64,000 bases of DNA, taken from Bacillota bacterium (GTDB lineage: Bacteria; Bacillota; UBA994; UBA5500). The stretch spans positions 16,681-80,680 of the forward strand of contig JAEZJZ010000046.1 of NCBI GenBank assembly GCA_023436245.1, written 5' to 3'. Below are positions 1 to 64,000 of this stretch, piece by piece (positions within the stretch are counted from its first letter, which is position 1; the number at the start of each line of letters is the position of its first letter). The notes beneath the pieces were generated by a model. It was given only the letters and a program-made list of their open reading frames with translations, was not told the origin of the DNA and ran no database searches. Both the position numbers and the translations under genes were made by a program.

Positions 1-1
1 T

Positions 2-454
2 CTGTCCGAAAAGCAACAGGCGCTGGGCAACGCGCGGGATGCCCGAATGGCGGCAGGGAACGCACTACACAGCCTGGCGGCCATGCAACTGGCGGAACAG
101 GGTTTGGTCGCGTCCCGACGTAGCTTCGACCTGAACGGTCAGACCCCGGAAGCCACAGGGACCTACGATCGCCAGCAGACAAGCTCGCTTACCGCCACGC
201 TTGAGCAGGCTTGGCAACAGGCCCGGGAGCCGCTCGTCCTGCTTGCCAGACCGCTGCTGCAACTGCTCGCGAACATTGGCCCTCTCTCCTACCCGGAACT
301 AGAGCGCAGACCGGAGTTGCGCGGGCTGGCCCTTTCCGAGCGGCTGCTGCACGAACTCTGCGCCACCGGCGCGGTGACGCGGCTGCAGCTAGAGCACCCG
401 GTCGTGGGCTGGGAGTACAAGTTTCAGGTCGCCGATAACCAAACGCATGCGTAG
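2..454 (+). CDS. hypothetical protein, C-terminal part (frame open to the window edge)
   Basis: The frame of ORF 47..454 has no stop back to nt 2, so the gene probably starts upstream of the window. A hairpin terminator follows. No motif recognised. Confidence 0.4.
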   Translation: MSEKQQALGNARDARMAAGNALHSLAAMQLAEQGLVASRRSFDLNGQTPEATGTYDRQQTSSLTATLEQAWQQAREPLVLLARPLLQLLANIGPLSYPELERRPELRGLALSERLLHELCATGAVTRLQLEHPVVGWEYKFQVADNQTHA

Positions 455-460
455 GCAAAG

Positions 461-489
461 CAAGAACCGCCCGTTCAGGGCGGTTCTTG
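461..489. terminator. hairpin between convergent genes (putative bidirectional terminator)
   Basis: Perfect 12-bp stem CAAGAACCGCCC / GGGCGGTTCTTG with a 5-nt loop, lying between the 3' ends of the + ORF and ywbE. T-tracts are weak on both strands. Confidence 0.55.
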
Positions 490-490
490 A

Positions 491-694
491 CTATTCTGAG
501 ATAATCTGCTGCACCCGCCCCACTTTGCCGTCGGTGAGGCGCACCTTGATGCCATGCGGATGTGTGCCGCTTTTGGTCAGAATGTCTTGTACAGTGCCGC
601 GCGTCAGCTTGCCGGTTGACTGGTCTTCCTTCAGCACTATATCCACCGTCAGTCCGGCCCGGAGAGCTGCCCTCTGCCTGCCATCCATCTGCAA
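491..694 (-). CDS. ywbE: YwbE family small protein (DUF2196)
   Basis: 67 aa. The stretch GLTVDIVLKEDQSTGKLTRGTVQDILTKSGTHPHGIKVRLTDGKVGRVQ matches my recollection of the conserved YwbE core. Confidence 0.8.
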   Translation of the reverse strand: MQMDGRQRAALRAGLTVDIVLKEDQSTGKLTRGTVQDILTKSGTHPHGIKVRLTDGKVGRVQQIISE

Positions 695-732
695 TCACCC
701 CCAGCAGCAAGTGTACCACAAGCGCGACGCCC

Positions 733-1293
733 CTATTGCACTGGTGCAACGGACAGTCCGCAAGCGCGGATGATGGACTGTGCGATCTGCTCAAGTGACA
801 GACTGTCAGTTTCTAGGCAGATGCTCTGCTGCTCTCGGTAGAGGGGGAGACGGGCCGCTGCGCGCTCCCAGACTTCCGGTGTGCCTCGTCCGGATAACCG
901 CTCCTGCAACGTTTCGGGCGAACAGACTAAGGAAATGCGATGCAGTTCAAACTGACTGTCTGCCCACAGCCGGGCAAGCAGACTCTGCACGATCGCTTCT
1001 TGATGCATCACCCAACTGAAGATGACATACTGCAGACTTGAGTTCTGCAGGAAGTTGCGCAGTAGGTGCACGATGTTGTCTTCCACCATCTGCTTATTCT
1101 CCTCATTCACCCGAAATGGGTGCATCATCCAACACCCATCGCCGTCCAACCAGACGGAGCCAGGCAGGAGTCGGTATAGGCGCTCACAGACGGCGCTCTT
1201 GCCCACCCCCATCGGCCCGTTGACGAAAATCAGTTGCTTCACGCTCTTCACCTCACCAGATTGTTCAGGCGCCTCGGAGCCAGTCAGGGCCAT
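733..1293 (-). CDS. P-loop NTPase / small-molecule-kinase-like ATPase
   Basis: Walker A GPMGVGKS sits about 25 aa after the Met at 1293. The ORF-track start at 1434 only adds a hydrophobic, implausible extension overlapping the divergent neighbour, so the start choice is tentative. Confidence 0.6.
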   Translation of the reverse strand: MALTGSEAPEQSGEVKSVKQLIFVNGPMGVGKSAVCERLYRLLPGSVWLDGDGCWMMHPFRVNEENKQMVEDNIVHLLRNFLQNSSLQYVIFSWVMHQEAIVQSLLARLWADSQFELHRISLVCSPETLQERLSGRGTPEVWERAAARLPLYREQQSICLETDSLSLEQIAQSIIRACGLSVAPVQ

Positions 1294-1436
1294 TATCGCA
1301 CAACACTCTGCCCTGTTCCAGATCGACTGCGCGCCCAGCTGAACCGTCCACCCTACAACGCTCACACAAGTCATGCTTGCCGTTACCAAGGACAACCAAT
1401 AGAATAGATCAAACAACGATAGAAGGAGGAGCATTG

Positions 1437-2750
1437 ATGCAACTGACGATCAGCATTTTGGCTGCGATGCGTTCGGAACTGGAACCCTTCTTGGCACTGG
1501 GCATGGGTGGCGAGGCGAATGAGATTTTGCTGGGCAGACCGGTCTATACCAGGCGGGCGGTCTATAGCGACGAGGACGGGCGATCAGTTGAGGTCACGCT
1601 AGTGCTGATGGTTTCCGGGGTAGGCAAGGTGCGCGCCGCGTCAGCTGTGCAGGCACTGATCGACCGCTACCGGCCAGATCTGGTGTTGAACATCGGCACT
1701 GCCGGAGGGTTACGCCCGGAGGTGGAGATCGGCGACATCGTAGTCACCAGCAAACAATACCAGCACGACTGCCAGCTCTGGGAGCACTATGTGGCCGAAG
1801 GTGATCGCGAAATCGGCGATCTAGTCTACTCCCGATTGGCCGCTGGTTACCGGGTGCACCGCGGCAGCGGCTGTGCCGGAGACAAATTTGTGAGCGCCCT
1901 GGAAGCCAAGCACCAACTCGCGGCTCAGTTTGATGCTTACTGCGTGGACATGGAATCGGCCGCCATCGCTGACACCTGCGCGATCAACCAGGTACCATGC
2001 TGCACCATCCGCTCGATCTCCGATTCCTTGCTCGGAAATGAGGGGGAGTTCGAGCAGAACTATCAGCGCGTGTCGCAGGAAGTGGCTCAAGCGGTAGCTC
2101 CGCTGATCGGGCAAATCGCACTGCGCCTGGCGGCGCGCGGCAACGCAGAGCAGCAGGCGACGCCTGCCTCCGGCCGTTTCACGCAGATCAGGACGCCACG
2201 CCTATTGCTCCGGCGCCTGCGACGCGGCGACGCGTCAGCGCTCTGGCGTTATCGCAGAGACCCGGAAGTGGCGAGGCATCAGGGCTGGGATGACTATAGC
2301 GAAGAGCAGGCCATCACCATGGTGCGAGAGCAATCCAGCTTCGAGCCGGGTTTCGCCGGAACCTGGTTCCAACTGGCCGTGGAGCTGCTTGAAAGAGATG
2401 AGCTAATCGGGGATATTGGCATCCATACCCTGCCGCCTGATGGCCGCCAATCCGAACTCGGCTTCACGCTGGCGCGGGACCATCAGCGCAAAGGCTACGC
2501 GACTGAAGCTGTGGCCGCGGTCCTGGACTACCTCTTCACCGAACTGAAGCAACACCGGGTCACCGCCTCTGTGCATCCCGAAAACGAGGCTTCAATTGCT
2601 CTGCTGCGCCGGCTCGGTTTCAGGCAGGAGGGGCGTCACTGCCAAAGCGTCTGGATTAAGGGCGCCTGGCAGGATGATCTGCAGTTCGCCCTGTTGCGTG
2701 CAGAATGGAAGCAATCGCGAATCAAGGGCGAAGCGTCAAAGGCTGATTGA
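1437..2750 (+). CDS. fusion protein: MTA/SAH nucleosidase-like (PNP_UDP_1) N-domain plus RimJ/RimL-type GNAT acetyltransferase C-domain
   Basis: GGAGG lies 8 nt upstream of the ATG at 1437. The N-half has AAMRSELEP, SGVGKVRAA, NIGTAGG, GDKF, DMESAAIA and IRSISDSL (MtnN-like). The C-half has RTPRLLLRRL...QRKGYATEA...ENEASIALLRRLGF (GNAT). No stop separates the halves. Confidence 0.75.
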   Translation: MQLTISILAAMRSELEPFLALGMGGEANEILLGRPVYTRRAVYSDEDGRSVEVTLVLMVSGVGKVRAASAVQALIDRYRPDLVLNIGTAGGLRPEVEIGDIVVTSKQYQHDCQLWEHYVAEGDREIGDLVYSRLAAGYRVHRGSGCAGDKFVSALEAKHQLAAQFDAYCVDMESAAIADTCAINQVPCCTIRSISDSLLGNEGEFEQNYQRVSQEVAQAVAPLIGQIALRLAARGNAEQQATPASGRFTQIRTPRLLLRRLRRGDASALWRYRRDPEVARHQGWDDYSEEQAITMVREQSSFEPGFAGTWFQLAVELLERDELIGDIGIHTLPPDGRQSELGFTLARDHQRKGYATEAVAAVLDYLFTELKQHRVTASVHPENEASIALLRRLGFRQEGRHCQSVWIKGAWQDDLQFALLRAEWKQSRIKGEASKAD

Positions 2751-2809
2751 AGTCGGCAGAGCCAGCGCGCAGTGAAATCGTTCAGAACGCCCGGCTTCTC
2801 TGGTATCGT

Positions 2810-2987
2810 AGGGGCTGTCGCAATAGCCGATCAGCATGCGGGCGCCAAAGGTACAAGCCGATTCTTGACAAGCAAGAATCGCTCTGTTGGAGACCCGTGT
2901 TTGCGCCAGTTGTGCACTCAAACGCAAGAGAGACGATAGCCATCGTCTCTCTTGCTCTTTTCATGAGGTGCTATTGCGACAGCCCCC
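2810..2987. repeat. composite REP-like element bounded by 17-nt inverted termini
   Basis: GGGGCTGTCGCAATAGC (2810-2826) is exactly inverted as GCTATTGCGACAGCCCC (2970-2986). The left end is preceded by TCGTA as in other REP units, and the interior carries two hairpins. A related element lies at 19708-19920. Confidence 0.7.
2924..2962 (+). terminator. Rho-independent terminator inside the composite repeat
   Basis: 14-bp stem GCAAGAGAGACGAT / ATCGTCTCTCTTGC with a 4-nt loop, followed by TCTTTTC. The stem core CAAGAGAGACGA recurs at 19737; a shortened form, AAGAGACGA, forms the stem at 23102. Confidence 0.7.
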
Positions 2988-2995
2988 GGGAGCGG

Positions 2996-3033
2996 CGCGG
3001 CATGCCGAGCCTCTACGGAGCACAAACTGAACG
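2996..3033 (+). repeat. REP-like module (CGGCATGCCGAGCC palindrome plus TCTACGGAGCACAAACTGAAC tail)
   Basis: The same ~40-nt module occurs at 45180-45219 (+) and 22853-22889 (-), and partially at 15218-15245 and 45222-45257. Confidence 0.75.
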
Positions 3034-3140
3034 TTCTCACACAACTGTGGCACTACAGGAAGAAACTGGACTGATGGCGAAGAGAAAGGGGACGTCCGCC
3101 GAAGGAGAATGCGGCGACTATTTGGGGAGGGTGGTCCGAA

Positions 3141-3962
3141 ATGCTGGAGTTGCCTGAAGCAAGAGTGCTGGCTGCGCAGATCTCGCAGACCGCGACCGGG
3201 AAGACGATTGCGTCTGTCCTGGCCAACCATTCACCACACCGATTTGCCTGGTTCCACGGCGAGCCGGACGACTATGATCATCAGTTGCGAGGTCGGATAG
3301 TAGAGACTGCAGTCGCGCATGGCGGCATGGTGGAAGTGGCCGCCGAAGAGATGCGCTTGCTGCTCGGAGATGGGGTCGCTTTGCGCTGGCTCCAGCCCGG
3401 CGCAAAACGGCCCGGGAAGCACCAGTTGCTGGTCGAGTTCACAGATGGCAGCGCACTGATAGCCTCGGTGCAGATGTATGGAGGGATTTGGGCCTTCCGA
3501 GCGGGCGAGTTCACCAATCCATACTATCTGACGGCCTGCGCCAAGCCCTCGCCGCTTGCGCCTGAGTTTGATCAGAGTTACTTCGTCGGTCTGCAGAGCG
3601 ACAGCAACCGATGCAAGAGCGCCAAGGCTTTCTTGGCCACAGAGCAACGCATCCCCGGCCTCGGCAATGGCGTGCTGCAGGATATCCTCTGGAATGCCCA
3701 CATCCACCCCAAACGCTCGCTAAGCGGTTTGAGTGAGCAGGAAATGAGCGACCTCTATCACTCTGTCAAGTCAACGCTGCACGCAATGGTAGAGCAAGGA
3801 GGTCGTGACACAGAGAAGGATCTGTTCGGGCAGCCAGGAGGCTACCTGACCCGGCTGAGCAAGAACACCGTCAGCTACCCCTGCTCGGCCTGCGGCGGCT
3901 CGATCAAGAAGGAAGCCTACTTGGGCGGCAGTGTCTACTATTGCACGAACTGCCAGAAGTGA
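3141..3962 (+). CDS. Fpg/Nei-family DNA glycosylase homologue (atypical N-terminus MLELPE)
   Basis: GGGAGGG SD lies 9 nt upstream. Has the N-terminal ELPE box, an H2TH-like IPGLGNGVLQDILWNAHIHP, and a C-terminal zinc finger CSACGGx16CTNC. Residue 2 is Leu rather than the catalytic Pro. Confidence 0.75.
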   Translation: MLELPEARVLAAQISQTATGKTIASVLANHSPHRFAWFHGEPDDYDHQLRGRIVETAVAHGGMVEVAAEEMRLLLGDGVALRWLQPGAKRPGKHQLLVEFTDGSALIASVQMYGGIWAFRAGEFTNPYYLTACAKPSPLAPEFDQSYFVGLQSDSNRCKSAKAFLATEQRIPGLGNGVLQDILWNAHIHPKRSLSGLSEQEMSDLYHSVKSTLHAMVEQGGRDTEKDLFGQPGGYLTRLSKNTVSYPCSACGGSIKKEAYLGGSVYYCTNCQK

Positions 3963-4060
3963 CAGGCGGGCGCCCAGGAGGCAGCAACCTCCTTGGCGCC
4001 CTTCTGCGACTAAGACGCGGCTCAGGCTTGAGCATGAGCCACGGGTATGCGATCAGCATG

Positions 4061-4993
4061 TTATGTCGCCTCTTCTTCGCGGTAGCGCCCGATAATCTCC
4101 TCAGCCACGCTTCGCATCCTTTTGCGCAACCCCTCCGGCTCCAATACGTCGATCTGCCCGCCATAACTCATCAGCCAACCAAACCAGCCCCGCTCGCGTT
4201 CGGGCAGACGCAGCTCCACCAGCCATCGCCCTTGACCATCGCGCTGGCAACTGGCTTTGGGAAAGCGCTCGCTGAGGGAGACCAGGAGGTGCTCCGGGCA
4301 GCGCACTCGGATGTCAAGAAAAGGTCCCCTGTCCGCCTGCTCGTGACCGGCCAGAACCTGAGGCCAGTGATCATGCGCTGACGCAAATGGTTCGCCAAGG
4401 CGCAACTCCTGCATGCGCGAGAGGCGAAACAGCCGATAATCCTGTCGCTCTCGACAGAAGGCGAACAGGTACCAGGCGTACCAACGATAGATTACTGCGA
4501 GTGGTTCCACCAGCCGATCACTCACCCGGCCCTCACCGTCCGTGTACAGAAAGCAGGCTGTTCGTCTGGCTTGCGTAGCCTGCCGCAGCAATGACATGCT
4601 CTGGGTCATGCAATCATCCTCACGCATGACGCCGAGGTCAACCTGCAACTCGCCGCCGAGGGAGGCAGGCGGTGCAATTGCGGTCAGCTTCTCCAAGACC
4701 CCATCCAAGCCCGAGTCTGGCAAACCGGAAGCCAGCCCCTTGACGGCGGTCAGCAGCAGCGCGAAGTCGCCTGCGCTGGCCAGCTGCCCTGTCATTCGCC
4801 AGCCGTCAGCCAACCGATAGCCGCCTTTAGCGCCCTGGACTGCCGTAACCGGAATGCCCGCCAGGCCCAGCGCCTCAATGTCGCGCTGAATGGTGCGCAT
4901 GGAGACCTCGAACCGCTCCGCCAGCCGGCTGGCCGATGCCTGCTCATGATTGAGCAGATAGGTGACAATCCCTAATAATCTCTCTATTTTCAT
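4061..4993 (-). CDS. YafY-family transcriptional regulator (HTH plus WYL domain)
   Basis: N-terminal HTH RLLGIVTYLLNHEQASASRLAERFEVSMRTIQRDIEAL, followed by a WYL-type core YRWYAWYLFAFCRERQDYRLFRLSRM. Confidence 0.8.
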   Translation of the reverse strand: MKIERLLGIVTYLLNHEQASASRLAERFEVSMRTIQRDIEALGLAGIPVTAVQGAKGGYRLADGWRMTGQLASAGDFALLLTAVKGLASGLPDSGLDGVLEKLTAIAPPASLGGELQVDLGVMREDDCMTQSMSLLRQATQARRTACFLYTDGEGRVSDRLVEPLAVIYRWYAWYLFAFCRERQDYRLFRLSRMQELRLGEPFASAHDHWPQVLAGHEQADRGPFLDIRVRCPEHLLVSLSERFPKASCQRDGQGRWLVELRLPERERGWFGWLMSYGGQIDVLEPEGLRKRMRSVAEEIIGRYREEEAT

Positions 4994-5297
4994 CCTTCGT
5001 CACCGCCCTGCTGACCGTGTTCTGCGCGAACACTCTACTCCCTATGTTCGCCCAAAACAGCAACAAATGCTAGAGTGGACAATGGATTCTTGTGCTAATA
5101 CGCTGCCAACAGACGGGTGCAGCTATGGTCTACGCCAAGGGGGGAGGATGACTGGGAGAAGCTGCAGTACACACTCAACCACCTCCAGGCACTGTCGTGC
5201 GTCCGCGCTGAGGCACACCGCACTGCGGGAACCGCCCCTTGTCTCACGGCGCCTCTACCAACAGTCTTGCACCGCACCGAGGATCGCCGAGGGCCAT

Positions 5298-5326
5298 TTG
5301 ACTTTCGTACTGGAACATGATAGATT
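5298..5326 (+). promoter_or_regulatory. sigma-A-type promoter of the proS leader
   Basis: TTGACT (5298-5303), 17-nt spacer, TAGATT (5321-5326), placed just upstream of the T-box leader. Confidence 0.6.
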
Positions 5327-5331
5327 TATCG

Positions 5332-5562
5332 GCAAAGGCGATGAAGGGGAAAACTCGGCTGATGCGCTTACAGAGAGCCGCCCACCTGCTGCAAGGGAGG
5401 CATCGATCAGGCCTGTTCCCACCCCAGAGCTGATGGCGACGAGCCATCCGGCATCCCACCGATAACCGGGAGCTTGAGTGGGCCAATTAGGCCAACCAGG
5501 GTGGTACCACGGGTAGTAACCCCGTCCCTAGTTCAGGGACGGGGTTTTATCTATTTGATTAA
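5332..5562 (+). promoter_or_regulatory. T-box riboswitch leader (probably Pro-specific) with terminator
   Basis: GA/K-turn GCGATGAAGG, AGAGAG box, CTGCTGCAAGG distal loop motif, candidate specifier CCC followed by A (5418-5421), T-box AACCAGGGTGGTACCACGGG (5494-5513). Terminator stem AACCCCGTCCCT / AGGGACGGGGTT (5518-5546) is followed by TTTT. Confidence 0.85.
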
Positions 5563-5584
5563 TGATGAGGAGTGAAAGAAAGAA

Positions 5585-7051
5585 ATGGCTAACGAGAAGA
5601 ACTTCGTGCAGGCGATTACCCCTCAGTCCGAGGACTTCTCCCGCTGGTATCTGGACACCATCCAGAAGGCCGATCTGATGGATTACTCGCCAGTTCGCGG
5701 CTGCATTGTCTTCCGACCGGATGGGTTCGAGCTATGGGAGCGCATTCAGGCAGGACTGGACCGTCGCTTCAAGGAAACCGGCCATCGAAATGCCTATTTC
5801 CCGATGCTGATCCCGGAGAGCTTCTTCCAGAAGGAAAAGGAGCATGTCGAGGGGTTCAACCCAGAACTGCCCTGGGTAACCGAGGCTGGCGGCGAGAAAC
5901 TGGAGGAACGTCTGGCCATCCGGCCGACGTCCGAGACGATGATCGGCTACATGTACAGTCAATGGATCCAGAGCTACCGTGATCTGCCGGTGCTGATCAA
6001 CCAGTGGGCCAACGTCTTCCGTTGGGAAAAGCGGACCATGCCATTCCTACGCACATCGGAGTTCCTTTGGCAGGAAGGTCATACTGCCCACGCTACTGAG
6101 GATGAGGCGCGGCGCGAGACGATGAGCATTTTGGACATCTACGCTGACTTCGTGGAGACAGAGCTAGCCATCCCGGTATGGCAGGGACGCAAAACCCCCT
6201 CTGAACGCTTCGCTGGAGCGGTGGACACCTACTCCATTGAGGCGATGATGAAGGACGGTAAGGCCTTGCAATCAGCCACGTCTCACTACCTTGGCCAAAA
6301 CTTCGCCATCGGTTTTGAGATCAAGTACTTGGACCGCGACAACCAGCAGAAGTACGTCTATACCACCTCCTGGGGCGCATCAACTAGGCTAATTGGGGCC
6401 CTGATCATGACCCACGGCGATGACCGCGGTCTGGCGCTTCCTCCTAAGATGGCGCCGGTGCAGGTGATCATGATCCCGGTTGGGCCGCCCAAGCTGCGAG
6501 ACCAGGTGATGGCCAGGTTCGAGCCGCTGTTCGATGCTCTCAAAGCGTCGGGAGTGCGGGTGCAATCTGATCTGCGCGAAGAGACTCCAGGCTGGAAGTT
6601 CAATGAATGGGAAATGCGTGGCGTGCCGCTCCGACTGGAACTGGGGCCGCGCGACGTGCAGAATGGGCAATGCGTGTTGGCCAGGCGTGATACCGGCGAG
6701 AAGCTGAGCGTCAGCCTAGATGATGCAGTACAGCAGGTGCAGCAGTTGCTGTTGGACATTCAGCAGAACATGTACCAGAAGGCCGTTGCCTTCCGGGATC
6801 AGCACTCGCATCTCGATTTGGACACGCTGGCCGACCTGGAGCAGCATATCGCTCTGCAGGAAGCTGCCAACGAGTTACCGGGCTGGGCTCTGCTGGGATG
6901 GTGCGGCGATGCGGCCTGCGAGGCCAAGGTGAAGGAAACCACCAAGTTCACATCCCGCAACATTCCGTTCGATCCGCCGGCGGAGAAGCATACCTGTGCA
7001 GTCTGCGGCGCCGAGGCCAAGCACACCGTCTGGTTCGCTCGCGCCTACTAG
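5585..7051 (+). CDS. proS: proline--tRNA ligase (archaeal/eukaryote-like short type)
   Basis: 488 aa. N-terminus FSRWYLDTIQKADLMDYSPVRGCIVFRPDGFELWE, class II motifs FRWEKRTMPFLRTSEF and SWGASTRLIGALIMTHGDDRGL, C-terminal Cys-rich domain ending in AY. Preceded by the T-box. Confidence 0.92.
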   Translation: MANEKNFVQAITPQSEDFSRWYLDTIQKADLMDYSPVRGCIVFRPDGFELWERIQAGLDRRFKETGHRNAYFPMLIPESFFQKEKEHVEGFNPELPWVTEAGGEKLEERLAIRPTSETMIGYMYSQWIQSYRDLPVLINQWANVFRWEKRTMPFLRTSEFLWQEGHTAHATEDEARRETMSILDIYADFVETELAIPVWQGRKTPSERFAGAVDTYSIEAMMKDGKALQSATSHYLGQNFAIGFEIKYLDRDNQQKYVYTTSWGASTRLIGALIMTHGDDRGLALPPKMAPVQVIMIPVGPPKLRDQVMARFEPLFDALKASGVRVQSDLREETPGWKFNEWEMRGVPLRLELGPRDVQNGQCVLARRDTGEKLSVSLDDAVQQVQQLLLDIQQNMYQKAVAFRDQHSHLDLDTLADLEQHIALQEAANELPGWALLGWCGDAACEAKVKETTKFTSRNIPFDPPAEKHTCAVCGAEAKHTVWFARAY

Positions 7052-7163
7052 TAGGGCGTCAAGTCTCAAACAAGATGACGCAAGCCTACTGACGGCAGAA
7101 AGTGGCCAGACCAGAGTTGGCGCCGCATGGCAGATTCTTGGTTGACAGAGCAGTAGTATGAGT

Positions 7164-7199
7164 TCAGGGGACAAACGAGCGTACTCGTTTGTCCCCTGA
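7164..7199. terminator. hairpin between convergent proS and the patatin gene
   Basis: Perfect 16-bp stem TCAGGGGACAAACGAG / CTCGTTTGTCCCCTGA with a CGTA loop. No clear U-tract. Confidence 0.6.
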
Positions 7200-7206
7200 T
7201 GCTCTT

Positions 7207-8019
7207 CTACTGCAATAGCTGCAGCAACTGCTCACGGCACTCCATCGCCGCCTGGTAACCGAGGCGAATATAGTGGTCGGTTCTGGTCAAGTCGATCAGG
7301 CTCTCCCCAGCCATCTTCGGCACAATAGACACATCAGCCTCGCATGACTCCACGACACTCAACTGCCGCTGCATGATTTCGAAGGAGCGCATCATCACGC
7401 CCATGATGCCGTCAATCTGTGCACTAGCGGCCGCAGATGCGTAAAGATCGACCGCAATCACTAGCTCAGCCCCCAGCTCCCGCGTTGTCTGCACCGGCAC
7501 ATTCTCCACTAGGCCTCCGTCCACCAATAGTTGTTCACCCCACTGCACCGGCTCGAACACGCCGGGGATAGAACAACTGGCGCGTACCGCCCTGGCCACA
7601 CTGCCATGCGACAGCACCACCCGCTCTGCAGAGTGCAGGTCGGTGCACACGGCGGCAAACGGAACGGCTAACGCATCAAAGTTGTGGCCGTGCAACAACT
7701 CCCCGAGTAGCTTCTCCATGCGCTCGTTACCCAACAAGCTGCGCCTCGGAACGAGTAGCTGGCTGAGATCCCGCCAACTCGTGCTGCGCGCCAGACCGGC
7801 CAACTGGTCGGGCGAATAGCCTGCAGCATAGAGCGCGCCAATGATACTGCCACTGCTGGTGCCAGCCACGCAATGCACCGGGACGCCGATTTCGCGGAGA
7901 GCCTGGAGAATGCCAATGTGTGCGATTCCACGCGCCGCTCCCCCACCTAAAGCCAATCCAATCTGTCGCAAAGCTTCCATCCCCTTTCTCTCTACACACA
8001 TTATCAGCCGGCGATTCAC
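7207..8019 (-). CDS. patatin-like phospholipase family protein
   Basis: Oxyanion box GGGAARG, nucleophile elbow GTSSG, and a DGG Asp box (LLVDGGLVENVP). An alternative start at Met 7980 (MEALRQIG...) is possible. Confidence 0.85.
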   Translation of the reverse strand: MNRRLIMCVERKGMEALRQIGLALGGGAARGIAHIGILQALREIGVPVHCVAGTSSGSIIGALYAAGYSPDQLAGLARSTSWRDLSQLLVPRRSLLGNERMEKLLGELLHGHNFDALAVPFAAVCTDLHSAERVVLSHGSVARAVRASCSIPGVFEPVQWGEQLLVDGGLVENVPVQTTRELGAELVIAVDLYASAAASAQIDGIMGVMMRSFEIMQRQLSVVESCEADVSIVPKMAGESLIDLTRTDHYIRLGYQAAMECREQLLQLLQ

Positions 8020-8041
8020 GTAAGAATTAGCAGGGAGATCG

Positions 8042-8074
8042 ATAGCGAATCAATATTCTAAATATTATCGCTAT
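8042..8074. promoter_or_regulatory. operator-like inverted repeat in the divergent control region
   Basis: ATAGCGA (8042-8048) and TCGCTAT (8068-8074) flank two AATATT boxes within an AT-rich stretch between the patatin gene and the membrane operon. Confidence 0.35.
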
Positions 8075-8226
8075 TACAGCAGGAGAAGGGTCCCTGGTGG
8101 ACGAATAATCAATCAACTCAAAGACTTCTGCTGTCTAAACATTCCCATGACTTGCATTATTATGCAATAGAGAACTGCGGCTGCTGAGGGCATAAACTCA
8201 GCCACCCAGAAACTGTAGGAAAGGAG

Positions 8227-9012
8227 GTGAAAATGATGAACCCAGGAACCATCTTCGTATTCTGCACTTTGTTGGCCTTTGGCGGATTGGTGATCGGCGT
8301 CCTCCTGGCGACACAGAAGGGAAAGATGCGGCCGAAGATTCGGCGCATTCCGGCCCTCGATTCCATTGAGGAGGCTGTGGGTCGTGCCACGGAAATGGGT
8401 CGCCCGGTGCACTTCACCACCGGTTACGGCGAAATCACCACTTCGACCGCTCCGCAGACGTTTGCTTCCTTTGCAGTACTGGAGCATGTGGTCGGTTTGA
8501 CTGCCAAGTACAACACCCAGTTGATCGTCTCCATCAAGTCAGCAGAGTCCTTCCCGCTGACACAGGAACTGGTGCGCCAGGCCTACTTGGCCTCCGGCAA
8601 GCCTGACATGTTCAAGGAGGATACCGTCCGCTTCATCTCCACGGCTCAGTTCGCATGGGCGGCCGGCGTGCTCGGCATCTTCAACCGCGAAAAGGTAGCG
8701 GCCAATATCATGATCGGTTACTTCATGGCCGAGTCCCTACTGTTCGCCGAAGGCGGCGCTCAGGTGGGAGCCATTCAAGTTGCCGGAACTGGTAACTTGG
8801 CTCAGACCGCTTTCTTCGTGGCTGCTTGCGACTACACGCTGATCGGTGAAGAACTCTATGCCGGCGGCGCCTATCTGTCTCAGGATCTGAAGCAGATCGG
8901 CAGTCTCGGCGGTCAAGACTATGTCAAACTGGTGACCATGGCCTTCATCGTCCTCGGGACTATCCTGGCGACGGCAAAGAGCACGTGGTTGGTTGATCTG
9001 ATGAAGAAGTAA
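8227..9012 (+). CDS. membrane protein of unknown function (operon gene 1 of 4)
   Basis: AAAGGAGGTG SD lies 5 nt upstream. N-terminal helix TIFVFCTLLAFGGLVIGVLLA, C-terminal helix LVTMAFIVLGTILA, and a central domain starting RRIPALDSIEEAVGRATEMGRPVHFTTGYG. No family recognised. Confidence 0.8.
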   Translation: MKMMNPGTIFVFCTLLAFGGLVIGVLLATQKGKMRPKIRRIPALDSIEEAVGRATEMGRPVHFTTGYGEITTSTAPQTFASFAVLEHVVGLTAKYNTQLIVSIKSAESFPLTQELVRQAYLASGKPDMFKEDTVRFISTAQFAWAAGVLGIFNREKVAANIMIGYFMAESLLFAEGGAQVGAIQVAGTGNLAQTAFFVAACDYTLIGEELYAGGAYLSQDLKQIGSLGGQDYVKLVTMAFIVLGTILATAKSTWLVDLMKK

Positions 9013-9033
9013 ACCAAACCCAAGGGAAAGGGG

Positions 9034-9699
9034 GTGCAATCAGTGCGCAGAACGGTTCCACTAGTAATCGTCTCTTTGGTCGGATTCCTGCTGCTCTCAG
9101 CGTATTTCTTTAACTTCGCCATTCCCGGCACAGGCACCGACTTGAAAGGCGTGTCCAGCACTATCACCAACTGGGGAGTCATCGTCGCCGCTTTCGCTGT
9201 GGGCTTGGCCTCAGTCAACCTGATCAGGATTCACATGGCCAAGGTAACCCGCCAGAGGGCAGACTGGATACACAGCCTGGCGCTAATCGTGACCATGTTC
9301 CTGTTCATTATCGTCGGTGTCTATTCAAAACACAATCCAGACAGCGCATCTGCCAAGGCTCTATTCCAGAACTTGTTCGATTATTCCTATAGCCCGTTCG
9401 GCTCGGCAATGTTCGCCATCCTGGGTTTCTATGTTGCCTCTGCGTCTTACCGCGCCTTCCGTATGCGCAGCTTCGAGGCCAGCTTGCTGCTCATCGCAGC
9501 CGTCCTGGTAATGATGGGTAACGCCCCAATCGGAGCTCTCATTTGGAACAAATTCCCGGTTATTGGCAACTGGCTGCTGTCAGTTGTGAACATGACCGGC
9601 CAGCGCGGAATCACCATCGGAGTCGCTATCGGCGGTTTTGCCACCAGTATGCGCGTTCTGCTCGGGTTCGACCGCGGCCATCTCGGCATCGGCGACTGA
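9034..9699 (+). CDS. polytopic membrane protein of unknown function (operon gene 2 of 4)
   Basis: About six hydrophobic helices. Start is GTG 9034 or, with better SD spacing, GTG 9043. It lies 21 nt after gene 1. Confidence 0.8.
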   Translation: MQSVRRTVPLVIVSLVGFLLLSAYFFNFAIPGTGTDLKGVSSTITNWGVIVAAFAVGLASVNLIRIHMAKVTRQRADWIHSLALIVTMFLFIIVGVYSKHNPDSASAKALFQNLFDYSYSPFGSAMFAILGFYVASASYRAFRMRSFEASLLLIAAVLVMMGNAPIGALIWNKFPVIGNWLLSVVNMTGQRGITIGVAIGGFATSMRVLLGFDRGHLGIGD

Positions 9700-9724
9700 G
9701 TGAGAGGAAAGGAGGTGCTCTTTC

Positions 9725-10546
9725 GTGCTAGAACGCTTACAGAACGTTGACCGCCGTATCATCTATGTGATCCTGTTGATCGTCTGCTTCGTGCCGATGG
9801 CCAAACCGATCGGCATTCCTCTGCAAGTCAATACTACAACGCAAATGGTCTACGACATTGTGGAGGGCCTGGATCCGGCCACGGACAGGGTGCTATTTGT
9901 GATGGACTACTCAGTCGGCGGTTCGGCTGACGTTCATCCGCAGGCAGTGGCAGTGGCCAAGCACTTGGCGAAGCGCCATATTCCCACGGTGATGGTCTCC
10001 TTTGTCGACAGCGGCACCATGTTCACCGAACAGATCATCACCATGCTGGGCGACCAGGTTACCTACGGCGTTGATGTCGTCAACTTAGGTTACATGGCCG
10101 GCATGGAGACTGCTGTCAAAGCATTCGTGGAGAACCCCAAGACATCTTTCACCCTTGACTACAACGGGAATCAGGTCGCCAGCCTGCCGATCATGCAGAG
10201 CGTGAGTGACATCCAGGATTTCTCGTTCATCATCGACTTCCAAACCGGTAACCCCGGCTACCAGGACTTCCTGCGGCAGTTGCCCGCTGGCATGTCCTAT
10301 GCAGCCGGCATCGTCACGGTGAGTGTGCCGAACGTGATGCCTTACCTCAGTTCCGGTCAGCTCTCCGGCCTGCTCCAGGGCCTGCGCGGAGCAGCTGAGT
10401 ACGAGGTTCTGCTTAAGGAGCCAGGCGATGGCGCGGCCATGATGGATGCCCAATCCATGGCGCACATGGTCATCATCCTGTTTATTGTCGTCGGCAATGC
10501 TGCCTATTTTCTGAACAAGAAATCGGCTGCCAAGCCGAAAGCCTAG
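9725..10546 (+). CDS. membrane-anchored protein of unknown function (operon gene 3 of 4)
   Basis: AAGGAGG SD lies 9 nt before the GTG. N-terminal helix IIYVILLIVCFVPMA and C-terminal helix MVIILFIVVGNAAYFL bracket a ~210-aa domain. No motif recognised. Confidence 0.8.
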   Translation: MLERLQNVDRRIIYVILLIVCFVPMAKPIGIPLQVNTTTQMVYDIVEGLDPATDRVLFVMDYSVGGSADVHPQAVAVAKHLAKRHIPTVMVSFVDSGTMFTEQIITMLGDQVTYGVDVVNLGYMAGMETAVKAFVENPKTSFTLDYNGNQVASLPIMQSVSDIQDFSFIIDFQTGNPGYQDFLRQLPAGMSYAAGIVTVSVPNVMPYLSSGQLSGLLQGLRGAAEYEVLLKEPGDGAAMMDAQSMAHMVIILFIVVGNAAYFLNKKSAAKPKA

Positions 10547-10568
10547 CGCTCAGTGAGGAGGTGAAACA

Positions 10569-11171
10569 ATGAACGTTTCGACTAACCCCTGGGTGTGGTT
10601 CATGGGCATAGGCATGCTCGCGCTCTTTTCCTTTATCTTTAAGGAGAATCAGGCCTACCGCCTGTTCGAGCATATCTATGTGGGCGCCGCAGCCGGCTAC
10701 GCCGTGGTGATCAACTACGGCAACATCGTCGACCGGGCTTGGACGCCTTTGGTCGAGAAGGGCGAAATGAGCCTAATCTTCCCCATCGCGTTGGGGTTAC
10801 TGCTGTACACGCGCTTCATCAAATCGATTTCCTGGCTGAGTCGCTGGTCGATGTCCTTCCTGCTGGGGATCGGCGTCGGAATCTCCGTCTACGGCACGCT
10901 GCAGTCTCAGTTGATTGCGCAGTCCAAAGCCGCGATGATGCCACTGACCTCCATCAACAACGTGATCATGTTCGTGGGAGTACTCTCCGTCATCTTCTAC
11001 TTCTTCTTCGCCATGGAGCAGAAGGGAGCCGCGCGTGAGGTCTCCAGAATTGGCCGCTACGTGATGATGATTACCTTCGGAGTCGCGTTCGGAAACGTGG
11101 TCATGGGCCGCATTTCGCTCCTGCTGGGATGTATCAATGATATCTTCGGCAAGTGGCTGGGGATTATCTAG
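10569..11171 (+). CDS. polytopic membrane protein of unknown function (operon gene 4 of 4)
   Basis: GAGGAGG SD lies 6 nt before the ATG. About six hydrophobic helices in 200 aa. Followed by a strong terminator. Confidence 0.8.
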   Translation: MNVSTNPWVWFMGIGMLALFSFIFKENQAYRLFEHIYVGAAAGYAVVINYGNIVDRAWTPLVEKGEMSLIFPIALGLLLYTRFIKSISWLSRWSMSFLLGIGVGISVYGTLQSQLIAQSKAAMMPLTSINNVIMFVGVLSVIFYFFFAMEQKGAAREVSRIGRYVMMITFGVAFGNVVMGRISLLLGCINDIFGKWLGII

Positions 11172-11186
11172 CTGACATCATCAATA

Positions 11187-11220
11187 ACAAGGCCCCGCAG
11201 TTCGCACTGCGGGGCCTTGT
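11187..11220. terminator. hairpin terminator between convergent genes
   Basis: 14-bp stem ACAAGGCCCCGCAG / CTGCGGGGCCTTGT with a 6-nt loop, followed by TT. Confidence 0.7.
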
Positions 11221-11244
11221 TTGCGCTCCAAACTCTACCCACCG

Positions 11245-12531
11245 TCAATCCAGGCGGCTGATAATGGTCAAAGCCGGCCGCAACCGCTCCAGCAACCCTG
11301 CCAGTTCCGGATCCGATGCCATCTCCTCCATCACCCTCGCCGCCGCCTGGGAAATCACCCCCGGCCCCCAGTACTTGATGCCACCCTGACGATCCAGTTT
11401 GGCAGCCCGATACTGGCAGAGATAGCCGAGCAAAACCAAGCGATAGTAGACCGCCAACCGGGTCATCTGCTGCTCGTATTCCGCCGTTTCTGACTCACTC
11501 AGATCGCGGTGACTGAGGTAATACTGGAACAAGCTGAGTTCATCCTCCGCGCCCAGACCAGTGGCTGGGTCGCAAACCAGCTCAATCGCATCAAAGGCGG
11601 AAACATCGGAGCGAACACCATCCCAACTGATGCGGTTAGCCGTTTTGCCCTGCATGAAAAAGGCACGGGGAGAGCTGTCCACTAGTCTCAAGCCAATCTC
11701 AGCCTCTGTCGTGCGGAACAGCGGTTCGGCGGCATCAATGATCTCGAAGAACTCTTCGCGGCTGACTGGAGCCCCCACTTTCTCCCAAGACGACAGAGAA
11801 TTCTGCAGTTCATCCCGGATCTTCTTTTCGAAGTGTCCTGCTCCGGGTGGGAAGAACCCCACGCTGTCCTTGCCGCGATCATGGAATGTGGCCAGATCGG
11901 CGAGCACAGACTGCAGCAAAGCCAGGCGCCCGCCCTGTTCAGACTGTTGCAGTAGGTCGTCTAAGCGGCTCGTTCCCACGCCCTCAGTCAGGGTAATCAA
12001 CTTCTTCGCATCATGGGCGATCAAACGCGGGAAGAACACCCCGATCTGGTTCAATCGCCGCAGGCCTTGGAGTTCAGCATCAACCTGCGCCTTCTTGGCG
12101 GCCAACACCTGCTCCTCCTTGGTCAGATCCTTGAATGGATCCTCCTTCAGACGCTCCAAGTAATCGCCACGCTGCATGGCCATCGGCGAGGACGAGGGGT
12201 CGATCATCATCTCATCGGCCCCGGGGCGCGAGTTACGTTCTCTCTCGCGCTGCAACGACTCCAGTGGGTAGACGATCTGTGCCAGCAATGGACGTTTGCT
12301 GCCGTCAGCAAATCCGGCAACCATACTGTAATACACCCGTTCCTCGGCTTGATCTGCGCCAGCCGGGCCAAGGGCCAGGCGACTCACCTGCAGTCGCGTC
12401 GGGCCCTGCCCCCGTAGATCCTTGACATAGCGACCAACGAAGTTTCTATTCAGACGGAGATCGCCCGGGTGATTGATCCTCCAAATGAGCAAAACGATGA
12501 AAACCAGCAGGACAGCATAGAGCATTGCCAT
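11245..12531 (-). CDS. membrane-anchored hypothetical protein with weak, degenerate protein-kinase-like (APH-type) features
   Basis: GGAGG SD lies 7 nt upstream. N-terminal helix LYAVLLVFIVLLIW. LVDSSPRAFF and ISWDGVRSD loosely resemble the APH HGDxxxxN and DxE/DFG boxes but lack the His and Asn. The fold call is speculative. Confidence 0.6.
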   Translation of the reverse strand: MAMLYAVLLVFIVLLIWRINHPGDLRLNRNFVGRYVKDLRGQGPTRLQVSRLALGPAGADQAEERVYYSMVAGFADGSKRPLLAQIVYPLESLQRERERNSRPGADEMMIDPSSSPMAMQRGDYLERLKEDPFKDLTKEEQVLAAKKAQVDAELQGLRRLNQIGVFFPRLIAHDAKKLITLTEGVGTSRLDDLLQQSEQGGRLALLQSVLADLATFHDRGKDSVGFFPPGAGHFEKKIRDELQNSLSSWEKVGAPVSREEFFEIIDAAEPLFRTTEAEIGLRLVDSSPRAFFMQGKTANRISWDGVRSDVSAFDAIELVCDPATGLGAEDELSLFQYYLSHRDLSESETAEYEQQMTRLAVYYRLVLLGYLCQYRAAKLDRQGGIKYWGPGVISQAAARVMEEMASDPELAGLLERLRPALTIISRLD

Positions 12532-12763
12532 ATGTCAACCTCCAAAACTGGATCGGGTGCACCGATCCATGGCCATTTAGCCAACCTGCACAGAGGCGCC
12601 GAAAGACATCGGACTCGGGCGCGCCAGTGCATTTCGCCACTGCATCATTTCGGCAGGGGCGAACGCTAATCCTGCTCGCGCTGTGTCAAAATACGACATC
12701 GGCAACGTTCGGAGTGCATTCTCTGCTACCGATGCTACAACCTGCTTATCGAATGACACCGCG

Positions 12764-13960
12764 CTACAGCTTGGCTGCTTCAGCCAGTTCGTGACCCACC
12801 TTGACTAGGTTGGCTATCTCGGCTTCTTTCGGATTCCAACGCATGGAGACCCCATCGCCGAGCAAGCTCCAGCCAATCCGCTGCAGATAGTGATTGATGG
12901 CCGCCACCGATCCGCCGCCCCAGCCCTCAGAGCCGAAGGCAATCGCTGTCTTGCCGGCTGGTTTGAGGCCAGCCAGGTCGTCCAGCAAGGGGGCTACTGT
13001 AGCCAACATCCCGCGATTGGTTGTGGGCGATCCAATGGCGACCGCCCTGGCCGACTGAATCGCCGCGATCAAGTCGTTGCGATCTGTCTTCGAGATTCGG
13101 AACAATTGATACTCCACTCCGCTAGCAGCTACCCCCGCGGCTATGGCATTGGCCATGCGGGCTGTGCTTTCCCACATGGTGTCGTAAGCGATGACCACTT
13201 TGGCCTGACGAGACTCCTGGGACCAGTTCTGATAGGCCTGCAAAATGCGATTTGGGTCCTGGCGGAAGATGACGCCGTGGCTGGGGCAAATCTGCTTGAT
13301 AGGCAACTGCAGTTCCCCCACTTCCTGCAGTTTCTTGGCAACCAGCCGAGAAAACGGAGTGAGGATGTTGGCATAGTACTTGGTCGCCTCTTGCATGACT
13401 ACTGACATATCCACCTCATCATCAAAGCGACCGGAACTGGCGTAGTGCTGACCAAACGCATCGTTGGGCATGAGAATCGCGTCTTCCTTGATGTAGGTGA
13501 ACATGCTATCCGGCCAGTGCAGCATGGGTGCCTCCAGGAAGGTGAGGGTCCGCTTGCCCAGTTTGACCTCATCGAAGGTCTTGAGGACATTGTAGTCCCA
13601 GTTCTGATGAAACTGTTGGGTCAGGAACTCTGCCCCTTTCGCGGTGCAGTAGAGCTTTGCCTCCTTGGCCGTGTCCATTACCAGCGGCAGAGCACCGGAG
13701 TGGTCGACCTCGCTGTGGTTACTGATCACGCGTGTGATGCGCGCCGGATCGATCACCTCTGCTATGTTGCGCAGCAGTTCGTTGGCAAACGGCGTGTAGA
13801 CAGTGTCGACCAGCGCGACCTCGTCATCGACGATCAGGTAGGCGTTGTAGGTTGTGCCTCGGTGGGTGGAATAGGCCGGGCCGTGAAAATAGCGAATATC
13901 CCAATCGATCGCTCCCACCCAGTAGACGTTCGGAGCGACTTCCCTTACCGGCATTTGCAT
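12764..13960 (-). CDS. fprA: flavodiiron protein (FprA-type A flavoprotein: metallo-beta-lactamase-like plus flavodoxin domains)
   Basis: N-terminus VYWVGAIDWDIRYFHG, di-iron motif HSEVDHSG, C-terminal flavodoxin segment KVVIAYDTMWESTARMA...AVAIGSPTTN. Confidence 0.88.
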   Translation of the reverse strand: MQMPVREVAPNVYWVGAIDWDIRYFHGPAYSTHRGTTYNAYLIVDDEVALVDTVYTPFANELLRNIAEVIDPARITRVISNHSEVDHSGALPLVMDTAKEAKLYCTAKGAEFLTQQFHQNWDYNVLKTFDEVKLGKRTLTFLEAPMLHWPDSMFTYIKEDAILMPNDAFGQHYASSGRFDDEVDMSVVMQEATKYYANILTPFSRLVAKKLQEVGELQLPIKQICPSHGVIFRQDPNRILQAYQNWSQESRQAKVVIAYDTMWESTARMANAIAAGVAASGVEYQLFRISKTDRNDLIAAIQSARAVAIGSPTTNRGMLATVAPLLDDLAGLKPAGKTAIAFGSEGWGGGSVAAINHYLQRIGWSLLGDGVSMRWNPKEAEIANLVKVGHELAEAAKL

Positions 13961-14083
13961 GCCCTCCTCTCAGACTCCGATTAGCTAGTCCTAGTGTCTG
14001 CTTTCGCAGGTCATTTCTTGCAGCAAACATCAAGAGTAAGGGCCGTGTCGGTCAAATCGACACGGCCCTCAATGCATTCTTGC

Positions 14084-15001
14084 TTAGCGCTGTTCACGGA
14101 AGGATTGTCCCCTGACTGTCACCTGACGCAGGTGCTGGTTGATCACCTCGGGATAGCTCTGCACCGCATCCCGGTTTTCCCGGAGCAACTGATCATATTC
14201 CTGACCGAGCTGATGGTTGATCACAGACAGCTCCCCAAACGCGTGCTTTCCCAGACCGGCAGCCTGCTCACAATCGGGAGAACAGGGAAAGAAGTTCTTG
14301 GTGAAATAGGCCCAAGGTTCCCGCTTGTCAGCAGGAATGCTGAGCAACTCGTAGGCCGCCCTGGTCTCAACGTTGACCTCACCCGCGCGATTGTCCCGAT
14401 ATGCTTGAATGCAGCAAGAGGGATAACCGAGCAACCGTCCCAGCTTGGCGAGATAATCTGGCGACTGTTCTTCCGGGTAAATGAGCAGCGCCAGTGGGGT
14501 CGAGCGGGTGGCCCGTTTGTGCAGCTCCTCTTTGATGCGCAAGCGTTCGGCCATCAGCTCGTGCAGTTCATCCTCCACGGAGGGGCTCCGGAAGAGATAC
14601 ATCTCCCGTACAGTCGGTCGGACCTCCCAGAAGAATGTGCGCAGGCCAAACGCTCTCGCCCAATAGAGCAATGCCTGATAACCTGCCGATTCCTCTACCA
14701 CCTGCTGGTAGGCTTCCCGCACCAGTTGGCGCTTCCAGGTGACGGGCCGCTGCCCCAAGTGCTGTAACTGCCATTTTGTTCTCTGCCACCAGCTCTGCTG
14801 TTCCAGTTCCTGCAGGCGACTGCGATAACGGCTGTCTATCTGCAGACCCAGCTGCTCTCCGTCCGGCAGCTCGCCTGGTATGGTCAGCAAGCTCAACGGC
14901 TTGACGCCCAACGCTACCAGCAGGAACCCTTCAATCCGAATGCGGGGCGATATTCGCTCCTCTTGAACAAACCGTTCGATCAGCTGTGCCCTGGCTGGCA
15001 T
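14084..15001 (-). CDS. Cys-motif protein resembling DUF483 (GYPxCC family), function unknown
   Basis: GGAGGAGG SD lies 7 nt upstream. LGYPSCCIQAY and FFPCSPDCEQA motifs are present. The family name is recalled from memory and not verified. Confidence 0.6.
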   Translation of the reverse strand: MPARAQLIERFVQEERISPRIRIEGFLLVALGVKPLSLLTIPGELPDGEQLGLQIDSRYRSRLQELEQQSWWQRTKWQLQHLGQRPVTWKRQLVREAYQQVVEESAGYQALLYWARAFGLRTFFWEVRPTVREMYLFRSPSVEDELHELMAERLRIKEELHKRATRSTPLALLIYPEEQSPDYLAKLGRLLGYPSCCIQAYRDNRAGEVNVETRAAYELLSIPADKREPWAYFTKNFFPCSPDCEQAAGLGKHAFGELSVINHQLGQEYDQLLRENRDAVQSYPEVINQHLRQVTVRGQSFREQR

Positions 15002-15183
15002 TTCGTCTCCTCCTCCAAGCGTGGCTCACACCTACTTCTCTAGACGCAAGATGATATCCTGCAAGGCGATCAGATTCAGCAACACGCCAGCAACCCCCTG
15101 TATCAATGCGATGACGGGCGATTTCTCCCGCGTGGTAGTCCGCAGCGCGCGGGAACGTTCAGAAAGTCCGATTTCCCTAGGTG

Positions 15184-15241
15184 TCGTAGCACCACAGCAT
15201 GCTGTGGCGCCGGGATTGGCTCGGCATGCCGATCCTCTACG
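15184..15241. repeat. two adjacent REP-like palindromic units
   Basis: TCGTAGCA-CCACAGCATGCTGTGG (15192-15207) and GGCTCGGCATGCCGATCC-TCTACG (15218-15241), lying in a divergent intergenic region. Confidence 0.7.
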
Positions 15242-15360
15242 ATTGCCAAGTTGACTAGCCTCGCACGCTGTGGGCAACTTGGGCGGAATCATTGACTGAA
15301 GGCCAAACAAGAAGATAGAATGTCTATAAATCTCTATCGAGAGACAAGGGAGGACGAAAA

Positions 15361-16122
15361 ATGGCGGACATCTCCGAGCTCTTCTGGCAGGCAGATCTGC
15401 AGGACATCAAGCGCGGTTATACCCACCAACAGGAAACTGACCAGTATACCTGCCTGATCTGCGGCCAGAGTTTCGAAAACGGGCGCATCTACTCCCATCA
15501 GGGGCAGCTGTACCAGGCTAAGAGATTCGTGGAACTGCACATCCGCAACGAGCACGATTCCGTGTTCAGCTACCTGCTACAGCTTGACAAGAAGTTGACC
15601 GGCCTGACTGAGCACCAAAAGACACTGCTCAGTCTCTTCTACGCAGGGCATGGCGACAGCGAAGTGGCCAAACAGCTCGGCACTGCCACCTCCACGATCC
15701 GCAACCATCGCTTCAGCCTGCGCGAAAAGCAAAAGCAGGCCAAACTGTTTCTGGCACTGATGGAACTGCTGGCTGAGCAAACACCCCAGCGACAGGCCTT
15801 CATTGAGATTCCTCGCAACAGCAGGCAGGTTGATGATCGCTTCGCCATCACACAAGCAGAACGAGAGGAGATTCTTGCCAAGTATTTTGCGGAAGGGCCG
15901 GACGGGCCAATCTCCTCCTTCCCCACCAAAGAGAAACGCAAAGTGGCGATTCTGCACCACCTGGTGGAGCGCTTCAAACTAGGCCAAACCTATACCGAAA
16001 AAGAAATCAACGCCATCCTGCGCCCCATCTACGATGACTATGTCTTGCTCCGGCGCTATTTGATCGAGTATGGGTTTCTTGATCGGACAAGTGATGGCGG
16101 CTCTTACTGGGTGAAGGTCTGA
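15361..16122 (+). CDS. putative transcriptional regulator (C2H2-like finger, LuxR-type HTH, DUF2087-like C-terminus)
   Basis: CLICGQSF...HIRNEH, then LTEHQKTLLSLFYAGHGDSEVAKQLGTATSTIRNHRF, then the C-terminal KRKVAILHHLVERF...YTEKEINAIL...DDYVLLRRYLIEYGFLDR. Confidence 0.7.
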   Translation: MADISELFWQADLQDIKRGYTHQQETDQYTCLICGQSFENGRIYSHQGQLYQAKRFVELHIRNEHDSVFSYLLQLDKKLTGLTEHQKTLLSLFYAGHGDSEVAKQLGTATSTIRNHRFSLREKQKQAKLFLALMELLAEQTPQRQAFIEIPRNSRQVDDRFAITQAEREEILAKYFAEGPDGPISSFPTKEKRKVAILHHLVERFKLGQTYTEKEINAILRPIYDDYVLLRRYLIEYGFLDRTSDGGSYWVKV

Positions 16123-18014
16123 CCGACAGCCGCGCTTGCGCCCTCAAGGGGCGCTTCTGCGTCGCCAGGCAGCCGGAAGTGCACCCGAAAGACGCTCCCC
16201 GACGAGCCGGTGTCAAAGCTCAGGCGCGCACGATGCTTGGAAACGATGCTATAGCAGGTGAGCAAGCCCAGCCCGGTGCCGGAATCCTTGGTCGTGAAGA
16301 AGGCGGTACCGAGCTTGGCCTGATACTCCTGAGGAATGCCGCAGCCCTGGTCCGCCACTTCCAGCACGACCTCGGCACCTTGCGCATAGGTGGAAATTGT
16401 CAGGCGACCGCCCTGGCTCATTGCTTCCAGCCCATTGCGCACCAGGTTGAGCAACAATTGGCGAATCTCCTTCAGGTCAATACGGATATCCGGGATTTCG
16501 TCCAACTTGAGGATGATCTCGTTTCCGCGCAAGGCCGCCTCCGCCTCCATCAGCGGCATGAGGATGCGTACGGCACTGCTCAGACTGTGCAATGCCATCT
16601 CGGTGGGCTTGTTCCGCGCCAATGAAAGAAACTCGCTGATGATCCCGTTCACGCGGTCCAGTTCCTCGATCATCAGGTCCATCTGTGCCTGCAGGGGGCG
16701 CAGTTCCGGACGCCTGAGCATCAACTGCAGATAACCCCTGACCGTGGTCATTGGGTTGCGCACTTCATGCCCAATGCTGGCAGCAATGCCTCCGACCAGA
16801 TTCAGTCGGTCCAGTTGAGCGATTTCGCTCTGCAGCCGTTTGAGTTCAGTGATGTCCCGCGCCAGGACTGAAACCCCGACAATCTCGCAGCGCTCGTTTC
16901 TGATCGGAGAAAGGTTGAGCGACATGTTGATCAGTCGTCCATCCTTGCGCTTACGGCTGGCTTCCACCTGCAACGCTTGCCCGGCAAGCATCTGCTCAAG
17001 GTAAGGTATCTTCACCTTGTCACCATCATCGGGAAGCAGGACGGAAACCAGTTCTCCCCTGATTTCGGACTCAGCATAGCCATATGTCCGCTCCGCCGCG
17101 GGGTTCCAGCTATTGATTACTCCATCGAGATCAAAACTGTAAATAGCAACGTCAGCATTCCGCACCAGGGCGGCGTAGTGCCGCAACTCGTCCTGTCTCC
17201 GCTTCTCGGCGGTTATATCCTCAATCTGGCAGACACAGAGCAGGCGTCGATCCTTGTCGCTAACCAAGGCAGTGGCAGTGATCCTGGCCCAAGCTACAGC
17301 GCCGGAACTGGTGACGTAGCGCTGCTCCAGTTCATAGGAGCGAATGCGACCGGATGCCAAGGCCGTGAACATCTCCGCCCCGGCCGGAAGATCTTCCGGA
17401 AAGGTGCAGAACAGAAAGTGGCCGCCGACCAACTCGTGCCTGGAATAGCCCAAGAATGACGAGATGGACGCATTCACAGCCAGAACTGTACCAGAAGCAT
17501 CGAGCAGCATCATGCCGGCAGTGGCAAACTGGCTGATCATGGAGAAGCTCTGAATGATCTCATCCACTTGCTTGTTCTGCACCAAAGCGTATCCGGCTGC
17601 TGTTTTCACCTGTTCGGAGGCCAATGGGAGCGGATTGCGAACTGGGTTCTGCACGATAATACTCAGCAGGCAGCGCTGACCCCTGATCTTCAGTCCACGC
17701 GACTGGACAGTCACCGGGAAGGCGTTGCCGGACCGGTGTCGATGAGTGGCAATGAACCGCAAACCGTAACGCTCGGCCAAGTCCGATCGAATATTGATGT
17801 CTGAACCCTCGTTGACCCTCAAGTCAGACATGTTCAGACTCAGCAGATCGGCATGGGAGTAACCGTAAAGACGTTCAGCCGCCCGATTTGCGTCCAGAAT
17901 CCTGCCGTCAGCAGCACAGAGCAGCACTACCTCCTCTGCCTGCTCCACCAGGTCCGGAGATCTGCCGGCGTCTTTCCGCATCTTCACCATCTCCTCAATT
18001 GACTGAAATCTCAC
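16104..18014 (-). CDS. multi-PAS sensor histidine kinase
   Basis: H-box IGHEVRNPMTTVRGYLQL, N-box LVRNGLEAM, G1 DQGCGIP, G2 GTGLGL. The N-terminal ~400 aa contain repeated PAS-like segments. Its 3' end overlaps the convergent gene by 19 nt. Confidence 0.88.
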   Translation of the reverse strand: MRFQSIEEMVKMRKDAGRSPDLVEQAEEVVLLCAADGRILDANRAAERLYGYSHADLLSLNMSDLRVNEGSDINIRSDLAERYGLRFIATHRHRSGNAFPVTVQSRGLKIRGQRCLLSIIVQNPVRNPLPLASEQVKTAAGYALVQNKQVDEIIQSFSMISQFATAGMMLLDASGTVLAVNASISSFLGYSRHELVGGHFLFCTFPEDLPAGAEMFTALASGRIRSYELEQRYVTSSGAVAWARITATALVSDKDRRLLCVCQIEDITAEKRRQDELRHYAALVRNADVAIYSFDLDGVINSWNPAAERTYGYAESEIRGELVSVLLPDDGDKVKIPYLEQMLAGQALQVEASRKRKDGRLINMSLNLSPIRNERCEIVGVSVLARDITELKRLQSEIAQLDRLNLVGGIAASIGHEVRNPMTTVRGYLQLMLRRPELRPLQAQMDLMIEELDRVNGIISEFLSLARNKPTEMALHSLSSAVRILMPLMEAEAALRGNEIILKLDEIPDIRIDLKEIRQLLLNLVRNGLEAMSQGGRLTISTYAQGAEVVLEVADQGCGIPQEYQAKLGTAFFTTKDSGTGLGLLTCYSIVSKHRARLSFDTGSSGSVFRVHFRLPGDAEAPLEGASAAVGQTFTQ

Positions 18015-18195
18015 GCTAGCAACTCTTTGAGTTGCTTAGGAGGAAATTTCCTCAATCAGGTATGCTTTTCCTGCTTTCCATCGCCGCCAGATACCAAATC
18101 TTGCCCCAGTATCATTGACAAGCTGAGCGGATTGCGGCGGAGAACGCCAACCTGTGCTACACTGAGGGAAAAGCGAACTGATGGGAGGCTCTTGT

Positions 18196-18906
18196 GTGAA
18201 GATAGGGTTGATATCTGACATTCACGGCAACTATGCCGCGCTGGATGCCGTGTTGGCCGATCTGGCCAAGGACAATGTGGACCAGATCATCTGCCTGGGT
18301 GATGCGCTTTCCAGCGGACCGCAGCCGCGAGAAGTGCTGGCGCGCCTGCTGGCAGAGGATGTGGCACTGGTGCTGGGCAACACGGATCAGCGCCTGCTGC
18401 ATCCGATTGCGCCAGACGGGCTGAGCGAACACGTGCGCATGCTGATGGAGATCGAGGCCTGGATCCGGCAGGTTGTTCCGGAAGAAGAGTTAGCTCAGCT
18501 AGGGAACGCCAGGCAGACAATCAGCGTCAAACTAGACGAGCGCCTGCAACTGCTCTGTTGCCACGGTTCACCAGGTTCCGTGGAGGACAGATTGCTGGCT
18601 CAGTTGACTGACGAGCAACTGGACCAGGTGCTAGCCGGTCGGCAGTTTGGTATTCTGGCGGCTGGTCACACGCATATTCCGATGGTGCGCAGTTACGGCA
18701 CTCGCCTCCTGGTCAACCCAGGCAGTGTGGGCTCCGCGGTAGGCACAGGGCCGATCGCACACTACGGGCTATTGACCGCTGCAGCAGGCAGGATGGAGTT
18801 TTGCCTGCGTACTGTAACCTACGATGTCGGACCCGCCATACTACAAGCTCACCGCCACCAGATGCCGCATGCAGCCTGGTGGGCAGAACGCTGGGCAACG
18901 GAGTAG
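18196..18906 (+). CDS. metallophosphoesterase (YfcE/MJ0936-like)
   Basis: GGGAGG lies 7 nt before GTG 18196. Motifs ISDIHGN, GDA, GNTD and GHTH. The ORF-track ATG at 18181 overlaps the SD. Confidence 0.8.
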   Translation: MKIGLISDIHGNYAALDAVLADLAKDNVDQIICLGDALSSGPQPREVLARLLAEDVALVLGNTDQRLLHPIAPDGLSEHVRMLMEIEAWIRQVVPEEELAQLGNARQTISVKLDERLQLLCCHGSPGSVEDRLLAQLTDEQLDQVLAGRQFGILAAGHTHIPMVRSYGTRLLVNPGSVGSAVGTGPIAHYGLLTAAAGRMEFCLRTVTYDVGPAILQAHRHQMPHAAWWAERWATE

Positions 18907-18975
18907 CTTCCGGTTCCGCCGGATCTATGGCCATGAGATGAAACTGCAAAACTCTAGATAAGGACAGGTAATGCA

Positions 18976-19686
18976 ATGAGACGGAACAAGTTGATGCGCG
19001 CCTCGCTGATCACACTGCTGCTGCTGGCCGCCATGACCATGATCGTGGTCGGCTGCACCCCCGTTCAGCCACCGATCGTGGATGACGAAGAACCGAACGA
19101 TCCCCCAGACCCTGAACCAGTAGACAAAGACGACCCATACCTGATCATCGTCAGCGCCGCCCATCCCCTGCCTGAGGATCAGGAACCGGAACTGAAGACG
19201 GTTCAGGGCAGCTTCAAAATGGAGGCCAAAGCGGCTGACGCCATGGTGGAGATGTTGACGGCCGCCAAGGAGGCCGGCATCACTCTGCAGGTGGTCTCTG
19301 CCTATCGCTCCCAGGCCAAGCAGCGCCAGCTGTATGAATCAAAGGTACAAACCTTCCTGAAGCAGGGCTATAGCCAGGCGGATGCCGAGGACACGGCCGC
19401 CACCATTGTCGCCCGTCCAGGAACGAGCGAGCACAACACGGGACTGGCGGCAGATGTGGTTACCCCTGAGTACTTGTCTCTGAACAGCGGCTTTGCCGAC
19501 ACTAATGCAGCGAAATGGCTGCATGCCAACTGCTCCCGTTTCGGCTTCATTTTGCGCTACCCGGACAACAAGCAGGCCATCACTGGCATCATCTATGAGC
19601 CATGGCACTTCCGCTATGTTGGGGCAGAGCACGCGGAGGCGATCATGAGCAACGGGCTCTGTCTGGAGGAATACCTCGAGGACTAG
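18976..19686 (+). CDS. VanY/M15-family D-alanyl-D-alanine carboxypeptidase, lipoprotein
   Basis: Lipobox MTMIVVGC, then SAYRS, SEHNTGLAADV and EPWHFRYVG zinc/catalytic motifs. Confidence 0.85.
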   Translation: MRRNKLMRASLITLLLLAAMTMIVVGCTPVQPPIVDDEEPNDPPDPEPVDKDDPYLIIVSAAHPLPEDQEPELKTVQGSFKMEAKAADAMVEMLTAAKEAGITLQVVSAYRSQAKQRQLYESKVQTFLKQGYSQADAEDTAATIVARPGTSEHNTGLAADVVTPEYLSLNSGFADTNAAKWLHANCSRFGFILRYPDNKQAITGIIYEPWHFRYVGAEHAEAIMSNGLCLEEYLED

Positions 19687-19707
19687 GCAAATCGCCGGGA
19701 CAAACAA

Positions 19708-19920
19708 GGGATGTCGCAATAGCACCCCATGAATAGCGCAAGAGAGACGACGGCTGTCGTCTCTCTTGCGTTTGGGTGAACCAATGCTATCCATAGGCTG
19801 CGATGTGACGCCAGCGGGTCGCATGCATGCGACCCCTACGGAGCGACCGGGTATGCATTCGCCATCGTAGGGCGCCATGCATGGCGCCCGCTTAACGGCA
19901 GGCTTTTTGCGACAGCCCCT
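19708..19920. repeat. composite REP-like element related to 2810-2987
   Basis: Starts GGGATGTCGCAATAGC and ends TTGCGACAGCCCC. Contains the shared-stem terminator and two perfect 20-nt palindromes, GGGTCGCATGCATGCGACCC (19816-19835) and GGGCGCCATGCATGGCGCCC (19870-19889), flanked by CTACGG / TCGTAG. Confidence 0.75.
19737..19773 (+). terminator. Rho-independent terminator after the vanY-like gene
   Basis: 15-bp stem CGCAAGAGAGACGAC / GTCGTCTCTCTTGCG with a 4-nt loop, then TTT. Same stem core as the terminator at 2924. Confidence 0.7.
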
Positions 19921-20008
19921 TCATCTTTTGGTTGCGCAGGTGCGTCAAATCGCATATATTATGACTGACGATATATCGCGGACCATAATATTGAGGAGTG
20001 AGAGTACA

Positions 20009-20326
20009 GTGAGCAACCAAGGCCCGATGACCGAGGCGATGTACTACGTGTTACTGGTGCTCAGCCGACCACAACATGGTTATGCCATCATGGCGGCGAT
20101 CAAAGAAGCCTCCGATCAGCGCCTGGTGATCGGACCGGGGACGTTGTACGGGGTACTCTCGCGTCTGCAGAAAGACCAACTGATCTCGCTGGATGAAGAT
20201 GACGGCCGGCGTAAGACCTACAGCCTGACGGAGAGAGGCCGAAACGCGCTGCAGCAAGAGCATCAGCGTCTGGTAGCAATGGTCCGGGATGGCAACAGCT
20301 ACCTGGGAGGAGGGGGGGAAAGATGA
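20009..20326 (+). CDS. PadR-family transcriptional regulator
   Basis: GAGGAG lies 10 nt before GTG 20009. YYVLLVLSRPQHGYAIMAAIKE...GPGTLYGVLSRLQKDQLI...RRKTYSLTERG is a typical PadR winged helix. Confidence 0.85.
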   Translation: MSNQGPMTEAMYYVLLVLSRPQHGYAIMAAIKEASDQRLVIGPGTLYGVLSRLQKDQLISLDEDDGRRKTYSLTERGRNALQQEHQRLVAMVRDGNSYLGGGGER

Positions 20327-21555
20327 GCGGCGTGCAGAAACGGAGATTCTGGTGGTTTGAGGAGTGGCAACTGGAAGAACAGGAATCGTGGCTCAGCGAC
20401 CAAGCCAGGCGAGGCTGGCATTTGGAGGGCACTCGCCCCTGGGCGACCTTTCGCCAAGGGCCACCGCAGGAGATGCGCTACCGTTGCGAGGTGGCAACCG
20501 ACGAAGATGAAGAGCGCATGGAAATCTACCGCGCGGCTGGTTGGGAGTATGTCGGCCGTAGAAATGGCCTGCAGATCTACCGAGCAGCCGTGGACGCCGA
20601 CATTCCAGAGATCCATACCGATCAAGCCACCCTGGCGGGGACGATCAGAAGGCTACAGCTCCGGCTACTGCTCGGGGCAGGCCTGCTGCTCGCGCAATTG
20701 GCGCTTGGCGTCGCCTTCTCCCGCTTCGGGGGCAGACTACCGCTCATCTTCCTACTTGGTCTACGCTATTCCACCTTGCTGATCTTGGGATTCCTGCTGT
20801 ACTTCCTGGGCGTGCAAGTCTTCGGAGTAATCCATCTTTCACGGCTGATCAGCAGGCTGCGCCGAGGTCAGCCCCCGCGCCACCAGGTGAACTACCGCCG
20901 CGCCCGGCGGTTCAGCGCGGCAAATGCGTTGTTCCTGGCGGTGACGCTTACCGCTTTGCTGGGAAGCCGGTTCACCGGCAGCGGAAACTCCTTCCCCCCT
21001 ATTCCAACCGGTGAGCTTCCCATGGTCAGGCTGACACAAATCATGGATACTGCCAATAGAGCCTGGCAACGGTCAGACTGGGGAGACAGCGTGCGCGAGC
21101 GAGCTCAGGGTGATGTATTCAACTACTATCGCAGTGAGTGGAGCCTCTTGGTGCCAGAACAGCTCAGACTGCACGAAAAGCTGACCGTCGTGGGAGAACA
21201 GGGGCCGGACGGCGAGGCGTATGAACCCTGGCTACAGTCGGCCTTCTACCACGCGCGCACACCGGCTATTGCCCATGCGGTGGGTACCGGGCTACTCTAC
21301 CAGGGACCATTCGGGTTGACACGCCCACACTCTGACCCTGCGGTCCCATCCCTTGTCTTCAGCTCTGCCGAAGCCAATCTCTGGCTACATGTCGGCCAAG
21401 ACGCGCAGGAGTTCATCCTGCAGCATCACAACCAGGTATGGCACGTCTTCTACCGGGGACACAGCGAGATTCAGGACATTCTCAAGCTGACGGCAGACGC
21501 AGCAGGCGTGGAGATTGACCTGACGACCCTGCTGGAGGCGGTCCCAGTGCGTTGA
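20323..21555 (+). CDS. DUF2812-like membrane protein (PadR partner) with a long C-terminal extension
   Basis: ATGA overlap with padR. N-terminus FWWFEEWQLEEQESWLSDQARRGWHL...YRAAGWEYV is typical of DUF2812, followed by hydrophobic helices and a ~200-aa extra domain. Confidence 0.7.
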   Translation: MSGVQKRRFWWFEEWQLEEQESWLSDQARRGWHLEGTRPWATFRQGPPQEMRYRCEVATDEDEERMEIYRAAGWEYVGRRNGLQIYRAAVDADIPEIHTDQATLAGTIRRLQLRLLLGAGLLLAQLALGVAFSRFGGRLPLIFLLGLRYSTLLILGFLLYFLGVQVFGVIHLSRLISRLRRGQPPRHQVNYRRARRFSAANALFLAVTLTALLGSRFTGSGNSFPPIPTGELPMVRLTQIMDTANRAWQRSDWGDSVRERAQGDVFNYYRSEWSLLVPEQLRLHEKLTVVGEQGPDGEAYEPWLQSAFYHARTPAIAHAVGTGLLYQGPFGLTRPHSDPAVPSLVFSSAEANLWLHVGQDAQEFILQHHNQVWHVFYRGHSEIQDILKLTADAAGVEIDLTTLLEAVPVR

Positions 21556-21719
21556 CTTCCAGCGCAACACGGGCATACACTATTAAGGCATCAGCCTCAG
21601 GGCCGATTGGCAGTCGAAGCCAAGTGAACTGAGATTTGAGGCCAGATCACAGATTATCCATCGACGGATTGCGCGAGAGCAGCATTAACGCGAGCGCCAG
21701 GTGGCAAGGAGTGAATGAG

Positions 21720-22820
21720 TTGCAGAGTAGGATTCGGGTGGGTGTCATCTTTGGTGGCAGGTCGGCGGAACACGAGGTTTCGCTGCAATCTGCCAAGAAT
21801 GTGGTTGAAGCCCTCGACCCAGCCAAGTACGAGCCAGTGCTAATCGGCATCGACAAACAAGGTCACTGGTACCTGAACGAGCAGTCCGATTGGCTGCTGC
21901 ATGCCGACAACCCCAAGTTGATCAGTCTGAACACAGCCAGTCGCAAAGTCGCGATTATGCCACTGCCGGAGGAAAACCAACTGGTTGGCCTGCAGGACAG
22001 GTTGCAGTTCGGACGCCTGGATGTCGTCTTTCCAGTGCTACACGGACCGTACGGAGAGGATGGGGCGATGCAGGGATTGCTCAAGCTAGCTGGCGTCCCC
22101 TGCATCGGCGCAGGGGTGCTTGGTTCGGCCGTGGGCATGGACAAAGACGTGATGAAGCGGCTGCTGCGGGATGCTGGCATAGCGATCGCCCGCTTTCGCA
22201 GCTACCGCAACGCCGCAGCGGCAAGGGCCGACTGGGCTGAACTGGTGGCTGAGCTTGGTTTGCCGCTGTTCGTCAAGCCGGCCAACCTTGGATCCTCCGT
22301 GGGCATCAGCAAAGTGCGCACTCAGCAGGAGTATGATCAGGCTGTGAGCAATGCGCTGCAATACGACAGCAAGATCGTGGTGGAAGAGACAATCCGCGGT
22401 CGGGAGATCGAGTGCTCCGTGCTTGGAAATGACGAGCCGATAGCTTCGCTCCCCGGCGAGATTCTGCCGAACCAGGAGTTCTACTCCTACGATGCCAAGT
22501 ACATAGACGAACACGGCGCCGTACTGGATGTTCCGGCCAAGCTCACTCCGAATGAGATCGAAGCAGTCCAGACTCTGGCCTTGCAGGCCTTTCAGGTGCT
22601 CTGCTGCCAGGGCATGGCCCGCGTGGACATGTTCCTGCAGCCCGATGGGCGGCTCGTACTGAACGAGATCAACACCATTCCTGGCTTCACCAAGATCAGC
22701 ATGTATCCGAAGCTGTGGGAAGTGAGCGGCCTCAGCTATCGCGCACTGATCGATCGCCTGATTTCGCTGGCCATGGAGCGCTTCGCCGAGGAGCAGCGAT
22801 TGCGCACCAGCGTGGAGTAA
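21720..22820 (+). CDS. ddl: D-alanine--D-alanine ligase
   Basis: AAGGAG lies 8 nt before TTG 21720 (GTG 21711 is also possible). Motifs [42 protein letters not shown] and EINTIPGFT. Confidence 0.9.
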
Positions 22821-22834
22821 CTGCCGGCCACTGT

Positions 22835-23080
22835 CCCAGCACGCGGGGCTGCGCAGTTTGTGCTTCGTAGAAGCTCGGCATGCCGAGCCGATCCCTATCC
22901 CGCAGCATGCGAGACTGTTCATTTTGTCCCTCGTAGAGGCTCGGCATGCCGAGCCGATCCCTGCCCCGCAGCATGCTGCGGGAGCTACGGTGGGTAAGAA
23001 AGCTACTTCCTAAACGCTCTCGCGTGCTGCGGGGTCTACGGTAATGAAAGAGGCGACTTTCTAAACGATCTCGCATGCCC
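22835..23080. repeat. array of REP-like palindromic units with two tandem duplications
   Basis: A ~66-nt unit (CGTAGArGCTCGGCATGCCGAGCCGATCCCTrYCCCGCAGCATGC...) starts at 22864 and again at 22930. A ~51-nt unit (CTACGGT..GAAAG....ACTTyCTAAACGmTCTCGCrTGC) starts at 22985 and again at 23036. CCCGCAGCATGCTGCGGG lies at 22965-22982. Confidence 0.8.
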
Positions 23081-23101
23081 ACCAACGGGACACTGCAGAC
23101 G

Positions 23102-23141
23102 AAGAGACGACAACTGGCCGTCAAGCCAGTTGTCGTCTCTT
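23102..23141. terminator. hairpin between convergent ddl and map
   Basis: 17-bp stem AAGAGACGACAACTGGC / GCCAGTTGTCGTCTCTT with a 6-nt loop. The stem begins with AAGAGACGA, a shortened form of the core CAAGAGAGACGA seen at 2924 and 19737. Confidence 0.6.
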
Positions 23142-23220
23142 GTGTTAGGGCTGGGGTTCTGGCTGTTGAGGGTCAGCCGAGTCGTGACGGTGCTCGACGC
23201 GCGCCCCTCTTTGGCCGCTA

Positions 23221-23970
23221 CTAGTCCTGCTCTGTGAGCACCAGCGGACCGTCCTTGGTGATCACGAGGGTGTGCTCATATTGGGCGGAGAGCTTGCCGT
23301 CCACGGTGCGGGCGGTCCAGTTGTTGTCATCGATGGTCAGATCATGCCCGCCGGCGTTGATCATCGGCTCGATGGTGAAAACCATCCCCTCGCGCAACCG
23401 GATGCCCCGCTCTGGCTTGCCATAGTGCAGAATCTGAGGGTCTTCGTGCATGGAACGCCCGATGCCATGCCCAGTGAACTCTCGCACCACCGAATAGCCG
23501 CGATCTTCAGCGTGAGTCTGAATGGCATGGCCAATGTCCCCCGTCCTCTTGCCGATCAGAGCCTGTTCGATGCCCAGATAGAGGCACTCCTTGGTCACGG
23601 TCAAGAGGCGCTGCGTTTCCTCCGAAGTCTCGCCTACAGCATAGGTCCAAGCGGAGTCCGCCAACCAGCCATTCAGGTTGACCACAAAATCCACCCCGAC
23701 AATGTCCCCCGACATCAGCTTGCGGTTGGTCGGGAAACCATGACAGATCTCATCATTGACGGACGCACAGGTGGCAAACTGGTACCCCCGGTAACCCTTC
23801 TGCTCAGCACTCGCTCCGTGTTCACGCACGAAATCCTCGACGAACTTGTCGATGGCCAGGGTGGTTATCCCCGGCCGGATGAAACCTCGCAACTGCCGAT
23901 GGCAGGCAGCCACAATCTTTCCCGCCTCGGCCATCAACGCTATCTCTCGCTCATTCTTGATGATGATCAA
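23221..23970 (-). CDS. map: type I methionine aminopeptidase
   Basis: AAGGAGGG lies 8 nt before TTG 23970, giving LIIIKNEREI. Metal ligands are in VNDEICHG, DFVVNLNGWLADSA, TGHGIG, FTIEPM and QYEHT. Confidence 0.9.
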   Translation of the reverse strand: MIIIKNEREIALMAEAGKIVAACHRQLRGFIRPGITTLAIDKFVEDFVREHGASAEQKGYRGYQFATCASVNDEICHGFPTNRKLMSGDIVGVDFVVNLNGWLADSAWTYAVGETSEETQRLLTVTKECLYLGIEQALIGKRTGDIGHAIQTHAEDRGYSVVREFTGHGIGRSMHEDPQILHYGKPERGIRLREGMVFTIEPMINAGGHDLTIDDNNWTARTVDGKLSAQYEHTLVITKDGPLVLTEQD

Positions 23971-24182
23971 AAACAGAACCCTCCTTGCACCACGGCTTCT
24001 GCCAAAGATTATACCATTAATCCAGCTGTTCATCCCGCAATCACCCAAATCCCCTTAAGCGCTGCGTCCCACCATCCAAGTTCTTGCCGTTCTCCGGGGA
24101 ATCGGTGATGGCAGGCTGATGTGTAGGCGCATGTCCGTTGAGTCAGCTGCATCGGGCGCGACGCACTACCAGAAGTGACTGC

Positions 24183-25049
24183 CTAACGTCGCAACTGAGA
24201 GTGGTCCAGGCGAGCAAAGGTATGGGTCTCGATGAAGCTAAAGCCGAGCGAATCATAGAGAGCGCGCGCCCCCCGATTGCTGTCCAGCACGCCGAGCTTG
24301 ACCACTTCTGCTCCGCGCTCGCGCAGCAGGTTGATGCAGAACTGGGTAATCTGGCGACCGTAACCCTTTCTTTGCTGGTCTGCCGCGACCACCAAGTTGT
24401 CGATGTAGTCCGGGCCCACCTGCGCTAACCCCACAATCTGCCCATCAACTGCAAACAGCCAATTGTTCTGGGCTGCCTCCTGGAACTCCTGGCGAGCTGC
24501 GGCCTGATCATACCCAGGTGGATAAGGCAGCGTGGGATGAATGACGTTAGTCTCACGCAGTTCCCGGAAGCCCTCGTTCAGCAGGCGAATGCAGTGCTCG
24601 AACAGTTCATCCGTGTAGGGCAGTGCCTGCAAGTCCGCGCGGGGGAAGCCGGGACCGGTATAGCTGAGCAGATGCGAAGAGAACCAGGGGTGGAAACCGC
24701 GCGCGGCGAAGAATGCGGGGGCCCCGCCCCGGTCAGAGCGATAGCCGGTGCAAATGAGGTCCGCATCCCGCCGTCGCAGGTGTTCCGCCACCACCGTCCA
24801 GAGGGCACTGCCGATGCCTCGCTGCCTGAAGGCTGGGCCTACATACAGCCAGCAACTGATCTGCTGCCTGCCGCTCGCAGTCGCGCGCACCCCGGTGACG
24901 GCAGCACAACCCTGCAGGACTCCATCCCCATATACCCAGGTGGTATTGTCGGTCAGACGCTCGCTGATCTCATCAGGCTGCATATGCTTGTCCTCCTGGA
25001 TCAGGGGGATCAGTACCGGCAAATCCGCTCGTTTGAATGATCTGATCAC
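24183..25049 (-). CDS. tandem-GNAT N-acetyltransferase
   Basis: GGGAGGG lies 6 nt before GTG 25049. There are two acetyl-CoA boxes, FRQRGIGSALW and QRKGYGRQITQF, each followed by an ARxxYxxxGF-like segment. Confidence 0.8.
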   Translation of the reverse strand: MIRSFKRADLPVLIPLIQEDKHMQPDEISERLTDNTTWVYGDGVLQGCAAVTGVRATASGRQQISCWLYVGPAFRQRGIGSALWTVVAEHLRRRDADLICTGYRSDRGGAPAFFAARGFHPWFSSHLLSYTGPGFPRADLQALPYTDELFEHCIRLLNEGFRELRETNVIHPTLPYPPGYDQAAARQEFQEAAQNNWLFAVDGQIVGLAQVGPDYIDNLVVAADQQRKGYGRQITQFCINLLRERGAEVVKLGVLDSNRGARALYDSLGFSFIETHTFARLDHSQLRR

Positions 25050-25203
25050 TCTCTTCCCTCCCAAACATTTCTATCTATATTCTGGCACTGCGACCAAGCA
25101 TCAGCTAGGGCAGACTTGGGTCAAAACGAAAGAATGCCTACCCGCGAGCCCGGAAACATGCGACAATTGCCGAAGAAGTAGCTCACCAAGGAGGCGCTAG
25201 TCC

Positions 25204-26061
25204 ATGCGAAGCATAATCACGGTCAGGCACGACGATCGGGCACTCAAGCAGCAGTTGAATGACCTAACAGAACGCGTATTCGGCTTCACATTCACCAGGT
25301 GGGATGCGCTCGGCATGTGGGACAGCCGCTACCAGGCGTATGCCATCGAGGAAGACGGACGACTGCTGGCCAACGTCTCGGTAGCGTTGATGGATCTGCT
25401 GATCGGCGGTCAACGCCAATCGGCAATTCAGATTGGGGCCGTGGCCACCCTGCCAGAAATGCGCGGTCAAGGGCTGTCCAGAACTCTGATGGAACACGTA
25501 CTGCACGAGTATGCGGCAACGCCGGCCTTCCTCTTTGCCCACGAAGCGGTACTGGACTTCTACCCCCGCTTTGGATTCAAGCGGATGGCGGAGGTCCAGC
25601 CGTTCATCCAGTTGGCGACGCCCCTGCGTGGTGGCACTCCCTGCCAACTGCTTGCTGCAGATCACCCCTTGCTCAGACAGCGCCTGGAGACGCGGCAGCG
25701 GTCTTCCGAGATCCTGGACGTGGCAGAGGCTGCTTGGATCAATCTTTTTCACCTGGTCATGGAATTCGGAAATGCCACATACTACTTGCCAGAGCACGAT
25801 GCCATCGTCGTCGCTAAGCAGGAGGGCGATACAGTGCTGATCTACGATGTGCTCTGCGGCTCCGACAGTTCATTCGTGCAGGTCATTCCCGATCTGCCTT
25901 TTCCGGGGGCAACCAGATTGGAATTTGCCTTCACGCCGGATGGTCTCGGTGTCTCCTATCAGGAGGGACCCTTCGTGCGGGCAGACGACTGGGGCTACCT
26001 GTTCGGCCGGGGCATTGACTTCGGCGCGAGCAGTAAGTTTCCCTATATGTGTGTCACCTAA
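25204..26061 (+). CDS. GNAT N-acetyltransferase with a C-terminal extra domain
   Basis: AAGGAGG SD. IGAVATLPEMRGQGLSRTLMEHVL...DFYPRFGF forms the GNAT core. Confidence 0.75.
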   Translation: MRSIITVRHDDRALKQQLNDLTERVFGFTFTRWDALGMWDSRYQAYAIEEDGRLLANVSVALMDLLIGGQRQSAIQIGAVATLPEMRGQGLSRTLMEHVLHEYAATPAFLFAHEAVLDFYPRFGFKRMAEVQPFIQLATPLRGGTPCQLLAADHPLLRQRLETRQRSSEILDVAEAAWINLFHLVMEFGNATYYLPEHDAIVVAKQEGDTVLIYDVLCGSDSSFVQVIPDLPFPGATRLEFAFTPDGLGVSYQEGPFVRADDWGYLFGRGIDFGASSKFPYMCVT

Positions 26062-26115
26062 AGCACTGAAAAGAGAGTGGCGGCCCAGTTACGGGGCCGG
26101 CCACTCTCTCACATT

Positions 26116-26697
26116 TTACTCGCCTGCAATCGGAATGTCAGTCAACGAAGAGCGGTAATCAGCCAGCTTGCCTTCATAAACCAGCATTACGCGTTCGCTC
26201 TTCTGGAAGTCGGCTGGCGTGACCAAGCCACAGGGCTTACTGAACAACCGCACCCCGCCTTGCTCCAAGGCCGTGGAGACAAACTGCGAACAGAAATAAC
26301 TATACTGCCTGTCAACCGGGTAGCCGGCCGCCACACCCGCGAATCCGATCAGGTTGAAACTGTACTTTTCCTTCTGGCGCTCAAAACCCCGCACACTCTC
26401 CCGCACGGCCAGCCATTCGTCTGCAGACACCGGTAGTTCGTAGAGAGCGCAGCGCGTCTCGGAGAAGTAGGCGAACGTGCCGGAATCCACGTGCTCCTGT
26501 ACGAACCCGCCGATGAACGGGTTTCTGGGCTGCAGCCGGCCGAAGCTGAACAACTCGTTCAGATTGCGATCAAAACCGAGGGATACATGGTTATATGGTT
26601 CACCCGTGTACAAACCGATGGCTCGAGTGATCAAAGAATAGGTATTAGAGAGCAGAATATAGAGTCTGGCGTTGGCAACTGCTCGATCAACTTGCAT
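26116..26697 (-). CDS. permuted papain-like (YiiX/NlpC-P60-type) cysteine hydrolase, putative
   Basis: GGAGGTG lies 6 nt before ATG 26697. His (PYNHVSLGF) precedes the candidate nucleophile Cys (YFCSQFV), as in permuted C92-type amidases. The family call is tentative. Confidence 0.55.
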   Translation of the reverse strand: MQVDRAVANARLYILLSNTYSLITRAIGLYTGEPYNHVSLGFDRNLNELFSFGRLQPRNPFIGGFVQEHVDSGTFAYFSETRCALYELPVSADEWLAVRESVRGFERQKEKYSFNLIGFAGVAAGYPVDRQYSYFCSQFVSTALEQGGVRLFSKPCGLVTPADFQKSERVMLVYEGKLADYRSSLTDIPIAGE

Positions 26698-26866
26698 CGC
26701 GCCCACCTCCAGAAAATTAGCCTAGATACTTCTAGTATAATCGCGAACACGCTCTCCAGCAAACGGCAATAGGCGGAAAAAGCATATTATCCATTCTCAA
26801 CTAGCGACCAGATTAGAGATTTCTTTAACTTTTTGCATTCTAATATTAATGATTTTAAGGAACATA

Positions 26867-26895
26867 TTGACTGCGTGGTTTCTTGCCTCTATAAT
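26867..26895 (+). promoter_or_regulatory. near-consensus sigma-A promoter in an AT-rich island
   Basis: TTGACT (26867-26872), exactly 17 nt, TATAAT (26890-26895), about 50 nt upstream of the ABC exporter start. Confidence 0.7.
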
Positions 26896-26946
26896 CCATC
26901 ATAGAAGGTTAATTTTATCAACGAGGTAATTCAAGGAGGCAAGGTC

Positions 26947-28713
26947 ATGCAGGAGAAAAGCAAGGTTTCGAAGCAGTTGGCCCCGCTCTGGCCTTATGTC
27001 AGAAAACGCTGGCACCTACTGGTGGGCATCGTAGTTGCCGTGATCACGGGAGTGGGCGCAAACTTGCTCGTGTCCCGCGAACTGGGCGCCAGCGTCGACT
27101 TCGGCCTGGCTGGCGACATGTCCGGCTTCTTGCGCAGCCTGCTGGTGATCGTCGTCGCCTCCACCATTTCGGACGGAGCCTTCTTCACCCGCAGCGCATT
27201 GGCTGGTCGAGTCGCCGAGCAAATCTGCCATCAATTGCGAGTCGCCGCCGTCACCCACCTCAGTCACGCCAAGCCTCAAGCCCTACAGGGCACTCACAGC
27301 GGCGACTACACTTCCCGTCTGAGCAATGACCTAACCCTGGTGCGCGCCCTGTTCGCATCGGAAGCAGTGATGTTGATTCGTGCTCCCCTGCAGTGCGCAC
27401 TTTCTTTGGGTCTGATGCTGCTCGTCTCCTGGAGGCTGACCCTGCTCTCCGTGGCCATTATCCCCCTTTTGATGCTGCTCTCCAACCGCGTCAGCCAGCC
27501 GATCAATGCACAGTCACAGATCGCGCAGGCGGAGCTGTCCAAGGTGACAGCACTATCACAGGATGCCATCCAGGGCACGCTGGTTACCAAGACGTTCAAC
27601 CTGCAGCAGACAATGGCAGACCGCTACTGTGCGGCTGGACAGCGGCACGTTTCGGCGGCGATCAGCTTGGCAGGCAGCCAGGCCACCCTGCGCGCTGTCT
27701 CCTTCCTGATCGACTTGGCTCCCCTGTTGGTACTGTTCGGGTTGGGTGGGTACGAGGTGATTAGGGGCCGCCTCAGCTTGGGCGACATCATCGTGCTGCT
27801 CAATCTGGTCGGTAACCTCAGTTGGCCGTTGCAGATGATGGTGCAGGCGATGGGGCGAGTGAAGGCCACTGGACCGGCTGTGGCCAGGACCTTCGCCATC
27901 TTCGACCTGCCGCTGGAGCGCTCCGGCGGGAGCTCGCCAGTGACTACACCAGCAGCCGAGGCGGCAATCGAAGTGGCCGATCTTCACTTCTCCTACGGCG
28001 ATGAACAACCTGTGCTCAATCGGTTCAACCTGCGGGTCAACACTGGGGAGACGGTGGCGATCGTGGGTCCGAGTGGCGCTGGCAAGAGCACCCTACTCTC
28101 CCTGCTGCTCGGTCTGCTTGAGCCTGACGCGGGGGAAATCCGGGTCAACGGGCAGTCCGCCGCTGACTTGACTCTGGCCCATCTGCGGAGTCAGTTCTGC
28201 TACGTGCCGCAGGAGCCGACCTTGTTTGCGGCGAGCGTACGCGACAATATCCGCTTGGGAAGACCGGAAGCCACGAACGAACTGGTTCTGGCTGCCGCCA
28301 GGCAAGCCTTTGCACATGAGTTCATCAGCGCTCTACCTGCGGGCTACGACACCATCCTTGGAGAGAACGGGCAGGGGCTTTCTGGCGGACAGAAGCAGCG
28401 CATCGCCATCGCTCGGGCGTTTCTGCAGGATGCTCCGATTCTGTTGCTGGATGAAGCCACCTCCGCGTTGGATACCGAATCTGAAGCGAGGATTCAGTTG
28501 GCAACTGAGGCTCTGCGCCAGGGGCGTACCATGCTGGTGGTGGCCCATCGCCTCTCCACCATCCAATCGGCCGATCGGATTGCTGTGCTCGACCAAGGCC
28601 GAGTGGTTGAACTGGGTAGGCACGCCGACCTGATCGAGCAGTCCGGCCTGTACGCTTCACTGTACGAGAAGCAGCTGTCCTGCCAGGAGCACAACCTGGC
28701 GGCCAATTCTTAA
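26947..28713 (+). CDS. ABC exporter, fused permease/ATPase (half-transporter 1)
   Basis: N-terminal six-helix TMD. Walker A GPSGAGKST, signature LSGGQKQR, Walker B LLLDEATS, H-loop VAHRL. Confidence 0.9.
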   Translation: MQEKSKVSKQLAPLWPYVRKRWHLLVGIVVAVITGVGANLLVSRELGASVDFGLAGDMSGFLRSLLVIVVASTISDGAFFTRSALAGRVAEQICHQLRVAAVTHLSHAKPQALQGTHSGDYTSRLSNDLTLVRALFASEAVMLIRAPLQCALSLGLMLLVSWRLTLLSVAIIPLLMLLSNRVSQPINAQSQIAQAELSKVTALSQDAIQGTLVTKTFNLQQTMADRYCAAGQRHVSAAISLAGSQATLRAVSFLIDLAPLLVLFGLGGYEVIRGRLSLGDIIVLLNLVGNLSWPLQMMVQAMGRVKATGPAVARTFAIFDLPLERSGGSSPVTTPAAEAAIEVADLHFSYGDEQPVLNRFNLRVNTGETVAIVGPSGAGKSTLLSLLLGLLEPDAGEIRVNGQSAADLTLAHLRSQFCYVPQEPTLFAASVRDNIRLGRPEATNELVLAAARQAFAHEFISALPAGYDTILGENGQGLSGGQKQRIAIARAFLQDAPILLLDEATSALDTESEARIQLATEALRQGRTMLVVAHRLSTIQSADRIAVLDQGRVVELGRHADLIEQSGLYASLYEKQLSCQEHNLAANS

Positions 28714-28727
28714 GGAGGGTCGTGGCG

Positions 28728-30461
28728 ATGAAGACTAGACCAACCCTGCAGAGACTCTTCGGCTACTTGAGTGGGTATCGGCGCACCTATCTGGCGGGCT
28801 ATGGCTCAGAAGTAGCAGTGGAAGTTGCGCTTGAACTGACCTTAGCCTATCTGATCAAGGAACTGACCAACGCCGCTGTGCATCTGGACCTGCAACTCTT
28901 GCTGCAGGTTGCGGCCGTCTGCACCGGAATCACGCTGGCGGCAGTGCTCGTTCTGCCCGCTGCCATCCGCGCCCAGAAGGGAGCGGCCGAACAAGCGGGG
29001 CTTGACCTACGCCAGGCAGTCTTCCAACAGATCAACCGGTTGCCGCAGGCGCAACTGGAAAAGATGCACAGTGGCGATCTGGTCTCCCGCCTAACAAACG
29101 ATGTGACCGCCGCCAAGGATGCATTCGGCTCCGTGCTGATCCAGGTGGGCGTCACCGTCTGCGTGGGCCTGGGCTGCGCACTCTACATGTTCCTCTTGAG
29201 CTGGAAATTGGCGCTGGTGGCTCTCACCTTCGGCCTGCTCCCCTACTGCTTCAACCGCCTCACAGCCAAACGCCTGCGGCAGCGCAGCAGCGCTGTGCAA
29301 TCGGGCCTGGGCAACCTCAATGCCCATCTGAAGGATATACTCACAGGCGGGAGAGTGTTGCGCGCCTACCGTCAGGAGGAGCGCTTCATCACGGCATACG
29401 ATACCACCAGCCGAGAGACGCTGCGGCACGGTCTCGGCCGGGTGTGGCTGCAGAGCTTTGTGAACACGGCCAACGGCTTCTTCTCGAGCTTGGGACTGAT
29501 TGGACTGCTGTCGCTGGCCAGCTACCTGATCATCACCAGACAGATCAGTCCCGGGGCGGCGATCGCAGCCGTGCAGTTGATGACCCGCATGATCCGCCCC
29601 TTTCAGGTTCTGGGAGACCTCTGGGGGCAACTGCAGCACTCGTTGGCGGCAGCCGATCGTCTCTTCGTCATTCTGGACTCTGAGCCGGAGAGCTTGGCTG
29701 CGACAGGTGCGCCGGCACCCGACTGCCACGAGGAGGGCCTGCGACTGGTTGACGTGAGCTTTAGCTATGGCGAGAGGGCTGCAATCTCCGGCATCAATCT
29801 GACAGTGCCCAGGGGGCAGACGATCGCCCTGGTCGGCCCCAGCGGAAGCGGCAAGAGCACGTTGTTCAAGTTGCTGCTCGGTCTCTACCAGGCAGAGGGC
29901 GGAGCTATCTTGCTGAATGGCGCGAACATCCGCAACCTGGGGCTGCAGCGGCTGCGCGCGCAGATCGCCTTCGTGCCACAGGACTCGTACCTGTACGCGG
30001 GAACAATCAGCGAAAACATCGCTTACGGTCGTCCCGGCGCCAGTCGGGAGGAGATCATGCAGGCGGCACAGGATGCCAACGCCCATGACTTCATCATGAC
30101 CCTGCCGCAGGGATATGACACCCCGGTCGGTGAAAGAGGTAATCAGCTCTCAGGCGGCCAGCGACAGCGCATCAGTATTGCCCGGGCAATACTAAAAGAC
30201 GCCCCCTTCCTGCTCTTGGACGAGGCGACATCCAGTCTGGACAGCGAGTCAGAGGGGCTGGTGCAGAACGCGCTGACGCGGTTGATGGCGGGTCGCACCA
30301 CCCTGGTGATTGCCCACCGCCTCTCCACCATTCAGCATGCCGACTGCATTCACGTGCTGTCAGACGGCCAGATCGTGGAGTCAGGCACACACGACGAGTT
30401 GCTGGCCCAAGACGGGCTCTATCGACATCTCTATACCATGCAGGAACACCAGGCCGCATAG
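28728..30461 (+). CDS. ABC exporter, fused permease/ATPase (half-transporter 2)
   Basis: GGAGGG lies 8 nt before ATG 28728. GPSGSGKST, LSGGQRQR, LLLDEATS and IAHRL are present. It is probably the heterodimer partner of the upstream gene. Confidence 0.9.
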   Translation: MKTRPTLQRLFGYLSGYRRTYLAGYGSEVAVEVALELTLAYLIKELTNAAVHLDLQLLLQVAAVCTGITLAAVLVLPAAIRAQKGAAEQAGLDLRQAVFQQINRLPQAQLEKMHSGDLVSRLTNDVTAAKDAFGSVLIQVGVTVCVGLGCALYMFLLSWKLALVALTFGLLPYCFNRLTAKRLRQRSSAVQSGLGNLNAHLKDILTGGRVLRAYRQEERFITAYDTTSRETLRHGLGRVWLQSFVNTANGFFSSLGLIGLLSLASYLIITRQISPGAAIAAVQLMTRMIRPFQVLGDLWGQLQHSLAAADRLFVILDSEPESLAATGAPAPDCHEEGLRLVDVSFSYGERAAISGINLTVPRGQTIALVGPSGSGKSTLFKLLLGLYQAEGGAILLNGANIRNLGLQRLRAQIAFVPQDSYLYAGTISENIAYGRPGASREEIMQAAQDANAHDFIMTLPQGYDTPVGERGNQLSGGQRQRISIARAILKDAPFLLLDEATSSLDSESEGLVQNALTRLMAGRTTLVIAHRLSTIQHADCIHVLSDGQIVESGTHDELLAQDGLYRHLYTMQEHQAA

Positions 30462-30471
30462 ACTCAGCGAA

Positions 30472-30518
30472 GCCGCCGTTTGGAACGCGGGGACAGTCCC
30501 CCCGTTCCAAACGGTGGC
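30472..30518 (+). terminator. long hairpin after the ABC exporter pair
   Basis: GCCGCCGTTTGGAACGCGGGG / CCCCCCGTTCCAAACGGTGGC, a ~20-bp imperfect stem. No U-tract. Confidence 0.5.
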
Positions 30519-30586
30519 TGTTGCTTGCAGGAATTTCCTTCTGGCATGGCGAAAGAGGCAGCAACCACTTACTGGGAGGCGATCTG

Positions 30587-31777
30587 ATGCGCAGACGACC
30601 AGCACTCACACTGATCGTTCCACTGCTCTTCCTGGCTCTACTCTTGGGCTCCTGCTCCCGACCACCTACCACTCTGACTAGCGAACAGAAGTTGGCCGAT
30701 TTTGAGTACCTGTGGCAGGTGCTGCACGATGAGTTCCCCATGTTTGGCGTGACCGAGCGGCAGTACGGCGTGCGCTGGCTGGAAAACTACGATCAGTATC
30801 GCCAGAGCGTGGCTGAGAGCAAGCACGATCTCGATTTCGCGGAGGCGATGGACAGGATGCTGCGAGATCTGCACCAGGGGCATACCCATCTTCTCTCGCC
30901 TAACGAATATGCGGCCTTTGTGGCTATGTTATCGGAGCCTGCATTGAGGGAGATGCATCAGGTGAAGGTGATGAACCTGGTGCTGCAGGAGCCGGATGTA
31001 ATCGAACGCTATCAAATCTGGGGCAAAGCGGTCAAGGTTTCGACTGCGCCGAATCTTGGCGCGGTCATTCCGAAGGATAACGTAATCACCCGCATCGAGG
31101 TCCCCGACCAAGTGGCCTATTTGCGTTTGGCGAGCATGGCAGAATACGCCGACGATGACGCCAGGATCGCAGATTTCCTGGCGAGCATCAGCGATTACCC
31201 CTATCTGATCATCGACATTCGCAGCAATGGCGGGGGCAGCGACCTCACCTGGATGAAGAAGATTGTCGCCCCGCTGCTGCAGAGTCCGATCAGCTACACC
31301 AGCTACAAGGTACTGCGCGGAGGTGACTTGGCAGAAAACTACTGGGGCGTCCAGCGCAACCTGCTGCCCATCGATGTACTACCGAAAGCGCCATGTTACC
31401 CGCCGGAGGTGTTCAGTGACTTCCGCTACGCCGAGAAGACCGAAGCGACAATCAAACCTTCTGGAAGCGGCTTCGGCGGCGAAATCTACCTGCTGGTCAA
31501 CCGGGGTGTGTTCTCGGCCTCAGAGGGTTTCGCCTGTTTCGCCAAGTGCACTGGCTGGGCCACGTTGGTGGGACAGCGCACCGGCGGAGATGGCATGGGC
31601 TCCACTCCCATACTGATCAAGCTACCCGAAAGCGGCTTGCTGGTAAGGATGCGACTGGAGATGACCCTTAACCCAAATGGCAGCAGCAACTCCGAGTACG
31701 GAACTGCGCCGGATATCACGGTCGCTCCGACTGAAGACTCGCTATCCAAGACACTTGAACTAATTCAGTCACGATGA
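30587..31777 (+). CDS. S41-family peptidase, lipoprotein
   Basis: GGGAGG lies 7 nt before ATG 30587. Lipobox LLLGSC. IIDIRSNGGGS and LVNRGVFSASEGF match S41 catalytic-region motifs. Confidence 0.8.
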   Translation: MRRRPALTLIVPLLFLALLLGSCSRPPTTLTSEQKLADFEYLWQVLHDEFPMFGVTERQYGVRWLENYDQYRQSVAESKHDLDFAEAMDRMLRDLHQGHTHLLSPNEYAAFVAMLSEPALREMHQVKVMNLVLQEPDVIERYQIWGKAVKVSTAPNLGAVIPKDNVITRIEVPDQVAYLRLASMAEYADDDARIADFLASISDYPYLIIDIRSNGGGSDLTWMKKIVAPLLQSPISYTSYKVLRGGDLAENYWGVQRNLLPIDVLPKAPCYPPEVFSDFRYAEKTEATIKPSGSGFGGEIYLLVNRGVFSASEGFACFAKCTGWATLVGQRTGGDGMGSTPILIKLPESGLLVRMRLEMTLNPNGSSNSEYGTAPDITVAPTEDSLSKTLELIQSR

Positions 31778-31782
31778 AGGTG

Positions 31783-31817
31783 AGGGGCACGCAAGGCATG
31801 AAGCCGCGCGTGCCCCT
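31783..31817 (+). terminator. hairpin after the S41 peptidase gene
   Basis: 10-bp stem AGGGGCACGC / GCGTGCCCCT with a 15-nt loop. No U-tract. Confidence 0.35.
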
Positions 31818-31876
31818 GTCACATGAAAAGTGCCGGCGTCGGCAGGGCATGCTAGTTGGGGAAGAAGGTGGGCAAA

Positions 31877-32539
31877 GTGGCAGAACGGGTAGAAGCTTTT
31901 CTGGGAGAGTATGCGGCAGGAAAAAGTGAACTGGCAGTCAACCGGGCGTTGGCTTGCCTTGGGCAGGGCGAGCAGGTGACGCTGGTAGATCTTGACTTGG
32001 TGGAGCCGACCTATACTCTCCGGCCACTCCGGTCGAGGCTGACTGAACTGGGCCTCACGGTGGTTGCCTGGTCCACGGAGGAGACGACCGGGCTGGGCGA
32101 AGCCGGAATGACGCTAAACCCGGCAGCTAAGTCGGCTCTCCGGCGACCGGGAACGGTGATTCTAGACGTAGGTTATGGCCCATATGGCAGCAGCGTGCTC
32201 AACCTGATCGACGGAGCCTGGGGGCACCCGCAGCTAGAGCAGCATCTGGTGATCAACACAGCCAGGCCGCTGACCAGTTCAGTCGATTTGATCATAGAGG
32301 AGGCGGCGCGCTTTCAGGGTTTGACCGACCTAATCAACAACACGCATCTTGGCCATGAGACTACCGTTTCAGACGTAGAGCGCGGGGCGGAGGTGGTTTC
32401 CGCCGCCGCAGATAAGCTGGGCATCCCTATGCTGGCCAGTTGCGCGCTGGAGGAGCTGGCGGCAGAGATTGGCCCGTTGGACTCTGTGGGCTGCCTAATC
32501 TGGCCCCTCCATCGTTATATGCAAGACGCGTTCTGGTAA
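31877..32539 (+). CDS. P-loop ATPase distantly resembling the MinD/ParA/CooC family
   Basis: Walker A GEYAAGKS lies near the N-terminus if GTG 31877 is the start (TTG 31856 in the ORF track). VTLVDLDLVEP and VILDVGYGP resemble the A' and B boxes. The KGG deviant lysine is absent. Confidence 0.6.
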   Translation: MAERVEAFLGEYAAGKSELAVNRALACLGQGEQVTLVDLDLVEPTYTLRPLRSRLTELGLTVVAWSTEETTGLGEAGMTLNPAAKSALRRPGTVILDVGYGPYGSSVLNLIDGAWGHPQLEQHLVINTARPLTSSVDLIIEEAARFQGLTDLINNTHLGHETTVSDVERGAEVVSAAADKLGIPMLASCALEELAAEIGPLDSVGCLIWPLHRYMQDAFW

Positions 32540-32564
32540 AGCCCCATGATTGAGCTCAAGCCAG

Positions 32565-32617
32565 GTCATCCTGAGCGCACGCGAGGGGTCCAGATTCTTC
32601 GCCGCGTTCGGAATGAC
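32565..32617. repeat. inverted pair of a ~25-nt motif GTCATyCyGArCGC..GCGArGrrTC
   Basis: GTCATCCTGAGCGCACGCGAGGGGTC (32565-32590) faces GATTCTTCGCCGCGTTCGGAATGAC (32593-32617). A third copy, GTCATTCTGAGCGCAGCGAAGAGTCTC, lies at 49940-49966. Confidence 0.55.
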
Positions 32618-32620
32618 ACT

Positions 32621-32653
32621 AGATGAGACGAAGGGTCTGGCCCTTCGTCTCAT
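32621..32653 (+). terminator. hairpin upstream of the oxidoreductase operon
   Basis: 14-bp stem GATGAGACGAAGGG / CCCTTCGTCTCATC with a 5-nt loop. Confidence 0.55.
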
Positions 32654-32701
32654 CCGACAGGGCTCTCGAAAAAGTCGTCAATGTTTGAGGAGGTAGTGAC
32701 T

Positions 32702-33808
32702 ATGCCCCAAATTGTTCCGGCGGAACAGCGCATGTTCATGACCGGCAACGAGGTGATCGCCTGGGCAGCGCTGGCTGCCGGCGCGGAAATCATGTACGGC
32801 TACCCAATCACCCCGCAAAATGAAGTGATGCACTATTGGACCAGACTGGCTCCCAAGTTCCAGACCAAGTTCCTGCAGACAGAGGACGAACTGTCTGCAG
32901 GATTCACCACCATCGGCGGGGTGATGGCCGGCAAGAAGGCTTTTTCTGCGACGGCCGGACCGGGGAATGTGTTGATGCAGGAGCCGATCAGCATGGCGGA
33001 GATGATGCGCATCCCCGCTGTCTGGTTCATCCAGCAGCGGGGCGGCCCTTCCACGGCCACAGTGATCTACTCCCAACAGGAGACGCGCCTGACCTGCTTC
33101 GGCGGCAACGGCGAAGGGCACCGCCTGGTCTACTCCACCGCGACCCACCAGGAGGTGTTCGATTACACCATCAAAGCCTTCAACAACGCCTGGACCTACC
33201 GCTTTCCAACTTTCGTACTCGGTGACGGTTATCAGGCGAAGATGCGGGAGGCGCTGACCCTCTACAACCCGGAGGAGAGGGGCATAGATCTGGTGGCCAC
33301 TGAGCGCATGGTTGGCAACCCCGGTACTCCGGAACAGGACCGGCCGGTGGCGCATCATCGCAACACCTTCAATGTGGAGGAAGAGCTCTACGACCTGCTG
33401 CAGCAACACATCCGGGACTGGAACCAGATGGCGGTAGAAACGGTGGAATGGGACAGCCGCGGCCAGGGTGAAGTCGACTTGCTGCTGGTGGCACACGGGG
33501 TAGTTTCCCGGGCAACGTTGGCGGCCTACGACGAGCTGACCGCCGCTGGGGTGAAGGTGGCCTACTTCCGCCCGATCACCCTCCGCCCCTTCCCCAGCCA
33601 AGCACTGACGGAGGTAGCCAATCGCAGTCGGCTGCTGCTGGTGGTGGAGTCGGCCCAGGGACAACTGCTGTCGATGGTGCGGGACGCCCTCTATGGCCAG
33701 AGCAGCACTTCCATTGAGGGCCTGCTCAAGCCGGGCGTCGGCGTGACTTCCGATGAAGTGGTGGCCAAGGTCAAAGGATACCTGCACGACGAGGGGAGGA
33801 ACAGCTGA
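32702..33808 (+). CDS. 2-oxoacid:ferredoxin oxidoreductase, alpha subunit
   Basis: GAGGAGG lies 8 nt before ATG 32702. MTGNEVIAWAALAAGAEIMYGYPITPQNEV is the typical alpha-subunit N-terminus. Substrate specificity cannot be read from the sequence. Confidence 0.88.
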   Translation: MPQIVPAEQRMFMTGNEVIAWAALAAGAEIMYGYPITPQNEVMHYWTRLAPKFQTKFLQTEDELSAGFTTIGGVMAGKKAFSATAGPGNVLMQEPISMAEMMRIPAVWFIQQRGGPSTATVIYSQQETRLTCFGGNGEGHRLVYSTATHQEVFDYTIKAFNNAWTYRFPTFVLGDGYQAKMREALTLYNPEERGIDLVATERMVGNPGTPEQDRPVAHHRNTFNVEEELYDLLQQHIRDWNQMAVETVEWDSRGQGEVDLLLVAHGVVSRATLAAYDELTAAGVKVAYFRPITLRPFPSQALTEVANRSRLLLVVESAQGQLLSMVRDALYGQSSTSIEGLLKPGVGVTSDEVVAKVKGYLHDEGRNS

Positions 33809-34578
33809 TGGAGATCATCCATTCGTCGAATGAAGCCATGCCGCGCGCCTGGCGACGTGAGACCAAGCCCCACCGCTTCTGCCCCGGCTGCGGACACGGC
33901 ATCTTTCTGAAGGCACTGGGCGAAGCCATCGATGAACTGCAGATCTGGGACCGCGTGGTCTTCGGGTGCGACATCGGCTGTTCCCTGCTGGCCTGGGATC
34001 TCTTGAATGTGGACAGCATTCAGACGCACCATGGCCGCACCATTCCGGTGGTCGTGGGCGCCAAGCGGGCCAATCCGGAGTTGGTGGTAGTCGCCTACAT
34101 GGGTGATGGTGGTGGCTATGCCATCGGATCTCAGCACCTGGTCAACGCCGCCATGCGCAATGAGCACATCACCGTGCTGCTAGCGAACAACACCGTCTAC
34201 GCCATGACCGGCGGACAGATGGCCCCCACCACCCTCCCCGGGCAGGAAACAGGCACCACTCCTTACGGGCGGGATGTGTCACAGACCGGCAACCCAACTC
34301 TCGGACCAGAAATGGCTGCCGCCATCACTGGCCCGCGCGCCTATATCGCCCGTGGCTCTGTCTCCAACTACCGTCGCTTGAAAACCTACGTGAAGAAGGC
34401 GCTGGAAAACCAGCTGGCCGGCAAGGGGTTCAGCTTTGTGGAGGCTCTATCCGGCTGCCCCACGAACTGGCGCACCAACGCCAAGCAGACCTGGAGCTTC
34501 ATCGATGACGAGATGAGCAAATTCTTCCCGCTGGGAGAACTGAAGACCCCGACCGCTGGGGGTGAAGCAGATGAGTAA
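33808..34578 (+). CDS. 2-oxoacid:ferredoxin oxidoreductase, beta (TPP-binding) subunit
   Basis: Start overlaps the alpha stop (TGATG). FCPGCGHG and the TPP motif YMGDGGGYAIG...NN are present. Confidence 0.88.
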   Translation: MEIIHSSNEAMPRAWRRETKPHRFCPGCGHGIFLKALGEAIDELQIWDRVVFGCDIGCSLLAWDLLNVDSIQTHHGRTIPVVVGAKRANPELVVVAYMGDGGGYAIGSQHLVNAAMRNEHITVLLANNTVYAMTGGQMAPTTLPGQETGTTPYGRDVSQTGNPTLGPEMAAAITGPRAYIARGSVSNYRRLKTYVKKALENQLAGKGFSFVEALSGCPTNWRTNAKQTWSFIDDEMSKFFPLGELKTPTAGGEADE

Positions 34579-35263
34579 AGTCTTGTGGCGCATCGCCCTG
34601 GCCGGCGAAGGCGGACAGGGCATCCAAGTAGTGGGCGAGATCCTGGCGGAAGCGGCCTACATGGCCGGCAAGGAATCGATCTACATTCCGAACTTTGGGG
34701 TCGAGCAACGCGGAGGCGTGTCCATCGCCTTTGTGCAGATTTCGGATCGTCCGATCGGCTCGCCCAAGTTTGCTGAAGCGGACATTCTGGTGCCGCTGAG
34801 CAAGCGGGCCATCGCTCGCACCAAACAGTACATTCAGTCGCAGACGCTGTACATCTACGAGTGTTCTGCCTTGGAAGTGCCCCACCTGAACGATCAGGCG
34901 ATCGGCATTCAGGCCTGGGACACGGTCACGCCGGAGGCCTTCAGCCTGATGGTTGGGCGCCAGCCAGACGAACCCGGACAACCGCCACACGGCACCGACT
35001 TGCGGCCTGGTCGCATCATCGGCATCAAGGCGGCCGAAATCGCCAAGAACGAACTGCAGCCTCGAGTGTTCAACATCATCATCCTCGGGGCTATCGTCGG
35101 CGCGAGTGACGTACTACCCGTAGAAACCGTGCGAGCAGCAATCGAGGCCAAGCTGGGTGACAAGTTCGCCAGCAGGCCCGAACTGCGGGAGCTGAACTAC
35201 CGGGCGTTCGATCGCGGCGTGGAGTTGGCCAGGGCTAATCTGCGAGAGGGGGCGAAAGCTTGA
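34571..35263 (+). CDS. 2-oxoacid:ferredoxin oxidoreductase, gamma subunit
   Basis: RIALAGEGGQGIQVVGEILAEAAYMAGK...NFGVEQRGG is typical of gamma subunits. Start is ATG 34571 or 34562, overlapping the beta 3' end. Confidence 0.85.
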   Translation: MSKVLWRIALAGEGGQGIQVVGEILAEAAYMAGKESIYIPNFGVEQRGGVSIAFVQISDRPIGSPKFAEADILVPLSKRAIARTKQYIQSQTLYIYECSALEVPHLNDQAIGIQAWDTVTPEAFSLMVGRQPDEPGQPPHGTDLRPGRIIGIKAAEIAKNELQPRVFNIIILGAIVGASDVLPVETVRAAIEAKLGDKFASRPELRELNYRAFDRGVELARANLREGAKA

Positions 35264-35589
35264 ACCAGACGAAACTGGAGTTCACCGGGGAACGCTACTA
35301 TCCCCCGCGCGGCACTTGGACAGTGTTCGTCGAGCTCTGTAAGGGCTGCGGGCTCTGCATCGAAAAGTGCCCCACCCATGTCATTCGCTGGTCGGACCGG
35401 CTGAGCAACTACGGCACTCCGCGGGTGGAAGTGGACGCCGAGGGCTGCATCGTCTGCAACATGTGTGCTCTGCACTGCCCGGACGCAGCCATCAGCGTGG
35501 AAGTGCTGAAGCCGCCCAGCAAAGCTGATCGGGCGGACAAAGCGACCGCAAGGCAGCAGGACCCGGAAGGGGTAACCTGCACCCCATAA
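35260..35589 (+). CDS. 4Fe-4S dicluster ferredoxin-type delta subunit
   Basis: Two CxxCxxCxxxCP motifs (CKGCGLCIEKCP and CIVCNMCALHCP). 4-nt overlap with the gamma gene. Confidence 0.85.
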   Translation: MNQTKLEFTGERYYPPRGTWTVFVELCKGCGLCIEKCPTHVIRWSDRLSNYGTPRVEVDAEGCIVCNMCALHCPDAAISVEVLKPPSKADRADKATARQQDPEGVTCTP

Positions 35590-35598
35590 GCCAACAAC

Positions 35599-35640
35599 AT
35601 AGGCTGTCCCGCACCGTTTGCGGGACAGCCTATTTGTTCT
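35599..35640. terminator. terminator between the convergent oxidoreductase and ECF operons
   Basis: 14-bp stem ATAGGCTGTCCCGC / GCGGGACAGCCTAT with a 7-nt loop, followed by TTGTTCT. Confidence 0.75.
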
Positions 35641-35668
35641 CGGCCTGTCACATCCAGCTGACTTTGGT

Positions 35669-36241
35669 TTACTGATCCTGCTTCGGCTCCGGTTCGGGAA
35701 GCAACTGATCAAACTGCTGGTCATCGATCACGCTGGCTCTTTCGCTGAACCGGAGCAGCGTCAGTCCGCCCAGAATCAGCAGCACTGCCAGTACACCCGT
35801 GCGCACATAGGAGATGAACTGCCAGTAACTGAAGCTTGACCCGAACCAGATCTGACCGTACTTCTGCAGGCTGTAGAAGAGGAAGCCATCTAGGGCTACG
35901 TAGCCGCCTGCAACCAAGGCGCCGATGCCCGACCAGCGCAGCAGTTTGTCCTTGGACCAGGATGAACTGGGCAGGTTCAGCCAGCGGATCAGGTCTAGAT
36001 GGCTCTCGGCGGACAGCTGATGCTGATCAAGCTTGTTGATCACATCGAAGAAACTGTAGGCAAACCAGATCGGCATCAGGAAAAGCAACGGATAGAACAC
36101 CCGGTCCAGCGACAATAGCAGGCAGGTAAGGGCAAAAAGCAACATCAGTTCCAGCCCCTGTCGCATCAGGCCCAAGTACATGTGCCCAGCACCTGGGACG
36201 AATGAGAAGAACATGGCAAGCAGTCTATTTTTGCTGCGCAT
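35669..36241 (-). CDS. membrane protein of unknown function (third gene of the ECF sigma operon)
   Basis: Starts LAMFFSFVPGAGHMYLGLMRQG and has about five hydrophobic helices. Overlaps the anti-sigma 3' end by 17 nt. Confidence 0.7.
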   Translation of the reverse strand: MRSKNRLLAMFFSFVPGAGHMYLGLMRQGLELMLLFALTCLLLSLDRVFYPLLFLMPIWFAYSFFDVINKLDQHQLSAESHLDLIRWLNLPSSSWSKDKLLRWSGIGALVAGGYVALDGFLFYSLQKYGQIWFGSSFSYWQFISYVRTGVLAVLLILGGLTLLRFSERASVIDDQQFDQLLPEPEPKQDQ

Positions 36242-36707
36242 CGCTATCCCTCCAAGATGGCAATTCTACCTTTATCTCAGGCAAACCTCGCACGAAGCTA
36301 TACAATGGGTTGTTCAGTTCTCTCTCACTGAAGCGGCTCTGCAGACTACCAGGCCGCGGCCAATCTGCGGGCTGCTTCGGAGGGGAACCCTGGGGCAGCC
36401 ACTGCTGCATCAACCCAGACGACGAGAGCAGGAGCAAGAGCGATGCAGCCACAGCATAGATGCGCAGCAAAGGGCGCAGACGTCCCCGCCCGTACTCCTG
36501 CCGCTGGCCACCCACCGCCTGCACTCGCCGGTACGTTCGCAGGGCCAAGTCGGGCGGGGCCACGCGTAGGCCCGATTCCACTACCTGCAGATACCTCTCC
36601 TGGCAGGTCGGGCAAACCGCCAAATGCTCAGTCATGGCCAGTCGGTCCGGCAGGCCAACTCTGCCGGAGTAGTAGTCGGACCATTGTTCCGGTCGATAGC
36701 AGTCCAC
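36225..36707 (-). CDS. zf-HC2-type anti-sigma factor
   Basis: N-terminal HLAVCPTCQERY (H-x3-C-x2-C) motif, a single helix LRIYAVAASLLLLLSSSGL, and position directly after the ECF sigma gene. Confidence 0.8.
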   Translation of the reverse strand: MDCYRPEQWSDYYSGRVGLPDRLAMTEHLAVCPTCQERYLQVVESGLRVAPPDLALRTYRRVQAVGGQRQEYGRGRLRPLLRIYAVAASLLLLLSSSGLMQQWLPQGSPPKQPADWPRPGSLQSRFSERELNNPLYSFVRGLPEIKVELPSWRDSDAQQK

Positions 36708-36710
36708 CGA

Positions 36711-37256
36711 TCATTCCTCCTTCCATCTGGTCTTCAGCAGTTTGCGCGCCCGATAGAGCTGGGACTCCACCGTCTTGGCGCTGATGCCAAGCTCTCGGGC
36801 GATTTGACTGTATCCCTGGTCCCGGAAATAGTACCTTTCCACGACCGCCCGATAGTGTTCCGGTAGACTGGCCACCAGCCTGCGCAGCTGCTGCTGGCGC
36901 AACTCCTGCAGCACAGCAGCCTCGGCAGAGGGCGCAATCTGCGAGTTGCGATCTGTTTCCTCCTCCAACTTGGCTTCGCGCTGCGACTCGCGCTGGCGCT
37001 TGCGCAGGTGGTCGATGCTCGTGTTGGTGGCGATTCTGGCCAGCCAGGCTTTGAAGCCGTCCTGCTCGAAGCGTTGGATGTTCAGATATGCCTTCATAAA
37101 GGCCTCTTGCGTCACATCCTCGGCGGCGTGGGTGTCCTGCAGCACGCCGAAGCAGATGGAGAAGACGTAGTTCGTGTATTTCTCAACCAGACGGGAAAAG
37201 TGAGCCGTTTTACCCGCCTGAACTGCCGCGATTACTGCACTGTCGTCAATCTCCAT
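36711..37256 (-). CDS. ECF-type RNA polymerase sigma factor
   Basis: Region 2 YVFSICFGVLQDTHAAEDVTQEAFMKAY and region 4 YSQIARELGISAKTVESQLYRARKLL. The Met at 37256 is preferred over the ORF-track start at 37289. Confidence 0.88.
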   Translation of the reverse strand: MEIDDSAVIAAVQAGKTAHFSRLVEKYTNYVFSICFGVLQDTHAAEDVTQEAFMKAYLNIQRFEQDGFKAWLARIATNTSIDHLRKRQRESQREAKLEEETDRNSQIAPSAEAAVLQELRQQQLRRLVASLPEHYRAVVERYYFRDQGYSQIARELGISAKTVESQLYRARKLLKTRWKEE

Positions 37257-37349
37257 CACCTCCCTAATTGCTAGCTGTCGCAATCCCACTCCGTATGTTA
37301 ACGAGCCAGGGCGGCAAAAACCCTGCAGGCGAAGATGCGGCCTGTCGTG

Positions 37350-37982
37350 TTATTTCGGCCCGGACCGCAAGGGCAAGATCAGCAACTCGCGCCAGATTGC
37401 CAGCACCTCTCGGCCCAACATGCGATAGCGTAGCGACGCCGGCACCGGCAGCGGCGCTGCCGCCGCCGTACTGGCGATGCCCAGCCTCCAGGCGATCAGC
37501 CGACTGCGCAGCACATGATAATCGCTGGTCACCAGGAGGGCACTGCCGAATGCCTGCTCCTGCATGATGCTCAGACTGTGGCGTAGGTTGTCATAGGTGC
37601 TATATGATGCCTGCTCCAGATGAATCACCTGCTGGTCCACACCTCGCTCAACCAGATAAGCCTGCATCGCCAAGGCCTCAGTGGTCGGCTCGTCCGGCCC
37701 CTGTCCGCCACTGACGATGATCTGCCGCGCCAAGCCGGAGCGGTACAACTGCAGACCGACGTCTAGGCGAGCCTGCAGAGAAGTGCTGAGGCGATCCGGA
37801 TAGACGCGAGCTCCCAAGATGATGATCACGTCGGCTGGTTGCGGCGCTGTTCTGGAGCCGACTGCCGACATCGCAGCCAGCGTGACCGCACTTGCGATCA
37901 GTGCGAACAGCAATGTCGCAAGCAGCCTCCTGACCAACACCCAGCGCCGACTGCGCGTCTGCTTTGTGCTTATCCTAGTCAT
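37350..37982 (-). CDS. YdcF/SanA-like DUF218 protein, membrane anchored
   Basis: N-terminal helix, then IIILGARV...IIVSGGQG...EALAMQAYLVERGV...SYSTYDNL...LLVTSDYHVLRS, typical of DUF218. Confidence 0.8.
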   Translation of the reverse strand: MTRISTKQTRSRRWVLVRRLLATLLFALIASAVTLAAMSAVGSRTAPQPADVIIILGARVYPDRLSTSLQARLDVGLQLYRSGLARQIIVSGGQGPDEPTTEALAMQAYLVERGVDQQVIHLEQASYSTYDNLRHSLSIMQEQAFGSALLVTSDYHVLRSRLIAWRLGIASTAAAAPLPVPASLRYRMLGREVLAIWRELLILPLRSGPK

Positions 37983-38158
37983 TCTGAGTGTCCCCTTTCT
38001 CTAGCCGCCGGAGTTCGGCAGGTTGGTGAGTTCCGAGAGAACAACCCCCCTGGCCGCGATCTGAACAAATAACCGCGAACAGATTCGCGCAGAATCAGCA
38101 TAATGATAGGCAGAGGGGGTCGTTACCGGTATTTGCAGACGTCAGACTAACCAGCACG

Positions 38159-38545
38159 ATGGCCAAACCACTGCTGTCGCTGACCACAGAAGAACGGCAC
38201 TGGTTGCAGGACTACTTCGACCGCCATTACCACCCACCGCTGTTTTGGGCAAACGATGAACGGAGAAAGCAACAGCACTATCTGAGCTTTCTGGCTGAAG
38301 TACGCAAAGTGCCGGTCTATTGGCTCTATGAGCAGTACGGGCGCGGAACTCTTGATTCTCGCTTCAGCAACTACTGGGTTAATCTGATCTACTCGGACGA
38401 GACCACGTTCAAGACCTTGCGGGTTGCCGGCGATGAATGCCCGGTGACCATCTGGGATGGCGGTTGCAGCTGGGCCATCCTAGAGCCGGACTATGACAGC
38501 GAAAGGGCCATGCTGGTGATGTTCGATCCCCATGCCAAATGGTAA
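38159..38545 (+). CDS. hypothetical protein
   Basis: 128-aa ORF with a non-repetitive, Trp/Tyr-rich composition. No SD is visible and no motif recognised. Confidence 0.45.
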   Translation: MAKPLLSLTTEERHWLQDYFDRHYHPPLFWANDERRKQQHYLSFLAEVRKVPVYWLYEQYGRGTLDSRFSNYWVNLIYSDETTFKTLRVAGDECPVTIWDGGCSWAILEPDYDSERAMLVMFDPHAKW

Positions 38546-38753
38546 CAGAAACCAGCGTTCTCTGCCAGAAGCCCTCCGCGATCGCGATGAAGCTGCTCCA
38601 CGCGGTGTGGCTTTCTTTAATGACGGGTCGTCAGCAGTTTCCTAAGACTGGTCACTTTTCAGTGAAATTGGGCAGGGAAGCAAGCACCAGTTGCAGAACT
38701 AAAGGCCAATCCATAAAGTGGGCGAAGACTAAAATGAGGGAAGGTGTTGCCAT

Positions 38754-39098
38754 GTGAAGCTGCTGATCGCCGTCGTGCATGACCAATGCAGCGGCAGATT
38801 GACCGAACAACTGGTCGCCAAGGGCTATCGTTCGACCAAGCTATCCTCAACCGGAGGGTTCCTGCGAGCCGGGAGCACCACTTTGCTGATCGGCGTTGAG
38901 GCCGAGCAGGTGGAATCGGTATTGAATGTCATCAGAGGCGTCTGCCACACCAGCGAGCAGTTGACGCCCGTGCCCAAGGAAGTTGTGGCCGGGCTGTCGT
39001 CACCGCCGCTGCATACCCTCTCCGGGGGAGCGGTTGTCTTCGTGCTGAACGCCGTGCCGTGGGCAGGGACACTTCAGCCTCCGGTAGAGCGTCCTTGA
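38754..39098 (+). CDS. darA: cyclic-di-AMP receptor DarA (PII-like, DUF970)
   Basis: KLLIAVVHDQCSGRLTEQLVAKGYRSTKLSSTGGFLRAGSTTLLIGVE...GGAVVFVL closely parallels my recollection of B. subtilis DarA. GTG start with GGGAAGG 9 nt upstream. Confidence 0.85.
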   Translation: MKLLIAVVHDQCSGRLTEQLVAKGYRSTKLSSTGGFLRAGSTTLLIGVEAEQVESVLNVIRGVCHTSEQLTPVPKEVVAGLSSPPLHTLSGGAVVFVLNAVPWAGTLQPPVERP

Positions 39099-39144
39099 CG
39101 AACCTGCTGCTCGGATGTGTTCATCCCAGGAGGAGTTGACACCG

Positions 39145-42100
39145 ATGCCTACCAATGGAAACCTGCCTCGCGCCATCGCACAGATCCTGCTCTTCTGCTT
39201 GCTTGCGGGAGCAGTTGCCCCGCCGGCGATGGCCGCGAACCCGCCCAATGGACGCGAACTGGCCATGTCGTCCGGAACAACGCTGGTGCAAAGACAACCC
39301 AGCACGCCGGGGGAAGCAGCGATCGTGGCCATCATGCAAGCGGGCACCGCCAACCAACTGGCGAACGAGACTCATGCCGCCCACATTGCGGAGCACATGG
39401 TCTTTCAGAACCACCCGCCGGCAGAACCCTCCTTGACGGATCAGATTGCTGCCTGGGGCGGAGTGGCGAATGGCCATACTGGACTAGAGCATACCAGCTT
39501 TGAGATCACGGTACCGGAGGAGCACATAAAGGATGCTCTGGCTCAGCTACTCGCCTCCCTGTTCACCGCCGATTATGACCAGGCGGTCTACGAGCGCGAA
39601 CTGAACGGGTACCTGCGAGTGGAACTGCGCAATATGACCGCAAACTACCCGACAGCCATTTACAATGGTTTTCGTCAGCACATCTTCCAGGGCAGCGCCT
39701 ACGCAGAAGATCTGCTTGGCGTGGACATCACCCAGGTGCACTCTGCAACTGTCTCCAGTTGGCAGCAACGGGAGTATGGCGCTAATCGCCTGATCCTGGT
39801 GGTGAACAGCAACACTCCCTGGCCGGAACTCTGCGCCGCAGCCGAATCAGCGCTGCGTGGCGCTCCGCGGGCAACTTTGTCCATCCCGCCCATAGTCTTG
39901 GCGCCCCCGACAGAAGGCGAGTTTGTCTCCACTGGGGTCGGGAACATCACCGCGGTGCTTGGCCTCTCGCTGGACAGGGTCACACCCAATGATCGGGCCG
40001 CGCTCTCCCTCCTGCTGGAGCTGCTGCAGCGGCGCATGCGCTTTGGTGCCATCCGAGATCTGGAGCCTGTGACCGAGGTTTTTGCCACTTTCTGGCAGAG
40101 AGACTCAGTCTATCTGCAACTGGCATATGAGCAGAGGTCAGGGGTCCTCAACCAAGGGCAAGATCCAGTGCTGGCGCAGCAAACGGAGCTCGTCAAGGCA
40201 GTGCAACTGCTGGCGACACAGCTCGGCCCTGGCGACCTGCACCTGCTCAACCGATCCACGCAGACCTCGGACGAGCCAGTTCCGCTGGTGAGTGAAACGC
40301 TGCAAGAAGCCTGGCAATTGGCCGACCGATATGTGGCTGAGTCCTGGTCGCCTGCAGTGGTTATCGAGGAAGACGAACAGACTCTGCTTGAGAGCCTACA
40401 GACTGTAGCTGCCAAGTATCTCCCCCACGCCAAGCTGACCGTGCTCCGAACCTCACCGACAGCGCCCGCGCTCGGGCCACTGGCTGTCGCAGTCGCCTGT
40501 TTGGCCGCGTTGGTCGGGCTGGCGTCGCTGACTGTGCTGCTCACGGCTAAGCGAAACGCGAACGTGCGGACGCTCTTATCCCTGATCACGGTCACGCTCA
40601 AGTCTCTCCTCAGGCAGGGGATGGGGGGTGGGAATCAGGACGAAGCGAACAAGCGTGCTTTCTGGCGATGGGTTTTTGCAGCCATTCTGATGGTGACCAC
40701 GGTGTGGCTGACCAACATGGTCGCGCAAATCTGCATGCTCCTCGGCCAGCCTGAACTGCTGTTCGTGTTGGCTAGTGCCGCCCTCTGCCTGATGCTGTTC
40801 TTCTCCGGAGGAAGCTTGCTGCTCTCTGTGTTTCTCTGGTCGGGAGACAGCGAGCGCCTAGCAGCGTTGCCGCTTCCCTCAGTCCACATCGTTTTGGCGC
40901 GCCTACTGATCGCCATTTTGGGGCAGTTCCCGTTCTCTCTGCTGGTGCTCATCCCGGCCACCCTGAAATACGCTCAGTACATGGGCAAAGGACCACTCAT
41001 CTGGGTGATGATGACGCTGGTCAGCCTGCTTCTGCCCATTTTGACACTCACACTGGCGGCACTGCCGATCGTGGCGTTCATGCGCCGGATCACACCGCGC
41101 CTGCGGGAGAGGCTGGCGGCAATCGCCTCGATCTTGCTCTCGGTCGCTTTGATGCTATTTAGGCTAGCTCAAGGAAACAGGAGCCCGTTGGACATGAAGT
41201 CCCTCGTGATGCAGTCCCTGCAACTGCGACAGCAGGATCTGGCCGGACAAATCGGCCGGGTGTTCCCGCCGGCGGCCTGGGCTGGGCGAGCGCTTGCGCT
41301 CGACGGAACCTGGAGCGGAGCGGGCAGCCTGCTGCTGCTCACCCTGACCGCTCTGCTCTGCCTCTGGGTGCTCTCTCGGTTATCCCAGAGGTTGTACCTG
41401 GGAGAGCCCTCTCTGGCAACACCGCTTGCAAGGAGGCAGAAAGCCAGTAAGCAATCAGGCTCTGCCAGCCCGGTGTTAGCCCTCTGGAGACGAGAATGGA
41501 AGCTGTTCTGGCGGACGCCGGCCTTGCTGGCCGTCACTCTACCGAACACACTGATGCCACTCTTGATCATCTATCCCCTGCTCAGCTCCGGCGCCAGAGA
41601 GCAAGGCCTCTGGGTGATGGCCCAAACCCTAAGAGTCACCTCGCGTCACTCTCTGGTTTCTGCACTCGCAGCTGGCGCGCTGGCGATGTTGGTGGTCACC
41701 AGTTCGCGCCTGGCTTCGGTCAGCGTCTCCGGCGAAGGATCTCGCTTCTACTTCTCCAAGATGATTCCGGTGGAAGCTAGTACCCAAGTGCAGGCAAAGC
41801 TGCTCAACTGCCTGGTCATCAACGGCTTGTGCATACTGCCAGGGTTGCTACTAGTGACAATTTGGCTGCGACTCAGCGCCCTGAACTGCGTTGCCGCCAT
41901 ACTCGCATCTTCCGTCGGCCTGTTCTTCGCCACCACTGTCTGCATTAAGCACGACCTGGCCTGGCCACGCCTCGAATGGGACAACACGCAGATGTTGATC
42001 AGGCAGGCAAACACCATCGGACCAACCATAATCATCCTCTTAGCTTCGGCCGCGACCGTCTGGTTGGCGTTCTCCTTGCGAAGAGGCGGGTGGGCGATGC

Positions 42101-42207
42101 CCTTGATTTATGCCCTAGTAACCGGTGCCTACGCAGCCCTCGGCTGGGTCAACTACCGATCATTGATCGCGCAGGCAGAAGAGCTTTACGCCCAGATTGA
42201 TCTGTGA
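39145..42207 (+). CDS. secreted M16 (insulinase-type) peptidase domain fused to a polytopic double permease-like membrane domain
   Basis: Signal peptide ending PPAMA-A. Inverted zincin HIAEH plus the downstream YERELNGYLRVELRN Glu cluster. From about aa 450 there are ~12 hydrophobic helices in two modules, the second opening with LALWRREWKLFWRTPALL as ABC-2 permeases do. Confidence 0.75.
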   Translation: MPTNGNLPRAIAQILLFCLLAGAVAPPAMAANPPNGRELAMSSGTTLVQRQPSTPGEAAIVAIMQAGTANQLANETHAAHIAEHMVFQNHPPAEPSLTDQIAAWGGVANGHTGLEHTSFEITVPEEHIKDALAQLLASLFTADYDQAVYERELNGYLRVELRNMTANYPTAIYNGFRQHIFQGSAYAEDLLGVDITQVHSATVSSWQQREYGANRLILVVNSNTPWPELCAAAESALRGAPRATLSIPPIVLAPPTEGEFVSTGVGNITAVLGLSLDRVTPNDRAALSLLLELLQRRMRFGAIRDLEPVTEVFATFWQRDSVYLQLAYEQRSGVLNQGQDPVLAQQTELVKAVQLLATQLGPGDLHLLNRSTQTSDEPVPLVSETLQEAWQLADRYVAESWSPAVVIEEDEQTLLESLQTVAAKYLPHAKLTVLRTSPTAPALGPLAVAVACLAALVGLASLTVLLTAKRNANVRTLLSLITVTLKSLLRQGMGGGNQDEANKRAFWRWVFAAILMVTTVWLTNMVAQICMLLGQPELLFVLASAALCLMLFFSGGSLLLSVFLWSGDSERLAALPLPSVHIVLARLLIAILGQFPFSLLVLIPATLKYAQYMGKGPLIWVMMTLVSLLLPILTLTLAALPIVAFMRRITPRLRERLAAIASILLSVALMLFRLAQGNRSPLDMKSLVMQSLQLRQQDLAGQIGRVFPPAAWAGRALALDGTWSGAGSLLLLTLTALLCLWVLSRLSQRLYLGEPSLATPLARRQKASKQSGSASPVLALWRREWKLFWRTPALLAVTLPNTLMPLLIIYPLLSSGAREQGLWVMAQTLRVTSRHSLVSALAAGALAMLVVTSSRLASVSVSGEGSRFYFSKMIPVEASTQVQAKLLNCLVINGLCILPGLLLVTIWLRLSALNCVAAILASSVGLFFATTVCIKHDLAWPRLEWDNTQMLIRQANTIGPTIIILLASAATVWLAFSLRRGGWAMPLIYALVTGAYAALGWVNYRSLIAQAEELYAQIDL

Positions 42208-42320
42208 GAAACGAGTAGTCCGCCGCTACGACAGTCGTTGACTTCAGCCCCGAGAGATGCGAAGATGAAGAATGGGAGTAGTTACACCCCCCGCATCTGG
42301 CTTCCCTAGGAGGTGCTGAT

Positions 42321-43273
42321 GTGATTGAGACCTATATAGCTGAAGCTGGCCAGGCTGAGATCCGGAAGGCGGATGAGCCGAAACGCCCAGCTCGAGAGCA
42401 AAACATTTGGGTGGACATTGTGGCCGGTTCGCCGAAGGATGCGATCAGTTGTCCTGCGACTGCCCACCCTTCATTCTGCAGCATGTCGGGCAGAAGCTGC
42501 ACCGCCCGCGCATCAGCAACTATGAGCCCTTTCACCACATCGCCTTCTCGGCGCTGCAATCCGCGCCGAACCCAGGGGCAGCAGCCGAACTGGTGCACAT
42601 CGTCTTCACAGATCGCCTCCTGCTCACCTACCACAGCAAGACAATTCCCGCCATCGACTCAATGAAGCAGCGCCTGCAACAAGCGGGCGGAGCTACCTTG
42701 CTCAACGACGGGATCGGCTTCTTTCTGTATAACCTGCTGGACGAGTTCATCGACGCCAAGCTGATGCGCCTCGACGCGCTGCAGGATGTGGTGGACAAAA
42801 TCGAGACCGAGGCTCTGCAGCGCCCGAGCTACCGACTGAACGAGAAGATTCTTGAGCGGCGTCGCAGCCTGCAGAGTGAACGGCGGCTGGCATCAGCCGA
42901 GCGGGATGTGCTCAACCACCTATTGCGGGCGGAGTTCTCGCTGGCGGGTCGGGAGCTCGACCGCTATTTCCTGGATCTCTACGACCACATGAGTCGCATC
43001 GTGGAGATCATCGACACCAGGCGCGAGCAACTGACCGATGTGTCGGAGCTGTTGATGGCAGTAACAGCTCAGCGCACCAATGAAATCATGAAGGTGCTGA
43101 CCATCGTCTCCACCATCTTCATGCCGCTGACGCTGATCACCGGCATCTACGGCATGAACTTCGTGCACATGCCGGAACTCGGCTGGCGCTTCGGCTACCC
43201 CCTGGCCTTGGGATCCATGGCGGTGATGGTGGTGGGGATGCTGGCCTATTTCCGCAAGCGAGGCTGGATCTAG
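42321..43273 (+). pseudogene. corA: CorA-family Mg/Co transporter, reading frame interrupted by an apparent -1 frameshift
   Basis: AGGAGG lies 7 nt before GTG 42321, giving a CorA-like N-terminus (NIWVDIVAGSPKDA). The rest (PPFILQHVGQKLHRPRISNYE ... YGMNFVHMPEL) is in the -1 frame from TTG 42407, which has no SD. The switch lies around 42440-42475. Confidence 0.7.
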
Positions 43274-43336
43274 GCCACCCAACTTTCCGCTCTGCCCATC
43301 GCCCTGATCTCTGCTGGCTGGCGAGTCCCCCGATCT

Positions 43337-43876
43337 TCAGCGCCGAACGGCTCCCCCCAAATGATAATCCACGATCTCGCCTGTAGATACCTCTTTGCCC
43401 GTCAGGGCTGAAATGACCATGCCGTGCGCGACCACCGCCGCGTGTTCCAGGTGCGCGTACCGTTCAAGGACAGACTGCACGCGCTGGCGCACCCGCGAAA
43501 GCGGTTCCCAGGGCCTCGCCTGCCCCTCCGGCCATTCGCCGCTGTGTAGACGCAGGTCTTCCGCCTGCAGGGAGACAAACCGGCGGGTGTCAAAGGAACA
43601 ACTGAGATCGGGCAGCCATTCATGCAGGTCAAACTCCACTGTCACCGGTAACCTGAGGCGCAAGGAGATAATCTGTGCTGTCTCCATGGCCCGGGTCATG
43701 GGAGAAGAGATGATTGTCTGCAGCGGCAGGGCGGCCAGTCGCTCCGCCGCTTGAGCTGCTTGCCCCCGACCCAGCTCTGTCAGCGGCACCAAGTCGCGCA
43801 TGCCACCGATCAATCGTCTACTCTCAGCCAAGTCATAATCGGCCTGTCCGTGTCGGACCAGATGGAAAGTAGTCAC
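43337..43876 (-). CDS. histidine phosphatase family protein (phosphoglycerate-mutase-like)
   Basis: GAGGAGG lies upstream of GTG 43876, 2 nt after the upstream stop. LVRHGQADY (RHG) and VVAHGMVI motifs are present. Confidence 0.8.
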   Translation of the reverse strand: MTTFHLVRHGQADYDLAESRRLIGGMRDLVPLTELGRGQAAQAAERLAALPLQTIISSPMTRAMETAQIISLRLRLPVTVEFDLHEWLPDLSCSFDTRRFVSLQAEDLRLHSGEWPEGQARPWEPLSRVRQRVQSVLERYAHLEHAAVVAHGMVISALTGKEVSTGEIVDYHLGGAVRR

Positions 43877-43878
43877 TT

Positions 43879-44325
43879 CTACCTGACCTCCTCTGCTTGC
43901 GACGTTAGCTCGAAGGACGCTGTCTGCCGCTTGTGGTAGTAGCGCCCCCACTTGGCAGTGAAGCGCAGCACCGAGTAGTCGGGATCGGTCACCCCTTGTG
44001 GGTAGTATTTCTCGCATCCCTCCGACCAGAAGCGCCGCTTGGTCTCAAGGTCATCGGTGATCACCTGTATGTCCCCGACCAGCATCAGTCCCTCAATCGT
44101 AGACTGATCCGAGAAGTAGAGGCTAGCGCGGGCATCGAAGAGCAGCCGCTGCACCCGCTCGGAAGAAGTGTTTGTGCTGAACCAGCAAGTCAGCAATCCT
44201 TCGCTCTCCAGCTTGAACATAGCCTTGATCCAAGGGTATCCGTCACTCCCATTCACCCCCACCATCGCGACTCCGGAGCGCTCTACCAGCCGCTCCGCCG
44301 CCGTACGCATTGACTGTTCGTGCAT
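43879..44325 (-). CDS. pyridoxamine 5'-phosphate oxidase-family (general stress protein 26-like) protein
   Basis: 148 aa with the pattern VAMVGVNGSDGYPWIKAMF...ASLYF...GLMLVGDIQVITD...KRRFW, typical of the PNPOx-like split barrel. Confidence 0.7.
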   Translation of the reverse strand: MHEQSMRTAAERLVERSGVAMVGVNGSDGYPWIKAMFKLESEGLLTCWFSTNTSSERVQRLLFDARASLYFSDQSTIEGLMLVGDIQVITDDLETKRRFWSEGCEKYYPQGVTDPDYSVLRFTAKWGRYYHKRQTASFELTSQAEEVR

Positions 44326-44383
44326 TTACTCCTGCCTCCTACTCTCTTCGTCTGGCATCAGGGCGTCCCGCATAGAGCCTGCT

Positions 44384-45085
44384 TCACCTGTTGGCTGCGT
44401 CTGTCTGTCGGCGATAATCGGCCCATGCGTCTTTAGCTATCTCCAGGTAGGGATAGTCCGCATAGTCCTTGTTGAACAACAGGCCAAACCAACGACGCGC
44501 CTCGGCGTGCGCTCCGGTGCGCATACTGGTCTCGCCTAGCATGTGCAAGACCAGCGGCAGGTTGGCGTCATCCTTGCCACTGGAGTAGACATCCAGATAA
44601 TAGCGATTGGCAGCAGCCAGAAAGGCGACCTGCCGCTCGTCATCGTTGCCAAGCCGATGCAACCAGGCCAAGCGCATGCAAATCCCCGCCAAGTAAAGAG
44701 AATCCTCCCGCGCGCAGGAACCGGAGCGCAAAGCCAGTTCCAGGGCGAGAATAGCGTCATCGGCCGACCTTGCTCCCGAGAGATCCCCGCCTGCGGCAAA
44801 GCGGTACGGCTCATAGGCAGCCTTGACGGATGCCCGCAGCACCGGACTGACGCTGGCGAAGCTGTCCGAAAACGCAAAGCCGCAGGCTGGGCAAACACTG
44901 ATCTCGTAATAGTACGGAACCAGCCCGTTCCGATAGTACGTGCAGAGGTCGCTGTCCCTGCGGTCAACCCGCAGGTGACTGCTGAAGATGCGCTTGGTTG
45001 AGAACTCATGTTCGCACAGCTTGCAGGTGACGCCTTTATCGTAGAAGACGGCTCCTTGAACCATTTGGATACATCTTCCTTCCAT
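44384..45085 (-). CDS. DUF2225-like zinc-ribbon / TPR-like protein
   Basis: CKLCEHEF ... CPACGFAF zinc ribbon followed by a helical-repeat C-terminus. An alternative start at 45064 is possible. Confidence 0.65.
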   Translation of the reverse strand: MEGRCIQMVQGAVFYDKGVTCKLCEHEFSTKRIFSSHLRVDRRDSDLCTYYRNGLVPYYYEISVCPACGFAFSDSFASVSPVLRASVKAAYEPYRFAAGGDLSGARSADDAILALELALRSGSCAREDSLYLAGICMRLAWLHRLGNDDERQVAFLAAANRYYLDVYSSGKDDANLPLVLHMLGETSMRTGAHAEARRWFGLLFNKDYADYPYLEIAKDAWADYRRQTDAANR

Positions 45086-45149
45086 TCCTTACTTCCCTTC
45101 CCCATGGTAGCCCTCAGGCGGGGAGGAGTCCAGGAATAGGATGGAATTG

Positions 45150-45258
45150 GGCAAGAAAGCATGCTGCGGGATGGGCAGAGGCTCGGCATGCCGAGCCTCT
45201 GCGAAGCACAAACTGAACAGCCCCACATGCCGAGCGCTACGGAGCACAAGGTGAACCG
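45150..45258. repeat. REP-like units including a 26-nt perfect palindrome
   Basis: CAGAGGCTCGGCATGCCGAGCCTCTG (45176-45201) followed by CGAAGCACAAACTGAAC. A half unit CATGCCGAGCGCTACGGAGCACAAGGTGAAC follows, and GCATGCTGCGGG lies upstream. Confidence 0.8.
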
Positions 45259-45283
45259 TCCTGTGCAGCGGGCGTAGCAAGAA

Positions 45284-45307
45284 CAGCAGCCTCAGATGAG
45301 GCTGCTG
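45284..45307 (-). terminator. terminator of rsgA
   Basis: 10-bp stem CAGCAGCCTC / GAGGCTGCTG with a 4-nt loop. On the minus strand it is followed by TTCTT, 9 nt after the rsgA stop. Confidence 0.6.
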
Positions 45308-45315
45308 CCCTGTAA

Positions 45316-46362
45316 TCAAGCCTTGCGGTTTGGGCGCTGTTTAACCTGTTGCTTGAATGCCTTCACTCGCTGCTTCTCAGCCAGAGCAGCCTGCACGCTC
45401 TCCTTGCGAGCCAGGAAAGACAGCTCCCGCCCGAGCTTCAGATAGCTTTCATAGCGTTCCCGAGCCAACTCCCCGGAGCGAAGCGCCTCCTGCACCGCAC
45501 AACCGGGTTCCCTGGTGTGCGTGCAATCCGTGAAGCGACAACGGGCCGCGACTTCGTAAATGTCCTCGAAGGTGTTCTGCAGTCCGTCATCCGAGCCCCA
45601 AAGCTGCAACTCGCGCATGCCGGGAGTGTCGATCAATAGGCCTTTTGATGGCGTGACCAGCAACTGACGGTGGGTTGTGGTGTGGCGACCACGATCGTCA
45701 TCGGCGCGAATCTCCCCCACCCGCATCAGATCGTGCCCCAGCAGCCGGTTGATCAGGGTGGACTTGCCAGCCCCAGATGAGCCGAGAAAGGCTACGGTCT
45801 GGCCGTCTCCCAGGTAGGCGGACAGTTCAGGCAAGCCGGAACCGGTTAGGCAGCTGACGGCATGAACAGGCACCCCTGGAGCAACGGCCTCCACGGAAGA
45901 AACCGCAGCGTCAACATCGCAGCAGAGATCGCTCTTGCTCAGGATGACCGCCGGTCTGGCTCCGCTATCCCAAGCCAGCGTCAGGTAGCGCTCTATTCTA
46001 CGCACATTAAAGTCACCATTCAGTCCGCAGACGATGAAGACAGTGTCCACGTTGGCGGCAATCACCTGTTCTTCCGTGGTGACGCCTGCGACTTTGCGGG
46101 AGAACTTGCTCCGTCGCTGCAGCACCTGCTGAATGATCGCCTGGTCTTGACTCGGGACAGTGATCAGCACCCAGTCACCCACCGCCGGGTAGTCGCCACG
46201 CCCAACTGCTGCGTGGCGCAGCTTTCCCGAAACTTGGGCGAAGTGTTCTGCCTGCTCCGTCAAGACCACATAGCTCTGCCGATGTTCCTCCGAAATGCGG
46301 CCGATGCTCACGCCCGACGGCATATCCTGCAACTGCGCCGCAAAGTACTCATTCCATCCCAA
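45316..46362 (-). CDS. rsgA: ribosome small-subunit-dependent GTPase A
   Basis: Circularly permuted GTPase: LSKSDL (G4) precedes GSSGAGKSTLINRL (G1) and DTPG (G3). C-terminal zinc knuckle CRFTDCTHTREPGCAV. Confidence 0.9.
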   Translation of the reverse strand: MGWNEYFAAQLQDMPSGVSIGRISEEHRQSYVVLTEQAEHFAQVSGKLRHAAVGRGDYPAVGDWVLITVPSQDQAIIQQVLQRRSKFSRKVAGVTTEEQVIAANVDTVFIVCGLNGDFNVRRIERYLTLAWDSGARPAVILSKSDLCCDVDAAVSSVEAVAPGVPVHAVSCLTGSGLPELSAYLGDGQTVAFLGSSGAGKSTLINRLLGHDLMRVGEIRADDDRGRHTTTHRQLLVTPSKGLLIDTPGMRELQLWGSDDGLQNTFEDIYEVAARCRFTDCTHTREPGCAVQEALRSGELARERYESYLKLGRELSFLARKESVQAALAEKQRVKAFKQQVKQRPNRKA

Positions 46363-46645
46363 AGAAACTAGATTCAGTTTTGACCCTCCTTCAGCAATTG
46401 GTCAGCGGCGGATACCTCTCTGACGAATCACCCTGACAGATGAAGCTCCACCAAACGGATACGGCCGAAGAGCTACACGGCTCTTTGCTGACACAGCCAA
46501 CACTCCTTTGCTGTTGAGAATCCTTGCTAATCTTAGGGCAGATCGAAGTCGGGCGCTAGGCAGACAATCGTTAGGAATAGCTGTTTCCCCACCGAATATT
46601 GCGACATCAATCAGATTGGCCGGTTAATACCCGGGAATGCCGGGG

Positions 46646-46675
46646 TTGTGACGACCGGGTTCTCTCACCTATAAT
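46646..46675 (+). promoter_or_regulatory. candidate sigma-A promoter of rocD
   Basis: TTGTGA (46646-46651), 18-nt spacer, TATAAT (46670-46675), 38 nt before the ATG. Confidence 0.5.
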
Positions 46676-46713
46676 ATAAGCGAATGGTAAATATTATCAG
46701 AGGAGTGAGCCGG

Positions 46714-47907
46714 ATGAACCGAAGTAGCGAGATCATCGACCTGACCGAGAAGTACGGGGCGCGCAATTATCGTCCGTTGCCAATCGTGGTCGCCAGAGCA
46801 GAGGGCGCCTGGGTCGAAGACCCGGAGGGCAATCGTTATCTGGACATGCTCAGCGCCTATTCGGCCGTCAATCAGGGGCACCGTCACCCCAAAATCATGC
46901 AGGCACTGCTGGCTCAGGCCGAACGGGCGACTTTGAGCTCGCGAGCCTTCCACAACGACCAACTCGGCCTTTTCTACCAGAAAGTGAGTGAACTGACCCG
47001 CAAACAGATGGTGCTGCCGATGAACACCGGTGCAGAAGCCGTAGAGACTGCCCTGAAGGCGATCAGGCGCTGGGGCCACGAAGTGAAGGGTATTCCCCAG
47101 GACAAAGCAGAGATCATCGCCTGTGAGGGCAATTTCCACGGTCGCACCATCGCCGCCATCTCCATGTCCTCGGAACCTGAGTACAAGCGCGGGTTCGGGC
47201 CGCTGCTCCCAGGCATCAAGCTGATCCCTTACGGTGATGCCGCCGCTCTCAGGCAAGCGATCACGCCAAACACCGCCGGTTTTCTGGTGGAGCCGCTGCA
47301 GGGTGAGGCTGGCGTGCGCATTCCTGAACCAGGCTTCCTGCGCGAGGCCTACCGCATCTGTCAGGAGCAACAGGTGCTGTTTGCGGCGGACGAGATTCAG
47401 TCCGGCCTGGGTAGAACCGGTAAGCGCTTCGCCTGCGACTGGGAGGATGTAATACCGGATATCTACATCATCGGCAAGGCTCTGGGCGGTGGAGTGATTC
47501 CGGTTTCCTGCGTGGCAGCCGACGAGGATGTGCTGGGCGTGTTCAATCCGGGCTCCCACGGCTCCACCTTCGGAGGTAACCCATTGGCTTGTGCGGTGGC
47601 GGTGGCAGCCCTGACAGTGTTGGAGGAGGAGCAACTGGCTGAACGCTCCTTACGGCTCGGGGCCTACTTCTTGACACGGCTGCAGGAGATACCGAACCCG
47701 CTGATCAAAGAGATCCGCGGCCGCGGTCTGTTCATCGGCATGGAACTCTGCACTGCCGCCAGGCCATACTGTGAGCGCCTGATGCAACAGGGGTTGCTCT
47801 GCAAGGAGACCCATGACAATGTGATCCGCTTCGCACCGCCATTGGTGATCAGCGAAGCAGATTTGGATTGGGCGATCGATCGCATCCAGCGCGTGATGCA
47901 AGCCTGA
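46714..47907 (+). CDS. rocD: ornithine--oxo-acid aminotransferase
   Basis: GAGGAG SD before ATG 46714. [40 protein letters not shown] and the PLP-Lys context IIGKALGGG are present. Confidence 0.88.
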
Positions 47908-48081
47908 GACCTCCGACTGAAACATCACTACTCGGATTGCGTATATATCCTTAGTCGTCAACAAAGCGTCAATTCTCAAACCATATCACAATAACCTGGT
48001 TATACCCGCTCTCTGAGTTGGACTGAGACTTGACGCCGCATGGCAAATCTAGGGCTGACAGAGGATTAGGGAGGAAACAGA

Positions 48082-49770
48082 ATGTTGCTTGCATTGATTG
48101 TGATGTGCTTCGGTCTGGTTAACTTACGCTTCGACTTACTGAAGGAGAACAGGCCCGTCTGGATCAAGGGACAAATCCGGAGACTCCTGATCGGAGTCCC
48201 CCTCTGTGCCCTCTGGGTGTACCTGACGCTGCCTGCCATGGTCAGCTGGGTGGGCTACACCGTCTTCCTGCTGCCGCTCGGCATCAACGCGTTCGTGACC
48301 ATGATTTCGCGCAGCGCCGCCGCCGCCAAAGGTCAGAAGGCATCGGCGCTTGGCGGAATCCAGCTGCTTATTCTGGCCTTTTCGCTGCTCATCCCCTTCT
48401 ACCTGAATGTGCTGGTGATCCCGTTGCAGGCCAGCGACTTGCGGGATGTGCCTACCGTGCAGGTAGTGGAGGATACGATGCCGGTGATGAACCCGGAGCA
48501 CGTCCGCCTGGTGCCGCTGGAGACGGCTCTCTGGAAGGCTCAAAAGACAGTGGGTGAACTCGGCACCGGTTTTGAGGTGGGCGCGCTCAGCGTGCAGATG
48601 GTAGACGGTAAGCTCTACTGGGTGGCGCCGCTGGAGTTTCGCAGCTTCTTTAAGTGGATGAGCTACAAACAGACGCCCGGATATGTCATGGTCGACGGGG
48701 AAGACCCGGACGCTCCGGCTGTCCTCAAACAGAGCGCTCTCGCTTATTCCCCCAGTGCGTTTTTCCACCGCGATCTGTCACGCCATGTCTACGCCAGTCA
48801 TTCCGATGTGCTGCTTCTGGAGGCCAGCTTTGAGTTGGATGAGCAGTTCAAGCCGTGGTATGTGATGAGCGTTGGTCGTCCGACCGTCGGCAAAACGGGC
48901 GAAGAGGTAACTGGAGTGGTTCTGGTTGACCCAGAGACGGGGGCACAGCAGGCCTACACTCTGGAGAACATGCCGGCCTGGATCGATCAGGTTATCCCTG
49001 AGTTCATCGCCGAACGACAGAACTACTGGTTTGGCCGCTACGTGCACGGCTTCTGGAACTCACTGTTCAGCCAGAAGGATGTCCACATCCCCACTGAATG
49101 GGCAGACGAGATCGATGTCTTCGGCGTGATCGGTGCAGATAACCAGTTCTACTGGTTCACTGGGCACACCTCGCCAGCGGCCCAGGATAACTCGCTGATG
49201 GGTTACACGATGATGGACGGGCGCAGCGGAACTATCTACTATTACCGCAACGCTGTCGGCTACTATAGCGAAGGGGCTGCTGTCTCCTCCGTGAACGCGG
49301 CTGTCTCCAACTACGCCGGCTGGCACGGTGCCCAGCCATTGCTTTACAACCTCTACGGTTCGGAATCCTACATCGTGCCGGTGCTCTCGGAGAATAACAA
49401 GCTGCAGGCGATCGGCGTGGTCAATGCCAAGACCGGGCAGACGGTGGTCCAGCCGACAAAGGCGGAGGCACTGCTTGTCTACAAGCAATACCTGGGCAGC
49501 GGCTTGGGTGACGCCATTCCCACCCAGACCGGGACGGTGACCACAGGCGAGGGCAAGGTTACCCGGATCGGTGCGGCCGTGGTCGGAGGCAACACCCTGT
49601 TCTACCTCTACCTTGAAGACTCGGAGCGCGTGTTCACGGCCAACGCCGGCGTCAGCCCGGAAGTGGCCTTGACGCAACCGGGCGACCAGGTGAGCCTGGG
49701 GTATCTGGACACCACCGAGACGACGGTGCCGCTAGTCAGCTTCGATAATCTGTCGTTGCCAGGTCTGTAG
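48082..49770 (+). CDS. membrane protein with a large extracytoplasmic domain, function unknown
   Basis: GGGAGG SD. About four N-terminal helices followed by a ~420-aa Trp/Tyr-rich domain. No family recognised. Confidence 0.75.
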   Translation: MLLALIVMCFGLVNLRFDLLKENRPVWIKGQIRRLLIGVPLCALWVYLTLPAMVSWVGYTVFLLPLGINAFVTMISRSAAAAKGQKASALGGIQLLILAFSLLIPFYLNVLVIPLQASDLRDVPTVQVVEDTMPVMNPEHVRLVPLETALWKAQKTVGELGTGFEVGALSVQMVDGKLYWVAPLEFRSFFKWMSYKQTPGYVMVDGEDPDAPAVLKQSALAYSPSAFFHRDLSRHVYASHSDVLLLEASFELDEQFKPWYVMSVGRPTVGKTGEEVTGVVLVDPETGAQQAYTLENMPAWIDQVIPEFIAERQNYWFGRYVHGFWNSLFSQKDVHIPTEWADEIDVFGVIGADNQFYWFTGHTSPAAQDNSLMGYTMMDGRSGTIYYYRNAVGYYSEGAAVSSVNAAVSNYAGWHGAQPLLYNLYGSESYIVPVLSENNKLQAIGVVNAKTGQTVVQPTKAEALLVYKQYLGSGLGDAIPTQTGTVTTGEGKVTRIGAAVVGGNTLFYLYLEDSERVFTANAGVSPEVALTQPGDQVSLGYLDTTETTVPLVSFDNLSLPGL

Positions 49771-49791
49771 ACTGTGCCGGCAAGGCAAAAG

Positions 49792-49836
49792 GCGTGTCGC
49801 AGAGCGTTCCCATGACGCACTGCGGCACGCTCTTTT
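49792..49836 (+). terminator. Rho-independent terminator
   Basis: Stem GCGTGTCGCAG / CTGCGGCACGC (one G-U pair) with a 17-nt loop, followed by TCTTTT. Confidence 0.6.
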
Positions 49837-49930
49837 CATTCAGACAATCAGATAGGAGAACCATCAACCGATCGCGGCGAACGTTGACTCAGCCAATGTC
49901 ATTGTGAAATGCAGGGATTCTCCGCCCACG

Positions 49931-50554
49931 TCATTCTGAGCGCAGCGAAGAGTCTCGGTCGGCTACGATCTTCACGGTGGGCTTCACCAGAAGATACTCA
50001 ATCCCGTCAGCATGCCAGATCTTCACCTGGAATGGCAAGGCCAGCAAAGCGCACAGTTCTGCCTCGCTGTACCCTTCAGCGGAAATGCCAGTCGCCCAAC
50101 TGATCACGAAGCCAGGGATCTGCCCTTGTTGTCGCTCCTGCTCTGACCAACTGAGCGGAGCCACGTCATAGCGAGGCGGAAGGCCGCGCAGCAACTGCAG
50201 CCAGCTACCCGTAGCCCACGGTGGGTTGAGGTAGAGCTGACCCGGCAAGAAGAGTAATGGCGCGTAGGCATCATCCAGCCTGGCGGTAGCCCAGACCCTG
50301 CGGATGACCCGGTCGGTCTTGTTCTCCACCCTGATCTCCGAGGTCAACTGCCCTGACCCCTTCAGTACCATGTTGGCCGATACCTGGAACAATGCACTTT
50401 CCGTCTGGAACTGCTCAGGCATGAACAGGAAACTGCGCCGCATTTGGCTGCCAATCACCTCGGGCAGAATCAGCAATATGGCCAGCAGAATGATGCTGCC
50501 GGCCAGATAGAGGTCGCGCTTGGTGCTACGCTCACCATTGACCAGATGTACCAC
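49931..50554 (-). CDS. membrane-anchored hypothetical protein
   Basis: Single N-terminal helix LYLAGSIILLAILLILP. The last ~9 codons are supplied by the repeat motif at 49940-49966. No family recognised. Confidence 0.55.
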   Translation of the reverse strand: MVHLVNGERSTKRDLYLAGSIILLAILLILPEVIGSQMRRSFLFMPEQFQTESALFQVSANMVLKGSGQLTSEIRVENKTDRVIRRVWATARLDDAYAPLLFLPGQLYLNPPWATGSWLQLLRGLPPRYDVAPLSWSEQERQQGQIPGFVISWATGISAEGYSEAELCALLALPFQVKIWHADGIEYLLVKPTVKIVADRDSSLRSE

Positions 50555-50705
50555 CTCCCGAACTGGACTTTGCTCCTCCAGACATCCGTCTTGGAAATGC
50601 CATCTTCCCCTCTATTCTCTGCTTTGGCGACTCTTTCCTACACAGAAAGTACTCAGAGGTTTACCCTTCAGTCATTGCTCAAGGAACAACGTAGCAACTA
50701 GGGAA

Positions 50706-50772
50706 GTCGGGCGCCATTCATGGCGCCGCTACAAACGCCCGTGGGCGTAGGGGTCGCATGCATGCGACCCGC
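50706..50772. repeat. REP-like palindromic units
   Basis: GGCGCCATTCATGGCGCC (50709-50726) followed by GCTAC, then CGTAG-GGGTCGCATGCATGCGACCC (50750-50770), identical to the 19816 unit. Confidence 0.8.
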
Positions 50773-50954
50773 GTGTCCCACCGCAGATCAACTGCCGACT
50801 CTCGCATGCCATACTCCGGGACCGCCACCCGGAAGGATACCAGACTCTCAGGCGCTCTCGCCTGCTCCGGCATGAGAGCAGGAATATGCTGGCGGCTGCG
50901 AGAACATACCCATCTGAACAATCGGTATATGATGCACACTAGGGAGGAATGGCA

Positions 50955-51986
50955 ATGCATCTGATTCCAGCTGTAGCCAGCTACTTGGGGTTGCAAGGCC
51001 AACTGAAGCAGGCGCTGACTGCCGACCACTTGCAGCTTCTGGCCAGGGTAGCTGAGTCACCCCTACCGCAGCGCTTGGCCAGCGACACTCTCCTGGAGGA
51101 ATTGCTGGAGATGCATGCTGTCAGACTGGACGATGGCTTGATCAAGCTGGCTACTGCCGTCTTTCTGGAGCAGGATGTAGAGCGCGTGACCGAGGTGGCC
51201 TCTTCTCTGGGGAAGAGTTTGGCCGAACGGTTGCTGGTAGATGGTCAGGAGCTGCTCACCGCTTCGCCCGAAATCAGAAATTTCCTGGGTGGAGTGATCG
51301 GGGCCGCCCAAGGCCCCTCCCGGCTGCTGCAGACCAGCGGCAACGCCGTCAACTGGCGGGCCTACACCGGCCGCTACGCCAGCACCAAGGTGGACTTTGA
51401 CCAAGACTGCCCGGCATTCTCCGCGCTGGGGCCGGAGCTGCAGGTAAAGAGCGTGCAAAAGGGCGACCAGTACACTGCCGTGTTCATCGGGCCCGGCGGA
51501 ACCACCTTTGTCAGTTTGCTGCGAGGGTTCTGCCCACCGGAGCAGCGGGAGTACCGCCAGCAGCTGCTGCGCTTCCTGACTGATGCGTATGGGCGCCTGC
51601 TGGCGGGAGAGCTAACCAGCAGCAGCCTGGCGCGGACGGCTGAGCAACTTGGATTCTTCCAGAACGGGCGACCTAGGCCAGTCCTGGTCACCCCAGCCAT
51701 CTATGCTCAGTACGGGGATGTGATCGAGCAGATCGCTGCGGCCTCGTCTCAACTCTACCTGGAGCAGATCAACCGGGTCTTCGCCTGCTTGCGAGAGACA
51801 GCTGCCGGCAGGCAAGGCGTTCCTCCCGAGAACATGATCATGCATTTCGGTCGCTACTGCCGCAAGGCCCTGGCCAAAGAGCTATATGCGGCAGGCTTCT
51901 TCACCGACGCGGTGCCAGAGCGAGGCAGCATCACTGTCTTCTATGCGAACAGCATCGGCCAGATAGGTGCATATCTCGGCGGCTAG
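50955..51986 (+). CDS. hypothetical soluble protein
   Basis: GGGAGG lies 7 nt before ATG 50955 (the ORF-track start 50949 is too close to the SD). 343 aa with no motif recognised. Lies directly upstream of an ECF sigma gene. Confidence 0.6.
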   Translation: MHLIPAVASYLGLQGQLKQALTADHLQLLARVAESPLPQRLASDTLLEELLEMHAVRLDDGLIKLATAVFLEQDVERVTEVASSLGKSLAERLLVDGQELLTASPEIRNFLGGVIGAAQGPSRLLQTSGNAVNWRAYTGRYASTKVDFDQDCPAFSALGPELQVKSVQKGDQYTAVFIGPGGTTFVSLLRGFCPPEQREYRQQLLRFLTDAYGRLLAGELTSSSLARTAEQLGFFQNGRPRPVLVTPAIYAQYGDVIEQIAAASSQLYLEQINRVFACLRETAAGRQGVPPENMIMHFGRYCRKALAKELYAAGFFTDAVPERGSITVFYANSIGQIGAYLGG

Positions 51987-52082
51987 CAGCGTGAAGTTTT
52001 CTGTCCACCACCCAACCAAATGGTCGACAGAGTCGTATCAGTAGCGGGCGATGCCATTTTGATTTCCGCTGGAGGTGAGGCC

Positions 52083-52658
52083 GTGCAGAGTGACGAGGAT
52101 CTCTGCCTGGAGATGCAGGCTGGTTCAGAGAGTGCGCTGGAGGTCCTGGTGCACCGCTATCATGGTCCGATCCACGGATTCATCTATCGCCAACTGCGCG
52201 ACGAGAACGCAGCTCAAGACCTGGTTCAGGAGACGTTCATTCGAATCTGCACCAGGATCAAGCAATACCGTTATCCCGAGCCGTTCAGGCCATGGCTCTA
52301 TCGCATTGCCCTGAACATCTGCCGAGACTATTGGAAGAGTTCCGCGTATCGCCAGAGACAAGAGGCCGATGAACTGCTGGAGACGACAGAGGACAACCAG
52401 GCCAACATCGCCAGCATCTACGACTGGCAGGAGACGCGAACTGAGGTGCGACAGGCGATTGGCGGTCTGCCGGAGATCTACCGCGAGGTGCTGATCCTCA
52501 GATTCTATCAAGATCTGAAGCTGGCCGAGATTGCGGAGGCCCTTGACCTGCCGCTGGGGACGGCCAAATGGCGACTGTTCAGGGCTTTGTCACTGGTCAA
52601 GCAGCGACTGACGGAAGGAGGAGTTAGCGATGACAGCCTGCGAGAAGGAGACGACTGA
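52083..52658 (+). CDS. ECF-type RNA polymerase sigma factor
   Basis: GGAGGTG lies before GTG 52083. Region 2 IHGFIYRQLRDENAAQDLVQETFIRI and region 4 LKLAEIAEALDLPLGTAKWRLFRAL. Confidence 0.88.
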   Translation: MQSDEDLCLEMQAGSESALEVLVHRYHGPIHGFIYRQLRDENAAQDLVQETFIRICTRIKQYRYPEPFRPWLYRIALNICRDYWKSSAYRQRQEADELLETTEDNQANIASIYDWQETRTEVRQAIGGLPEIYREVLILRFYQDLKLAEIAEALDLPLGTAKWRLFRALSLVKQRLTEGGVSDDSLREGDD

Positions 52659-53526
52659 TCTGGAACGAGCGCTTGGCTTCTCTCTGTCCGAGATCGGCGA
52701 AGAACTGAGCACAGCAGAGGCCCACGATTTGGAGCTGACCGTAGATCAGTTGAGCAGATACACAGTGGCTGCACCGACCACGGATGATACAGCCGGGCTG
52801 CTCAACGCGCTCAAGCAGAACCTGGCAACGGACGCAGTTCCGGCGCGCTGGCGCCGGGGGTTGCAGCCCCCATCCGGCACGGGCAGGCAGACCATCGGGT
52901 TGCTCAGCCTGATCAGGCCGCAGGTTTCCTTGCTCGGCAAGCCGTTCTGGTTGGCATCCGCCCTGGTCTGCGGCTTGGGCCTGATCTCTATCGGCACCAT
53001 CGGTGACATGCAGATGATTCCGCTGGTGATGCTCGCCCCACTGCTGGCGGCGGTAACAATCGTCTTCGCCTTCCAGAGCGGCGATGAGCGGGTACTGGAA
53101 CTGGAAACTAGCGTCGCCCTCTCCTGGCAGCAGCTGGCTCTTGGCCGCCTGAGCATCGTCCTGGCTGTCGACTGCCTCAGCCTCACTGCCATCTCCCTGC
53201 TGGCGGTGCGTCTAGTGCCGGAATTATCCCTCTGGTTGCTGCTGCTCAGTTGGTTCGCTCCCCTCCTACTCTGGGCCAGCCTAGCCCTTGCTCTCTCTTT
53301 GCGCTACGGCCACCTGGTTGGGCTGATAGGTGCCTGTGCCGCTTGGGGGCTGCAGGTCGTGCTCCGGTTCACTTACCCGCAGTTTGACCTGCTGCGAGTG
53401 GCGATCTCAGGCATTGATGTGCTCGTCCGGTTGGGCATGTTGGCGGTAGCCGCATTCATCTTGGTGGTCGCAATCCAGCAGGCAGGCAAGAACGGCCGCT
53501 GGATAGCTGCCCGCCTGCCACGTTAG
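52630..53526 (+). CDS. polytopic membrane protein, possible anti-sigma factor and/or permease component
   Basis: Overlaps the sigma gene by 29 nt. A ~95-aa acidic cytoplasmic N-terminus without an HxxxCxxC motif is followed by about six helices. Confidence 0.6.
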   Translation: MTACEKETTDLERALGFSLSEIGEELSTAEAHDLELTVDQLSRYTVAAPTTDDTAGLLNALKQNLATDAVPARWRRGLQPPSGTGRQTIGLLSLIRPQVSLLGKPFWLASALVCGLGLISIGTIGDMQMIPLVMLAPLLAAVTIVFAFQSGDERVLELETSVALSWQQLALGRLSIVLAVDCLSLTAISLLAVRLVPELSLWLLLLSWFAPLLLWASLALALSLRYGHLVGLIGACAAWGLQVVLRFTYPQFDLLRVAISGIDVLVRLGMLAVAAFILVVAIQQAGKNGRWIAARLPR

Positions 53527-53530
53527 CCGC

Positions 53531-54403
53531 ATGGCCAATCGCCTAAGCACAGAGAACTTGCAACTGTCCTTCGGCAGAGGCAATCGCGCGCTCGCGGGCG
53601 TGTCTTTGCGGCTCACTCCCGGAGTCACGGCCGTGCTGGGGCCGAACGGTTCCGGCAAGAGCACGCTGCTGCGCTGTCTGGCCAGCGTGCTCACTCCCAC
53701 CAGGGGCGAGGTCCGCTGGAACGGCGGGGATGTGTGGCGGGATATCGCCAGCTATCGCTGGCTGCTTGGCTATCTCCCACAAAGCTTCTCCGGGCATGGC
53801 CAACTCACCGTCAAACAGTTCCTCGGCTATATGGCCGCCCTGAAACTGCTTCCCCTGCAACTAGCACCGCAGCGCGTCAGCGCGATGTTGACCATGTTCA
53901 ACCTGCAGGCATATGCGGACACCAGACTGACGCAACTTTCCGGCGGTCTGCTGCACCGGGTGGGTCTAGCCCAAGCCATACTCAATGACCCGGATCTGCT
54001 GATTATGGACGAACCGACCGTCAGCCTGGACGCGGAAGAACGACTGGCCTTGCTTGATCTGATTCGCCAGCAGGCGCAGGAGCGCATAGTCGTTTTCTCC
54101 ACCCATATGACAACCGATGCAGAAGCAGTGGCCGACCGCCTAGTCATTCTGAACGACGGGCGAGTGTTAGCTCATCTGCCGACCTCGAGCCTGATTGAAC
54201 AATGCCGCGGCTTGGTCTGGGAGCTTGAGCTGCCGGACGCATCCGCCCTGCCTGAGGAGGCGATCATCTGCAGATCGACCACGCAGGGTAAGTCGCTGCA
54301 ACTGCGCGTAATCCTGCCGGAGCGGCCCCCTCTCTCCTGCACACCCGGCTGCCCTAGCTTGGAGGATGCCTATCTGGCTGCCATTCACCGACTGCTGCGG
54401 TAG
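53531..54403 (+). CDS. ABC transporter ATP-binding protein
   Basis: Walker A GPNGSGKST, signature LSGGLLHR, Walker B LLIMDEPT. It lies 4 nt after the upstream membrane-protein gene. Confidence 0.88.
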   Translation: MANRLSTENLQLSFGRGNRALAGVSLRLTPGVTAVLGPNGSGKSTLLRCLASVLTPTRGEVRWNGGDVWRDIASYRWLLGYLPQSFSGHGQLTVKQFLGYMAALKLLPLQLAPQRVSAMLTMFNLQAYADTRLTQLSGGLLHRVGLAQAILNDPDLLIMDEPTVSLDAEERLALLDLIRQQAQERIVVFSTHMTTDAEAVADRLVILNDGRVLAHLPTSSLIEQCRGLVWELELPDASALPEEAIICRSTTQGKSLQLRVILPERPPLSCTPGCPSLEDAYLAAIHRLLR

Positions 54404-54427
54404 TCCTCTGCGCCTGCATCAATCGTA

Positions 54428-54469
54428 GCTGGAGGTCACTCAAGGCGAGTGACCTCCAGCTTTCTCGTT
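54428..54469 (+). terminator. Rho-independent terminator
   Basis: 14-bp stem GCTGGAGGTCACTC / GAGTGACCTCCAGC with a 5-nt loop, followed by TTTCTCGTT. Confidence 0.8.
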
Positions 54470-54671
54470 CCTAGCGCACAAACATGGACACCCACACCGG
54501 CCTTCTGCAGCAATCACTCTCGAGGCAAGGAACCGTTCCCCAAATGCTCAAACGGTGCAGGGAAAATGCCTAGTGATCGCCAACCTTTTCGGCGAGTGCG
54601 TCGTATCGGGACTGAACGCATGTCATTGGGTTGCCAAGGGCGGCAACATGCGTAAAGGAGGCTGACCCAGA

Positions 54672-55553
54672 GTGCAGATAGAACTGCAGAACCTGAGCAA
54701 GAGATACGGAAAGCAAGTCGCTCTCAACGGATTGAACCTTGAGATCGGGAGCGGTATGTACGGACTGCTTGGCCCGAACGGTGCCGGCAAGAGCACACTG
54801 ATGCGCATTTTGGCTACCCTGCTCCCCCCCAGTTCCGGGAGAGCACTGGTGGCTGGCCACGATGTCACCCGAGACCAGCAAGAGGTGCGCCAGTTGCTGG
54901 GATACCTGCCGCAGGACTTTGGCTTATACAAGAAACTGAGCGCCTGGGAGTTCCTTGATTTGGTGGGCAGCCTCAAGGGTATATTCGGCAAGGCCAAGCG
55001 CCAGCAGCAAATCGAACAGGTGCTGCGGCAGGTCAACCTTTGGGACCGGCGCAAGCAACGCCTGGGTGGGTATTCCGGAGGCATGAAGCGGCGAATCGGC
55101 ATCGCGCAAGCGCTGCTTGGCGACCCCAGACTATTGATTGTGGATGAACCGACAGCCGGACTCGACCCGGAAGAGCGCGTCCGCTTTCGCAACCTGCTCA
55201 CCGAGCTGAGCGGTGACCGGGTGGTGCTGCTCTCGACGCACATTGTGGGCGACATCGAGTCGAGTTGCAACCAACTGGCGGTGCTGCGGCAGGGGGAACT
55301 GGCCTTCTCGGGCAGTCAACAGGAGCTGACCGCCAAAGCAGCAGGCCAAGTCTGGCAAGTGGCCATCGACGAGCGGGATCTGCCGCAGTTCAAGCGCGAG
55401 GGCAGAATCGTCTCCACCAGACGGGATGGCCCGCTGTTGAAGGTGAGAATGATTTGCGGCAACAATCCGCTAAACGCCGGAGAACCGGTGGCGGCTTCCC
55501 TGGAGGATGGATATCTCAGCATCATCGGGCGTACCTCGGGTGGTGAGCAGTAG
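54672..55553 (+). CDS. ABC-2-type transporter ATP-binding protein
   Basis: GGAGG before GTG 54672. GPNGAGKST, YSGGMKRRIGIAQAL and LLIVDEPTAGLDP are present. Confidence 0.88.
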   Translation: MQIELQNLSKRYGKQVALNGLNLEIGSGMYGLLGPNGAGKSTLMRILATLLPPSSGRALVAGHDVTRDQQEVRQLLGYLPQDFGLYKKLSAWEFLDLVGSLKGIFGKAKRQQQIEQVLRQVNLWDRRKQRLGGYSGGMKRRIGIAQALLGDPRLLIVDEPTAGLDPEERVRFRNLLTELSGDRVVLLSTHIVGDIESSCNQLAVLRQGELAFSGSQQELTAKAAGQVWQVAIDERDLPQFKREGRIVSTRRDGPLLKVRMICGNNPLNAGEPVAASLEDGYLSIIGRTSGGEQ

Positions 55554-56201
55554 ATGTTCAAGGAGTGGAAACTCCACCTGACCTGGTCCTACTTGGCGCC
55601 GCTGCTGCTGCTTGGGGCGCAGATCTGGAACCTGTGCTCCGGCAGCAATGCCTATGTGGCCTCCAGACCGGCCGAGTTGCTTCAGACATTTGGGGTATTC
55701 TGGCCGTTGGCGCTCTGTTTGGCACTGGCTTCTCTCTTGCCCTACGAGCGTCAGGAGGGCATGTTGGAGCTGCGCTTGTCCTATCCCACGCCCTATTGGC
55801 GATCTCTACTGATGAAGATCGCATTGCCGGCCATCTGGTGGTCCGTGGTTGGCGGAGCTGGACTCTTGATCTGCTACCATTCATACATGCACTTCTCCGT
55901 CTGGAGCATGCTGCAGATGATCCTGCCTCCGGCTATTGCCTTGGGAGGATTCACTCTGCTCGTCAGCGCCATCACCTTGAATATGCCAGCCACGCTGGTG
56001 ACGACGATCGCCTGGTGGGGCTTTGAGCTGGTCACGGCCTGCAGGCTGAGCGGCGCTTTCGCGCTCTTCCCCATCTCGATGAACGTCACGAACATTAACC
56101 TAGTGACAAACCGCTGGCTGCTGCTCGCCGCTGGCGTGTCGCTGACGATACTTTCTGTGGTTCTGCTCGGCAAGCGCCACCTGCCGACGGTTGAAGAATG
56201 A
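55554..56201 (+). CDS. ABC-2-like permease / membrane protein
   Basis: The ATG abuts the ATPase stop (TAGATG). 215 aa with about six helices. Confidence 0.7.
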   Translation: MFKEWKLHLTWSYLAPLLLLGAQIWNLCSGSNAYVASRPAELLQTFGVFWPLALCLALASLLPYERQEGMLELRLSYPTPYWRSLLMKIALPAIWWSVVGGAGLLICYHSYMHFSVWSMLQMILPPAIALGGFTLLVSAITLNMPATLVTTIAWWGFELVTACRLSGAFALFPISMNVTNINLVTNRWLLLAAGVSLTILSVVLLGKRHLPTVEE

Positions 56202-56220
56202 TGCAAAGGAGGAGACGATC

Positions 56221-58344
56221 ATGCAACGCGTGTTTTCACTCGCCAAACTGGAACTAAAACAGCAACTGCGCAGTCCCCTCTGCTGGCTGCTTCTGTTGCT
56301 CAGTTCATTCTTAGCCTATGACGGCTACTACTCATCGCCCAACCTCTGGGAGAACTTACACTGGGCCACGGACACCATGTCTCTGGTCGTGCTCTTGCTG
56401 GCACTGCTCTCGGCCATGGCGGCCGGTCGTGAACGCCGCCAGCGCGTGGGGGAAACCATCGAGAGCAGCAGTGTGAGCAACTGGCAGCTCTCGCTCGGCC
56501 AATGGCTGGGGCTGGCTCTGCTGGCAGCGCTCACTTCGCTGTTAATCGTCGTTATTCTCGCTGCACGCGCTCTTGCCCTGGGGGGCACCTTCAGTTTGGG
56601 AGCGCCGGTCTTCTTCTGGCTACTGGTCTATTTTCCGATGCAGCTCTTGGGAGCCACGGTCGGGTTGACGCTGGGCAGCTTGATCCCTAGCCTGTTCGTC
56701 AGCCTGCCAATGACCGTAGGCTGGTGGTTTGCCCTAGGCAGCATGTCCGTCACCGGAGAGTTGGCCCGCATCCTGCCGGGAGTGTGGGCTGACCTGCTGG
56801 ACTTCACCGCAGTATCACCGACCGTGCCTGGTGCAGCCTTTGGCTTCCTGCCGTTCCATCGCTTCCTGTTCAACCGGGTCGCGCAGGCCGGCTTCATGCT
56901 GCTGTTGCTCGGTGCATTGATGCTGGTCCACCGCAGGTACCGCGAAAGGCGAATAGGTTGGCAGCCAGTGCTCGTCGTAGTCCTGGCGCTGACCACTACC
57001 GCTCTGTCCTTTGCGGCCTTCACTGCGGACCTGGCGGCGGCCAAGGCCAATATGATCGCTCGCTTTGGCTACACGGAACTGAACGAGGCAGAGGTAAGAG
57101 AACTGAAGTCGGAATGGCAGTCCATGGCGCAGGAGAACCCGGCCCCCACGGCAGTCCGCTATCAGCTTCGCCTCACTTTCAACCCGGACGCTCACGGTCT
57201 ACAGGTTAACGCTGATTTGACCTTGCGCAACGCAGGGAATACCTCCCTGCGGCAGCTCATCTTCACGCTGGGGGATGAGTTTGCGGTGGAACAGGCCGCG
57301 TGGCAGGGCCAACCAGCCAATGTCACCAGCAGCACAGCCTTCGGCTGGCGCAGTGTTGCGCTCAGCGAGCCCCTTCCTCCTGGCGCAGCAGGGGTGCTGA
57401 CCCTCAGCTACAGGGGAGATGTCTGGGAGTGGACCACTCGCTGGGACGGTCACGATCCCGAGTTGATGTCTTTCGTCAGCAGTGAGGGAATCTTCCTGCC
57501 ACCCCACTTCTGCTGGTATCCGGCCCCCGGCCTCCACATGGTCGCTTCCGCACGCTGGGCAAGAGACATCTTCAGTTCCCCGGTCGAGTTCCAAGTGACG
57601 ACAGAAGGTTCGAAACAACCGGTGTTCACCAACCTGGAAGGCCAGTCTGACGGCTCCTTTGCTGGCCGCCTACTCGGACTGTTGGTAGTAGCTGGCGACT
57701 GGGAGCAGAGCAAAACGGAGAACATCACCCTGCTGCACGCGCCGGACCGGCTGCTGGACGATTACATTACGGAGCTACAGCAGATGTATGAGTTCGCAAG
57801 CAATCGTCTGGGTACTTTGCCGGAAAACCGGGTGACGGCCGTCACCATGCCCAACTGGTTCTATGGCGAGGTTGATGGGCGGGATACGCAAACAGCACTG
57901 ATTGGCGAAAAGCGACTGAATCTGGACCCCCGCCCCCAGCACCAACTCTGGCAGCGGCAGAGCATGCTGGAGCGCATGCTAGGATGCTGGTATCAGACGT
58001 TGTTCGTGATCGGCCCGGACCGCAACGAGACGGACTTGGCGGCAAACGATGCCCGTCTAGGGTTGACCAGTTACCTCTGGTCTCTCTATCGCGAGACACT
58101 GGACGGGCAATCCGGCAGCTTGGAGCAGGAGTATACGCTCAGGGCCTCAATCTCGGAGGAAGACGGCTCCATGCCGGCCATGGCTGCCGGTCAGCTCTAC
58201 AGCACCTATTCAGCACAGAGCAATGCCATCTGGCTGAAGTTGGAGCGTGCTCGCCGCGTCGCCGGTGAGGCTGGCCTCACCCAGAGGCTCGGCCAGCTGA
58301 TGGCGCAGGCAAACCGCCCGCCGACGGTGATCGAGCGCCCCTAG
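56221..58344 (+). CDS. ABC-2-like permease fused to a ~430-aa extracytoplasmic domain of unknown function
   Basis: AAGGAGG lies 8 nt before ATG 56221. N-terminus FSLAKLELKQQLRSPLCWLLLLL is typical of ABC-2 permeases. About 7 helices run to roughly aa 280, then a soluble domain without HExxH or other motifs I recognise. Confidence 0.75.
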   Translation: MQRVFSLAKLELKQQLRSPLCWLLLLLSSFLAYDGYYSSPNLWENLHWATDTMSLVVLLLALLSAMAAGRERRQRVGETIESSSVSNWQLSLGQWLGLALLAALTSLLIVVILAARALALGGTFSLGAPVFFWLLVYFPMQLLGATVGLTLGSLIPSLFVSLPMTVGWWFALGSMSVTGELARILPGVWADLLDFTAVSPTVPGAAFGFLPFHRFLFNRVAQAGFMLLLLGALMLVHRRYRERRIGWQPVLVVVLALTTTALSFAAFTADLAAAKANMIARFGYTELNEAEVRELKSEWQSMAQENPAPTAVRYQLRLTFNPDAHGLQVNADLTLRNAGNTSLRQLIFTLGDEFAVEQAAWQGQPANVTSSTAFGWRSVALSEPLPPGAAGVLTLSYRGDVWEWTTRWDGHDPELMSFVSSEGIFLPPHFCWYPAPGLHMVASARWARDIFSSPVEFQVTTEGSKQPVFTNLEGQSDGSFAGRLLGLLVVAGDWEQSKTENITLLHAPDRLLDDYITELQQMYEFASNRLGTLPENRVTAVTMPNWFYGEVDGRDTQTALIGEKRLNLDPRPQHQLWQRQSMLERMLGCWYQTLFVIGPDRNETDLAANDARLGLTSYLWSLYRETLDGQSGSLEQEYTLRASISEEDGSMPAMAAGQLYSTYSAQSNAIWLKLERARRVAGEAGLTQRLGQLMAQANRPPTVIERP

Positions 58345-58386
58345 AAAGCTTCGCCAAGAACCAAAACCACAATGGGAATGACGCAA

Positions 58387-58412
58387 CAGCCGCCTCTTCG
58401 GCGGCTGCTTTG
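58387..58412 (+). terminator. terminator after the ABC cluster
   Basis: Stem CAGCCGCC / GGCGGCTG with a TCTTC loop, followed by CTTTG. Confidence 0.5.
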
Positions 58413-58485
58413 CGTGCAGGGAATGAGCAGGACCCGGTTGCAACATGCTACGGTTGATGCGTAATCAAACCGGGAGGTGTACACC

Positions 58486-58866
58486 ATGTTCTACACAGTC
58501 AGCACAGAGAAGAGCTATGCTCAAGCAGTCGACAGCCTAAAGCAAGGGCTGGCGTCGGTCAAGTTTGGGGTGCTCTGGGAACTGGACGTGCCGAGCAAAC
58601 TGCAGGAGAAAGGAGCTGATTTCAACGTTCCGTTCCGCATTCTGGAGGTCTGTAACCCACATCACGCCAAGGAGGCCCTGGAGCAGAACATCATGGTAGG
58701 CTACTTCCTCCCCTGTAAGGCCGTTGTCTACGAGCAGGGAGGGCAGGTGCAGATCGGGATGGCCCGACCATCATCTATGGTGGGCATGCTGCAGGATGAG
58801 GCTCTGCGCAACTTCGCCGAGCAGGTGGAGCACGAGTTGATCAGAGCGATCGATTCAGCCAGGTAA
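58486..58866 (+). CDS. DUF302 domain protein
   Basis: GGGAGGTG SD before ATG 58486. 126 aa with FGVLWELDVPSKLQEKG...FRILEVCNPHHAKEAL...LPCKAVVYE, typical of DUF302. Confidence 0.75.
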   Translation: MFYTVSTEKSYAQAVDSLKQGLASVKFGVLWELDVPSKLQEKGADFNVPFRILEVCNPHHAKEALEQNIMVGYFLPCKAVVYEQGGQVQIGMARPSSMVGMLQDEALRNFAEQVEHELIRAIDSAR

Positions 58867-58871
58867 TGGGG

Positions 58872-58912
58872 AAGCGCCAGCGGCCACTCAGATCAGTGAC
58901 GCTGGCGCTTTC
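58872..58912 (+). terminator. hairpin after the DUF302 gene
   Basis: 11-bp stem AAGCGCCAGCG / CGCTGGCGCTT with a 17-nt loop, followed by TC. Confidence 0.5.
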
Positions 58913-59073
58913 GCTCAGTCAGCATTCATTTGATGCACAAGGCTCCGGGGCGCTTCGTGGTCATTTCAGACCACCCAGATCCGGGGGCAGTGAGAGCCCA
59001 AACGCAAGGTCAAGATCCAATTACCAAAAAGAGGGCCGTCTTGGACGGCTAGTCCAAACCGGCGCTTTCTTCG

Positions 59074-59271
59074 CTAATGGCCGTCCCGTTCGACGGAAGT
59101 GATCACCGGACGCCCTTCCCGATCCACCAACACCGTCAGACCACCTGCGTAGCCACTGACGGTGAACAGGTAGTTCACGCCTGTTTCTGTGTCCTGCAGT
59201 ATTTGATACTGCACTCCTAAACCGTGCCCCTCGCTATGGATCTTCCGAAAACGCTTCTCTGCCATCATCAT
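59074..59271 (-). CDS. small conserved protein (DUF6440-like), function unknown
   Basis: 65 aa. KRFRKIHSEG...QILQDTETGVNYLFTVSGYAGGLTVLVDREGRPVI resembles a small Firmicutes family I recall as DUF6440. GGAGGAATGATG provides the SD context. Confidence 0.6.
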   Translation of the reverse strand: MMMAEKRFRKIHSEGHGLGVQYQILQDTETGVNYLFTVSGYAGGLTVLVDREGRPVITSVERDGH

Positions 59272-59373
59272 TCCTCCTGCAAAGCACTATGTTGCCTTAA
59301 TGATGATCCATACGAAAACCGGCTGCAAAAGTTGCTGCAGGTCCGTTGTTCCCGTCATCTGCAGGTCCCCCGC

Positions 59374-60777
59374 TTACAGACAAAGGTCGATAATCACCTG
59401 AGCGTAGATCTTGGCAGCTAGGATCAGGTCGTCAACCTGCGCGTACTCATCCGGCCCATGTGCGCGCCCATCTTCGCTGCCTGGTAACGTGCATCCAAAG
59501 CAAACTCCTCCGTCCAGACTGTGCATGTAGGTCTCCGCACCACTGCAGAGGCAGTAGCCTGGGTTCCCGGTATAGTCTTCATAGACTCGGAGCAGCAACC
59601 GGACGAAGTCGCTACTCGGTGAGGCATAATGGGGCTCCAGCAAGCCTAGGGTTTGCAGGGTGATGCCATGTCGCTGCAGCTTACCGCCCAAGATGCCAAC
59701 GGTCAACTCTGGCGCTTCCAAGTGAGGCGTGCGACTGTCGATCAGGCCAGATAGCCCTGTTGGGCCATACTCGAAGCAACTCAGCGTGATGGTTAGTTCC
59801 CCCAGTTGATCATCGCGCATGGCGATGCCGGCAGCTCGACCCTGATGATCGCCGTGAGGAAAGACGCGAATGACGTGTTGCAGGCGATGGAAGCCGGCGC
59901 TGTCGGTGAACGGCATGGCTGCCAGAGCAGTCAGGAGCGCAGTCAATGCGTTAATCCCCTGCCCAGGGGCAAAGGCAGGACCGCCTATTCCCTGCACCTT
60001 GATCTCCACCTCAGATTCCGCGGCATCGACCGCGAAGACAGCACCGGTCACTTGGCCCACTCGAGCGCAAAACTCACGCACCAAGTCGATATCCAGTCCC
60101 TCAATCACAGCGGTGGCCTCGGCCGGCACCAGATTGATGCGGCTACCACTCTGCACTGAAACGATGCGGGGCAGCCGCTTCTCTTCCGGCCAACTAGCGC
60201 TAAAGGATGCGCGCAATCCTCCCTTCTCCGCATTCACTACGGGGAAGGACCCATCGCAGGAGAAGACCAGGGGTGGCGGTGTGTGTTGCGTAAAGTAGTG
60301 AGTCAGATCGGCTAACTCGCCCTCCTGATCCGTTCCGATGAGCAATCTGGCGTTCCGTCGCAGGGGAACACCCAACTCCTTGACGGCTGCCAGAGCGTAA
60401 AGCGCGGCGATGGTCGGGCCTTTGTCATCGGTGGCTCCGCGACCGTAGATTCTGCCATCATGAAACATGCCCGCTAAGGGTGGAAACGTCCAGCCAACCC
60501 CCTCTTCCACCACATCCACATGCACCAAGATGCCCAGGGACGTCTGCCGCTCATTCAGGTCAACTACACCGACATAGTTGTCAAAGTTCGTGGCACAGCA
60601 GCCAAGGCGCTCCGCCAGATTCAGTGCTTGTGATAGTGCGGCCGCAGGGCCTGGCCCAAAGGGCAGACCTGGCTGCGGTTCGCTGCGCACACTTCGGATG
60701 GAAATCAACTGCCGAATGTCCTGCACCAACTGGGCACGATGCTGCTCGAAATAGCGATCCAATGCATCCCGATACAT
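59374..60777 (-). CDS. pepV: M20-family dipeptidase (PepV/Sapep-like)
   Basis: LISIRSV, GILVHVDVV and YGRGATDDKGP motifs, 467 aa in length, and a C-terminal HGPDEY segment. Confidence 0.82.
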   Translation of the reverse strand: MYRDALDRYFEQHRAQLVQDIRQLISIRSVRSEPQPGLPFGPGPAAALSQALNLAERLGCCATNFDNYVGVVDLNERQTSLGILVHVDVVEEGVGWTFPPLAGMFHDGRIYGRGATDDKGPTIAALYALAAVKELGVPLRRNARLLIGTDQEGELADLTHYFTQHTPPPLVFSCDGSFPVVNAEKGGLRASFSASWPEEKRLPRIVSVQSGSRINLVPAEATAVIEGLDIDLVREFCARVGQVTGAVFAVDAAESEVEIKVQGIGGPAFAPGQGINALTALLTALAAMPFTDSAGFHRLQHVIRVFPHGDHQGRAAGIAMRDDQLGELTITLSCFEYGPTGLSGLIDSRTPHLEAPELTVGILGGKLQRHGITLQTLGLLEPHYASPSSDFVRLLLRVYEDYTGNPGYCLCSGAETYMHSLDGGVCFGCTLPGSEDGRAHGPDEYAQVDDLILAAKIYAQVIIDLCL

Positions 60778-60885
60778 GGTCTCTTCCTCTCCTTGCCGGG
60801 CGACCCGGCCACCGCGGTTGTTTCGTTCGCAGGAGCATGTTCGGCGAATGCGACATCGATCCCTGCAATCATCCGCCTACACCAG

Positions 60886-60920
60886 AAAAAGCAGTAGGCG
60901 CCAAGCATGGCGCCTACTGC
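60886..60920 (-). terminator. Rho-independent terminator of the YtrA-type operon
   Basis: 12-bp stem GCAGTAGGCGCC / GGCGCCTACTGC with a 6-nt loop. On the minus strand it is followed by TTTTT. Confidence 0.8.
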
Positions 60921-60945
60921 GAAAGATGTCACTGCCTCTGGCTGA

Positions 60946-61644
60946 CTAACTACGAATGGAAGCGCGCCTGAGCAACAACCAACTGCCTAGGGCTGATAGC
61001 ACAGCACCGCTAAGGAAGGTCAGCACTGCCGCGTGCGGAGCGGGAGTTCCAGACAGCCCGAACATGCTGCCGAGCACTCGGATGATGCCGCGCACCAGCG
61101 CCCCATCGCTTCTGCCATTGAAGTAGGTCAACAGCAGGATGACAAAGACGGGAGAAATGGAAACAAGCGTCTTCACCAGCGCGTTACTACGGTAGTAGAT
61201 CATCGTGATCAGCCATCCTCCGTGCGCCGCAAATGTGAACAGGGCGAATGACCAGAGGAAGTCCCAGACCGGCGCTGCGCTGGCATAGAGCTGCTCAAAC
61301 AAACCGGAGTAAGGCAGAAACTGGCGCAACACCCCAGTCATGGCCACATCCACCACTGCCATGAAGGCAGCGATTGCGCTCAGGGCGAGGCTGGTGGCGA
61401 AGAAGAACTTGCGCCGCGAGACGTTGTTGGCCTGCGCAAAGCGAAAGGAGGTGCCCAGGCAGTTTAGCCCGGCGATGAAGATGAAGATCATGGCGGCCAT
61501 GCCAAACCCGGAAAGCTCGCCGTCACCACTACTGATGCTCATGCCGAACAGGGCAAGGACGACAGCGCAAACCAGATAGAAGATAATCAGGGCGTTGCAC
61601 GAATCGCGCAACTGGAATCGCATCACTTTCAGCACTCTGTCCAT
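60946..61644 (-). CDS. membrane component of the YtrA-type ABC system
   Basis: 232 aa with about six helices, positioned immediately after the ATPase gene. Confidence 0.7.
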   Translation of the reverse strand: MDRVLKVMRFQLRDSCNALIIFYLVCAVVLALFGMSISSGDGELSGFGMAAMIFIFIAGLNCLGTSFRFAQANNVSRRKFFFATSLALSAIAAFMAVVDVAMTGVLRQFLPYSGLFEQLYASAAPVWDFLWSFALFTFAAHGGWLITMIYYRSNALVKTLVSISPVFVILLLTYFNGRSDGALVRGIIRVLGSMFGLSGTPAPHAAVLTFLSGAVLSALGSWLLLRRASIRS

Positions 61645-61657
61645 TTCTCCGCCCCCC

Positions 61658-62518
61658 TCAGTTGGTCAAGCTGATGAACAGCTTCTGCAGTTCCACTTTG
61701 TCGATATCCAAGCCGAGCTCGTTCGCCAGTCTCAAGTCCGCCTGCTGCCGATCCTCCAGCACAGTAACTGACTTGAAGCGCCCCATGGCCTCCATCCCGG
61801 CACACTCCTTGCCGGCGATGTACTGGTCGACCTTGTCGCTCTCCCCAGAGACGGTGTAGGCTTGAGCCAGTAGGTCGAGCACTGGGCGCTGCAGCACCAC
61901 CCGCCCGTCCCGAATGATGATCACTTCCTCCAGGACGTCAGACACCTCTTCGATCAGGTGGGTGGAGATGATCACCGTCTTGGGCTGCTCGCTGTAGTTG
62001 CGAAGCAACTCCTTGTAGAACAAGTCCCGGTGGTTGGCATCCAGCCCCAGCACCGGCTCATCCATGACGATGATTGGAGCATTGCTGGCCAGCGCGACGA
62101 TTGCCTTGAAGATGGATGCATAGCCGGTGGACAGCTCGCGCACGCGCCGACTCAGATTGAGACCGAACTTCTGTGCCAACTCAGAGGCATAGGAGAGGTC
62201 GAACGCAGGGTAGAACTCTTGGCTCCAGTGAAATAGCTCCCGCACTCGCATCGCCGGGGGATAGAGATTGGCCTCCATCATGTAGAAGATTTGGCCCAAA
62301 GCGCGGTCATTCTCCTGCACCGACTCGCCATCGACGGTAATCTCACCCGCAGTCGGGAAGATGCGATTGGTGAGCAGGTTGAGTAGAGTCGTCTTGCCGG
62401 CGCCATTCCGCCCCAGGAGCCCGTAAATCCGATTCGGCTGGATGGTGAGGTTAATGTCATCCAGGGCCCGCGTGGAGCCGTAGTCCTTCCTGATCTGTTT
62501 AATCTCGATTACGCTCAT
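61658..62518 (-). CDS. ABC transporter ATP-binding protein
   Basis: GRNGAGKTT, LSTGYASIFKAIVAL (degenerate signature) and IIVMDEPVLGLD. 4-nt overlap with the GntR gene. Confidence 0.85.
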   Translation of the reverse strand: MSVIEIKQIRKDYGSTRALDDINLTIQPNRIYGLLGRNGAGKTTLLNLLTNRIFPTAGEITVDGESVQENDRALGQIFYMMEANLYPPAMRVRELFHWSQEFYPAFDLSYASELAQKFGLNLSRRVRELSTGYASIFKAIVALASNAPIIVMDEPVLGLDANHRDLFYKELLRNYSEQPKTVIISTHLIEEVSDVLEEVIIIRDGRVVLQRPVLDLLAQAYTVSGESDKVDQYIAGKECAGMEAMGRFKSVTVLEDRQQADLRLANELGLDIDKVELQKLFISLTN

Positions 62519-62883
62519 TTCTGCGCGCCCCTCTCTATCATGGCGATGATCTCGTCTGCCGATATCTCCAGCTTCGCCGCTTCTTCCAGCAGCACCCGCA
62601 CAAAGTTCTCGTAGAAGTTCTGGCGACGCTTCTGCCGGATACTCTCTTTAGCCCCAGTAGCCACGAACATGCCCACACCTCGCTTCTTGTAGAGCACTCC
62701 TTCATCCACCAACAGATTCAGCCCCTTGCCTGCGGTAGCCGGGTTGATGCGCAAGTTCACCGCCAATTCGGTGGTGGAGAACACTTGGGCCTCCTCCTCG
62801 AAGATACCCTTGAGAATGTCGTCCTCAATCGTCTCTGCCAACTGCAGATAGATCGGCTTCTCACTGTCGAAGTTCAGTCGCAA
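62515..62883 (-). CDS. GntR-family (YtrA subfamily) transcriptional repressor
   Basis: GGGAGGGGG lies 8 nt before TTG 62883. KPIYLQLAETIEDDILKG...STTELAVNLRINPATAGKGLNLLVDEGVLYKKRGVGMFV with a short C-terminus, as in YtrA. Confidence 0.82.
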   Translation of the reverse strand: MRLNFDSEKPIYLQLAETIEDDILKGIFEEEAQVFSTTELAVNLRINPATAGKGLNLLVDEGVLYKKRGVGMFVATGAKESIRQKRRQNFYENFVRVLLEEAAKLEISADEIIAMIERGAQK

Positions 62884-63026
62884 TCCGCAAACCCCCTCCC
62901 GAGTAGCAATCACTTAATTGGTTCATTACTCTTGTAACTAACTATATAACCAGCTAACCCACCTGTCAAGGGAGAATCTGCCCCGTTGCCAACACTTTCG
63001 GGGTAAGGGTTAGTCATCTTCCGTGA

Positions 63027-63893
63027 TTGAGTTGTGATAGTATAGAAAAAATGGTTGTATTAGCGGGGTGTGGGTTCGTGAGTCAATTAAGATATGCTAT
63101 CATCGGCCTGATCATCGGTATTGCCTCGATCACTCCGGGCATGAGCGGCGGAGCCTTAGCCGCTGCCCTCGGCCTCTATGAGCGAATGGTGCAGGCGATC
63201 AGCCACCCCTTGCGGGATCTGCGGAGAAACCTGGTCTTTCTGCTGCCAGTTGGAATCGGCGCTGCCGTCGGTGTGGTCGGCTTTAGCAACGTGATGGAAT
63301 GGCTGATGCAGCAAGCCCCGAACCAAGTGAAGTGGCTGTTCTTGGGGCTGGTGGCCGGAAGCGTGCCTTCACTGATGCGCACCGCTAACTCCAAAGGCTT
63401 CCACTGGCGTTGGCTGCTCTACACCCTGGTCGCGCTGGCCAGCTTGCCCCTGTTCAACCTGCTGCAGCAAAGCTGGTCAGCAGTGACTGCGCCTGGCGGC
63501 AGCAGCGGATGGATGGCGTTCCTCGGCTATGGACTGATGCTCGCAGTGGGCACAATCGTACCCGGCATCAGCACGTCCTTCATTCTGATGGCCTTCGGAG
63601 TCTATGACCAACTGCTCAGGGCTATGGCCACGCTTGATCTCGAAATCCTCTTCCCCACCGGCCTCGGCTTTTGTCTGGGAGTTCTCCTGCTGGCCCGCCT
63701 GGTGGAGATGCTCTTCCGCCGGTTCCACTCCCAGGCGTATTACACTGTCCTAGGCTTCCTGCTCGGCTCGGCGTTGCTTATTCTGCCTAGTCCAGTGTTC
63801 GGGTGGCCGCTGCTGCTGGACATCGGCCTCTTCGTCTTGGGGGTGTCCATCAGCCTGCTGATGCTACGGCTGAGCCCGACCAGCCAATCGTGA
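63027..63893 (+). CDS. DUF368-family membrane protein (polyprenyl-phosphate transporter family, PopT-like)
   Basis: GIASITPGMSGGALAAALGLYERM and a second GTIVPGISTSFILMAFGVYD repeat typify DUF368. The true start may be Met 63051 or GTG 63078. Confidence 0.8.
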   Translation: MSCDSIEKMVVLAGCGFVSQLRYAIIGLIIGIASITPGMSGGALAAALGLYERMVQAISHPLRDLRRNLVFLLPVGIGAAVGVVGFSNVMEWLMQQAPNQVKWLFLGLVAGSVPSLMRTANSKGFHWRWLLYTLVALASLPLFNLLQQSWSAVTAPGGSSGWMAFLGYGLMLAVGTIVPGISTSFILMAFGVYDQLLRAMATLDLEILFPTGLGFCLGVLLLARLVEMLFRRFHSQAYYTVLGFLLGSALLILPSPVFGWPLLLDIGLFVLGVSISLLMLRLSPTSQS

Positions 63894-63900
63894 CCGATGC

Positions 63901-63941
63901 AAAGCAGAGGCGATTCTTTAGGAAGACGCTTCTGCTTTTTT
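63901..63941 (+). terminator. Rho-independent terminator
   Basis: Stem AAAGCAGAGGCG / CGCTTCTGCTTT (one mismatch) followed by TTTTTT. Confidence 0.7.
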
Positions 63942-64000
63942 GGCGGCGCCACTATACTTGGAAAGACGAATGATGATCATCTAAAATAAACCGTCAGAGC

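Follow-up and report, generated by a model that had tools for sequence, protein, structure and literature searches.

Among the described membrane systems that come closest in organisation to the locus reported here are the TRAP (DctPQM) and TTT (TctABC) transporters. These are multi-subunit and ATPase-independent, are found in bacteria and archaea, combine an extracytoplasmic alpha/beta binding component with small and large polytopic subunits, and exist as many substrate-specific paralogues per genome, often encoded beside catabolic enzymes. The four-gene unit analysed here (g1 to g4, hereafter the DUF6754 system) lies in a 64-kb stretch of DNA, the whole of which is called the window, and resembles TRAP and TTT systems in these respects as far as the roles predicted below for its subunits hold. 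It differs in its predicted ectodomain, which is one-lobed and tethered by a helix at both ends, whereas theirs is two-lobed and free or lipid-anchored; in an extra, probably cytoplasmic and doubly anchored alpha/beta subunit (g1); and in its polytopic subunits g2 and g4, which have about six helices each, unlike the 12-helix DctM and TctA. No DctP, DctQ, DctM, TctA, TctB or TctC signature was found with Pfam or NCBIfam and no PDB profile match was obtained, so TRAP/TTT membership was rejected.

In ECF/CbiMNQO transporters too, one operon encodes several small membrane proteins, among them CbiN, a two-helix protein with an extracytoplasmic loop; unlike g1 and g3, CbiN is ~100 aa long and lacks a folded alpha/beta domain. 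Scattered ECF specificity modules can rely on a common energiser from another site in the genome, and the GlmL-like module described below may be a parallel. ABC/ECF membership was rejected because neither a Walker A motif nor a signature of an ABC ATPase, EcfT or an S component was detected; the Pfam match of BPD_transp_1 on g3 (E = 0.67) was noise. RCK/KTN (Trk/Ktr/MthK) and USP domains are, as predicted for g1, cytoplasmic alpha/beta sandwiches on a membrane complex, and the MthK RCK domain was among the Foldseek matches of g1 (probability 0.99, TM-score 0.27-0.29, E = 0.03-0.05). RCK/KTN domains are accessory, whereas g1 is the best-conserved subunit and has a membrane helix as anchor at either end. 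An RCK/KTN or dinucleotide-binding Rossmann identity was rejected for g1: strand 1 is followed by PG(I/Y)GxIT rather than GxGxxG, and the sole GxGxxG-like string (GTGNLA, 187-192) follows strand 5. Similarly, g3 was rejected as a periplasmic solute-binding protein, having one lobe instead of two with a hinge and no solute-binding-protein match in Pfam or the PDB. Membership of the Rnf, Nqr, Mrp or decarboxylase-pump families was rejected for want of any family match or Cys cluster in g1-g4; the sole link to Rnf/Nqr is a sub-threshold RnfC_N/NqrA_N similarity in an accessory 375-aa protein (p375) of other loci.

Gene organisation and conservation of the cluster

The four plus-strand genes are tightly packed and each is preceded by a Shine-Dalgarno (SD) ribosome-binding site (Table 1), as a preliminary description of this DNA had stated. 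Of the starts that it gave, GTG 9725 for g3 and ATG 10569 for g4 were retained; their SD sequences are AGGAGGTG (9710-9717) and GAGGAGGTG, respectively. The mechanical ORF starts of g1 and g2 (8227 and 9034) overlap the SD, and the real starts are probably elsewhere. Because GGAGG occupies 8223-8227, ATG 8233 is the likely start of g1, and the resulting length agrees with the 258-260 aa of its homologues. For g2, GTG 9043 is the likely start, giving the same length as a 94%-identical relative (P0001, 218 aa). The coding regions are separated by 21-30 nt (g1-g2), 25 nt (g2-g3) and 22 nt (g3-g4), against the spacing of 21-25 nt given earlier. An exact-match look-up returned no database record for the g2 sequence of the window.

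Table 1. Coordinates of the DUF6754 system and its flanking features, counted from the first nucleotide of the window.
Feature	Position	Strand	Remarks
Patatin-like gene, divergent from g1	7207-8019	-	
Intergenic control region	8020-8232	+	common to g1 and the divergent patatin-like gene
Imperfect inverted repeat	8041-8075	.	RNA fold -10 kcal/mol, z = -2.5
g1, DUF6754 subunit	8233-9012	+	259 aa from the likely start; mechanical ORF from GTG 8227
g2, polytopic subunit	9043-9699	+	218 aa from the likely start; GTG 9034 is an alternative start
g3, second doubly anchored subunit	9725-10546	+	273 aa
g4, polytopic subunit	10569-11171	+	200 aa
Intrinsic-terminator-like hairpin	11186-11221	.	between g4 and the convergent gene 11245-12531

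The order g1-g2-g3-g4 was kept in 76/76 complete clusters from 79 related loci, which bears out the co-occurrence of the four genes in other genomes; wherever enough flank was available, all four lay on one strand in this order. The operon had been called self-contained, which usually holds: just 17 likely co-transcribed neighbours were found around roughly 90 clusters (76 complete). The hosts include Bacillota, Armatimonadota, Sumerlaeota, Stahlbacteria, Eisenbacteria, Bathyarchaeia and other Thermoproteota, with DTU015/Fermentithermobacillaceae and Symbiobacterium among the lineages that carry DUF6754 clusters. Pairwise identities of the four proteins are correlated (r = 0.77-0.86, 76 clusters) and the nearest neighbour was common to the subunits in 48-49 of the 76 clusters: the four proteins co-diverge across bacteria and archaea. 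Mean pairwise identity was highest for g1 (48.6%) and lowest for g3 (36.9%).

The g1 family comprises at least 7448 clusters at 90% identity and the g2 family 2743 clusters at 50% identity, many of the latter with loop inserts; more than 586 genomic matches were obtained. Many genomes carry three to five clusters (at least 3 in the 2.3-Mb Ca. Fermentithermobacillus, 4 in MAG124, 4-5 in SBF912LR0HQ0179), and tandem arrays contain up to 4 clusters (locus L035); no second g1-g4 copy was found in the 64-kb window. Thousands of clusters belong to lineages predominant in anaerobic digesters, sediments and subsurface sites, and all four proteins are annotated as hypothetical. The four-gene unit itself is well supported, and its function we infer. 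Its products would assemble into one hetero-oligomeric inner-membrane complex of an uncharacterised family, presumably with ~16 membrane helices per 1:1:1:1 unit.

Searches for known families

The g1 protein is a full-length member of Pfam DUF6754 (PF20539: 288 bits, E = 5e-86, residues 6-257, profile positions 8-255/257), above the gathering score of 27 bits, and its homologues carry the same precomputed domain. This is a sequence catalogue entry without known function, and it excludes g2, g3 and g4; since DUF6754 is the sole catalogued subunit, the unit was named after it. DUF6754 on g1 was the only match across g1-g4 in Pfam, NCBIfam and PADLOC. The other three proteins had no match in these collections or in the PDB, and sequence and profile searches of the PDB with all four proteins returned noise only (E >= 0.38).

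The products had been described as belonging to no placeable family, which stands for g2, g3 and g4, whereas g1 falls into a function-less entry. Profile searches of Pfam, NCBIfam, PADLOC and the PDB gave no characterised transporter or respiratory family, and no kinship with a characterised family of any kind was detectable. The unmatched families and the conserved four-gene order support the earlier view of an uncharacterised system. A full-text literature search found no mention of DUF6754 or PF20539 in any paper, and nothing relevant in the literature around GlmL and ornithine clusters.

Foldseek searches of the PDB with the g1 and g3 models returned nothing at E <= 1e-3. Together with a search of g1 against viral models, they gave generic three-layer alpha/beta matches (E >= 2e-3, TM-score <= 0.36; best for g1, E = 9e-3 and TM-score <= 0.36), the TM-scores probably being depressed by the membrane helices of the full-length models. 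An anti-phage defence system was rejected as no PADLOC match was obtained at E <= 1, and a mobile element was rejected as tblastn with g1 was empty in 72,556 plasmids and 50,697 phages.

Topology and structure models

Family-averaged hydropathy and AlphaFold2 (AF2) models confirmed the anchored topology proposed for g1 and g3, in which an N-terminal and a C-terminal hydrophobic helix bracket a ~200-aa domain. The AF2 model of g1 (pLDDT 91.1, pTM 0.85) places a (beta-alpha)6-type alpha/beta domain (42-218) between membrane helices 9-30 and 221-249. In the g3 model (pLDDT 90.0, pTM 0.85), a single six-stranded alpha/beta domain (37-230) lies between membrane helices 10-26 and 235-268. The secondary-structure elements of the two models follow in the same order; no homology among the four subunits was found with hhalign (probability <= 2%, locus-derived and database alignments).

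Sidedness was predicted from charge bias. K+R is 4.07 directly after TM1 of g1, whose domain is probably cytoplasmic, and the g3 tails have 7.25 K+R vs 3.3 on the domain flanks, from which an extracytoplasmic g3 domain is predicted. Conserved residues of both proteins are found at strand ends and helix starts, and the invariant polar residues of g1 (E49, R53, T55, E56, C201, D202, Y203, E208, E209) cluster at strand ends.

Hydropathy gave six hydrophobic segments for g2 and about six for g4, in agreement with the earlier count. With the charge distribution, g2 is predicted to have six membrane helices, N-in and C-in; its invariant columns include N62, H67, Y133, S136 and an RxFRxR cytoplasmic loop. 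No internal repeats were found in g2; in g4, a two-helix hairpin may be repeated three times in tandem, but the signal is weak (repeat 1 vs repeat 2, hhalign probability 22%). The reported lack of catalytic and cofactor motifs was confirmed by a motif scan, which detected no Walker A, HExxH, GxSxG, CxxC or DxHxxG in g1-g4; these proteins have 0-2 Cys each and lack Cys clusters, redox motifs and cofactor motifs.

Proposed function in solute uptake

We tentatively favour, at somewhat short of an even chance, a new, substrate-diversified uptake system of several subunits whose solutes would be peptides or amino-acid derivatives. As no characterised family is matched, it would therefore probably be a new kind of transporter; transport itself, its direction, substrate class and energy source are all proposals. 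In this scheme, g2 and g4 would form the membrane pathway, and the Rossmann-like alpha/beta domain of g3 on the outer face would serve as a built-in substrate-binding or gating module that sets specificity. The cytoplasmic domain of g1, similar in layout, would be a conserved coupling or regulatory module, with the C-terminal strand edges as a possible binding site for a small phosphorylated ligand. The substrates would be peptides or amide-containing amino-acid derivatives.

By analogy, the paralogue expansion resembles that of substrate-specific transporters, and the conservation gradient from g1 to g3 resembles that between an energiser and a binding component. Uptake is also favoured by amide-hydrolase neighbours. 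The immediate neighbours (n=138) included Amidohydro_1/3 (9), M81 (3), the creatininase family (2) and PF13941 (6), and the second neighbours M20 (4), amidohydrolases (3) and DHDPS (3). Amide hydrolases also make up most of the neighbours that are likely co-transcribed (Xaa-Pro-dipeptidase-like, D-aminoacylase-like, creatininase family, class A beta-lactamase-like). At locus L086, the cluster lies next to an M16 peptidase and an ABC system of the Opp type; ABC genes are found near some relatives only. The lifestyle of the hosts points the same way, Ca. Fermentithermobacillus being a predicted fermenter of peptides and amino acids (PMC10215811).

Several observations count against uptake. The enrichment of the variable neighbours for amide-bond hydrolases is modest (~11% of first and second neighbours, set against background frequencies from general knowledge), and the neighbours in the window (a patatin-like lipase, ProRS and an unknown 428-aa protein) give no functional hint. 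No transport-family signature was found in g1, g2, g3 or g4 with Pfam or NCBIfam, no universal energy-coupling partner is present across the related loci, and among the conserved residues within the membrane no acidic one stands out. To our knowledge, a single-lobe alpha/beta ectodomain is not among the known solute-binding protein types, and the outer-loop inserts of relatives (WD40, TPR, coiled-coil-like, EF-hand) resemble macromolecule-binding modules more than pieces of a carrier for small solutes.

We consider it possible, but rather doubtful as a whole, that the system is a new class of transport machine of bacteria and archaea, with two unrelated six-helix subunits, an outside receptor and an inside coupler, the latter two being alpha/beta domains that are anchored at both ends and alike in layout. 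This machine would be driven or serviced in some lineages by a GlmL-type ASKHA ATPase module, and would give uncultured anaerobic fermenters a major, hitherto unrecognised route for taking up peptide-derived compounds. Were the system a transporter, metabolic reconstructions of its hosts would miss a main uptake route, and mirror-placed tethered alpha/beta domains with two six-helix subunits would be a new membrane-protein architecture. The DUF6754 system is directly testable, since its proteins are small, confident models exist for g1 and g3, and a cultured species, Symbiobacterium thermophilum, is represented among the hosts by a metagenome-assembled genome (MAG).

Alternative functions

The variants found among relatives bear on an envelope or surface machine, which would export, anchor, assemble or turn over an extracytoplasmic protein or glycan, with the g3 ectodomain and the variable g2/g4 outer loops as an interaction platform. 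Large domains are inserted in the TM3-TM4 outer loop of g2 in relatives, and the inserts in predicted outward loops include protein- or glycan-interaction modules (WD40, TPR, two CBM-like-looking repeats, coiled-coil-like, EF-hand); in the g4 homologue of locus L087, the EF-hand insert maps to a predicted outer loop (residues 126-132). The alpha/beta domain is preceded by a signal peptide and three membrane helices in the g1 variant of L086, one g1 variant has a secreted N-terminal domain of ~360 aa, and the best fold matches of g3, all non-significant, are halves of GT-B glycosyltransferases. We nevertheless regard this function as unlikely: the system occurs in Bacillota and archaea, which have no envelope polymer in common; an assembly machine would not usually exist in tandem arrays or as three to five divergent copies per genome; the neighbours are metabolic hydrolases instead of envelope-synthesis genes; and searches of g1-g4 with Pfam and NCBIfam gave no signature of glycosyltransferases, flippases or secretion.

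In 10/87 loci (Bacillota, Sumerlaeota and others), g1-g4 adjoin a three-gene GlmL-like module on the same strand, upstream or downstream and sometimes doubled, consisting of a ~100-130 aa small protein, a ~610-aa PF13941 protein of the ASKHA (actin/Hsp70/sugar-kinase ATPase) fold and the 375-aa p375. A Symbiobacterium thermophilum MAG carries this extended version. The lack of an ATPase partner noted earlier holds for the window, the whole of which is free of the module, whereas ~1/9 of the related loci have the GlmL-like ASKHA-fold protein alongside. The module raises the prospect, in our judgement a distinctly improbable one, of an ATP-driven or ion-coupled energy-converting machine, of which g1-g4 would be the membrane part and the GlmL-like protein, p375 (a barrel-sandwich-hybrid protein) and the small protein the soluble partners; clusters without the module would borrow it from elsewhere, as group II ECF transporters share their energiser. 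The share of PF13941 among immediate neighbours (6/138), the absence of B12 mutase genes from the recurrent neighbours and the conserved, cytoplasm-facing g1 are consistent with such a machine, as is the weak likeness of the p375 N-terminus to barrel-sandwich domains (RnfC_N, NqrA_N) that occur in ion-pumping complexes. That likeness, however, is far below threshold (E = 0.004-0.05), ~88% of the related loci have no adjacent module, g1-g4 lack redox and cofactor motifs, and we know of no ATPase activity for GlmL-family proteins. The recurrent link suggests a role for the poorly understood GlmL family outside B12 mutase operons.

An enzyme or sensor bound to the membrane, with catalytic or sensing pockets in g1 or g3 on a g2 and g4 scaffold, is very improbable. 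The clustered invariant polar residues of g1 recall Rossmann-like active sites, and its best fold matches, all non-significant, are to domains that bind ligands (SIS, MCP/LOG-like, RCK). Catalytic motifs and family matches are lacking, however, a sensor would need an output domain that is missing, and a single enzyme would not typically comprise four co-diverging membrane subunits or have expanded so heavily into paralogues.

Control region and terminator

A promoter scan of the control region gave two weak sigma-70-like matches (8039-8068 and 8136-8163, each 9/12 positions), and an Rfam search upstream of g1 matched no riboswitch or leader RNA family. The inverted repeat reported earlier at 8042-8074 is real, but weak and unconserved: 2/200 shuffles folded equally well, and it is not kept upstream of the closest relatives (L001-L004), where the SD alone is conserved. 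A conserved operator was rejected on this ground, and the repeat is possibly a local operator, or nothing. The terminator after g4, previously assigned a 14-bp stem (11187-11220), was recovered with a longer one: a perfect GC-rich 16-bp stem (11186-11201 / 11206-11221) with a 4-nt loop (dG -31.5 kcal/mol, z = -7.5, RNA fold vs shuffles). Its T-run is short and partly within the stem, and the terminator is probably bidirectional, because the flanking genes converge.

The four-gene unit

The preliminary description of this stretch was confirmed with small corrections. The four same-strand reading frames (g1-g4) were present in the DNA with their own Shine-Dalgarno (SD) sequences and tight spacing, as claimed (see table). 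The proposed starts of g3 and g4 stood, and the first-listed starts of g1 and g2 overlap their own SDs: GGAGG at 8223-8227 points to ATG 8233 as the probable start of g1 (259 aa), and g2 probably starts at GTG 9043, after GGGGG (218 aa). Both lengths agree with the closest homologues, P0121 (259 aa, 98% identical) and P0001 (218 aa, 94% identical), respectively. The SDs of g3 (AGGAGGTG) and g4 (GAGGAGGTG) each lie 7-8 nt before the start codon, and the intergenic gaps are 21-30 nt (g1-g2), 25 nt (g2-g3) and 22 nt (g3-g4). The window holds a single copy of the unit.

The terminator reported downstream of g4 exists, with a perfect GC-rich stem of 16 bp rather than 14 bp (dG -31.5 kcal/mol, z = -7.5); it closes the unit and is common to the end of g4 and the convergent gene. 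The inverted repeat reported upstream was recovered by RNA folding as an imperfect hairpin (z = -2.5). It is not conserved in the upstream regions of the closest relatives, where the SD alone aligns, and the leader matched no Rfam family.

Coordinates of features in the window and in related loci (L numbers)
Feature	Location	Strand	Remark
g1 ORF	8227-9012	+	mechanical start overlaps own SD
g2 ORF	9034-9699	+	mechanical start overlaps own SD
g3 ORF	9725-10546	+	start GTG 9725
g4 ORF	10569-11171	+	start ATG 10569
Upstream hairpin	8041-8075		imperfect
Terminator hairpin	11186-11221
Convergent 428-aa ORF	11245-12531	-	shares terminator
WYL/HTH (PafC-like) regulator	4061-4993	-
Flavodiiron-like protein	12764-13960	-	metallo-beta-lactamase + flavodoxin
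DUF483 protein	14084-15001	-
Multi-PAS histidine kinase	16104-18014	-
g1 variant	L086:5946-7988		N-terminal extension
g4 homologue	L087:7155-8432		EF-hand segment
Accessory module	L025:13030-15947		example
Accessory module	L086:2067-5897		example
Ribonucleotide reductase	L065:4160-7930		interrupted by intein
Sigma-54 activator	L087:1960-3288		PAS + AAA + HTH_8
Cluster	L007:4681-7626		MAG SBF912LR0HQ0179
Cluster	L008:10001-12946		MAG SBF912LR0HQ0179

Family placement

The claim that no product belongs to a known family held for g2, g3 and g4 (nothing better than E = 0.01 in Pfam, no NCBIfam match) and failed for g1, a full-length DUF6754 member (Pfam PF20539, E = 5e-86). DUF6754 carries no functional annotation in Pfam, and full-text literature searches returned no paper mentioning DUF6754 or PF20539. 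None of the four proteins matched NCBIfam or PADLOC models, sequence and profile searches of the PDB gave noise only, and no profile search led to a characterised transporter or respiratory family. All database homologues are named "hypothetical" or "DUF6754 domain-containing". That the family has no characterised member is well supported.

Distribution and co-divergence

Relatives were collected by scanning one genome per GTDB species: more than 586 stretches encode a g1 relative, and the best 79 loci were taken for comparison. With all four proteins as tblastn queries, the order g1-g2-g3-g4 on one strand was found in every locus with enough flank, giving 76 complete clusters among these best 79 loci; the co-occurrence proposed as a test is therefore seen in other genomes. 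Hosts in this set are mostly uncultured Bacillota (Fermentithermobacillaceae of class DTU015, Symbiobacterium and "Eubacteriales" bins), with further hosts in Armatimonadota, Stahlbacteria, Sumerlaeota and Eisenbacteria, and archaeal ones in Bathyarchaeia, a Nitrososphaerota-labelled bin and Ca. Culexmicrobium. The g1 family comprises at least 7448 clusters at 90% identity, and the g2 profile retrieved 2743 clusters at 50% identity. No g1 relative was found on plasmids or phages.

Many genomes carry multiple clusters: at least three in the closed 2.3-Mb genome of Ca. Fermentithermobacillus carboniphilus, four in MAG124 and four to five in SBF912LR0HQ0179, the per-MAG numbers being approximate because L007 and L008 may be duplicates. 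These two contigs of SBF912LR0HQ0179 have an identical identity profile to the query (61/56/50/63%) and may represent an assembly duplicate, not a true paralogue. Tandem arrays of 2-4 clusters occur in L001, L007, L035, L037 and L040, and paired clusters are convergent in L043 and divergent in L060.

Across the 76 clusters, the pairwise-identity matrices of the four proteins correlate (r = 0.77-0.86). In 48-49 of these clusters the proteins agree on the nearest relative. Mean pairwise identity is highest for g1 (48.6%) and lowest for g3 (36.9%). There is good support for regarding the four genes as a single conserved functional unit encoding integral membrane proteins. The earlier claim stands and is strengthened: the four genes encode a membrane system of four subunits that is both widespread and uncharacterised.

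Structure and topology of the subunits

AlphaFold2 models of g1 (pLDDT 91.1, pTM 0.85; alignment of 108 homologues) and g3 (pLDDT 90.0, pTM 0.85; alignment of 100 homologues) are alike: long membrane helices at the N- and C-terminus enclose a short helix followed by six beta-alpha units, with near-identical order and spacing of elements and a seventh short strand in g1. As pairwise comparison of the subunits by sequence profile revealed no homology, we only infer, from these models, that g1 and g3 may be of common origin. Foldseek searches of both models against the PDB, and of g1 against viral models, gave nothing at E <= 1e-3; the top matches were generic three-layer alpha/beta domains (TM-score <= 0.36), namely SIS, MCP/LOG-like, RCK and PGK folds for g1 and GT-B glycosyltransferase halves for g3 (all E > 1e-3).

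For g3, family-averaged charge predicts cytoplasmic termini and a domain outside the cell (K+R: 7.25 for the two tails, 3.3 for the domain flanks); for g1 it points to a cytoplasmic domain (4.07 K+R right after TM1). The g1 variant of L086 carries a signal peptide, ~340 aa of hydrophilic sequence and three hydrophobic segments ahead of the DUF6754 domain (a secreted N-terminal extension of ~360 aa and two membrane helices more than usual), which would place this domain again inside. Conserved residues of g1 and g3 gather at strand ends and helix starts: in g1, EEAVGRATEMGRPVHF, PGxG after strand 1, AGTxN after strand 5 and AACDYxLIGEE; in g3, DYS after strand 1, NLGYxAG, VTVSVP and AAEYE; the last helix of g3 carries MDAQSxxH at its outer end.

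In g2, hydropathy and charge predict six helices with both termini inside; the loops at residues 64-80 and 138-148 are rich in Arg/Lys. About six helices are predicted in g4, and a weak signal suggests that they may form three tandem repeats of a two-helix hairpin (hhalign probability of repeat 1 vs repeat 2, 22%). Each putative repeat would run from an aromatic-rich helix end through a K/E loop to xRxxxxxxxGxxxG. Relatives have insertions in predicted outward-facing loops: that between TM3 and TM4 of g2 holds a WD40 propeller, TPR repeats, CBM-like-looking repeats or coiled-coil-like segments, and the g4 TM4-TM5 loop of L087 an EF-hand segment. Lineage-specific insertions were seen in the g2 homologues P0368, P0487, P0505, P0429, P0404, P0446 and P0377.

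Neighbouring genes and the accessory module

The unit was called self-contained, and this is its usual state: only 17 same-strand neighbours lie within 120 nt of ~90 clusters. Among these 17 are amidohydrolases of Amidohydro_3 and Amidohydro_1 (resembling D-aminoacylase or Xaa-Pro dipeptidase), one member of the creatininase family, one protein resembling class A beta-lactamases, and PF13941 proteins. Pfam scans of 138 immediate neighbours gave Amidohydro_1/3 (9), PF13941 (6), PHP (5), M81 (MlrC; 3) and creatininase (2), and of 125 second neighbours M20 (4), DHDPS (3), amidohydrolases (3) and ABC ATPases (3). Compared with what genomes generally contain, amidohydrolases are probably well above background and PF13941 proteins far above it. 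The L086 cluster adjoins an Opp-type ABC system and an M16 peptidase. Ca. Fermentithermobacillus is a predicted fermenter of peptides and amino acids (PMC10215811).

The neighbours in the window hint at no function (patatin-like lipase, ProRS, the flavodiiron-like and DUF483 proteins and the convergent 428-aa protein, which has no Pfam or NCBIfam match). The PafC-like regulator, flavodiiron-like protein, DUF483 protein and histidine kinase do not recur beside the cluster in other genomes.

In 10 of 87 loci the four-gene cluster has three extra genes directly beside it, in the same orientation, encoding a small protein (~100-130 aa), a PF13941 protein (GlmL/MutL family, ASKHA fold; ~610 aa) and the highly conserved p375 (375 aa). 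This module follows the cluster in eight loci (L020, L025, L026, L027, L033, L034, L037, L063) and precedes it in two, L077 (Sumerlaeota) and L086. Two copies are present in L027, L033 and L063. Its PF13941 proteins do not reach the scores that NCBIfam requires of true GlmL or Or-4, and no B12 mutase genes or subunits were among the recurrent neighbours. At its N-terminus p375 resembles barrel-sandwich-hybrid domains (biotin/lipoyl, RnfC_N, NqrA_N) only at scores below threshold, and it has no relative in the PDB.

Proposed mode of action

The mechanism of the unit we infer as follows. A substrate-diversified uptake transporter is tentatively favoured, given the paralogue expansion, the conservation gradient from a conserved inner to a divergent outer subunit, the ~16 membrane helices per unit and neighbours that break down amide compounds. 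In working mode the closest parallels are TRAP/TTT, ECF/CbiMNQO and RCK-regulated transporters; g1-g4 lack every membership feature tested for these groups. An envelope or surface-polymer machine, which the macromolecule-binding type of inserts in relatives would favour, appears unlikely. Somewhat less probable still is a machine that takes its energy from the GlmL-like module, which is absent from the whole 64-kb window. A membrane enzyme or sensor is improbable, and a motif scan of g1-g4 found none of the catalytic motifs that the preliminary description had listed as missing.

Lineage-specific arrangements

An intein with a LAGLIDADG domain interrupts the ribonucleotide reductase upstream of the cluster in several Fermentithermobacillaceae loci (L065, L054, L064), and a PHP-domain protein lies downstream of the cluster in five loci; both placements look like lineage synteny, not a functional link. 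Directly upstream of one cluster, in L087, lies a sigma-54 activator, which suggests sigma-54-dependent regulation in that lineage.

Follow-up and report, generated by a model that had tools for sequence, protein, structure and literature searches.

An exported M16B peptidase covalently joined to a predicted type V ABC exporter membrane domain in uncultured Bacillota

The fusion gene, its context, and its peptidase half

The window (the whole 64,000-nucleotide stretch of Bacillota DNA analyzed here) contains one intact 1020-codon gene at positions 39145–42207 of the forward strand. The open frame is unbroken over 39115/39145–42207 (+), and ATG 39145 is the preferred start because an AGGAGG Shine-Dalgarno sequence precedes it and homologues begin at the equivalent Met. 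In agreement with the preliminary description of this DNA, the product is a single 1020–amino acid (aa) protein with an N-terminal signal peptide; an M16B peptidase half and a polytopic membrane half follow (Table 1).

Neither a terminator-like nor a promoter-like site was found between darA and position 39145, and the two genes probably share a transcript, with darA as context that lies outside the machine. As a neighbor of the fusion, darA recurs only in the closest relative (L002). A search for a riboswitch in the darA leader found none: the sole Rfam match was sub-threshold, within coding sequence, and on the wrong strand. Besides darA, the neighbors are corA, a DUF218 gene, an ECF sigma pair, and 2-oxoacid:ferredoxin oxidoreductase genes. 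No ABC ATPase gene adjoins the fusion gene in the window, as had been noted before; the nearest ABC ATPases there are parts of complete, unrelated transporters at 26947–30461 and from 53531 onward. We rejected both as partners. The heterodimeric exporter pair at 26947–30461 consists of generic paralogues and is not a case of conserved synteny; a pair resembling it sits 500 base pairs downstream of the fusion at locus L004, with only 34% identity between the two pairs. The seemingly orphan ATPase at 53531–54403 has its own 6-helix protein upstream and shares no more than 31% identity with the canonical partner ATPase described below.

Table 1. Positions of the features of the fusion gene and its upstream region in the window.
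Feature	Positions	Strand	Basis
darA (cyclic-di-AMP receptor) gene	38754..39098	+	PF06153 at 94 bits; 46 nt upstream of the fusion gene
Shine-Dalgarno AGGAGG	39128..39133	+	Read off the sequence; serves ATG 39145
Signal peptide, aa 1–30	39145..39234	+	Hydropathy, model, homologue N-termini
Extracytoplasmic M16B peptidase subunit, aa 31–440, both alpha/beta domains	39235..40464	+	PF00675, PDB match, model
HIAEH zinc-binding/catalytic motif (H80, E83, H84)	39382..39396	+	Translation; invariant in six full-length homologues
Downstream Glu pair E152...E160 (ELNGYLRVE)	39598..39624	+	Translation; invariant in six full-length homologues
Linker membrane helix TM0, aa 444–470, outside to inside (predicted)	40474..40554	+	Hydropathy, model
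Membrane half 1, aa 472–750	40558..41394	+	Alignment to the stand-alone (C102) permease, models
Basic disordered cytoplasmic linker between membrane halves, aa 751–775 (predicted)	41395..41469	+	Charge, low model confidence
Membrane half 2, aa 776–1020	41470..42204	+	Alignment, conserved residues, models, Foldseek

The Sec signal peptide has one basic residue (Arg) ahead of a hydropathy peak at aa 11–29 and an A-M-A-A site, with cleavage predicted after A-M-A. In the AlphaFold model, this region is helical at low confidence (a helix at aa 7–23 followed by a low-confidence segment at aa 23–34), and the N-termini of homologues have the same signal-peptide character. The other three M16 genes of the window genome encode no signal peptides, and neither a second exported M16 gene nor a gene for a partner subunit was found in that genome.

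The assignment of the N-terminal part to the M16 peptidases, put forward earlier, was borne out by PF00675, which matched aa 62–183 with 28.9 bits in the whole protein and 30.9 bits in aa 1–440 alone, above the curated cut-off of 22.3 bits. The best PDB sequence match of this half is 3amj_C, the active subunit of a Sphingomonas A1 M16B peptidase. HIAEH aligns with HALEH of 3amj_C, and E152...E160 aligns with its E...EE segment with a one-residue insertion; E160 lies 80 residues past H80, the usual place of the third zinc ligand. Beyond the six homologues of Table 1, HxAEH is retained in two further fusions (P0012 and P0013) and in three stand-alone tail-anchored forms. The AlphaFold model (pLDDT 86.5) aligns over ~430 to 445 columns with M16B subunits and with MPP-beta/bc1 core 1, with TM-scores of 0.67 to 0.73 when normalized to the target. 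A degenerate, noncatalytic M16 subunit was rejected, since the motif residues are invariant in homologues and align with those of the active 3amj_C. Judged from its sequence, the domain is thus probably catalytically active and faces outward, which is consistent with the preliminary view that a retained HIAEH and downstream Glu cluster make activity plausible.

The membrane half, its canonical paralogue, and their distribution

The peptidase is joined to the membrane domain by TM0, the strongest hydropathy peak of the protein, after which comes KRNANVR. In the model, aa 444–470 form one continuous helix that starts only ~5 residues past the last peptidase beta-strand. Region 40450–40554, within which the preliminary description had placed a possible artefactual join, is this linker helix, and it aligns without gaps across all full-length homologues. 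A conserved, gap-free junction excludes a missed stop or frameshift.

Hydropathy and models give the C-terminal half 1 + 6 + 6 helices. Membrane half 1 holds connecting helix 1, TM1–6, the coupling loop SVFLWSGDSERLAALPLP, and external helices with FPPAAWAGRAL, and it contains the family-wide near-invariant residues G555, D568, L572, L575, P576, and P708. Membrane half 2 holds connecting helix 2 (LALWRREWKLFWRTP), TM7–12, the coupling helix SVSGEGSRFYFSKMIPV, and the cytoplasmic loop DLAWPRLEWDN. The cytoplasmic loop at aa 744–793, which includes the linker between the halves, contains 10 Lys/Arg. Two consecutive polytopic modules had been described, the second opening with an ABC-2-type helix; the polytopic character and that opening helix stand, but the modules are the halves of one domain, with the extra linker helix ahead of them.

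According to the models, aa 472–1020 are a complete 12-helix single-chain type V (ABC-2) exporter membrane domain. This topology is a prediction only, obtained from hydropathy and the positive-inside rule, model helices, and Foldseek, and comprises 6 + 6 helices without a domain swap, a cytoplasmic N-terminus, connecting helices that precede TM1 and TM7, and coupling helices that follow TM2 and TM8 (features as in PMC11406275). In Foldseek searches with the model of the C-terminal half (aa 441–1020), the best match was Rv1217c (8k1o/8k1p/8k1m/8k1n) over ~510 to 530 columns, followed by CcmB, NosY, PmtD, Wzm, and ABCG2.

A stand-alone 558-aa permease of the same genome can be aligned with the membrane half over the full length of both (30% identity, E = 2e-56). 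The canonical permease lacks TM0, and the alignment begins at aa 477. With PF16949 (ABC_tran_2), the window protein scores 21.2 to 22.6 bits, just under the cut-off of 25.7 bits; a fused homologue in genome G002 scores 33.5 bits, and a family member with 30% end-to-end identity to the window protein scores 55.6 bits. The whole protein has no C39, ABC_membrane, or ABC_tran match. A word-index homology search with the C-terminal half returned 4 proteins only, and an exhaustive search of representatives was needed to recover the permease family, with 2114 representatives that are nearly all ~550 aa long. Permease homology, these representatives, and the fold match reject a nontransporter family and turn the earlier "permease-like" label into a placement as a transporter membrane domain.

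The stand-alone permease adjoins a gene for a 240-aa DrrA-type ATPase (C102:11497-12219; the pair occupies C102:11497-13895), and the final base of the ATPase stop codon is also the first base of the permease ATG. All 31 of 31 canonical loci, namely L008, L016, and 29 drawn from across the phylum, carry a 47 to 90% identical ATPase gene directly upstream of the permease. In the fusion clade, by contrast, a dedicated ATPase gene is missing from each of the 10 loci examined. The canonical permease was matched in all ten genomes of the order, including every fusion-bearing genome searched; the ATPase beside it was confirmed in G000 and G001, whereas the G002 contig breaks off a short way upstream of the permease gene. 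The search of the window genome for an orphan DrrA-type ATPase turned up none among the 20 closest paralogues of the C102 ATPase inspected, all of which adjoin a membrane protein. The earlier statement that an ATPase is missing therefore stands for the locus but not for the cell, where a DrrA-type ATPase adjoins the paralogue on another contig.

Sequence comparison indicates that the membrane domain of the fusion is a diverged paralogue of the permease in this ATPase-permease pair. Similarity between the fused and canonical consensus sequences is 0.75, 0.57, and 0.54 for connecting helix 2 and both coupling loops, versus 0.34 for the membrane helices; the same segments are also the most conserved ones inside the fused clade, and all family-wide near-invariant residues are retained in the fused protein.

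Nine full-length fusions of the same length, with homologues at 68 to 41% identity (P0012, P0013, and L012 being further ones), were found in different assemblies, all in one uncultured Bacillota family of spore-formers. The earlier question of whether the fusion is conserved is thereby answered, and nine conserved full-length versions mean that it is not an assembly artefact. In the tree, the fused permeases and two M16-less variants (13-helix forms) make up one clade with 100% SH-aLRT, separate from 41 canonical permeases and with a long stem branch (0.41). The fused and related unfused forms are a clade that lost the neighboring ATPase gene and gained an extra N-terminal helix.

Among the order's 10 genomes, 6 encode an exported M16 ectodomain, and 5 of these 6 also encode the second permease (fused to it in four, as separate genes on one contig in one). 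The second permease is absent from all 4 genomes without the ectodomain. This co-occurrence points to a functional link between peptidase and permease. Each half can also exist alone, as follows from a natural variant that lost the peptidase and kept the permease intact (P0008) and from three genomes with a tail-anchored peptidase and no adjacent permease. Gene neighborhoods of the fusion vary between genera, and those of its relatives are mutually unrelated. An AAA-type ATPase gene divergent from the unfused permease in G004 was rejected as a partner because its orthologue in the window genome is on contig C113, far from the fusion.

Possible modes of action

The reading that we tentatively favor is a pump that borrows the ATPase of its paralogue and pushes a hydrophobic peptide from the membrane to the tethered peptidase for cutting. 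The fusion would still bind nucleotide-binding domains, in the form of two borrowed copies of the C102 ATPase. As in other type V exporters, a hydrophobic or amphipathic substrate, here a peptide, would be expelled from the membrane; it would exit directly under the membrane-proximal peptidase and be cleaved there. Since the gene is solitary and its neighbors differ between genera, disposal or detoxification of a membrane-active or membrane-retained peptide would be likelier than dedicated natural-product maturation. M16B enzymes operate as two-subunit clamshells, so the chamber would be closed either by the ectodomain of a second, paired fusion chain or by the permease with its outer face. 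Peptide cleavage coupled to export or immunity is a plausible putative function; the literature search found no substrate for any PF16949 transporter. Several observations argue against a borrowed-ATPase pump: its candidate partner would act in trans only, no clade member having an adjacent ATPase gene; the long branch of the clade is compatible with a changed function; each half is found alone; and the PF16949 score of the window protein is just below the cut-off.

A more specific version, an "extract-and-shred" machine, appears unlikely. A type V exporter that has no dedicated ATPase gene would take turns with the paralogous pump in using the latter's nucleotide-binding subunits, and ATP would both lift membrane-embedded peptides and gate the attached M16 chamber, closed by the outer face of the permease rather than by a second M16 subunit. 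If true, the fusion would rank as the first extracellular peptidase of that kind to be coupled to ATP, and nature would provide an instance of a single ATPase that serves two distinct membrane domains.

The main rival to the borrowed-ATPase pump, possible though on the unlikely side, is an ATPase-independent scaffold, in which the duplicated permease no longer transports or uses ATP and serves as a large anchor, or as a platform that recognizes membrane peptides, for the surface peptidase. The contrast between 0 of 10 clade loci and 31 of 31 canonical loci with an ATPase gene, the failure to see an orphan DrrA-type ATPase in the genome, the long stem branch, and the related genera that run the same peptidase on a single tail anchor are all in line with it. 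However, a 575-residue, 12-helix anchor is costly where one helix suffices. In addition, the best-conserved parts of the fused clade are the connecting and coupling elements, the cytoplasmic parts of type V exporters that touch the ATPase (PMC11406275). The intact permease kept by P0008 after peptidase loss also suggests that the permease is valuable by itself.

Type V and VII ABC systems are known to drive partners outside the membrane, as in NosDFY, CcmAB, and FtsEX. ATP-driven movement of the membrane domain could in the same way open and close or activate the M16 chamber while moving no substrate, a mechanism that we consider quite improbable. NosY and CcmB are among the structural neighbors of the fusion, and the ~5-residue joint to TM0, with TM0 running straight into connecting helix 1, is predicted to be stiff and force-transmitting. 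Yet such gating needs the same putative ATPase in trans, and the stand-alone tail-anchored peptidases presumably work without a drive of this kind.

Export of a ribosomally made precursor or bacteriocin by the pump, with leader removal outside by the tethered M16 domain, or producer immunity, as in sbo-alb, is very improbable. The subtilosin operon has M16B pairs beside ABC components, the structure of an AlbF homologue (7y8u) matched weakly (E = 0.05), and locus L003 has a PqqD/ScmC/nucleotidyltransferase cluster ~5 kb from the fusion. That cluster, however, runs on the opposite strand and recurs at no other locus, and each genus has a different neighborhood; no gene for a precursor, a radical-SAM protein, or another RiPP/modification function was conserved beside the fusion at the 10 loci examined. 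The B. subtilis control gave no PF16949 match, and AlbD is therefore not detectably of the PF16949 family. Together, these results weaken the sbo-alb analogy drawn in the preliminary description, and its suggested survey of co-occurring genes yielded neither conserved peptide-cluster genes nor an orphan DrrA-type ATPase. Last, a false join of two genes or a decaying gene, as could be suspected from a 93%-identical metagenome contig (JGI) with the gene called in two, P0003 (674 aa) and P0011 (339 aa), is effectively refuted by conservation, given nine independent equal-length versions with a gap-free junction and invariant catalytic and transporter motifs, and the JGI break lies within membrane half 1, not at the domain junction.

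Relation to known systems

Both halves of the fusion belong to well-studied superfamilies. The literature search found no described M16 peptidase covalently joined to an ABC exporter membrane domain, in line with the preliminary remark that no characterized example was known, and no type V exporter described as carrying a protease on its outer face. Literature on PF16949, ABC_tran_2, M16-permease fusions, and membrane-anchored M16B peptidases contained nothing relevant. One bacterial family offers a comparison set of fused, separate-gene, peptidase-lost, and peptidase-only forms next to an ATPase-linked canonical paralogue, and with it makes three questions testable: whether an ABC membrane domain that lacks a dedicated ATPase gene can share the ATPase of a paralogue, what cargo the widespread, uncharacterized PF16949 transporters carry, and whether a membrane pump can feed or drive an M16 "cryptase." Should a membrane-active peptide prove to be the substrate, the fusion would represent a novel type of device for resisting or clearing peptides.

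Rv1217c-Rv1218c, a type V exporter of M. tuberculosis (8K1M/8K1N/8K1O), likewise has both membrane halves in one 12-helix chain, with coupling helices and a connecting helix ahead of each of TM1 and TM7; a homodimer of Rv1218c serves the single-chain membrane domain Rv1217c (PMC11406275). The gene arrangement matches that of the stand-alone paralogue here, with one small ATPase gene whose product must act as a homodimer. Unlike the fusion, Rv1217c carries neither an outside domain nor an additional N-terminal helix, and it is encoded beside its ATPase. Identity of ~15% and low TM-scores (0.36 to 0.43) indicate the same fold class, not the same family. True homology over the entire membrane domain is found with the stand-alone pairs of PF16949 permease and DrrA-type ATPase of Bacillota, which have the motifs FPPxxWA, REWKLFxRTP, SxEGxxFYxSKxIPV, and PxLxWxN in common with the fusion; the canonical proteins (~550 aa) have neither peptidase nor TM0, and their ATPase gene is immediately upstream.

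The two-domain fold and the HxxEH/Glu site are common to the fusion and to M16B peptidases, among them Sph2681/2682 of Sphingomonas A1 (3AMJ), TTHA1264/1265 of T. thermophilus, the H. pylori protein 5EUF, mitochondrial MPP, and the core proteins of bc1. To our knowledge, M16B enzymes are soluble homo- or heterodimers; the fusion, in contrast, has one subunit type that is exported and covalently bound to a polytopic transporter domain, with no partner gene. The bc1 core proteins, which matched the peptidase domain in PDB sequence and structure searches, sit in respiratory complex III, and the plant bc1 complex also has MPP activity. By analogy, the bc1 core would be a precedent for an M16 pair on a membrane complex.

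In the B. subtilis sbo-alb system, the M16B-like AlbE and AlbF are encoded with an ABC ATPase and a membrane protein (AlbC/AlbD) by separate genes within a radical-SAM peptide cluster, and we know of no signal peptides on these M16 proteins. No radical-SAM peptide cluster surrounds any fusion locus. Conceptually closest are the PCATs, single-chain protease-transporters acting on peptides, in which a C39 cysteine peptidase is fused to a bacteriocin exporter. The PCAT peptidase is cytoplasmic, and the type IV exporter whose entrance it occupies includes a fused ATPase. The fusion differs in having no C39, ABC_membrane, or ABC_tran match and a type V fold and instead carries a zinc M16 peptidase on the outside of a type V domain without an ATPase.

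Architecture of the fusion protein

The start of the fusion gene is likely the ATG at 39145, since AGGAGG lies at 39128–39133 and the equivalent methionine begins the homologues. Within its product, P0001 (1020 residues), Pfam Peptidase_M16 matches aa 62–183 (28.9 bits; cut-off 22.3), and PF16949 (ABC_tran_2) matches aa 537–920 with 21.2 bits, slightly under the family cut-off of 25.7. The sole NCBIfam match was a weak one to pitrilysin. The preliminary description had reported an M16 peptidase fused to a double permease module, with no ATPase adjacent; its factual statements are all correct, and the HIAEH and ELNGYLRVE motifs lie where it had placed them.

Coordinates of the fusion gene, its predicted segments, and features of related or neighboring loci
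Feature	Position	Strand	Basis or remark
Fusion gene	window 39115/39145–42207	+	single open frame
Signal peptide	P0001 aa 1–30		hydropathy and positive-inside rule; cleavage between A-M-A and A
Hydrophilic domain, 410 residues	after the signal peptide		hydropathy and positive-inside rule
HIAEH	window 39382–39396	+	translation
ELNGYLRVE	window 39598–39624	+	translation
Strong membrane helix, then basic segment KRNANVR	P0001 aa 446–468 (helix)		hydropathy and positive-inside rule
Six helices, basic disordered loop (10 Lys/Arg), six further helices			hydropathy and positive-inside rule
Type IV ABC exporter pair	window 26947–30461		heterodimeric
S41 peptidase gene	window 30521–31777		exported, tail-specific type
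corA region	window 42321–43273		GTG ORF 42321–42665; 288-aa ORF 42407–43273
Canonical pair	C102:11497–13895 = L010 5498–7896		DrrA-type ATPase and 558-aa PF16949 permease
GerA/GerB/GerC-like ORFs	L010 7998–11733		gerA-type operon
Split ecto-M16B (G004)	L023 1396–2838		480 aa
Split permease (G004)	L054 3011–4729		572 aa
P0008	L011 4080–5843		587 aa
PqqD/ScmC/nucleotidyltransferase (NTP_transf_5) cluster	L003 16667–19353	−

With a 77-sequence alignment as input, AlphaFold produced a confident model of the whole fusion (mean pLDDT of 86.5, pTM of 0.79), and aa 441–1020 modeled separately were also predicted confidently (pLDDT of 89.2, pTM of 0.84). When compared to the PDB with Foldseek, aa ~30–440 aligned with entire M16B subunits, among them Sphingomonas 3AMI, H. 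pylori 5EUF, Thermus 3EOQ/7V4Y, MPP-beta, and bc1 core 1, over 430–445 columns and at target-normalized TM-scores of ~0.7. By this coverage, the ectodomain is a complete two-domain M16B subunit rather than a fragment. In a sequence alignment with the active subunit 3amj_C, HIAEH pairs with HALEH, and E152 and E160 pair with the downstream glutamate pair, with a one-residue insertion. H80 and E160 are 80 residues apart, a spacing that is usual for the third zinc ligand of M16 enzymes (IDE, pitrilysin, and MPP). By profile score, motif, and fold, the peptidase half belongs to M16B. In the model, the peptidase's final beta-strand extends to aa 438, and a linker helix that begins at aa 444 passes straight into the first cytoplasmic connecting helix (aa 472–489), so the peptidase is predicted to be held near the membrane surface by a short, stiff connection.

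A further PF16949 match in the window genome lies on another contig, C102, where the gene of a 240-aa ABC ATPase of the DrrA/ABC-2 type abuts a 558-aa permease gene whose ATG overlaps the ATPase stop codon by one base. Residues 477–1020 of the fusion align with residues 4–558 of this permease (30% identity, E of 2e-56), and the two proteins share the motifs FPPxxWA, REWKLFxRTP, SxEGxxFYxSKMIPV, PRLxWxN, and C-terminal LYxxIDL. By this end-to-end alignment, the fusion contains a full permease preceded by one extra helix (TM0). A gerA-type operon for a spore germination receptor directly follows the C102 pair; one such canonical pair occurs in ~30% of phylum genomes sampled (46/151).

When 1.84 billion representatives were searched exhaustively without a profile, 2114 relatives were found at E ≤ 1e-3, nearly all of ~550 aa and only a handful of ~1025–1042 aa. 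The top Foldseek matches of the membrane half were to M. tuberculosis Rv1217c in its four states, and then to CcmB, NosY, PmtD, Wzm, and ABCG2. Rv1217c-1218c is a type V exporter in which both membrane domains reside in one polypeptide served by an ATPase homodimer, with connecting helices preceding TM1 and TM7 (PMC11406275); the same architecture is predicted for the membrane half of the fusion. Homologous to a bona fide member and sharing the fold, with no ATPase gene adjacent and a marginal Pfam score of its own, this half is a diverged member of the PF16949/type V ABC-2 class.

Conservation and evolutionary history

Full-length fusion homologues of 1024–1042 aa were found at 68, 49, 46, 44, and 41% identity in assemblies independent of one another, namely one NCBI MAG and several from Logan; source samples of the Logan contigs include SRR25117342 and SRR13718022. 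The exhaustive search added P0012 (1027 aa) and the distant P0013 (1034 aa, with HAAEH), and a GTDB scan added another 1027-aa copy (L012). In an alignment of six fusions, the junction is gap-free, and HIAEH, R151/E152, R158-V-E160-L, and the transporter motifs are invariant. The fusion is genuine and old, and its distribution is narrow; that it is an artefact is hardly credible. Fusion genomes bear the submitter labels “Bacillota bacterium” and “uncultured Clostridia bacterium” and contain spoIIIA and gerA-type genes. In a JGI metagenome contig, a relative 82 to 93% identical to the window gene was called as two pieces, P0003 (674 aa) and P0011 (339 aa); since the break falls within membrane half 1 (~aa 656–682), it suggests a frameshift or assembly error in that contig.

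The GTDB order of the window genome comprises only 10 genomes, on which our census rests. A canonical permease match is present in all 10 and the ecto-M16 in 6. The latter is fused to the second permease in four genomes (the window’s own genus and a second genus at 31% identity), and the two are separate genes in one (G004). In the sixth (G012; 94% complete, 510 contigs), the second permease was not detected. None of the four M16-lacking genomes has it. Although the census is small, this co-occurrence supports a functional link between M16 and the second permease.

In two other genera, the ectodomain is a separate 480- to 483-aa protein with no adjoining permease. These stand-alone forms combine a signal peptide with a C-terminal membrane anchor and have an Arg-rich tail; a third example, P0155, comes from another MAG. 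In G004, which belongs to the same family, contig C51 carries the tail-anchored ecto-M16B and the permease 16 kb apart. The permease is nearly identical to P0014, an M16-less relative, and has the extra N-terminal helix (13 helices); no adjoining ATPase was found at its locus. The two genes represent a ready-made split control for the fusion. In P0008 (Logan SRR23193565), TM0 and the permease are intact, while the whole M16 domain is gone. Flanking genes that its locus has in common with that of a full-length fusion (L003) are those of a Peptidase_M3 protein and a methyltransferase on the upstream side and of GntR and an ABC ATPase on the downstream side.

In a maximum-likelihood tree of 51 membrane domains, the eight fused forms, P0014, and P0008 formed one clade (100% SH-aLRT) apart from the 41 canonical permeases. 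Within it, P0014 was basal and P0008 was nested beside P0006 with 99% support. The simplest history would have four steps: duplication of the canonical permease, loss of ATPase linkage and gain of TM0 by the copy, its single fusion with a tail-anchored ecto-M16, and later deletion of the peptidase in one lineage.

Linkage to an ATPase

To assess linkage, the C102 ATPase was used as a tblastn query against every fetched locus. A 47 to 82% identical ATPase was found directly upstream of the permease at 29 of 29 canonical loci sampled across the phylum, and likewise at the own-genus canonical loci L008 (the query’s own) and L016 (90%). In contrast, none of the fusion-clade loci had a matching ATPase in this search, only unrelated ABC ATPases at 27 to 33% identity. 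No orphan ATPase was evident in the window genome, where the 20 closest paralogues each lie beside their own membrane protein. A canonical permease match was present in every fusion-bearing genome examined; its adjoining ATPase was seen in G000 and G001, and in G002 the contig breaks off immediately upstream of the permease gene.

Similarity between the fused and canonical consensus sequences is greatest in connecting helix 2, coupling helix 2, and coupling loop 1 (0.75, 0.57, and 0.54, respectively), compared to 0.34 for membrane helices, and the same three elements also show the highest conservation inside the fused clade (0.71 to 0.78). Connecting and coupling elements touch the ATPase in type V exporters (PMC11406275). 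These results amount to moderate evidence, not proof, that nucleotide-binding domains still dock onto the fusion, the paralogous pump being their simplest source. The main alternative, an ATPase-free scaffold, is less likely.

Proposed function and comparison with known systems

Substrates of type V exporters are typically lipophilic or partition into the membrane; examples are PmtCD with phenol-soluble modulins, LanFEG-type immunity pumps, and ABCG/ABCA lipid pumps. M16 enzymes cleave unstructured peptides within a closed chamber. On these grounds, we tentatively propose, as the most likely reading, that the membrane domain acts as a type V exporter, energized in trans, that would drive a hydrophobic or amphipathic peptide out of the membrane. 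The peptide would appear beneath the membrane-proximal, tethered M16 subunit and be cut by it. Two chains might pair to close the M16 chamber, or the outer face of the permease might do so. That the protein is instead a mechanically gated protease seems improbable.

Since the fusion gene is solitary and its neighbors vary by genus (darA/corA in the window and in its closest relative, L002; a divergently oriented spoIIIA at L001; unrelated genes at L003–L006), we favor a housekeeping or defensive disposal role over maturation of a dedicated product. The corA of the window seems to be split: a 288-aa ORF, whose Pfam CorA match begins only at profile position 26, is overlapped in a different frame by a GTG ORF with a strong Shine-Dalgarno sequence before it. 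CorA of L002 is intact (320 aa). Approximately 7 to 12 kb upstream of the fusion, the S41 peptidase gene follows the exporter pair; the 34% identity of this pair to the one beside the L004 fusion leaves no conserved link with the fusion apparent. The cluster at L003, ~3.6 to 6 kb from the fusion gene, is possibly a ribosomal-peptide cluster; its closeness is probably coincidence, since it is absent from all other fusion loci.

The preliminary description had suggested an sbo-alb-like function. The locus is not an sbo-alb-type cluster, and sbo-alb-like maturation or immunity is quite improbable. The fusion is not a PCAT either, since it has no C39 domain, type IV domain, or fused ATPase. Our literature searches found no description of an M16 peptidase joined to an ABC exporter membrane domain. 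The protein combines two known parts, M16B and PF16949/type V ABC-2, in an architecture for which these searches showed no precedent.
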